From Raphidiopsis brookii D9 (GTDB lineage: Bacteria; Cyanobacteriota; Cyanobacteriia; Cyanobacteriales; Nostocaceae), in the NCBI GenBank assembly GCA_000175855.1, contig ACYB01000022.1:1-32000 (forward strand): DNA of 32,000 bases, written 5' to 3'. Every line of letters starts with the position of its first letter. Position 1 is the first letter of the stretch. Positions 1-32,000 of the stretch are shown piece after piece. Made by a program: the position numbers and the translations under genes. The notes beneath the pieces are model-generated. The model made no database searches and was not told the DNA's origin. It worked only from the letters and a program-made list of their open reading frames with translations.

Positions 1-1627
<1,627 letters not shown>

Positions 1628-1655
1628 AGTCTTCTAGTTTTGTATTTCAAGTGTT

Positions 1656-1686
1656 AGCCCTTGTTGAAGAACAGGGGCTTTTATTA
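1656..1686 (+). terminator. Rho-independent terminator after psbC
   Basis: There is a hairpin AGCCCTTGTT-GAAG-AACAGGGGCT (10-bp stem with one G-T pair) followed by TTTTATT, 29 nt after the psbC stop. Confidence 0.75.
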
Positions 1687-1693
1687 TATATTG

Positions 1694-2863
1694 TTAACAA
1701 GTTACTACTGAGGCAAATCTTAAACCTTCCACAGTTTTCACAAAATGAGCTGCTACTTCATCTATCTCTTCCACCGTGTTAAATCTGCCTATACCAAACC
1801 GCACTGAAGCATGAGCTAGTTCTTCCGGGTGTCCTAAAGCGGTAAGAACATAGGAAGGTGCAATATTATGAGAGGAACAAGCAGAACCGGAAGAAACAGC
1901 TACTACTGGTTGCAGTCCTAATGATAGTGCTGCTCCGTCAATACCTTCCACACTAATATTCAAATTTCCTGCTAATCTTTTGCTAGGGTGTCCATTCAGG
2001 TGAATTCCCCCCACTTTAGATATCTGTTTCCACAGTCTTTCTCTGAGGGTTTCCAGGCGAAAATTCTCTGTTTCCTGTTCTTCCAAAGCAATTTCTATGG
2101 CCCCACCAAAACCTACTATTTGGGGTGTATATAGGGTTCCTGAACGCATCCCCCTTTCATGACCTCCACCATGCTGTTGTGGTGCTAGTTTTACCTTAGG
2201 ATTTTTTCTGCGAACATATAAAGCTCCAATTCCCTTGGGACCATAAACCTTATGAGCGGTTAAAGACATTAAATCAATATTTAATGCTTCCACATCTAAT
2301 GAAATTTTGCCAATAGCTTGTGCAGCATCGCTATGAAATATCACTCCCTGTTGGTGACAAATCCTCCCAATCTCACTTAATGGTTGTAAAACCCCAATTT
2401 CATTATTGGCAGCCATAACAGACACTAGTATAGTATCAGCACGTAAAGACTTTTCTAATTTTTCTAAATCAATTAGTCCATCTTTTTCTACGGGAAGAAT
2501 AGTCAGTTGAAAACCTATGGTTTTTAAATATTCACAAGTGTCTAATACTGCTTTATGCTCTGTGGCAACGGTAACTATATGTTGACCTTTAGAAAAGTAT
2601 GCTTCTGCTATACCCTTAATCGCTAAATTATTGGCTTCCGTTGCACCACTGGTGAAGACTATTTCTTCAGGAGTGCAGTTAATAGCAGTAGACAAAACTT
2701 CCCTGGTCCTTTTCACTGCTGCTTGACCTTCCCAACCGTAAACATGACTATTACTAGCGGGATTACCAAATTTTTCGGTAAAGTAGGGAATCATAGCATT
2801 TAATACCCTTTCATCTAGGGGAGTGGTAGCATGGGAATCCAGGTAAATGGGACGAATGGACAT
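1694..2863 (-). CDS. iscS: Class I (IscS/NifS-like) cysteine desulfurase, PLP-dependent
   Basis: Motifs seen are IYLDSHATTPLD, the PLP-lysine context SLTAHKVYGPKG, and the active-site loop SSGSACSS. The ORF track starts at TTG 2875, but ATG at 2863 (MSIRPIYLD) is the more likely start. Confidence 0.9.
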   Translation of the reverse strand: MSIRPIYLDSHATTPLDERVLNAMIPYFTEKFGNPASNSHVYGWEGQAAVKRTREVLSTAINCTPEEIVFTSGATEANNLAIKGIAEAYFSKGQHIVTVATEHKAVLDTCEYLKTIGFQLTILPVEKDGLIDLEKLEKSLRADTILVSVMAANNEIGVLQPLSEIGRICHQQGVIFHSDAAQAIGKISLDVEALNIDLMSLTAHKVYGPKGIGALYVRRKNPKVKLAPQQHGGGHERGMRSGTLYTPQIVGFGGAIEIALEEQETENFRLETLRERLWKQISKVGGIHLNGHPSKRLAGNLNISVEGIDGAALSLGLQPVVAVSSGSACSSHNIAPSYVLTALGHPEELAHASVRFGIGRFNTVEEIDEVAAHFVKTVEGLRFASVVTC

Positions 2864-2899
2864 ATTTTCTCTCAACGGTTAATTAAGTCAAATCAGGTC

Positions 2900-3374
2900 T
2901 TAGTTTTTAAGTTCTTGCAATTTTTTCAATACTGCTTGGGCATGACCTTTGCTCTTAGCATTTGGCCAGGAGTAGGCAATGATTTTATCGGGTGCGATTA
3001 AGAAAGTGGAACGAGCAACTCCCATATATTCCTTACCCATGAATTTCTTCATTCTCCAAGCACCGTAGGTTTCTATTAACTGATGTTCAGGATCTGTTAA
3101 CAGGGTAATTGTCAGGTTATGCTTGGTGATGAATTTACAATGGGACTTACTAGAGTCTGGACTAACTCCCATAACTTTCCCATCCAAATCAATAAAATTG
3201 CGGTGCTAATTCGGTAAACTCCTTGGCTTCCGTGGTACATCCTGGGGTGTCATCTTTTGGGTAAAAATATAGAACCACCCACTGATTGATCTGGTATAAG
3301 CTAACTAGGTTCCCATCTTGGTCTAGCTTAGCAAAATCAGGTGCAGGTTTTCCGAGTTGAGGAATATCACTCAT
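2900..3374 (-). pseudogene. bcp: Bcp-type peroxiredoxin (thioredoxin-dependent thiol peroxidase) split by a 1-nt frameshift
   Basis: ORF 3189..3374 encodes the N-terminal half, including the peroxidatic motif FYPKDDTPGCTTEA. ORF 2900..3187 encodes the C-terminal half (GVSPDSSKSHCKFITKHNL...) in another frame. Removing one T from mRNA caattttattgat gives a continuous ...FTELAPQFYDLDGKVMGVSPDS... Confidence 0.85.
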
Positions 3375-3409
3375 GGTGGATAATTAAGCAAAATGAGTAG
3401 GCAAAAACT

Positions 3410-4198
3410 ATGTTACGGGACTTCGCTAATCGGGAAGAATTAGTAACTTATATACGGGAACAATTCCCTCAAGCTGCACAAACAGATGATTATATCAGTG
3501 GAATCCCTGGGGGTAGAAAAGCAGCAGAGGCACAACTAGAAAAGGTAAACACTGTATCGTACGCAAAAACACGCAACTACTTGACTGGAGCAGTAACTAG
3601 GTTATCACCCTATATTCGTCATGGCGTTTTGAGTTTGCGAGAAGTGAGGGAGTATATTCTTAACACAGTAGAAAATTCAGAAGATGGAAGCAAGTTAATT
3701 AATGAACTGGGATGGCGGGACTACTGGCAAAGATTATACATGAAGTTGGGCAAGGGTATTTGGGAAAATCAAGAAGAATACAAAACTGGTTATCACACAG
3801 AAGACTACTCCCATAACCTCCCAGAAGATATTCAGGAAAGTAAAACTGGACTGGTTTGCATTGATAGTTTTAGTCAAGAATTACGAGTGACAGGTTATCT
3901 CCACAATCATATCAGAATGTGGTTGGCAAGTTATATTATTCACTGGAGAAAAATTCAATGGCAAGCGGGAGCTAAATGGTTTTTGCAGCATTTGTTAGAT
4001 GGAGACCCAGCAAGTAATAATATGTCTTGGCAATGGGTGGCTAGTACTTTCAGTCACAAACCGTATTTCTTCAATCGAGAAAATCTAGAACGCTATACAA
4101 AAGGAGTATATTGTTCTCGATGTCCATTATATGGTAAGTGCGTGTTTGAAGGCACTTATGAAAATTTGCAATCGATCCTTTTTCCCCATTCCCCCTAA
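3410..4198 (+). CDS. Stand-alone photolyase/cryptochrome FAD-binding (alpha-helical) domain protein, lacking the N-terminal alpha/beta domain
   Basis: The 262-aa product carries GGRKAAEAQL...TRLSPYIRHGVLSLREV, GWRDYW and DGDPASNNMSWQWVAS, which are typical of the photolyase FAD-binding domain. Only 35 nt separate it from the divergent bcp start, so no N-terminal domain can be encoded upstream. Confidence 0.8.
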   Translation: MLRDFANREELVTYIREQFPQAAQTDDYISGIPGGRKAAEAQLEKVNTVSYAKTRNYLTGAVTRLSPYIRHGVLSLREVREYILNTVENSEDGSKLINELGWRDYWQRLYMKLGKGIWENQEEYKTGYHTEDYSHNLPEDIQESKTGLVCIDSFSQELRVTGYLHNHIRMWLASYIIHWRKIQWQAGAKWFLQHLLDGDPASNNMSWQWVASTFSHKPYFFNRENLERYTKGVYCSRCPLYGKCVFEGTYENLQSILFPHSP

Positions 4199-5019
4199 TC
4201 CAGGTTTAAAAACCTGTCCAGCGCTGCTACTAAACTTGGTGGCCATCTGCGGATATTTCTCACCCAGTTAATATCCTTATATCTGATGTCTAATCCGTAA
4301 GCTGCTACCCAGTTACTTTCTGCTTCCCCTTTTTTACCTCCTACCCAATAGGTAGCAGTCAAAGCAGCACGCATATCAGCAAATCGGGGATATTTACGCA
4401 CTATATTTCTCATTTCTCTTTCCGCTTGCTGTTTCTCACCAATTTCATACATGGCTAAAGCATAGTTCGCACGAGCAAAAGCAAAGTTAGGTGCTATTTG
4501 TGTGGCTTTTTGATAGTCGGCGATCGCCTCTTGCCATTTTCCTAGTCCTGTTTTAGCATTCCCTCGATTATTATATGCCATAGCATCTTGGGGGTCTAAT
4601 TCTAAAACATGATTATAATCAGCGATCGCCTCTTGCCATTTTCCCAATCCTTCTAAAGCTGTACCTCTATTTAGGTAAGGATCTGTCACATTGGGAGCTA
4701 ATTTAATGGCTTGATTATAATCGGTTAATGCTGCTTCCAGTTTATTTTGACTAACCCGGGAATTACCGCGATTACTCCATGCACCCGCATTGGTGGGGAA
4801 TCTCTCAATAATTTCAGTCCAGTATTTTTCAGCGGTGGCAAAATCACCTTTGTCAGTTGCAGCAAATGCTTGGGTTGCTAACTCATCTCCCAACTCTAAC
4901 TCTTGTGCTGTAATATGATTTGTTTCTGCCACTGCTGGTAAGCAATTACCTAGGGTTAGTAATAAGCTTACTAACAAAATTGTTAACAGACTCAAAATAG
5001 AATTCTTCTTCTTAGTCAT
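4195..5019 (-). CDS. Secreted/lipoprotein-like TPR repeat protein
   Basis: The N-terminus is a signal-like hydrophobic segment (MTKKKNSILSLLTILLVSLLLTLGNC). Several TPR units follow, including a duplicated GLGKWQEAIADY motif. Its 3' end overlaps the convergent upstream gene by 4 nt. Confidence 0.8.
   Translation of the reverse strand: MTKKKNSILSLLTILLVSLLLTLGNCLPAVAETNHITAQELELGDELATQAFAATDKGDFATAEKYWTEIIERFPTNAGAWSNRGNSRVSQNKLEAALTDYNQAIKLAPNVTDPYLNRGTALEGLGKWQEAIADYNHVLELDPQDAMAYNNRGNAKTGLGKWQEAIADYQKATQIAPNFAFARANYALAMYEIGEKQQAEREMRNIVRKYPRFADMRAALTATYWVGGKKGEAESNWVAAYGLDIRYKDINWVRNIRRWPPSLVAALDRFLNLD
4520..4527. repeat. HIP1 octamer GCGATCGC (representative of 19 copies)
   Basis: I found copies by eye starting at 4520, 4622, 6794, 7021, 7767, 8765, 9808, 10307, 12325, 14185, 14389, 14900, 16349, 18517, 20907, 24986, 27021, 27687 and 29203. 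HIP1 over-representation is a known cyanobacterial hallmark. Confidence 0.9.
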
Positions 5020-5107
5020 TTAATTTTCTGTCATATACAACACTGCCAATAAATCAATAATATGTTGACTGGGATCTACCTGGAACCGGAGAAATTGGAT
5101 CCACTAA

Positions 5108-6094
5108 CTATAACAATGATAACTGTTCACTATTCAGTTGAAAACCAAGATGTTGATATGCAGCACTTGTAACCACCCTCCCCCGTGGTGTGCGACTTAA
5201 ATACCCTATTTGCATTAAATATGGTTCATAAACCTCTTCTATAGTTTGTGTATCTTCCCCCGTAGCAGCGGCCAAGGTTTCTAAACCCACCGGACCACCA
5301 TGGAAATTTTCAATAATTACAGTGAGCATTTTTCTATCGGTCCAGTCCAAACCACAGGGATCTACTTGAAATAGGGTTAATGCTTCTGCAGCAGTAGGTT
5401 GATCAATTTGAGGACGGGATTTGACTATAGCATAATCACGGACTCGCTTGAGTAATCTATTGGCTATTCTTGGTGTACCCCGGGAGCGTTTAGCAATCTC
5501 CCTGGCTCCTTCCAAATTCACTATAGTTTGCAAAACCTCTGCACTACGTAAAACAATTTGACTCAATTCTTCTACCTGATAAAAACGTAGTTTTTGCACC
5601 AGTCCAAACCGATCGCGCAGGGGAGAAGTTAAAGCTCCCACGCGAGTTGTGGCTCCTACTAGGGTAAATTTTGATAGAGGTATGGTTCGTACTTTAGCTC
5701 CGGATCCTTTACCAATGGTCACGTCTAAACGATAATCCTCCATGGCCGGGTACAAAATTTCTTCAGTCATGCGAGAAAGTCTATGTATTTCGTCAATAAA
5801 TAACACGTCCCCTGGTTTCAGGTTCACCAATAACCCCACTATATCTCTAGGACGTTCTAAAGCTGGAGCACTAGTAATTTTATAGTTTACCCCCATCTCT
5901 GAAGCTAAAATCATAGCCATAGTGGTCTTACCTAAACCTGCAGGACCGTATAATAGTAAGTGATCCATCACATCACCCCTAGATTTAGCCGCTTTAATGG
6001 CAATATCTAGTACATCTTTTAAGTCCTGCTGTCCAATGTAATCTGCAAAACGTCGGGGACGAATACTATCTTCCTGTTTATCATCTTCACCCAC
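5108..6094 (-). CDS. ruvB: Holliday junction branch migration helicase RuvB (core ORF; the N-terminal extension appears frameshifted, see findings)
   Basis: Motifs seen are [12 protein letters not shown], Walker [10 protein letters not shown], Walker [10 protein letters not shown], sensor [16 protein letters not shown] and C-terminal RTPRGR. The in-frame start found by the track is GTG 6094. An ATG ORF (6222, MAIISSKK...) lies upstream in another frame. Confidence 0.93.
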
Positions 6095-6444
6095 AGTTGC
6101 TTCCTGTTGCAGGATCTTTTCCTGGGCGGAAACTTTTCTACCGTGGGTTTCCTTACTGCTCGGTGCTTTTTCGGATTTCCACCAGATTCGGAGGGATCTT
6201 TTTTTGACGAGATTATGGCCATAATTAGGCTGTTTTAAGCTAGGGACTGGAATCTGGAAATTGGTCTTTCCTAAAGATTGCTTTTACTTCTATAATAACT
6301 CAGGAGAATTGGTTTTTTACGCGAACTAGCACTACCAATTGGCATTCACCGAAAAAATGGATACAGTGGAATGTCCAGTTTCTAACCCAACAACAATTTT
6401 GCCGACGACCAGGCCAACAGTTATCAAAAGACAGAGAAATTACT

Positions 6445-7218
6445 ATGCTATCTAAAAGAATTTTACCTTGTTTAGATGTCAAGGCTGGACGAGTTGTGAA
6501 AGGTGTCAATTTTGTTGACTTGAAGGATGCTGGAGATCCAGTAGAGCTGGCTAGGGTTTACGATGAAGCTGGTGCTGATGAGTTAGTATTTTTAGATATT
6601 ACAGCTACTCACGAAGACCGTGATACTATTATCGATGTAGTTTACCGAACTGCTGATCAGGTTTTTATTCCCTTGACTGTGGGAGGAGGTGTTCAAACAT
6701 TAGAAAATGTTAAAGATTTGTTACGAGCGGGAGCTGATAAAGTTAGCATTAATTCAGCAGCTGTCCGCAATCCACACTTGATTAATGAAGCAAGCGATCG
6801 CTTTGGAAATCAGTGTATTGTAGTAGCTATTGATGCGCGGAGGAGAGTTGAACCTGACTCTGTGGGTTGGGATGTGTATGTACGAGGTGGTAGGGAAAAT
6901 ACGGGCATAGATGCTTTATCCTGGGCACAGGAGGTTGAAAAAAGAGGGGCTGGTGAATTGTTAGTAACCAGTATGGATGCGGATGGTACTCAAGCTGGCT
7001 ATGATCTGGAATTGACCAGAGCGATCGCCCAAGCTGTGGAAATTCCCGTCATTGCTTCTGGTGGAGCTGGCAATTGTCAGCATATTCACCAAGCTCTAAC
7101 TCTAGGACAAGCAGAAGCTGCTTTATTAGCATCCATACTTCATTATGGACATTTAAGCATTGCCCAAATTAAAAATTATTTGCAAGAACAATCTGTTCCC
7201 ATCCGCTTACCCTGCTAA
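6445..7218 (+). CDS. hisF: Imidazole glycerol phosphate synthase, cyclase subunit
   Basis: The 257-aa product carries [34 protein letters not shown], and SINSAAV...VVAIDA...TSMDADGT...ASGGAG. Confidence 0.95.
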
Positions 7219-7314
7219 TCCCACTCGACCAGGTATATCTCTGACCAAAGTCAGACACAGTTCTCAAAAACAGTGTTAATATTAGTTGACTAGTATTAAG
7301 AAATATTAAGAATT

Positions 7315-7506
7315 ATGTTGATTCCTATTCTAATTTTTGATGTAGCACTGGTAGCTTGGTCACTCCACCTAATGGAGAAGGCCATAGAGAACAAGGAATT
7401 TTCCCTGATGTTAGCGGGTACATTGGTTGCTGTAGCAGCAGCAGCCATGTTAGTGGTATATTTCCTCATGGGGAACTGTATGGCCTACCTGTTAAAAATC
7501 GGTTGA
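7315..7506 (+). CDS. Hypothetical small membrane protein (two predicted hydrophobic helices)
   Basis: A 63-aa ATG ORF lies in an otherwise unassigned gap and has two hydrophobic stretches (IPILIFDVALVAWSL; LAGTLVAVAAAAMLVVYFL). I recognised no family. Confidence 0.35.
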   Translation: MLIPILIFDVALVAWSLHLMEKAIENKEFSLMLAGTLVAVAAAAMLVVYFLMGNCMAYLLKIG

Positions 7507-7533
7507 TAGAGGTGCTAGCAACCGAAGGAGGGG

Positions 7534-7908
7534 TTAAATCGGTCCAGGAGCTAATCCATGTAACTGACGCACAGCTCTAATACAAACGGGACAATCACAG
7601 CCAAACAGCTGAATAGCTTCATCACTTTCTGCATCAGTCAAAACAAACTCATCTGTTTCTGATTGATCAGGTTGTGAACTTGCTATTACTATTGATTCAG
7701 ACTTTGGAGGAGATGTGCTGTCTGGGATCTGTATACATATTTGTTTGCCAGTAGTGGGTGAATGAGGCGATCGCACGCAGGAGAGACGATTGTTACCGGA
7801 GGTGATAGTAGGACTAGCATGAACTGGTTGAGCGATCATCACCGTAGTGATAACAGATGTAAACAAGACTGGGCTAGACAGCAAAGTCAACAGGAATTTT
7901 CTGTTCAT
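7534..7908 (-). CDS. Hypothetical secreted protein with C-terminal Cys motif
   Basis: It has a signal-peptide-like N-terminus (MNRKFLLTLLSSPVLFTSVITTVMIAQPVHA), an S/P/T/D/E-rich middle, and the C-terminal motif FGCDCPVCIRAVRQL. I could not assign a family. Confidence 0.5.
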   Translation of the reverse strand: MNRKFLLTLLSSPVLFTSVITTVMIAQPVHASPTITSGNNRLSCVRSPHSPTTGKQICIQIPDSTSPPKSESIVIASSQPDQSETDEFVLTDAESDEAIQLFGCDCPVCIRAVRQLHGLAPGPI

Positions 7909-7984
7909 GAAGTTGAAAGAAAGTGAATGGGATAAAATATTATATTAGACTAGGAGTAAGGAACCGGAAACAAAAAAAGCTGAT

Positions 7985-8407
7985 ATGTTGTATGAAACGG
8001 ACTTTTATACATGGACTCAGGAACAGTGCCAAGCTCTATTAAACCGCCAAATCAATAGTTTAGATTGGCAACATCTAGCAGAGGAGATTGGCGATTTGGG
8101 AAACCGCCATTATGATCAACTAAGTTCCCGGTTGAGCATTCTGATTGGTCATTTGCTGAAATGGAAATATCAACCCGCGAATAGGAGTAACAGCTGGAAA
8201 GCCACTATTCGGGAACAGAGACGGAAAATCGATCGTTTACTGGAGCGAAATCCCGGGTTGAAAAATAAATGGAATGAAGCTCTGGAAGAAGCTTGGTTGG
8301 ATGGTAAAGACCTAGCCATTAGAGAAACAGGACTAGACGACCAAGACTTTCCCGAGGAGTGTCCCTTTAGCAGTTTCCAAATCCAAGATTCCAATTATTT
8401 CGGATAA
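7985..8407 (+). CDS. DUF29 family protein
   Basis: The N-terminus MLYETDFYTWTQEQCQALLNRQ...LDWQHLAEEIGDLGNR...LLKWKYQP matches my recollection of the DUF29 signature common in cyanobacteria. Confidence 0.8.
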   Translation: MLYETDFYTWTQEQCQALLNRQINSLDWQHLAEEIGDLGNRHYDQLSSRLSILIGHLLKWKYQPANRSNSWKATIREQRRKIDRLLERNPGLKNKWNEALEEAWLDGKDLAIRETGLDDQDFPEECPFSSFQIQDSNYFG

Positions 8408-8461
8408 TTGTAGAATGTGGAATGAGCAGAAACCAATTTTGGGAGACAAAATCAAAAAAAT

Positions 8462-9301
8462 ATGACCAATAATCAGTCAACCATCCCAGTTATCGTCAAT
8501 GGTGCTGGAGGAAAAATGGGTAGGGAAGTGATCAAAGCCATATCCCAAGCAACAGATATGACCCTGATGGGTGCCATTGATACCTCCCCAGAACACCAAG
8601 GAAAAGATGCTGGAGAATTAGCAGGTCTAAACATAGCCCTAGAAGTTCCCATCACCAATCAATTAGATCCCATATTGGGCTATGTTGCAGGAGAAAGACA
8701 ACTACAACCAGCAGTAATGGTTGATTTTACCCATCCTGATGCGGTTTATGATAACGTTCGCAGTGCGATCGCCTATGGGATTCGTCCCGTGGTGGGAACC
8801 ACTGGTTTGAGTCCCCAACAACTGGAAAATTTAGCTGACTTTGCTGAAAAAGCTAGTACAGGTTGTCTAATAATCCCTAACTTTTCTATCGGTATCGTAC
8901 TGCTACAACAAGCAGCAATTACCGCCTCCCAATACTTTGACCATGTGGAAATTATTGAACTTCACCACAATCAAAAAGCTGATGCACCCAGCGGTACAGC
9001 GATTCAAACTGCCCAGTTATTAGCAGATATGGGTAAACCTTCAACCCACCCCCAGGTAACAGAAACGGAAAAAATTGCCGGTGCGAGGGGTTGTTTAGCG
9101 GATGAAGGAATAAGGATTCACAGCGTGCGTTTACCTGGACTTATTGCCCATCAGGAAGTAATTTTTGGTGCAGCTGGTCAAATTTACACCCTGCGTCATG
9201 ATACCAGTGATCGCTCTTGTTATATGCCAGGAGTTTTATTAGCTATTCGTAAGATTAATCAGTTAAAATCATTGGTATATGGATTAGAAAAAATCCTGTG
9301 A
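8462..9301 (+). CDS. dapB: 4-hydroxy-tetrahydrodipicolinate reductase
   Basis: Motifs seen are the NAD(P)-binding [12 protein letters not shown], the DFTHP element, and the catalytic [15 protein letters not shown]. Confidence 0.93.
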
Positions 9302-9342
9302 TTGCGGATGGGGAGTTAAGGTTTAGGGAGCAATATTAGATT

Positions 9343-10020
9343 ATGATTATTCCACTGACTCGGCAAAAACTAGAACAGATTATTCCTTTGATTGGTAGTG
9401 GAGACCAGTATAAATACTACTGGGGAAAATTCAATAATTTTCTCCAAAGACTGTTAATTTCTGTGGTGACAGTGGTGGTGATTTTGCTGATTAAAAACCT
9501 CTTACAATTGGACTTTGGTTTGGTATTTGTTTTTGGTGTTTTCGGTGGTTTTTTTTGGTTATGGTATCCCGTTTATCAAGCGAGTATTCGTAATTTTAAA
9601 TATCGTAGTTATAAATATGGTGGTTTTTTTCGAGGAAGGATTGTAGATTGGTGGATTACAGAAAAAGTGCTTGGTAAACAGGAGACAGTTAATAATCGCG
9701 GAGAATTGGTCATTATCGAAAATCGGGAAAAGCGGATCAATTTAGAAGTTGGCGATAATACAGGATTCAGTATTGAATTTGATGCTCCCCTACGTTCCAC
9801 ACATAAGGCGATCGCTCGTGGTCAGGTGGCGGAAATGTTAGTGATGTCTAACAGCGCTGATTTAAGCATAATTGAAGAATTTAGTAATATTTACATACCT
9901 GGTTCTAATTTGTGGGTAAGTGACTATCCTTATGTGCGGGAGGACTTATTTAGTGAGGTTAGTCGTCGCATTAGAAGCTCCCCACGTGGTCGCTCCCAAA
10001 CACCAAAATCTCGACCATAG
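9343..10020 (+). CDS. Conserved hypothetical membrane protein
   Basis: The 225-aa ATG ORF has two adjacent hydrophobic helices (LLISVVTVVVILLI; LVFVFGVFGGFFWLWYPV), a soluble C-terminal domain and a basic tail. It has coding-like composition and does not overlap its neighbours. Confidence 0.7.
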   Translation: MIIPLTRQKLEQIIPLIGSGDQYKYYWGKFNNFLQRLLISVVTVVVILLIKNLLQLDFGLVFVFGVFGGFFWLWYPVYQASIRNFKYRSYKYGGFFRGRIVDWWITEKVLGKQETVNNRGELVIIENREKRINLEVGDNTGFSIEFDAPLRSTHKAIARGQVAEMLVMSNSADLSIIEEFSNIYIPGSNLWVSDYPYVREDLFSEVSRRIRSSPRGRSQTPKSRP

Positions 10021-10059
10021 AATGGTTTTTAAAAACAAAAGTTGAGAAGATTCGATAAA

Positions 10060-10836
10060 TCAACCGCTGACCAAATGATGTAGTTCTTGGGGTGTGAGGT
10101 GGGAGTGAACCACTTCACCATCCCGAAACCAAACAATACGTCTAGTTTGACTGGCTACTTCCGTTTCGTGAGTTACCATAATTACAGTGATTCCCGTACT
10201 ATTTAACTCACTGAAAATATCTAATACCTCTTGGGTAGTGCGAGAATCTAAAGCACCAGTTGGTTCATCTGCTAAAAGTACCACTGGAGCATTGACAATT
10301 GCACGAGCGATCGCCACTCGTTGTTGTTGTCCTCCCGATAGTTGATTAGGTTTATTGTGTAGGCGTTTTTCTAAACCCACTCTAATTAAAGCTTCTACAG
10401 CTCTGGCTTTTCTTTCTGCAGGTTTAACACCAGCATAAACCATGGGTAGCATGACGTTTTCTAGAGCTGTCAATTGGGTTAATAAATGAAATTGCTGAAA
10501 AACAAACCCCAATTTTAGATTGCGAATTTGTGCCAACTGTTGATCATTCATATCAGCAACATTCACATTATCTAAATAATAATTACCACCGCTGGGATGG
10601 TCTAAACAACCAATAATATTCATGGCGGTAGATTTACCAGAACCAGAAGGCCCCATGATGGCACAATATTCTCCTTGATTAATTACTAGGTTAATATTAT
10701 TCAGGGCCCGCACTTCTGTTTCCCCAGTTCCATAGACTTTAAATATGTTTTCCAAGCGGATAATCGCTGGTTGAGAGCCAGAATTACCATCTAGAGATTC
10801 ATTCACCAAGTCACTAATCATCAAGGTTGTAGACAT
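10060..10836 (-). CDS. ABC transporter ATP-binding protein, DevA/MacB-type
   Basis: Motifs seen are Walker [13 protein letters not shown] signature [14 protein letters not shown] and Walker [13 protein letters not shown]. It is the last gene of a B-C-A arrangement. Confidence 0.92.
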
Positions 10837-10873
10837 AAAAGTTTATCCTATTAATTAATTATTTATTCTCTTT

Positions 10874-12091
10874 CTAAGCACTTCTTAAAGCCACGATAGG
10901 ATCTAGTTGAGCAGCACGACGAGCGGGGAAAACGCCGAAAAATAGACCGATTGCGCCAGAAATACCTACGGTCATAAAAATGGAACTAAGGGAAGTGCTA
11001 GCATCTATTATCCCCAAAGAAGATATTAAACCTAATCCACCAATTCCTATACCTGTACCAGCTAATCCACCAATTACAGAAACAATGATAGCTTCAATAA
11101 TGAACTGAAGTAAAATATCCTGCTGGGTAGCACCTATAGCCTTTCTCAAACCAATTTCTTGGGTTCTTTCAGTTACCGAAACTAACATGATGTTCATGAT
11201 TCCAATACCACCAACAAACAGAGAAATGCCAGCAATTCCAACTAACATCAAACTCAAAGCATTGGAAATCTGACCTACTATTTGTAAAGCATCCTTTTGG
11301 GTACGAATAGTGAAGTCATTTTCCCCTACCAGTTTATGGCGTCGTCTGAGCAAATTAGTAATTTGGAATTTTGCCGCATCTACGCTATCAGCATCTTGAG
11401 CAGAAGCAGTTATATAGGTCACCTCTAATCCGTAGGGAGATGTTTTCCCAACTATGCGATTTGCTGAGGTCATGATGGGAACCAGCGCAGATGAATCATA
11501 GTCAACACCTAAATTAGATCCCTTTTCTGTCAACACACCAATTATTTGAAAACTGGAGTTTTTTATTTTAATCTGTTGACTAATGGGATTTTGGTTGCCA
11601 AACATCTTTTGTTTTAACTTACTACCAATAACTACCACCTGGTTACTCCGTTTCATATCCAAATCATTGAAAAATCTACCTGTAGCTACTTCAAAGTTGC
11701 GCACTTTCAAGAAATTGGGTGTCGTACCAATGATGTTGATATTAGTATTTCTGTTTTTATAGGTCACTACTTGCCTACTGTTTAATTCTGCTGCAGTTGC
11801 CTTAATAGTAGGAACTTGAGTTTCAATAGCTTCAGCATCTGCATATACTAAAGTCTTGATTGCGTCCCGAGAAACCCTTTGAGTTTCTTCGTTCCCCGGA
11901 ATTACAAACAACACATTCGGACCTAGGGAATTTAACTGTTCAGCTACATATCTTTGTCCCCCTTCTCCCAGACCAACCATCACAATAACTGAGCTATTGC
12001 CAATAATAATCCCTAGCATTGTTAAGGCTGTTCTGAGTTTATTTGCCAGCAGGGTTTTACCAGCCATTTGTAAGGTTTCTACAAAGTTCAT
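10874..12091 (-). CDS. ABC transporter permease, DevC/MacB-type (FtsX-like)
   Basis: The 405-aa product has an N-terminal TM helix, a large periplasmic domain and a C-terminal FtsX-type TM bundle (LRKAIGATQQDILLQFIIEA...). It lies between the membrane-fusion and ATPase genes. Confidence 0.9.
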   Translation of the reverse strand: MNFVETLQMAGKTLLANKLRTALTMLGIIIGNSSVIVMVGLGEGGQRYVAEQLNSLGPNVLFVIPGNEETQRVSRDAIKTLVYADAEAIETQVPTIKATAAELNSRQVVTYKNRNTNINIIGTTPNFLKVRNFEVATGRFFNDLDMKRSNQVVVIGSKLKQKMFGNQNPISQQIKIKNSSFQIIGVLTEKGSNLGVDYDSSALVPIMTSANRIVGKTSPYGLEVTYITASAQDADSVDAAKFQITNLLRRRHKLVGENDFTIRTQKDALQIVGQISNALSLMLVGIAGISLFVGGIGIMNIMLVSVTERTQEIGLRKAIGATQQDILLQFIIEAIIVSVIGGLAGTGIGIGGLGLISSLGIIDASTSLSSIFMTVGISGAIGLFFGVFPARRAAQLDPIVALRSA

Positions 12092-12108
12092 AGGTTTTAA
12101 TATTTCAT

Positions 12109-13575
12109 TTAGTTTGGTTTTTTGCTTTTGTAGTCTTTGGGGGGATTAATAAATATCAAATCTCCCGTTTGTATTCCCGTTAAAACCTGAGTTTCGTTTT
12201 TGATTTGCGCTCCAATGGTAATTTCCCTAAACTCTGGTTTATTATCACTATCCGGTACTAACACCCCAGTTTTACCATCTTCTGTGAGAATGGCAACTGT
12301 GGGAATGCTTATAGCATCCTCCAAGCGATCGCCTAAAAAGGTCACGTCCACATTTAAACCTGAGCGTAACTTATCTCCACCATTGACGATGAAAATTCTC
12401 ACCTGGAAGGAGGTAACACCTTGCTCTATTACTGCTTCAGGTGCTACTAAACGAACACGTCCCGTAAATACCTGTTCTGGATAAGCATCACTGATGATTT
12501 CTACTTGCTGTCCCTGTTTTATTCTAGCAATGTCTGCTTCAGGGACTAGAGCTAACACTTCTAAACCTCTTGCTAAGGCTACAATTGAGCTGGAGGTGGC
12601 TGAGGTACTACTAGAAGCGGAAGTTGTAGGAGTAACAAAAGCACCAATATTGGCATATTTCTGAGTAATAATTCCTGCAAAGGGAGCGCGAATAATGGTA
12701 TCTTCCAATTGAACCTGTTGTCGTTTTAACTGTGATCTTGCTGCTTCCACTACTGCTTGGAGTCTGACTATTTCCTGGGGACGACTGCCATTTTGCAATT
12801 TGCGCAGTCCTTCTATTTCTTGGGTCACCACTGCTTGCTGTTTTCTAATCTCCTGCTGACGATTACCAGCTTCCTGCAAGGACAATCGTTTCTCCGCTTC
12901 TTGTAAGTTGAATTTTGCCCTTTTATTTTCTGTGCTGTACTGGTCTAGGGTGTCTTGGGAAATTGCCCCCTCCTTGGCCAGGTTTTGATATCGCTTGAGT
13001 CTTGCTTGGGTTAGTTCCAACTGAGATCTGGCACCTTCTACACTCGCTTTTGCCTGTTCAATCTCTTGGGAACGACTACCTGAACTAATGATTTCTAATT
13101 GGGCTTTTGCCTGGTTCACCCTGGCCTTGGCTTGGGCTATATCTTCAACCCGACTACCTGCTTGAGCGTCTGCTAATTGGGCTTTTGCTTGTTCTAAATT
13201 GGCCTGAAACTGCAAAATTCCCATTCTGATCTCTGAATCATCCATGCGGGCTATTATTTGTCCCTGCTCGACCTTTTGTCCCTGCTCCACCTTTAACTCT
13301 GCTAATAAACCAGCATTTTTAGGACTCACATTGACACTTTGTATTGGTTGTACCTTACCACTAGCTGTAATTCTCACGGTGAGATCTTTGGCCTCTACCG
13401 GAACAGTTAGTTTGCTAATATCTGGTTTACGATTTTCAGAATTGCCAACTTTTATGATGGTTGTTGCTCCCAATATCAACGCCCCAGATGCGATGATCCC
13501 TATTATCCACCGCCAGGAATACTGGCCTTTTTTACCTATTAGGGGAACCTCAACGTGTTTACTTATGCTAACCAT
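12109..13575 (-). CDS. Membrane fusion (HlyD/DevB-family) periplasmic adaptor
   Basis: It has an N-terminal TM anchor and a lipoyl-like motif KVEQGQKVEQGQIIARMDD. A long coiled coil carries four G-x-R-x-x-E-I repeats (AGSRVEDI, SGSRSQEI, AGNRQQEI, NGSRPQEI), followed by a beta-barrel C-terminus. Confidence 0.9.
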   Translation of the reverse strand: MVSISKHVEVPLIGKKGQYSWRWIIGIIASGALILGATTIIKVGNSENRKPDISKLTVPVEAKDLTVRITASGKVQPIQSVNVSPKNAGLLAELKVEQGQKVEQGQIIARMDDSEIRMGILQFQANLEQAKAQLADAQAGSRVEDIAQAKARVNQAKAQLEIISSGSRSQEIEQAKASVEGARSQLELTQARLKRYQNLAKEGAISQDTLDQYSTENKRAKFNLQEAEKRLSLQEAGNRQQEIRKQQAVVTQEIEGLRKLQNGSRPQEIVRLQAVVEAARSQLKRQQVQLEDTIIRAPFAGIITQKYANIGAFVTPTTSASSSTSATSSSIVALARGLEVLALVPEADIARIKQGQQVEIISDAYPEQVFTGRVRLVAPEAVIEQGVTSFQVRIFIVNGGDKLRSGLNVDVTFLGDRLEDAISIPTVAILTEDGKTGVLVPDSDNKPEFREITIGAQIKNETQVLTGIQTGDLIFINPPKDYKSKKPN

Positions 13576-13896
13576 TTGTCTTTACCTCTTTGTATTTTTT
13601 TTGATTTTACTTAAATTGATACCTGCTTTAATAGCTTTTTTTGTTTTTAGTCATTGTTATTTATCTGTTTTGCCTAAACTAGTATGAGTATTAAATCCTC
13701 CTCTGGAACAGATTTTTGATAAATGGCTGCGTACCTATAATTATAGTTCATAATTCGTAATATTTCTTTAAGGAATTGAAAATTTCCCACCCTGTAATTT
13801 TTTTACGCTAGGAGTAGAATTTTTGATGTTGTTTTAGGTAAAAATCGTCTAAGCTATGGTAAAGAAGATTTAATTTATGATTTAAGAGGCGGTAGT

Positions 13897-14775
13897 GTGC
13901 CGAAATACCTTGGTTTAATCTCTGTTTTGGTAGTTTGTGGTTTATGGAGTCTGCCCGATCCTGTTCAAGCGCAGGCACTTCTCCCGTATATTATACAACT
14001 TAATAGGGCAAATTTAGAAAAGCAAGGGTTAATACTAGCTCAGGAAGCAGCCCAACTGGCTCGATTTCAGCAGTTTGAGCTGGCTATACCCAGAGCTAAA
14101 ATGGCCGTGCAATTGGCACCAACAAATGATAAAGTATGGTTTTTGTTAAGTCAGTTACATGTACAAAGAAAGGATCTCCCAGAAGCGATCGCCTCTTTAA
14201 CACAAGCCCAAAAACTCAACCCCAATAATCCCGATATTTTATTTGCCCTAGGATCAGCTAATTTCCAACAGAAAAATTATCAACTTTCAGTAAAATACTA
14301 CCAATCAGGGTTAAAATTAAGACCAAATGATCCGGAAGGATTGTTTAATTTAGGTAATACCTATTACATGTTGGGTAGATTACCAGAAGCGATCGCCCAA
14401 CTCAACCAAGCTGCCAATAAAGACAAGAAATTTTGGCCAGCAGTTAATAACATTGGTCTAATTAAATACGAACAGGGAGACGTGAAGGGTGCCATTAAGG
14501 AATGGGAAAAAGCAATTGCCATAGACCAGAGAGCAGCGGAAGCTCTCTTAGCATTAGGAGTCGCTCTTTATACCCAGGGTCAAAAACAACAGGGCTTAAC
14601 CAAGGGAGAACAGGCCCTAAAAATAGATCAAAGGTATGCAGATCTTGACTTTCTCAAAGAAAATCTCTGGGGAACAAAGTTACTATTAGATGCTAAAAAG
14701 TTTTTAGAACTACCTCAGATTAGATCAGCTCTAGAACTGAAAGAAGAGACACTTAGACCAACAGATAACCAGTAA
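13897..14775 (+). CDS. Secreted TPR repeat protein
   Basis: It starts at GTG 13897 with a signal-like N-terminus (PKYLGLISVLVVCGLWSLPDPVQA). Multiple TPR units follow (e.g. LFALGSANFQQKNYQLSVKYYQSGLKLRPNDPEG). Confidence 0.8.
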   Translation: MPKYLGLISVLVVCGLWSLPDPVQAQALLPYIIQLNRANLEKQGLILAQEAAQLARFQQFELAIPRAKMAVQLAPTNDKVWFLLSQLHVQRKDLPEAIASLTQAQKLNPNNPDILFALGSANFQQKNYQLSVKYYQSGLKLRPNDPEGLFNLGNTYYMLGRLPEAIAQLNQAANKDKKFWPAVNNIGLIKYEQGDVKGAIKEWEKAIAIDQRAAEALLALGVALYTQGQKQQGLTKGEQALKIDQRYADLDFLKENLWGTKLLLDAKKFLELPQIRSALELKEETLRPTDNQ

Positions 14776-14782
14776 CAATGGG

Positions 14783-15205
14783 TCAGGACGATTCCCGGTT
14801 ACCGTTCAGGAGACTCATAACTTGAGCAATAAATTGCTGATGATCAACAACTGGCTTACAAATGTAGTCATCAGCACCACTTTGTTTCAGGAAATTCTTG
14901 CGATCGCCCTCCATAGCGTGAGCGGTGACAAGAATTATAGGTAGTTTTGCTGTTTGGGGGTGAGATTTTAACAGTTGTGTAATTTTGATCCCATCTACAT
15001 ACTCGCCTTGATAAAAACTATGTGACAGAGAAACATCCATTAAAATCAAATCAGCTCCCCCTGATTGGGCGATAGTGATAACTTCTGCCACATTTTCCGT
15101 GTGTTTTACTGCTAAACCAGCACGTTTGGTTAAAATCTTGGCAAAGACACGAGCATTAATCAGGTCATCTTCCACAATCAAAACTGTCTTCATGAAAAAT
15201 TCCAT
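14783..15205 (-). CDS. Single-domain response regulator (CheY-like receiver)
   Basis: Motifs seen are MKTVLIVEDD, the phospho-acceptor context DLILMDVSL, VTAHA and a conserved K (ICKP). The alternative start ATG 15193 (MKTV...) is equally plausible. Confidence 0.88.
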   Translation of the reverse strand: MEFFMKTVLIVEDDLINARVFAKILTKRAGLAVKHTENVAEVITIAQSGGADLILMDVSLSHSFYQGEYVDGIKITQLLKSHPQTAKLPIILVTAHAMEGDRKNFLKQSGADDYICKPVVDHQQFIAQVMSLLNGNRESS

Positions 15206-15432
15206 CCAATTAGGTAGGTTTAGATAAATTCATAGGGATTTTGAATTTCCAACAGCAGAAGCTATGGATTTTAGCAGTCAATAATCTAAGGAGTGGAATC
15301 AATATCAGGGACAATATGAGAGTGTAAAAATTAGTTAGGAGATCCCATCTCCCATATATTTCAGTGGTACAGCAGTTGTTAAAGTGTTCAATTACAAAGA
15401 GTTTTATATAGGTAGAATTCAGGGAAGAACTC

Positions 15433-17949
15433 ATGGCAGAACAGTTAAACCTTCTCAACACGGGACAGGTAGTTCCTACAGCCTTACACACAGAAATGCA
15501 ACAGTCTTATTTAGAATATGCCATGAGTGTGATTGTAGGGCGAGCATTACCAGACGTACGGGACGGACTAAAGCCAGTACATAGACGAATCTTATATGCC
15601 ATGCACGAATTGGGTTTAACACCAGATAGACCCTATCGAAAATGTGCCCGCGTAGTTGGTGATGTGTTGGGTAAATACCATCCCCATGGCGACCAAGCTG
15701 TATATGACGCTCTAGTGAGATTAGTACAGGATTTTTCCAGTCGTTATCCTTTATTGGGGGGACATGGTAATTTTGGCAGTGTGGATAATGACCCACCAGC
15801 AGCAATGCGGTATACGGAAACCCGCTTGGCACCAATTGGTCATGAAGCAATGCTCAGGGAGATTGGCGAGGAAACAGTAGAATTCGTCGGTAACTTTGAT
15901 AATTCCCAACAAGAACCCACGGTTCTACCAGCTCAGTTGCCATTTTTGTTAATCAATGGTTGTGCTGGGATTGCTGTGGGAATGGCAACTAATATTCCCC
16001 CCCATAATTTAGGAGAAATAGTCGACGGTTTAATCGCTTTAATTGACCATCCTGACCTAACGGAGGAAAAACTACTGGAATTAATTCCAGGTCCGGATTT
16101 TCCTACCGGTGGACAAATTGTTGGTAGTGGGGGAATCAAGGAAGCATACAATACGGGTAAGGGTGGCATTATCTTACGTGGTGTCGTTTCCCTAGAAGAT
16201 ATTCTCTCCACCCGAGGTGGAAGGCGTCGCACAGCAATTATCGTCACCGAATTACCCTATCAGGTCAATAAAGCAGGTTGGATTGAAAAGGTAGCTGATC
16301 TAGTTAATCAAGGTCGCTTACATGGAATTTCGGATTTGCGTGATGAGAGCGATCGCCAGGGAATGCGGGTAGTAATTGAACTCAAACGGGATGCTAACCC
16401 GGAGGAGGTAATTGGGCAGCTGTATCAGCAAACAGCATTACAAACTACCTTTGGAGCCATTCTGCTGGCTTTAGTAGAAGGACAACCCCGTCAGTTAAGC
16501 CTGCGACAAATGTTACAGGAGTTCCTCCGTTTTCGGGAAGACACTCTTAACCGTCGTTACAGTTATGAGTTGGGCAAAGCTGAAAACCGAGCCAGTATAG
16601 TCGCTGGTTTATTGAAAGCTCTTTCCGCTGTAGATGAGGTAATTACAATCCTACGACAGTCCCCTGATGGTAGTACAGCCAAAATGGTCCTTTGTCAGCA
16701 ATTGGAGCTAACGGAAACTCAAGCTGATGCCATTTTGGCTATGCCATTACGTCGTTTAACTAGTTTAGAACAGCAAAATTTACAGGAAGAATTTCATCAG
16801 CTCAGTGACCAGATTACCTCCTTGCGCAGACTCTTAGAAGACCGACGTGAGTTGCTCAAATCCTTAAAAAAGGATTTACGAACTCTCAAACGTAAATATG
16901 GAGATACCAGAAGAACTAAATTAATACCTGGTCAGATAGCTGTTAAACCAGATAAGGTCAATAATCAGCCATCCTCTCCAGGAGAAAAGGAAAAATCCAA
17001 AATTTCCCCAGAGGAGCAACCACCAGAACCCGCCATTTTGGAATTTACCCAGCGTGGCTACGTACGTCGTCTTGCTCCTGGTAGCAAAAAAGCTAAGGCT
17101 GAAACTATCACGGGAGACAATGATTTTCTCATTCAAACTGAAATAACTAATACCCATCAAGATCTATTGATTCTCAATACCAGTGGCAAAGTTTACCCTG
17201 TGAAGGTGGGAGATATTTCCCCTATTAGTGCCCGTTCTCCCAGGGGAATGCCATTAATTACTTTGCTCACTAACACAGCTCAAGGCAATGTGGAGGGGAT
17301 TTTAGGTCGTTTTATCCTTCCGGAAACCAAAGATACTCATGACATGGTTATAGTAACCAAACAAGGAAGAATTAAACGGCTTTCCTTAGAAGAATTAACT
17401 AATGTTAGCAAGCGGGGAATAACCATATTAAAACTAAAAGATGATGACCAATTGTGTTTTGCCCAGTTAACCAATCCCAATCACAATCTGATTTTAGGCA
17501 GTTCGGGAGGTCGTTGTTTACGTTTTGCCATTAATGATGACCAACTACCAGTTATGGGACGTGCTGCTATGGGTTTACAATCTTTCCGTATTCTTAAAAG
17601 TCAGCAAATTATAAGTTGTGTCACGATTGAACAAGAAGAAAATTTACTGTTAGTGACCCAGGAGGGATATGCTAAGAGAATATCTAGTGGTAGTTTAAGA
17701 GCGGGTAATCGAGGTGATTTGGGTATACAGATGTTGAAGTTCCATAACAAAACCGATAACCTGGTGGCCATAACTAGGACTAATACCAGTCAGAAAGTAG
17801 TACTGGTTACCAATAAAGAGCGCATGGTTAAAACGTCTGTACAATCCATACCCATCCTAGATAGAGATGCTAGAGGAGAGAACATCTTCCCCATGACTCG
17901 GGATGAAGTAATTACATCAGTAGTTGTAGTCCTAGAAACGGAAAGTTAA
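15433..17949 (+). CDS. Type IIA topoisomerase subunit A (GyrA/ParC family; second, ParC-like paralogue suspected)
   Basis: Motifs seen are [29 protein letters not shown], the QRDR-equivalent [13 protein letters not shown], the catalytic Tyr context [10 protein letters not shown] and a beta-pinwheel C-terminal domain. I saw no QRRGGKG-type GyrA box in the first blade. Confidence 0.9.
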
Positions 17950-17998
17950 CATTTCCAGAGAAATAGCAAAAAGAAATGTTGCATTTTTGAAAATATTT

Positions 17999-18016
17999 GT
18001 TATATTAGTTTACATA
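17999..18016 (+). promoter_or_regulatory. HLR1-like element (putative RpaB box) upstream of the HLIP gene
   Basis: GTTATATT-AG-TTTACATA matches the direct-repeat consensus (G/T)TTACA(T/A)(T/A)-N2-(G/T)TTACA(T/A)(T/A) at 15 of 16 positions. It lies 41 nt upstream of the hli ATG. Confidence 0.55.
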
Positions 18017-18056
18017 AGACAATAAAACTTAGTAAACCCAAACTGGAGTGCGAACC

Positions 18057-18236
18057 ATGAGTAATGCAGCAAAAACCATTAGCTCCGTACCAGAAGACCG
18101 CAATGCATGGCGTTGGGGGTTCACTCCCCAAGCTGAAATTTGGAATGGTCGCTTGGCCATGATTGGTTTTGTAGCAGCAACTTTAATTGAGTTGTTTTCA
18201 GGTCAAGGTTTTCTACATTTTTGGGGTATTTTATAG
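18057..18236 (+). CDS. High-light-inducible protein (HLIP / CAB-ELIP-HLIP family, single helix)
   Basis: It carries the chlorophyll-binding helix motif [24 protein letters not shown] lies 8 nt upstream of ATG 18057. The track's GTG 18048 start is less likely. Confidence 0.9.
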
Positions 18237-18264
18237 ATTTTGAGGTCTAGGGTTTTTCCTAAAG

Positions 18265-18295
18265 AACCTGGTAGTTACTAGCTACCAGGTTTTTG
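18265..18295 (+). terminator. Rho-independent terminator after the HLIP gene
   Basis: There is a perfect 10-bp stem AACCTGGTAG / CTACCAGGTT with a 7-nt loop, followed by TTTT. Confidence 0.75.
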
Positions 18296-18359
18296 GACAT
18301 GTATTTATGGTAAAAGCTAGGTTCATTACGACAAAACTTGTTATCTTTGCTCTAATCTC

Positions 18360-19118
18360 TTACATTAATACTCCTTGAAAAACTACTGCTAAGATCATTG
18401 CCACAATTGCCCCTATTAATGTATTGAAAATATTCACTACTTCATTAGTTAGCCACATGTATTTAGACTGCAATGTTGCACCAATTACACTTTCTAAATT
18501 AGTGGCAATAAATGAGGCGATCGCACACCAAAAAATTCCTGGCATATCTATTAAATTTACACTCCATCCCACAATGGCCACTGAAATTGAACCCACCATA
18601 CCAGCTAGGGTTCCTTCTAAGCTAATTGCACCTTCTGTACCCCTAGGTACTGGTTGGAGGGTAGTGATTAAAAATGTGCGTCTTCCGTATGCTTTACCTA
18701 TTTCACTAGCAGTTGTATCGGATAATTTGGTGCTAAAACTGGCTACATAACCCAAACAGAGCAAATAACTCCAAGCGGGAAATAACAATACTCCCAGGGA
18801 ACATAAAGCTCCAATTAAAGCGGATCCCCAAACGTTTTCTGGACCTCGAGCACCAGAGCGTTTTTCCGCAATTCCCTGCACTTGTTTTTGTTTAATCCCA
18901 ATGCGAGTCACTCCTGAACCCACAATAAAATAAAATCCTACTACTAAATATCCTGGCCATCCTAATGTCCCCCAAATGATCACGCCCAATAACCAAGCAT
19001 GACGGATACCTGCGGGAGTCAATAGTTTATTGGGGATCCTATCAACCAGTGTCAGTAAAGCAGCGTTTAATGCTCCACCTACTAACCAAGGATTAATGGT
19101 GTTGAATAGTTCTAGCAT
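18360..19118 (-). CDS. DUF92 / TIGR00297-type integral membrane protein (VTE6-like putative phytyl-phosphate kinase family)
   Basis: This polytopic membrane protein carries VGFYFIVGSGVTRIGIKQKQVQGIAEKRSGARGPENVWGSA, which I recall as typical of DUF92. Its start ATG overlaps the upstream gene's stop. Confidence 0.75.
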   Translation of the reverse strand: MLELFNTINPWLVGGALNAALLTLVDRIPNKLLTPAGIRHAWLLGVIIWGTLGWPGYLVVGFYFIVGSGVTRIGIKQKQVQGIAEKRSGARGPENVWGSALIGALCSLGVLLFPAWSYLLCLGYVASFSTKLSDTTASEIGKAYGRRTFLITTLQPVPRGTEGAISLEGTLAGMVGSISVAIVGWSVNLIDMPGIFWCAIASFIATNLESVIGATLQSKYMWLTNEVVNIFNTLIGAIVAMILAVVFQGVLM

Positions 19119-20137
19119 GGTAGTAAATTCGCTAACTTATAAACAATTCTTGCGCCCACGTTACCATCCCACTCCCCGTCACCAACCTCACACACATCAA
19201 AACCAATAATTTTTCTACCAGTTTTGACAACTTTTCTGAACAAACTATAAGCTTGCTCCAATTCCAATCCACCAGGTACGGGGGTTCCAGTGTGAGGACA
19301 GAGTTTAGGATCCAAACCATCAACATCAAAGCTGATGTACACATGGTGGGGTAAATTAGCCACTATTTCTTCACATAGGTCATTCCAGGTTTTACCAGCA
19401 TATTGTTGCTGTTTAATGATTGGGTCATAATAAGCCACAATGCGATTATTTGAACCTTTAATAATTTCTATTTCGTCAACACAAATATCACGTAACCCAA
19501 CCTGGACTAATTTGGAGATCTGGGGTATTTCCAGTGCATTGAACATAATTGACCCATGGGAAAATTCAAATCCTTCATAAGCAGATCTTAAATCTGCATG
19601 TGCATCTATATGTAAAATACCAAAATCAGCATATTGACTCCCCAGAGCTTGTAAATAACCCAGGGGTGAACTGTGGTCACCACCAATAACCCCTACTTTT
19701 TTTCCCTGAGAGATTGCCTGTTGACACTGGTCAAATAACCACTTATTCAAGTCTCTTCCTGCTTGGTTTATTTCTGCTAGTATACCGGTTAAGTCTGGCT
19801 CTGCTTTTAGGTCTTTACCCTCTGCTTGTCTTTGAATAATTTTGGCAGCTTGTTGACGATAATAATGATTTTTATCTAGGACATCTTGGGAGATTTCCAC
19901 TAGAAAAATCCCTTGTTTCCAACCATCAGGGTTATCAAGGTCAAATAAATCTATTTGGTAGGAACCATCCAAAATCCTCTGTGGTCCATTCCCAGTTCCA
20001 GTCCGATATGAAACGGTCACTTCCCAGGGAACGGGGAAGATTATTAAGTTAGCGGAATCATAAGTGTGTGGTAACCCCAACAGATTACCATTAATTTGTG
20101 CTATACTACTGGGGTTGTAGTCCTGAAGATTGTTCAT
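19112..20137 (-). CDS. Ureohydrolase (agmatinase/arginase family) protein
   Basis: It has the metal-binding motifs of the arginase fold: GGDHSSPLG, LHIDAHADLR and SFDVDGLDP. Confidence 0.88.
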   Translation of the reverse strand: MNNLQDYNPSSIAQINGNLLGLPHTYDSANLIIFPVPWEVTVSYRTGTGNGPQRILDGSYQIDLFDLDNPDGWKQGIFLVEISQDVLDKNHYYRQQAAKIIQRQAEGKDLKAEPDLTGILAEINQAGRDLNKWLFDQCQQAISQGKKVGVIGGDHSSPLGYLQALGSQYADFGILHIDAHADLRSAYEGFEFSHGSIMFNALEIPQISKLVQVGLRDICVDEIEIIKGSNNRIVAYYDPIIKQQQYAGKTWNDLCEEIVANLPHHVYISFDVDGLDPKLCPHTGTPVPGGLELEQAYSLFRKVVKTGRKIIGFDVCEVGDGEWDGNVGARIVYKLANLLPC

Positions 20138-20231
20138 GGTTATGGTTTATAGTTCATAGTTTTACAGTTTATTTTGGGGGAATATACTTGGAAAATAATA
20201 TGATTATATTATACGACTACTACCATAAAGC

Positions 20232-20261
20232 AAAAAAAAGGTTTGGATCCTAGCCAAACCT
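20232..20261 (-). terminator. Rho-independent terminator (minus strand) about 145 nt downstream of the 20407..20844 gene
   Basis: On the minus strand, AGGTTTGG-CTAGGAT-CCAAACCT is followed by a run of T residues (plus-strand A8 at 20232-20239). Confidence 0.7.
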
Positions 20262-20406
20262 CCAAAATTGCTGTGCTTAACAACGTACTCAACTAATTTA
20301 TTCCCAGTTCAATCAAAAATCAACTTTCTGGAGTATCTTGCTAAATCTATGGGAGTACGCTATTCTCCAGAGCTTACCCAGCGTGCCACAGCCCGCCAAT
20401 ATGCTG

Positions 20407-20844
20407 CTAAAGGGATCTGATAAATTCCATAAACAACCAGATCACAATGGCTAAATGTAGTATAAAGGTTAACAAGGTCCAAATACAAGGTATCCAAAAC
20501 AGCATGGGACTTGAGGGCAAATAATAGGCACTTATACCAATCAAGAATGTAGGAAGCATGACAAAAGCTATTCCAGCTACAGCATAACCCCACCCCAACT
20601 CCATACCTTCTATTTGTCCCTGATCCCAATTATCACCATTCCAATGCCATATTAGGGGAGGTTGTCGGGAAGGCATTTTGACCTGCTGTGATTGTAAGTT
20701 GACCGTAAAAATCTCTTGACAAAAGTCACAAAACATTGCCTCCATTAAAGGCATAGTCTCAATTTTGCCAACGCGACAGGATGGACATGGGTATCTTTGA
20801 TTAAAATTTAAAGGTCTAGAGACAATTGGTAAATTCTTCATCAT
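20407..20844 (-). CDS. Hypothetical membrane protein with N-terminal zinc-ribbon-like motif
   Basis: CPSC...x17...CDFC (a four-Cys ribbon) is followed by hydrophobic helices (YAVAGIAFVMLPTFLIGISAYY; IPCIWTLLTFILHLAIVIWLF). Confidence 0.65.
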   Translation of the reverse strand: MMKNLPIVSRPLNFNQRYPCPSCRVGKIETMPLMEAMFCDFCQEIFTVNLQSQQVKMPSRQPPLIWHWNGDNWDQGQIEGMELGWGYAVAGIAFVMLPTFLIGISAYYLPSSPMLFWIPCIWTLLTFILHLAIVIWLFMEFIRSL

Positions 20845-20927
20845 ACGCCCTCACAAATTATTAACCACCCTATAGAGATCCCAATCTAACCAGGTCAATA
20901 GTAAATGCGATCGCCTGGAGTCCTCAG

Positions 20928-23564
20928 CTATTTCAAGGACCCTAACAAATTATCTTTAGCACTTTCTAAAGCTTGTGGTAACTTACTAGCATCCCTACCT
21001 CCAGCTTGGGCAAGATTGGGTTTTCCACCACCTCCCCCACCACAGAGTTTTGCTATGTTACCAACAAACTTGCCAGCTTGCAAACCTTTTTCATTAACAT
21101 GAGAACTAAATGCAGCGACTATACTAACCTTTCCAGGTTCAGGAATGGAAGCTAAAACCACTGCTCCATTGACAATTTTTTGCAATAGTCTTTCAGCAGC
21201 ATCCTTGAGGGATTCTGGATCAATATCGGTCATTTGTGCCACAATAATTTTATGTTCCCCTACTACCTGGGCGGTTTGTAATAAACTATCGGATTTAACT
21301 ATAGCCAACTGGGACTTGAGATTTTGAATTACCTTCTCATTGTGGCGAAGCTCAGTTTGTAAAATGGTGATTCTATCGGGAATTTCCTCCGGTTTGACCT
21401 TAAATCGGTTACTTAGGTCCTTGACCACCTGATCGCGGATATTTAAATAGTCCAAAACTGCTGCACCAGATACTGCTTCTATTCTTCTGATTCCCGCAGA
21501 AACTCCCACTTGAGAAATAATTTTGAAAACCCCAATTTCTCCAGTGTTATTTACATGGGTTCCCCCACATAACTCCATAGAAACACCAGGGAAATCTATT
21601 ACCCGCACGTGGTCACCATATTTCTCCCCAAACATGGCCACCGCACCTCTAGCTTTCGCTTCTGGTAATGGTAATATCTCCACCTGAGCTGGATGTGCTT
21701 GAGAAATCCAAGCATTTACCAGATCCTCCACCTGTTGAACCTCATCTTCAGTTAAAGATCTAGAACAATTAAAATCAAATCTCAATCTGTCAAACGAAAC
21801 CAGAGAACCTGCTTGAGAAATTCCTTCATCTACAATTTTCTTTAGTGCAGCTTGTAATAAATGAGTTGCGGTGTGATTAGCTTGGGCGCGACGACGATTA
21901 CCAGTGTCAACTTGAGCAGTTACACTATCCCCCACTTTCACCGTACCCCTTTCTATTTTGCCAAAATGAATAAAGAAATCCGATTCTTTTTTGACATCTT
22001 CAATTCTGATTAAAAGTCCGTCACCGGAAATATAACCTTGGTCTCCAATTTGTCCACCAGATTCCGCATAAAATGGGGTTTTATCCAGGACAATTTGCAC
22101 GTTAGTTCCCCCTGTTGCTGTTGCTTGGGCAATACCTTCCACTAACAAGACGGCAATTTTGGCTGTTGTAGCTAATTGTCTATAACCAATAAACTCGGTA
22201 GAGTGAATATGTTCTGCTAGTTTATCTAGGGAACCCTGGACTGTTAAATCAATGGTTTCGTGTGCAGCTTTTGCACGTTCTATTTGCTTGTGCATTTCTG
22301 TATTGAACCCTTCCACATCCACGCTTAGACTTTGCTCTTGGGCAATTTCTTGGGTTAGTTCTAAGGGAAAACCGTAGGTATCATATAGGGTAAAAGCACT
22401 TTCCCCAGAAATGACAGTTAAACCCTGTTGTTTTACCTCTTGAATAATTTCCCCCAGTAGTTTTTCTCCCCTGTCCAAAGTTTTTAAAAAGTTACCTTCT
22501 TCCCGTTGTAGTTCAGCTTTAATAACTGTTTCTCTTTGGCGTAAATGGGGATACACCGACTGGGAAAGGGAAATTGCCGTTTCTGCAACTTGGTTGATAA
22601 ATTCTCCAGGAATTCCTATTAATCTTCCATGTCTAACAACCCGACGAATCAACCGACGCAAAATATATCCCCTACCAACGTTAGATGCACGAATTTCATC
22701 GGCGATCATGTGTACTACAGCCCGCACATGGTCACCAATAACTTTTAGGGAAACTTTGGTATTTTCGTCACTGTCATGATAGTTGATTTTGGCAATTTTT
22801 GCTGCAGTTTCAATAATAGGAAAAATCAGATCTGTTTCATAATTATTGGGAACTTTTTGGAGAATTTGTGCCATTCTCTCCAAACCCATGCCAGTATCAA
22901 TGTTTTTATTTTGTAAGGGTGTTAAATTTCCAGATATATCCCGATTATACTGCATAAACACCAAATTATAAAACTCGATAAATCGGGTATCATCTTCTAA
23001 ATCAATATGATCATCTCCCAGTTCTGGGTGAAAATCATAATAAATTTCTGAACAAGGACCACAAGGACCTGTTGGACCAGAAACCCAAAAGTTGTCGTCA
23101 GCACCCATCCGCTTAATGCGTTTTTCTGGGACACCAATTTGTTGTTGCCAAATATTAAAGGCCTCGTCATCGTCTTCAAATACACTGACCACTAATCTTT
23201 CCGGAGGTAATCCAAAAACCTGTGTGGATATTTCCCACCCCCAAGCAATTGCTTGTTCTTTGAAATAGTCACCAAAACTAAAATTCCCTAACATTTCAAA
23301 AAATGTGTGATGGCGTTTTGTCCTTCCCACATTTTCAATGTCATTAGTACGAATACATTTTTGTGATGTAGTAGCTCGTTTGAATTCTGCTGTGCGCTGT
23401 CCTAAAAATATGGGTTTAAACGGCAACATACCCGCAATCGTCAGCAGCACTGTGGGATCTTCTGGTACTAGGGAAGCGCTGGGGAGGGGTTGGTGTTGTC
23501 TTTGGGTGTAAAAGTCGAGGAATAGTTGACGAATATGGTTACCGCTAAGATACTTTGATGACAT
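20928..23564 (-). CDS. alaS: Alanine--tRNA ligase
   Basis: The 878-aa product carries class II motifs including RHHTFFEMLGNFSFGDYFK, the editing-domain HTATHLL...CGGTHV, and a C-terminal GGGGGGKPNLAQAGG (DHHA1-type) tail. Confidence 0.96.
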   Translation of the reverse strand: MSSKYLSGNHIRQLFLDFYTQRQHQPLPSASLVPEDPTVLLTIAGMLPFKPIFLGQRTAEFKRATTSQKCIRTNDIENVGRTKRHHTFFEMLGNFSFGDYFKEQAIAWGWEISTQVFGLPPERLVVSVFEDDDEAFNIWQQQIGVPEKRIKRMGADDNFWVSGPTGPCGPCSEIYYDFHPELGDDHIDLEDDTRFIEFYNLVFMQYNRDISGNLTPLQNKNIDTGMGLERMAQILQKVPNNYETDLIFPIIETAAKIAKINYHDSDENTKVSLKVIGDHVRAVVHMIADEIRASNVGRGYILRRLIRRVVRHGRLIGIPGEFINQVAETAISLSQSVYPHLRQRETVIKAELQREEGNFLKTLDRGEKLLGEIIQEVKQQGLTVISGESAFTLYDTYGFPLELTQEIAQEQSLSVDVEGFNTEMHKQIERAKAAHETIDLTVQGSLDKLAEHIHSTEFIGYRQLATTAKIAVLLVEGIAQATATGGTNVQIVLDKTPFYAESGGQIGDQGYISGDGLLIRIEDVKKESDFFIHFGKIERGTVKVGDSVTAQVDTGNRRRAQANHTATHLLQAALKKIVDEGISQAGSLVSFDRLRFDFNCSRSLTEDEVQQVEDLVNAWISQAHPAQVEILPLPEAKARGAVAMFGEKYGDHVRVIDFPGVSMELCGGTHVNNTGEIGVFKIISQVGVSAGIRRIEAVSGAAVLDYLNIRDQVVKDLSNRFKVKPEEIPDRITILQTELRHNEKVIQNLKSQLAIVKSDSLLQTAQVVGEHKIIVAQMTDIDPESLKDAAERLLQKIVNGAVVLASIPEPGKVSIVAAFSSHVNEKGLQAGKFVGNIAKLCGGGGGGKPNLAQAGGRDASKLPQALESAKDNLLGSLK

Positions 23565-23640
23565 GAGGTTTGATAAAATCTATTTTTAGTTGATGAGGCC
23601 AATATGACTATGTTAGTCTTATTTGATTGGTTAGTGGTAA

Positions 23641-24309
23641 TCAAGCAATCAATTTTTTGCACTCTTCCACATCCAATCTGTTTCTCATAGCTTGCACTAG
23701 ATGTTGGTAGGTGTGCCAATTTTGCTCGAGCAAATTTTTGGCTTGTAATAAATGAAATCTTTGTTTCTGTTCAAAAAGTGTTTCTTGAAAACCTAGGACT
23801 GTCAAAAATTGATTTAATTTGGCTTTATCATCACCCCCACCTTCTGCGGAATTAAAAACCAACAGTTCTGCTGCTATCCCGGCCATCCAGATATTACAAT
23901 ATTTTTCCACCATAGAAACTCCTATTTTTCCTCGCTCTAATTGTTTGGCAATTTCATCGTCTCCTAAAATTATTCCCCCTTGTCCTGGTTGTCCAACTTT
24001 CCATGCTTCCCATGCACTTAGGGTGTATCCTGTAACGGTGATTCCTAACAGGTGAGCAACTAAAAAGTGTCCCGCTTCATGATAGATAATTCGCTCTTTA
24101 TAGGTCGGTGAAAATCTGGCTAACCAATCCAAAAATATGGTTCCTCCCCTCCCCTCGAATCGAAAATTATCTAAGGTGGCAATTCCTAAGAATCCTAATA
24201 TGGTTAGTGCAGGAATGGTGGGTGACAGGTGGATTAGTGGACCCAATAGGGTAGATAGGGTCATCAAAAAAACACAGATGGCTATTAGATTAATGGCGGT
24301 TTGATTCAT
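23641..24309 (-). CDS. Membrane protein with HEXXH zinc-metalloprotease motif (possibly chloroplast VIR3-like)
   Basis: Two N-terminal TM helices are followed by IYHEAGHFLVAHLLG (HEAGH). The family assignment is from memory only. Confidence 0.6.
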   Translation of the reverse strand: MNQTAINLIAICVFLMTLSTLLGPLIHLSPTIPALTILGFLGIATLDNFRFEGRGGTIFLDWLARFSPTYKERIIYHEAGHFLVAHLLGITVTGYTLSAWEAWKVGQPGQGGIILGDDEIAKQLERGKIGVSMVEKYCNIWMAGIAAELLVFNSAEGGGDDKAKLNQFLTVLGFQETLFEQKQRFHLLQAKNLLEQNWHTYQHLVQAMRNRLDVEECKKLIA

Positions 24310-24363
24310 GGTACCAAAAAAAACAGTAAAAAAAGAGTTTAATAGTTAATTTTACCATCTTGG

Positions 24364-25152
24364 TCAATTCCAAAACTGCCGAAAATCTTCATCTTCATCG
24401 CTTAATTTCACCCATTCCAAATTCAATGATTCTAGTTTCTTCACTAAACAATCACAAGCTGGACGCTCTGTTGCATAATGACCAGCATCAATTAAAATCA
24501 GTCCCTGATCTCTACTCTCTTGAAATTGATGGAACTTACAGTCAGCAGTTAAGTAGACTTGAGCTTTTGTTTTTACTACTGCGGAAATAAATCCAGCTCC
24601 GGATCCCCCCAAAACTGCTACTCTCCATATTTCTTCCCCAAGATTACCATGGGGTGAAAAAATCAGTTTTGGTGGTTTTAGTTTGGCTTGAATTATTTTT
24701 AGTAGTTCTTCTAGTTTTATAGCTGGATCTAATTTGCCTACTCTACCATAGCCTAAACCTAATTGTGTAGGCACTATGGGTAATACCTCTTTTAAATCTA
24801 AAATCTTACTTAAAACATCCCCTGTTCCATCCTCTACTTGATCAAAGTTTGTATGGGCACTATATATACCTATGTTGTGGGCAAAAGCCAGCTTGAGAAT
24901 TTCTCCTACTGGTTCCCCAACCTGTATGGATTTGAGTGGATGAAAAATCAGCGGATGATGGGCAAATATCAAGTTCGCTTTTAAGGCGATCGCTTCTTTT
25001 ACTACTGCCAAGGTAGGGGTTAAACAGACTAATACTCGTGACTTTTGTTCTAAAATTCCTGGTTGGATTTGCCAACCACAATTGTCCCAACTTTCGCTCC
25101 AAGCTGGATTTGCCCATTCTTCAAACCAGGCAATTAAATCTACAATTTTCAT
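24364..25152 (-). CDS. NIF3-like dinuclear-metal-centre protein (YbgI/NIF3 family)
   Basis: Motifs seen are N-terminal ESWDNCGWQIQ, ANLIFAHHPLIF, YSAHTNFD and C-terminal IDAGHYATERP. Confidence 0.88.
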   Translation of the reverse strand: MKIVDLIAWFEEWANPAWSESWDNCGWQIQPGILEQKSRVLVCLTPTLAVVKEAIALKANLIFAHHPLIFHPLKSIQVGEPVGEILKLAFAHNIGIYSAHTNFDQVEDGTGDVLSKILDLKEVLPIVPTQLGLGYGRVGKLDPAIKLEELLKIIQAKLKPPKLIFSPHGNLGEEIWRVAVLGGSGAGFISAVVKTKAQVYLTADCKFHQFQESRDQGLILIDAGHYATERPACDCLVKKLESLNLEWVKLSDEDEDFRQFWN

Positions 25153-25164
25153 CTTTTGATAACC

Positions 25165-25578
25165 TTAACCGGAAATGTGGACCACTAACTCCCTATTGTG
25201 ATTGTACTCACGATGTTCCCAAATATAAATGGCTTGCCATGTGCCCAAGACTAAATTTCCGTTGTTAATGGGAATACTTTCACTAGTACGGGTTAAAACT
25301 GTTTTTATATGTCCTGGCATATCGTCTGGACCTTCAGCGTCATGTATGTAGTAATTTCCTTCTGGGACTAATTTCGACATGAAATTTGCCAAATCCCTCA
25401 ACACATCAGGATCAGCATTCTCCTGAATAATTAAACTTGCTGAGGTGTGTCTCAAAAATAAGGTACAAAGTCCAGTTTTCACCCCGGATTCAGTCACAAG
25501 AGCTGCTATTTTTGCTGTGATATTCTGAAATGATTTACCTGTGGTAGCTATTCTTAGTAATTTTTGATATTGTGTCAT
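25165..25578 (-). CDS. yjbQ: YjbQ/UPF0047 family protein (secondary thiamine-phosphate synthase-like)
   Basis: The 137-aa product carries GLCTLFLRHTSASLIIQENADPDV, PDDMPGHIK and LGTWQAIYIWEHR. Confidence 0.85.
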   Translation of the reverse strand: MTQYQKLLRIATTGKSFQNITAKIAALVTESGVKTGLCTLFLRHTSASLIIQENADPDVLRDLANFMSKLVPEGNYYIHDAEGPDDMPGHIKTVLTRTSESIPINNGNLVLGTWQAIYIWEHREYNHNRELVVHISG

Positions 25579-25583
25579 GTCGG

Positions 25584-26669
25584 TTAACTACTTTCTTGCA
25601 AATAATTTATTACTGCTTTGGCTAGGGTTTCATTGCCATTCTTGTCTATGGGTTGTGATTGTTTCGGTGGTTGAGGTGATTCATGTAGAAAATCCCAGTC
25701 TCCCCCAAACAATTCCCTAGGATGAATAATTTGATGGTGATGATAGTTCTCAATCCCCTCTAATAAAAAGACTCCCTCAGCAAATTCATCGCGGGGTATG
25801 GTAATAATAGGTACTCCCAAAAGTATGGCTTCAGCAAAGGTACTATATCCCGGTTTGGAAACTATTTTACCACAAATTGGCATGAAGTCCACGGGACGAT
25901 ATTGGCGATTTTCTATTTTGATTAAGTTGGGTAAATTCGGTGCTTTAGCGTCAGGAGTGATAAATTGCCAATCGGGAAATTGGCTAATATTGTTATATGG
26001 TATGGCTTGTATACCCAAACCCCCAAATGTTAATAGGATGGTTTTTTCCGGGGGGGTATGTATTCCCCAATGACTGCGTATTTCTTCGGGACTAAATTTG
26101 GCAGATCCCCCAGTTAAACCTATATCTCTCACCTGGGGAAAAGCTGACATTGGTTCATGAAATGGCAATCGCCATAATAAGTCACTTTCATGATACCAAT
26201 CTCTAATCCAGTTAGCAATTTCTGTAAATTCTCCCCCCCAGTCTTCATAAATAAAGTCCCAACCAAAGTTACTAATCATCCAACAGGGAATATTCGCCGC
26301 TTTGGCAAATCCCCCAGCTAGAAAGGGAACATCTGCTAAGATTAAATCAACCCGATTTTGCTTCAGAAAATTCACTTCCCTGGCAATTAGTGAATTTTGC
26401 TGCTTTTTAATTTCTCTTAGTTTTTCCAAGGTGGTTTTTTTATCCATTATTAAACTGTCGGCTTGAATTACACCGACATCAAATGCTACTTGTCTCCAGA
26501 TGAAGTCTCCCGGAATATAGGAATCTAACAACCACCTGGGTGCAGTAGTGGCAAGAATTAGGAGCACATCAGGACACAATTTTTGTATCGTTGCTGCTAT
26601 TGATGCCGTACGGGTAGTATGACCAAATCCATGGTTAGTGATGCTTATATAGACAGTTGGTCGTTTCAT
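25584..26669 (-). CDS. GT-B fold glycosyltransferase-like protein of unknown specificity
   Basis: It has an N-terminal ITNHGFGHTTR loop and a C-terminal SKPGYSTFAEAILLGVPIITIPR nucleotide-sugar-binding-like segment. Confidence 0.7.
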   Translation of the reverse strand: MKRPTVYISITNHGFGHTTRTASIAATIQKLCPDVLLILATTAPRWLLDSYIPGDFIWRQVAFDVGVIQADSLIMDKKTTLEKLREIKKQQNSLIAREVNFLKQNRVDLILADVPFLAGGFAKAANIPCWMISNFGWDFIYEDWGGEFTEIANWIRDWYHESDLLWRLPFHEPMSAFPQVRDIGLTGGSAKFSPEEIRSHWGIHTPPEKTILLTFGGLGIQAIPYNNISQFPDWQFITPDAKAPNLPNLIKIENRQYRPVDFMPICGKIVSKPGYSTFAEAILLGVPIITIPRDEFAEGVFLLEGIENYHHHQIIHPRELFGGDWDFLHESPQPPKQSQPIDKNGNETLAKAVINYLQESS

Positions 26670-26683
26670 ATTATTATTTCATA

Positions 26684-27904
26684 CTAGTTACTTTGTACTT
26701 TCATGAACTCTTGGATGGATCCTATTAGTTCATCCATTTCTGATTCCAAGGTCAGGTAATGAATACTTACTCGAATGCAGTTGGGATTGGCAATTGTCCG
26801 AGTGAGAATTTTTACGGGTGGTAAGGAAGATTCCAGATATTGGACCAATTTGCTACTAGGCTGATTATTGGTCATTTGGAAGGAAACTAAACCACTTGCA
26901 GGTGGGGAATCTTTTAAGCATTTGATCTGAGGTACTTCTGTTAGTTTTTGCCACAGATAGGCGCTTTTATGGCAAATTTGTTCATACCTTTCTTCTACCG
27001 TTCCCCATTCATTATGTGTGGCGATCGCCTCTCTTAAACCACTATACAATGGTACTGACAGGGTGGAAACTTCATATCTTCTACCATCCGGTTGCCAACC
27101 TATGGGTTGTGCTTGTGAATTGGTAACTACTCCATCTAAACCAATAAAAGTCGGTTGTAATTGTTCCCTGGCTTGGGGATGGACATACAAACCTCCCACA
27201 CCTGCAGGACCGCATAACCATTTATGTCCAGTAAAAGCATAGAAATCTACTCCCAGTTCTGTTAAACTTGTTAGATTATTTAAGGGGAGAACTCCCACAG
27301 ACTGGGCTCCATCCACCAACACCAAGCAATTATTTCCCCTACTGGGTTCCTTACACAACTTGACTATTTTGTCAAGAGGTAAAACCTGACCAGTATTCCA
27401 TAAAACATGACTTAAAACCACTAATCTGGTGCCAGGTCTTAGATTTTCGGCAATAACACTAACAGGATCTCCCAGGTTCAAGGTCTCCATTAGGGGAAAA
27501 GTGGAAACTTCTACCCCAAACCTCCGACTAATTTCTCTAGCAGTCCCAATTACCCCCGGGTGCTCACAGTCGGAAATTAGTAAGTGGTCACCAACTTGCC
27601 AATTGATTCCCCACATACTAATGTTACACCCAACCGTGACATTCCCCGTGAGAGTAATAGTATCTTTTGTTACTCCTAAAATAGAGGCGATCGCTTCTCT
27701 GGTAGACTGCATTTGAGGTGATATCCAGCTATAAACCTCAGATCCAAAAGGTCCCATTTCCTGGATATATTCTTGGGTGCGGGTGACAGCATCCATTGCG
27801 CTTTGAGGCATTGGTCCTTGTCCCCCATAATTGAAATAAATCTTGTTTGTGAGAGCTGGAAACTTTTGGCGATGGTGATGCAACATAAAAGTACTCGTTA
27901 ACAC
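26684..27904 (-). CDS. Aminotransferase class V-fold PLP enzyme (cysteine desulfurase / cystine lyase-like)
   Basis: Motifs seen are FNYGGQGPMP and the PLP-lysine context FTGHKWLCGPAGVGGLYV. The start is GTG 27904 or ATG 27886. Confidence 0.85.
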   Translation of the reverse strand: MLTSTFMLHHHRQKFPALTNKIYFNYGGQGPMPQSAMDAVTRTQEYIQEMGPFGSEVYSWISPQMQSTREAIASILGVTKDTITLTGNVTVGCNISMWGINWQVGDHLLISDCEHPGVIGTAREISRRFGVEVSTFPLMETLNLGDPVSVIAENLRPGTRLVVLSHVLWNTGQVLPLDKIVKLCKEPSRGNNCLVLVDGAQSVGVLPLNNLTSLTELGVDFYAFTGHKWLCGPAGVGGLYVHPQAREQLQPTFIGLDGVVTNSQAQPIGWQPDGRRYEVSTLSVPLYSGLREAIATHNEWGTVEERYEQICHKSAYLWQKLTEVPQIKCLKDSPPASGLVSFQMTNNQPSSKLVQYLESSLPPVKILTRTIANPNCIRVSIHYLTLESEMDELIGSIQEFMKVQSN

Positions 27905-27954
27905 GGTTCTAGGAAAGGTTAGGGAAAATTTAATTTAAGTCTAATTTTAATTTA

Positions 27955-29403
27955 ATGATCATTAATGCTGAACTTCTCCTTCAATATCAACGGTGTAAAC
28001 GAAGATCTTTCTTGGATGTTCACGGCGATTATCAGCAACGTGATATTCCCCATGAGCTGTTGGTAAAAATGCAGCAAGACAAGATTACACATAGGGAAAG
28101 TGTGTTAGAACACTTAATCTACGATCAACCTGACTATCCCCCTCGAAACTGGGAAATGGGTGCAGCAGCAACTATTAGGTTAATGCAGCAGGGGGTTAAT
28201 ATGATCTACCGAGGAGTGTTGTTAGCAACTTACGAGGACAAGTATACCTTACTCAGTCGTCCGGATCTACTGGTTAAACAACCAGGGAAATCCAGTTTGG
28301 GAGATTGGTTATATGTACCCGTGGATATTCAACTAGGTAAACGTCCTAAACAAGAATATCAAGTGGTAGCTGCTTTTCACGCAGAAATTGTGGGAGCTTT
28401 ACAGGAGGTAATGTTAGCAGCATGTTGGCTAGTCTTACGCAGCAAGGAAACAATTTATGCCGTTGACTTGTATAAGTGGAGACCACAAATGTTAGATATT
28501 TTGGCGGACTATGTTCAGGTAATGAGTTCATCAGAAGCACCCGAAGTATTTATAGCTAGGCAAAAATGTAATCTTTGTCATTGGTACAATCATTGTTATA
28601 GTATTGCTCGAGAGCAGCAGCATCTTTCCTTATTACCGGGAGTGACACCAGTTCGTTATAATTATTTAAGAAGTAAATCTATTAATAGTTTAGACTTGCT
28701 TGCAAAAACCCAACCCAGTAGTTTAGAAAATGTCACTGGGTTTGATTATAAGATAGCGTGGAAGTTAGTAATACAGGCCCAGTCCACATTAAGACAAACC
28801 GCTTTAATACTACCCGAAACAGTGGTAAGAGGGAATCTAATATCTAATGTAGGCATTGAGCTATATTTTGATATTGAAGCTCAACCGGATTTAAATTTGA
28901 ATTATTTATTAGGGGTTTTAGTAGTTGATATAGAAAATAAGCAAGAAACATTTTATTCATTTTTAGCCACAAAACCCGAAGAAGAGGAATTAATTTGGCA
29001 GCAATTTGTGGATTTAGTTTGCCAATATCCCCATTCCCCCATTTATCACTTTTGTAATTATGAAGTAGAAACAGTAAATAAATTGGGGAAACTCTATGGC
29101 ACACCCGATAGTATAACTAGGATGATTCTCACTCGTTTTGTAGATATTTACGAGCAATTAATTGAAACCGTTGCTTTGCCAATAGAAAGTTATGCACTCA
29201 AAGCGATCGCCAATTGGTTAGGATTTACATGGCGAGATCCCAAAGCAAATGGTGCCAAATGTATTTATTGGTATGATCAATGGTTGGAAACAGGCGATCG
29301 GGAGTTTTTAAAAATGATTCAGGTTTACAATGAGGATGATTGTTATGCTACCCGTCGGGTGAAAGATTGGTTAGTTACCTTTACCAAAGATTTTTTGCTT
29401 TAA
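27955..29403 (+). CDS. TM0106-type RecB-like nuclease: Cas4-like PD-(D/E)XK/4-Cys domain plus C-terminal RNase H-like (DEDD-type) domain
   Basis: It has an N-terminal Cys (QRCKRRSFLD), RPDLL...VPVDIQLGK and CNLCHWYNHC (C-x2-C-x5-C). An HhH-like LLPGVTP...LRSKSINSLDLLA follows, then FDIE, HFCNYE and YNEDDC exonuclease-like motifs. Confidence 0.8.
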   Translation: MIINAELLLQYQRCKRRSFLDVHGDYQQRDIPHELLVKMQQDKITHRESVLEHLIYDQPDYPPRNWEMGAAATIRLMQQGVNMIYRGVLLATYEDKYTLLSRPDLLVKQPGKSSLGDWLYVPVDIQLGKRPKQEYQVVAAFHAEIVGALQEVMLAACWLVLRSKETIYAVDLYKWRPQMLDILADYVQVMSSSEAPEVFIARQKCNLCHWYNHCYSIAREQQHLSLLPGVTPVRYNYLRSKSINSLDLLAKTQPSSLENVTGFDYKIAWKLVIQAQSTLRQTALILPETVVRGNLISNVGIELYFDIEAQPDLNLNYLLGVLVVDIENKQETFYSFLATKPEEEELIWQQFVDLVCQYPHSPIYHFCNYEVETVNKLGKLYGTPDSITRMILTRFVDIYEQLIETVALPIESYALKAIANWLGFTWRDPKANGAKCIYWYDQWLETGDREFLKMIQVYNEDDCYATRRVKDWLVTFTKDFLL

Positions 29404-29895
29404 AGCTAAAGTGCGCGGTCGTCCGGTTGTCCCAGAAAAACCTAAACCTGCGCGGAATATTTCTGGAATATAAAATCTGGTAGCTTCATCCTTATCCTTA
29501 TCTTCATAAATTACACCTATTTCTTCCAACACTCTGATAGTATTCTGGTCAGCTTTTAAGTGGTTTACATCAAAGGGAATTTTCTTTTCTGGTAATGAAG
29601 GCAGTGTTTTTTCTACCCAGGTTTTGAACTGAGGATATTCTTCTTTGACTTCTTCGACTTTCTCTTGACTACAGGGTTGGAGTGCTTGACGAATTGCTTG
29701 AGGGGGTAGCAATCGGGTAGAAAACCATTTTGTTGAGGTTTCCTTTGAGGTATCCAATGTACGACTGGTGGCAAAATATAAAAAGCGAATTATATCTCTA
29801 GCTTGCAGATTGCCCTTAAAATCAGTTAACGCAGCGAATATCCAGGAAGCTGTATTGGCTTCCTTTGATTTATCAGAACCTAGCTTCTGTCCCCA
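29371..29895 (-). pseudogene. C-terminal continuation of the dual-NTPase gene in a shifted frame
   Basis: This frame opens immediately after the stop codon at 29896-29898. It reads WGQKLGSDKSKEANTASWIFAALTDFKGNLQARDIIRFLYFATS... with no ATG or GTG before the TTG at 29757 used by the ORF track. Deleting one A in AAATTAATGG joins ...ELQKL to WGQKLG... Confidence 0.6.
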
Positions 29896-32000
29896 TTAAT
29901 TTTTGTAATTCTCGCTTTAAATCTTCTGTACTTAAATCATAAATCCTGTTTTTGTCTGCATCTATGACCCCAGATTCGCTGCAAATCCAATAAACCAGAC
30001 GGAGAAATGAATCTCTATCCCAAAATAAATTATATGGAGAATAGCGATTTTCAAACTGTGCTAAATTTTGAGTAATTGTATGCTTAAGAAAGTCTCGGCG
30101 CAAGAATATAATGACCCCTATATTTGCTTTTCTAATTTCTGAAATCTTTGTGGGTACATCATCAATTAAAGCCTTTAAAGCTATCCTTTGTTGAGTATGG
30201 GTATAAATCTCTGGAAAAATATTTTCCAAACCATCAAAAAGAAATACAATATTTAATTTTCTTTCTTTTAATTCCCGGTCTATTGCCATGAGAGTACTAT
30301 GACCAATATCCAAATTAATATCGATTGACTTGGCAATAATCTTACTAATCCAAAATTCTGTCCATTTTAATTCATTCCAGTTTTCTTCTAGGGACTTTTT
30401 TAGGGAACTTTTAATTTCATCAGTGTAGTTTGAGTGGCTAAATTCCAACGTACTTTTCAAAGCTGATCGAACTTCGTTCCTGGCTTTGTCAATAATATTT
30501 TGAGCATCCCGTTCAACATACTGACTTTGAAGCAAAGGAAATATATAGGTTCTGTTTTTCGGTTCTTCATGATTTTGACTACCATCTACACGACGTAAAA
30601 AACTTTCCCAATTCCTAAGACGTGATAGATGTATATAATTAAAAGTCTTTCCCGATCCTTTAGCACCAATACATAAAACATTGGGTAATTTATCCGAGAA
30701 GTCACTTGCTAAATTTCGTAAGGGTTCTATAATCAGTAAATTTTCTCCTTTGCCAGTTTCTGCATATCGATATTTTTCACACAAGTCTCTGATTTTTTTC
30801 AAATCATCTAACTTCTTATTGAACAAATCTTCAGATAAAACCTCTTGATTATTAGCATTATCAGCAGTGATCAACTTTGTTTCTGCCCATTTTCTGGCAT
30901 TCTTCATTAATGTAGTTGCTGATAATCTTGATCGAGCTTCTTCCCAACTATTAACATAGAGTAGTTCTTCTGCAAAGAAAGCCTCAATAATTTCCAACCT
31001 TTTGCTATAAACATCTTCTGTATCTTCCGGTTGAATATAATTTTGGTAAAATTCATCCACGGCATTTTTATAACGGGGTGAATCTATGACTTCCTGCTTC
31101 AACATATTAATCAATAACCATGGATCATAATATTTTTCATGTTGTATATCCGATTGTGATGGTGCTACTTTACCGATTTGTTGTAAAACTAGATTAGTAC
31201 CACGAATAGACTGTTCACTAATGCTGGTAACAATAAACCTTTCAACTCTAGGATCAAAGATTATTGGGCTAGATATCTCACTTAGTCCAGCTCTTAAATC
31301 AATAAATACATAATTTATGTCAAGCTCTTGACCTAAAAGATTGATAGCATTACTGTACCCCCAAGCTCCATGAGCACCCCTAACTAAATGTTCTGGTAAG
31401 ATTGGTTTATCTAACAACTGTTGGTCATTTAAACAAGCAGGCAAAAAGTACACTTTTGATCGGTCTTCATTTATATGACTAGTTAAATTTTTTTTCAATT
31501 CTTTAGCAAATAATGATAGTGTCTGTTCTACGGGTAGGCGAGAATAATGATAAACTTCTAAAAAGTCCAGGAAACAAACTGCTGGATTCTTGACACCATT
31601 CCAATAGGTCAAACCTGGTGCTTCTAAATCAGCATCAATAACCAAGATATTTATTGGTTGATTTAATTGCTTAGATCTCTCCAGTAATGCCAAAAGATAG
31701 GCTACCAGATTTAAGGTTCTACCTACACCACCTTTAAAAGAATAGAAAGCTAATAATTCAGTTTTATTAATTTTTGTTTGAGTATATGGGTCTGGTAGAT
31801 TAATTGCACTCTTTTGAGAAGTCTCTATTTCTGGTAAGTAGGCAATTTCTTCCCAAAAGGGACGGGGCTCAATAGGATTAATCTCTATTTCCTCCGGTCC
31901 AGTAAATTCTACCGGTAACTTATCATCTCCCATATCAAGTTGAATTACCGATTCTTCTTCTAAATACCAATCACCAAACCACTGTTTGACAATACTTTTA
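29873..32000 (-). CDS. Dual-NTPase protein, major part: ParA/MinD-like ATPase with KGGVGR variant Walker A fused to a second P-loop NTPase (5' end may lie beyond the window)
   Basis: The first in-window ATG is 31933 (686 aa), but the frame stays open to nt 32000. Motifs are KGGVGRT (nt 31715-31735), ILVIDADLEAPGL, YVFIDLRAGLSE, GAKGSGKT (nt 30644-30667) and IVFLFDGLE (nt 30224-30250). The ORF ends at TGA-TAA at 29873. Confidence 0.75.
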   Translation of the reverse strand, partial: KSIVKQWFGDWYLEEESVIQLDMGDDKLPVEFTGPEEIEINPIEPRPFWEEIAYLPEIETSQKSAINLPDPYTQTKINKTELLAFYSFKGGVGRTLNLVAYLLALLERSKQLNQPINILVIDADLEAPGLTYWNGVKNPAVCFLDFLEVYHYSRLPVEQTLSLFAKELKKNLTSHINEDRSKVYFLPACLNDQQLLDKPILPEHLVRGAHGAWGYSNAINLLGQELDINYVFIDLRAGLSEISSPIIFDPRVERFIVTSISEQSIRGTNLVLQQIGKVAPSQSDIQHEKYYDPWLLINMLKQEVIDSPRYKNAVDEFYQNYIQPEDTEDVYSKRLEIIEAFFAEELLYVNSWEEARSRLSATTLMKNARKWAETKLITADNANNQEVLSEDLFNKKLDDLKKIRDLCEKYRYAETGKGENLLIIEPLRNLASDFSDKLPNVLCIGAKGSGKTFNYIHLSRLRNWESFLRRVDGSQNHEEPKNRTYIFPLLQSQYVERDAQNIIDKARNEVRSALKSTLEFSHSNYTDEIKSSLKKSLEENWNELKWTEFWISKIIAKSIDINLDIGHSTLMAIDRELKERKLNIVFLFDGLENIFPEIYTHTQQRIALKALIDDVPTKISEIRKANIGVIIFLRRDFLKHTITQNLAQFENRYSPYNLFWDRDSFLRLVYWICSESGVIDADKNRIYDLSTEDLKRELQKLMGTEARF

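What the first reader, a model, noticed from the sequence alone, without database searches (positions are those of the whole stretch)
29371..32000. Large dual-NTPase ORF (ParA/MinD-like domain with KGGVGR variant Walker A fused to a second P-loop NTPase) at the window edge: best candidate for an uncharacterised conflict/defence-type system
The minus-strand ORF 29873..31933 stays open upstream to nt 32000, so its true start and any upstream partners may lie outside the window.

Seen directly in the sequence:
- Residues 67-73 read KGGVGRT (nt 31715-31735). This is the deviant Walker A of ParA/MinD/Soj-type ATPases (KGGxGK[ST]), but with the P-loop Lys replaced by Arg. ILVIDADLEAPGL and YVFIDLRAGLSE follow, positioned like the ParA switch and Walker B strands.
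- A K/E/N-rich linker of about 150 aa follows.
- A second, canonical Walker A GAKGSGKT (aa 423-430) and a hhhhDGLE Walker-B-like strand IVFLFDGLE (aa 562-570) come next, followed by GVIIFLRRDF. This layout is reminiscent of STAND/NACHT- or KAP-like NTPases.
- About 175 further protein-like codons continue in another frame to 29371.

I recognised no nuclease, protease, TIR or other effector motif in the visible part, and no in-window neighbour looks like a partner. The gene sits in an AT-rich island. A dimerising ParA-like switch fused to a STAND-like NTPase fits poorly characterised prokaryotic conflict systems better than housekeeping. I recall a database family name 'KGGVGR-motif variant AAA ATPase' but know of no experimentally defined function.
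Basis: partly seen in the sequence, partly recalled or inferred. Interest (0 to 1): 0.72.

Follow-up and report, generated by a model that had tools for sequence, protein, structure and literature searches.

The report
ParA-like/STAND-like ATPase, candidate defence gene
This is a real, widely conserved but untested double-ATPase gene of Raphidiopsis brookii D9; it normally pairs with a small partner gene that lies just beyond the window edge, and the pair looks more like a phage-conflict module than a housekeeping gene.

Summary
Every motif sits at the stated coordinates. The two frames are one gene (called c0 here), CRD_01282 of Raphidiopsis brookii D9, split by one extra base at nt 29896. 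Intact orthologues are about 925 aa, and the start codon lies 149 nt beyond the window.

The N-terminal half meets NCBIfam NF047398 (KGGVGR-motif ATPase, 146 bits) and has a MinD/FlhG-like fold. The C-terminal half resembles the Sll1717-family P-loop ATPase, below cutoff, with an ORC/STAND-like fold.

The missing partner (called c1 here) exists. It is a ~146-aa gene with a weak HEPN-like fold that sits directly upstream in 38 of 42 related loci, and in D9 itself (CRD_01283).

The pair resembles PADLOC's untested three-gene candidate PDC-M28, with its B and C genes fused.

- **For a conflict role:** there are ~50%-identical copies across phyla. GC is about 6 points below the flanks nearly everywhere. 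The partner was lost repeatedly in Cylindrospermopsis. Mic1-like cyanophages carry a truncated copy with a dead P-loop.
- **Against a conflict role:** the position is stable beside recG in Nostocaceae, the sequence is strongly conserved, the neighbours are mostly housekeeping genes, and there is no canonical effector motif.

The frameshift may be a 454 sequencing artefact. Function is untested, so interest is moderate.

The parts
29897..32000 (-). c0 coding sequence, first reading frame: residues 51 to about 751 of a ~925-aa protein. The first 50 codons and the ATG lie outside the window, at window-equivalent 32149.
   Evidence: The exact product from the true start to the premature stop is P0254, CRD_01282 of R. 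brookii D9, 758 aa. L094 overlaps window 31937-32000 at 100% and extends it.
29896..29896 (.). One extra base (TT instead of T on the + strand) that shifts the frame and creates a stop at 29873-29875.
   Evidence: Alignment with L001 and L002. Whole-region comparison. Homopolymer context. The near-identical strain L002 (99.93%) lacks it. D9 was sequenced with 454 GS20 at 27x.
29371..29895 (-). c0 coding sequence, second frame: the C-terminal 174 residues plus the stop. This region is helical with a predicted winged-helix-like end and a basic tail.
   Evidence: NF047389 profile positions 307-415 and PDC-M28C. Colinear with the intact 925-aa orthologue. Secondary structure from the model.
31163..31759 (-). 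ParA/MinD-like 'KGGVGR' ATPase domain (ORF aa 59-253). KGGVGRT is at 31715-31735, the DxD switch strand at 31610-31648 and the Walker B strand at 31277-31312.
   Evidence: NF047398 at 146 bits, cutoff 90. Motif coordinates. Foldseek FlhG 4rz2, FleN 5j1j and HypB 5auq, probability 1.0, TM about 0.5. Invariant columns.
29990..30682 (-). Core of the second, canonical P-loop ATPase (Sll1717-like, AAA+/STAND-like). Walker A GAKGSGKT is at 30644-30667, Walker B IVFLFDGLE at 30224-30250 and the sensor-like strand GVIIFLRRDF at 30089-30118.
   Evidence: NF047389 (32 bits here, 57 bits for the intact orthologue, cutoff 75). PDC-M28C. pLDDT is 80-92 in this region. Foldseek ORC2 1w5t, ORC/Cdc6, p97 and EfAvs5, all weak. 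Motif counts.
29371..29403 (.). 33-nt convergent overlap of the 3' ends of c0 and the RecB-like (TM0106 family) nuclease gene 27955..29403 (+).
   Evidence: This adjacency is confined to the Raphidiopsis/Cylindrospermopsis clade.
29160..29382 (+). The 3' end of the RecB-like gene. In CENA303-type strains a 97%-identical second copy of these 223 nt lies just upstream of c0, where the partner gene should be. This marks a rearrangement breakpoint.
   Evidence: L094 against L001 shows that only the last 63 nt of the partner survive in CENA303.
30086..30785 (.). SNP-rich tract inside c0: 17 substitutions in 700 nt against CENA303, compared with 1-3 per kb in the flanking genes.

Best explanation
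The ORF is the large subunit (c0) of a two-gene, NTP-driven conflict module, most likely anti-phage. The module is a gene-fused relative of PADLOC's candidate system PDC-M28.

**What is shown.** c0 has five parts:
- a small N-terminal alpha/beta domain;
- a ParA/MinD-fold domain that keeps the signature Lys, the DxD strand and the Walker B Asp, but whose P-loop Lys is invariably Arg;
- a conserved helical region;
- a canonical AAA+/STAND-like ATPase of the Sll1717 type, with intact Walker A and Walker B;
- a helical, winged-helix-like tail.

A ~146-aa all-alpha protein with a beta-hairpin (c1, weakly HEPN-like) is encoded immediately upstream. It often overlaps c0 by 4 nt. In strain D9 it lies at window-equivalent 32166-32639.

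**What is inferred.**
- The KGGVGR domain binds ATP and dimerises but hydrolyses poorly. It acts as a latch or scaffold, not as a positioning motor.
- The C-terminal ATPase is the working switch. It oligomerises on an infection cue.
- c1 is the effector or adaptor that the switch releases or activates, which arrests the infected cell.
- Mic1-like cyanophages counter the system with a truncated copy of the ATPase core that has a dead P-loop.

**This copy.** In this window the gene is either intact (the extra base being a 454 error) or very recently disrupted.
For: **Family and fold.**
- NF047398 is met, and there are NF047389 and PDC-M28B/C matches.
- c1 weakly matches PDC-M28A, with the same length and gene order.
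- Fold matches are MinD-like plus ORC/STAND-like.
- The top PDB matches of c1 are all HEPN proteins. The model has pLDDT 93.8.

**Partnership.**
- c1 is upstream in 38 of 42 loci. An analogous small gene is upstream in 24 of 24 paralogue loci.
- The two genes overlap by 4 nt in some loci.
- D9 itself has c1.

**Signs of mobility.**
- Orthologues 45-52% identical occur in Cyanobacteria, cable bacteria, Syntrophobacteraceae, Desulfatiglandales and Parabeggiatoa. Orthologues 30-35% identical occur in seven more lineages.
- c0 GC is below its flanks in 38 of 39 loci, on average by 0.059. In Terrabacter it is 0.57 against 0.74.

**Dispensability.**
- c1 was lost twice independently in Cylindrospermopsis.
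- One strain carries a GAA-to-TAA nonsense mutation in c0.

**Phage link.**
- Mic1 gp05 is 41% identical to c0 aa 481-704.
- Four relatives occur in IMG/VR. All have a destroyed Walker A but keep Walker B and the sensor strand.
- gp05 is 67-69% identical between these phages, while the flanking phage genes are 93-96% identical.

**Precedent.** Inactive MinD/ParA-like domains, some fused to AP-ATPases, occur in conflict systems of multicellular prokaryotes (PMC7159879).
Against: - No experiment exists. PDC-M28 is an unpublished, untested candidate, and no paper on KGGVGR or Sll1717 was found.
- In Nostocaceae the pair sits at one conserved site after rpsB-tsf-x-recG, and the paralogue sits after groES-groEL.
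- The protein is strongly conserved: mean column identity is 66-69% and dN/dS is 0.22-0.37. There is no hypervariable sensor region.
- Neighbours outside Nostocaceae are mostly housekeeping genes. Only about 3 of 91 are defence-like ATPases, and none of the 25 most frequent Pfam families among them is a transposase or integrase.
- c1 lacks the Rx4-6H HEPN motif and has no Pfam match. Its HEPN fold matches are weak (E 0.15-0.9).
- The family is rare on plasmids. Only Ralstonia megaplasmids carry it.
Confidence: 0.5

Rival explanations
1. The pair has a cellular, non-immune function. It could be a ParA-like organiser with a small partner protein that positions or regulates a structure important in filamentous or multicellular bacteria.
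For: - Synteny after recG, and after groESL for the paralogue, is stable across Nostocaceae genera.
- The sequence is highly conserved and under purifying selection, even where c1 is lost.
- Many hosts are filamentous or gliding: Nostocales, Oscillatoriales, cable bacteria, Parabeggiatoa, Polyangiaceae and Caldilinea.
- A ParA-like ATPase with a small adjacent partner resembles known positioning systems. This comparison rests on my own knowledge.
Against: - The P-loop Lys-to-Arg change is invariant. In other P-loop NTPases this change usually blocks hydrolysis, which a ParA-type positioning cycle needs. This point rests on my own knowledge.
- The distribution is patchy across phyla and GC is consistently lower than the host's.
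- The partner is deleted, and c0 carries a nonsense mutation, in otherwise viable Cylindrospermopsis strains.
- A phage lineage keeps a crippled copy.
- It also occurs in unicellular Microcystis, Crocosphaera, Ralstonia and Terrabacter.
Confidence: 0.2
2. In this genome the gene is a true pseudogene. The extra base is real, and D9 makes only a 758-aa product that lacks the C-terminal 167 residues, so nothing functional is left here whatever the family does.
For: - The deposited annotation ends at the premature stop (P0254, 758 aa).
- Independent inactivation happens in the clade: a nonsense mutation in LUBZ01000006.1 and two separate losses of c1.
- R. brookii D9 has a reduced genome (PMC2821919).
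Against: - The only two indels between D9 and CENA303 in 14 kb are both one-base homopolymer-length differences inside ORFs.
- D9 was assembled from 454 GS20 reads at 27x with few Sanger reads.
- A strain 99.93% identical over 8.6 kb lacks the extra base.
- After correction the downstream frame has no further defects and is identical in protein to CENA303.
Confidence: 0.4
3. The pair is a selfish addiction (toxin-antitoxin-like) or mobile-element maintenance module. It persists by post-segregational killing and not by defending the host.
For: - It is a two-gene, translationally coupled cassette with a small HEPN-like protein.
- It shows horizontal spread and low GC.
- In one lineage a VapC/PIN gene sits between recG and the pair.
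Against: - c0 survives under purifying selection without c1 in several strains, so neither gene behaves as an antidote the other needs.
- No integrase, transposase or plasmid context was found.
- At 925 aa with two ATPases, it is far more complex than known toxin-antitoxin pairs.
Confidence: 0.1

Closest known systems
PADLOC candidate system PDC-M28 (genes A, B, C), an unpublished and untested 'phage defence candidate'
   Same: - The order of parts is the same: a small ~138-aa protein (A), a KGGVGR ParA-like ATPase (B) and an Sll1717-like P-loop ATPase (C).
- c0 matches B (E 1e-10) and C (E 3e-12).
- One c1 orthologue matches A weakly (E 0.011).
   Different: - Here B and C are one 925-aa polypeptide.
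- The matches are partial and weak for A.
- The candidate itself has no demonstrated function.
NCBIfam NF047398 'KGGVGR-motif variant AAA ATPase' (domain) and NF047389 'P-loop ATPase, Sll1717 family'
   Same: - NF047398 is met at 146 bits, well above the cutoff of 90.
- NF047389 aligns over profile positions 31-392 of 454 with the C-terminal half.
   Different: - NF047389 scores 57 bits for the intact orthologue, below its cutoff of 75, so this is a related but distinct subfamily.
- Both NCBIfam models are names without a known function.
ParA/MinD/FlhG/FleN deviant-Walker-A ATPases (SIMIBI class)
   Same: - The fold matches: Foldseek probability 1.0 and TM about 0.5 to FlhG 4rz2, FleN 5j1j and HypB 5auq.
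- The signature Lys, the DxD strand and the Walker B Asp are conserved.
   Different: - The P-loop Lys is invariably Arg.
- No Pfam ParA, CbiA or AAA_31 match reaches threshold (14 bits against 27).
- It is fused to a second ATPase.
- It has no ParB-, MinE- or McdB-like partner.
Inactive MinD/ParA-like domains in vWA-MoxR (VMAP) and AP-ATPase conflict systems of multicellular prokaryotes (Kaur et al. 2020, PMC7159879)
   Same: A MinD/ParA-like domain predicted to be catalytically impaired is joined to a STAND-type ATPase. The host range is enriched in multicellular bacteria.
   Different: - No vWA, MoxR, effector-associated or peptidase components are present here.
- I did not test whether the domains are orthologous.
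- Apart from Lys-to-Arg, the nucleotide-binding residues are conserved here.
STAND / ORC-Cdc6-type AAA+ switch ATPases (e.g. Avs proteins)
   Same: - It has Walker A GxxGxGKT, an hhhhDGLE(D) Walker B, a following Arg-rich strand and a helical plus winged-helix-like tail.
- Weak Foldseek matches are ORC2 1w5t, ORC/Cdc6 and EfAvs5 9jap.
   Different: - There are no C-terminal repeat sensors (TPR, WD40 or LRR) and no fused nuclease, protease, TIR or SIR2 effector.
- Structural matches are weak (E 0.01-0.03, low TM).
- There is no sequence-level match to any solved structure.
HEPN domain proteins (for the partner c1, outside the window)
   Same: - The five best PDB fold matches come from four entries, all HEPN proteins (1ufb, 2hsb, 1wol, 4nqf).
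- Some databases name orthologues 'HEPN domain-containing'.
   Different: - E-values are 0.15-0.9 and TM is 0.38-0.5.
- There is no Rx4-6H motif and no Pfam match.
- It has an inserted beta-hairpin.

Membership tests
NCBIfam NF047398 (KGGVGR-motif variant AAA ATPase domain) | Score at or above the curated cutoff of 90 bits | tested here: met
   146 bits, aa 59-253 of the window ORF against profile 3-189 of 190. 146.5 bits for the intact orthologue.
NCBIfam NF047398 (KGGVGR-motif variant AAA ATPase domain) | KGGVGR in place of KGGxGK[ST] | tested here: met
   KGGVGRT at nt 31715-31735. Exact in 38 of 39 relatives and 23 of 24 paralogues, the other having KGGVGRS.
NCBIfam NF047389 (P-loop ATPase, Sll1717 family) | Score at or above the curated cutoff of 75 bits | tested here: not met
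   32.3 and 24.4 bits for the two window fragments. 57 bits for the intact CENA303 orthologue. It is related but below the cutoff.
ParA/MinD/Soj family | Deviant Walker A KGGxxK[ST] with both lysines | tested here: not met
   The second Lys is Arg, invariantly.
ParA/MinD/Soj family | Pfam ParA/CbiA/AAA_31-type model above the gathering score | tested here: not met
   The best match is AAA_31 at 14.2 bits against a cutoff of 27, then VirC1 at 11.4 bits.
ParA/MinD/Soj family | MinD-like fold | tested here: met
   Foldseek FlhG 4rz2, FleN 5j1j/7ejw and HypB 5auq with probability 1.0 and TM (target) 0.50-0.54. The model pLDDT in this domain is only 60-85.
ParA/MinD/Soj family | Adjacent ParB/MinE/McdB-type partner or centromere-like site | tested here: not met
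   The only conserved neighbour is c1, which matches no such family. Centromere-like repeats were not searched for.
PADLOC PDC-M28 candidate system | Proteins matching models A, B and C encoded together | tested here: inconclusive
   B at E 1.1e-10 and C at 1.3e-8 in the window. C at 3.2e-12 for the intact orthologue. A at only E 0.011, and in one of three c1 orthologues tested.
PADLOC PDC-M28 candidate system | B and C as separate genes | tested here: not met
   They form one ~925-aa polypeptide in all full-length relatives.
PADLOC PDC-M28 candidate system | Demonstrated anti-phage activity | not testable with these tools
   PDC systems are described as unpublished candidates (PMC11811056). 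No paper mentions PDC-M28.
STAND NTPases (NACHT / AP-ATPase / Avs) | Walker A, hhhhD[GD]xxE-type Walker B, and a winged-helix after the NTPase | tested here: inconclusive
   The motifs are present and conserved. Fold matches to ORC/Cdc6 and EfAvs5 are weak (E 0.01-0.03). There is no Pfam NACHT or NB-ARC match.
STAND NTPases (NACHT / AP-ATPase / Avs) | C-terminal repeat sensor and N-terminal effector domain | tested here: not met
   There are no TPR, WD40, LRR or effector Pfam matches. The C-terminal 170 aa are helical with a short hairpin.
HEPN superfamily (partner c1) | Rx4-6H catalytic motif | tested here: not met
   In a 25-sequence alignment the invariant polar residues are R31, E39, K43, H66, N69, R101, N109 and R113. 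No Arg is followed by His at 4-6 residues.
HEPN superfamily (partner c1) | HEPN four-helix fold | tested here: inconclusive

The most novel reading that the evidence does not exclude
c1-c0 is a previously uncharacterised, widespread immune module of cyanobacteria and other, mostly multicellular, bacteria. In it, a ParA-fold domain locked in the ATP-bound state by an invariant Lys-to-Arg change acts as a dimerisation latch on a STAND-like ATPase. That ATPase controls a non-canonical HEPN-like effector. Mic1-like cyanophages neutralise the system with a truncated decoy of the ATPase core that has a dead P-loop. This would be a new anti-defence strategy based on a captured fragment of the host system.
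Probability: 0.25. Interest if true: 0.75.

Novelty: new variant of a known kind. Interest (0 to 1): 0.5.

Why it matters
- **If it is a defence system:** it would add a new mechanistic class. The class would be a hydrolysis-impaired ParA-like latch, a STAND-like switch and a small HEPN-like protein.
- **Reach:** the system would be common in bloom-forming and toxic cyanobacteria such as Raphidiopsis, Cylindrospermopsis, Dolichospermum, Aphanizomenon, Microcystis and Planktothrix. Phage resistance shapes bloom dynamics in these organisms.
- **A natural inhibitor:** the phage-encoded truncated copy gives a ready-made inhibitor to test.
- **If it is a cellular organiser instead:** it would be an unrecognised conserved function shared by filamentous bacteria of several phyla.
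- **For this window specifically:** the practical result is an annotation fix. CRD_01282 and the ORF downstream of it are one gene, paired with CRD_01283, and the frame break needs re-sequencing.

Tried and rejected
- **RecB-like nuclease as partner:** rejected. No homologue lies within 7 kb of c0 in 66 other loci.
- **c0 as a mobile cassette inserted into the RecB-like gene.** I first read the 223-nt direct repeat in CENA303 this way. I rejected it because NIES-932, D9/SRR24999971 and a JGI contig have FtsH-c1-c0-RecB without the duplication. The repeat marks a later rearrangement that removed c1.
- **D9 lacks the partner.** I first assumed this by analogy with CENA303. It is wrong: CRD_01283 is the partner.
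- **Programmed frameshift:** rejected. All relatives have one continuous ORF.
- **Neutral decay of partner-less copies:** not supported. dN/dS is 0.22-0.37.
- **Sequence-level links to solved structures:** none found for c0 or c1.
- **Pfam matches:** none significant for c0 or c1.
- **Homology of c1 with the paralogue's partner:** only weak (hhalign probability 56%).
- **Informative domain fusions of c1:** none. The 150 best of 557 cluster representatives are nearly all stand-alone proteins of about 140 aa.
- **Defence-island or mobile-element context:** not found.
- **Literature on KGGVGR, Sll1717 and PDC-M28:** nothing relevant.

Full report
**Names used here.** The large gene is called c0. 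Its small upstream partner is called c1.

**1.

The minus-strand ORF 29873..31933 (686 aa from its first ATG) exists and stays open to nt 32000.

| Motif | Residues | Coordinates |
|---|---|---|
| KGGVGRT | aa 67-73 | nt 31715-31735 |
| ILVIDADLEAPGL | aa 96-108 | |
| YVFIDLRAGLSE | aa 208-219 | |
| GAKGSGKT | aa 423-430 | nt 30644-30667 |
| IVFLFDGLE | aa 562-570 | |
| GVIIFLRRDF | aa 606-615 | |

The roughly 175 codons in another frame are the C-terminus of the same protein.
- NCBIfam NF047389 aligns profile positions 31-270 to the first frame and 307-415 to the second.
- The gene in C. raciborskii CENA303 (L001) is a continuous 925-aa ORF.

**2. Source, true ends and the frame break**

The product from the true start to the premature stop is identical to P0254. 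That is CRD_01282 of Raphidiopsis brookii D9, 758 aa, so the window comes from D9.

A contig from a near-identical strain (L094) overlaps window 31937-32000 at 100% and extends it.
- The c0 start codon lies at window-equivalent 32149, so 50 codons are missing from the window.
- A 157-aa gene lies at window-equivalent 32166-32639.
- ftsH follows beyond that.

The frame break is one extra base: TT at 29896-29897 against a single T in CENA303 and in L002. L002 is 99.93% identical to the window over 8.6 kb.

The only other indel between D9 and CENA303 in 14 kb is also a one-base homopolymer difference inside an ORF (20424). D9 was assembled from 454 GS20 reads at 27x with few Sanger reads (PMC2821919). 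I therefore rate a sequencing artefact as somewhat more likely than a true pseudogene. I cannot decide between them.

**3. What the protein is**

Pfam gives nothing significant. No solved structure is related by sequence.

NCBIfam results:
- Residues 59-253 fall in NF047398, 'KGGVGR-motif variant AAA ATPase', at 146 bits against a cutoff of 90.
- The C-terminal half is related to NF047389, 'P-loop ATPase, Sll1717 family'. The intact orthologue scores 57 bits against a cutoff of 75.

An AlphaFold model of the 92%-identical R. curvata protein has mean pLDDT 70.5, rising to 80-92 in the second ATPase core. Foldseek places the domains as follows:
- The N-terminal ATPase matches the MinD-like proteins FlhG, FleN, HypB and NifH with probability 1.0.
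- The C-terminal ATPase matches ORC/Cdc6, p97 and a STAND protein, weakly.

In alignments of 20-30 orthologues, mean column identity is 66-69%. Invariant features include FYSFKGGVGRT, the DxD strand, the Walker B Asp, GxKGxGKT, DGLE and RRDF.
- KGGVGRT is exact in 38 of 39 full-length relatives down to about 29% identity.
- In a 23%-identical paralogous family, 23 of 24 have KGGVGRT and the other has KGGVGRS.

The 'linker' between the two ATPases is mostly a conserved helical region, not a low-complexity spacer.

**4. The partner gene**

A genome scan found 532 relatives. I clustered the neighbouring ORFs in 42 loci.
- A co-oriented gene of about 146 aa (c1) abuts or overlaps c0 in 38 of the 42 loci.
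- In two looked-up loci the overlap is 4 nt.
- The paralogous family has an analogous small upstream gene in 24 of 24 loci.

D9 has c1 as CRD_01283 (P0271).

What c1 looks like:
- It has no Pfam or NCBIfam match.
- One orthologue weakly matches PADLOC PDC-M28A (E 0.011).
- Its model is confident (pLDDT 93.8).
- Its five best PDB matches come from four HEPN entries, but weakly (E 0.15-0.9, TM 0.38-0.5).
- It lacks the Rx4-6H motif. Its invariant polar residues are R31, E39, K43, H66, N69, R101, N109 and R113.
- The 150 best of 557 cluster representatives are nearly all stand-alone proteins of about 140 aa, so fusions give no clue.

**5. Relation to known systems**

c0 matches PADLOC's PDC-M28B (E 1e-10) and PDC-M28C (E 3e-12). 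With c1 similar to A, the pair has the gene order of PDC-M28, with B and C fused.

PDC systems are unpublished, untested candidates (PMC11811056). No paper mentions PDC-M28, KGGVGR or Sll1717.

Kaur et al. (PMC7159879) describe predicted-inactive MinD/ParA-like domains in conflict systems of multicellular prokaryotes. Some of these are fused to AP-ATPases. This is the closest published concept.

**6. Evidence for a conflict role**

*Distribution.*
- Orthologues 45-52% identical occur in Cyanobacteria, cable bacteria, Syntrophobacteraceae, Desulfatiglandales and Parabeggiatoa.
- Orthologues 30-35% identical occur in Ralstonia, Alteromonadaceae, Symbiobacteriaceae, Terrabacter, Polyangiaceae, Acidobacteriaceae and Omnitrophota.

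*Composition.* c0 has lower GC than its flanks in 38 of 39 loci, by 0.059 on average. Examples are Terrabacter (0.57 against 0.74) and Electronema (0.48 against 0.59).

*Dispensability within Raphidiopsis/Cylindrospermopsis.*
- NIES-932, D9 and SRR24999971 keep c1.
- A JGI contig has a 409-nt deletion that fuses 26 codons of c1 to c0.
- CENA303-type strains lost all but 63 nt of c1. The loss came from a rearrangement that left a 223-nt duplicate of the RecB-like 3' end.
- One strain has a GAA-to-TAA nonsense codon in c0.

*Phage link.*
- Microcystis phage Mic1 gp05, annotated 'ParA family protein', is 41% identical to c0 residues 481-704.
- Four Mic1-like IMG/VR contigs carry it too.
- All five have a destroyed Walker A (GEDVAKKT, GEGVAENT or GADVAEYT) but keep IIILIDGLENIF and LIVFLHRDSL.
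- Between these phages the flanking genes are 93-96% identical and gp05 is only 67-69% identical.
- A retained ATPase core with a dead P-loop is what a dominant-negative decoy would look like. This is an inference.

**7. Evidence against a conflict role**

- In Nostocaceae the pair sits at one conserved site after rpsB-tsf-x-recG. The paralogue sits after groES-groEL.
- The protein is highly conserved and under purifying selection. dN/dS is 0.22-0.37, including partner-less copies.
- Among 91 neighbours in non-syntenic loci, only about three are defence-like ATPases. The rest are ordinary genes, and none of the 25 most frequent Pfam families among them is an integrase or transposase.
- Plasmids rarely carry it.
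- No canonical effector motif is present.
- The RecB-like nuclease next door is not a partner. It is absent near 66 other loci.

**8. Most likely mechanism (inferred)**

- **Latch:** the ParA-fold domain keeps its nucleotide-binding residues and the trans-acting signature Lys, but has Arg for the P-loop Lys. In other P-loop NTPases this change usually allows binding and impairs hydrolysis (my own knowledge). I therefore read it as an ATP-dependent dimerisation latch.
- **Switch:** the C-terminal ATPase, with intact Walker A and Walker B, is the working switch.
- **Effector or adaptor:** c1 is the effector or adaptor.
- **Confidence:** about 0.5 that the pair is a conflict or defence module, and about 0.2 that it has a cellular organising function. 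The remainder is unknown or a selfish element.

**9. Verdict**

The gene is a member of a computationally catalogued but functionally unknown family. It is a fused, two-gene variant of a PADLOC candidate system.

The window's copy may be intact. The new information here is the partner gene, the correction of the D9 annotation, the decay pattern within the clade and the phage-borne truncated copy. Interest is moderate.

Noticed in passing
L091:4031-4651 (Microcystis phage Mic1, MN013189.1 8171-8791); L095-L098 around 3941-4519: Mic1-like cyanophages carry a conserved, truncated copy of the c0 ATPase core. Its Walker A is destroyed, but its Walker B and sensor strand are intact. It diverges much faster (67-69% identity) than the flanking phage genes (93-96%). 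It may be a decoy or anti-system protein.
   Followed up: partly
window 20371-20902 (ORF 20407..20844, minus strand): This is a second SNP hot spot against C. raciborskii CENA303: 23 substitutions in about 530 nt, compared with 1-3 per kb elsewhere. It also holds the only other indel (20424, TT against TTT), which changes the C-terminus of a 145/160-aa protein with no Pfam match.
   Followed up: no
L001:14233-14559 and 14274-14496 (C. raciborskii CENA303); also L092 and L093: In CENA303-type strains a 223-nt, 97%-identical duplicate of the RecB-like gene's 3' end (window 29160-29382) replaces the partner gene upstream of c0. It is followed by a TMEM175 gene instead of ftsH. This is a genome rearrangement breakpoint.
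   Followed up: partly
L093:2856-2858 (C. raciborskii LUBZ01000006.1): A GAA-to-TAA nonsense mutation splits c0 into 673-aa and 243-aa ORFs. The gene is otherwise identical to that of strain GCA_026929835.1.
   Followed up: yes
L056-L080 (e.g. L057:9674-12421): A paralogous family, about 23% identical, has the same two-gene layout and the KGGVGR[TS] motif in all 24 loci. In Nostocaceae it sits directly after groES-groEL, so many cyanobacteria carry two such pairs.
   Followed up: partly
c1 residues 90-125 (e.g. L094:6175-6648, window-equivalent 32166-32639): The beta-hairpin plus the 'NQMWRYGG' segment of the partner weakly resembles the Sac7d/Sso7d DNA-binding proteins (KKVWRVGK; E 0.1-0.5). 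This is probably chance.
   Followed up: no
L085:2858-3722: In one Nostocales lineage a small PIN (VapC) cassette is inserted between recG and the c1-c0 pair. This suggests the site accepts accessory genes.
   Followed up: no
L081:6751-7023 (R. curvata NIES-932): A 90-aa fragment of a DNA cytosine methyltransferase (PF00145) lies between ftsH and c1. It could be a remnant of a restriction-modification system beside the pair.
   Followed up: no
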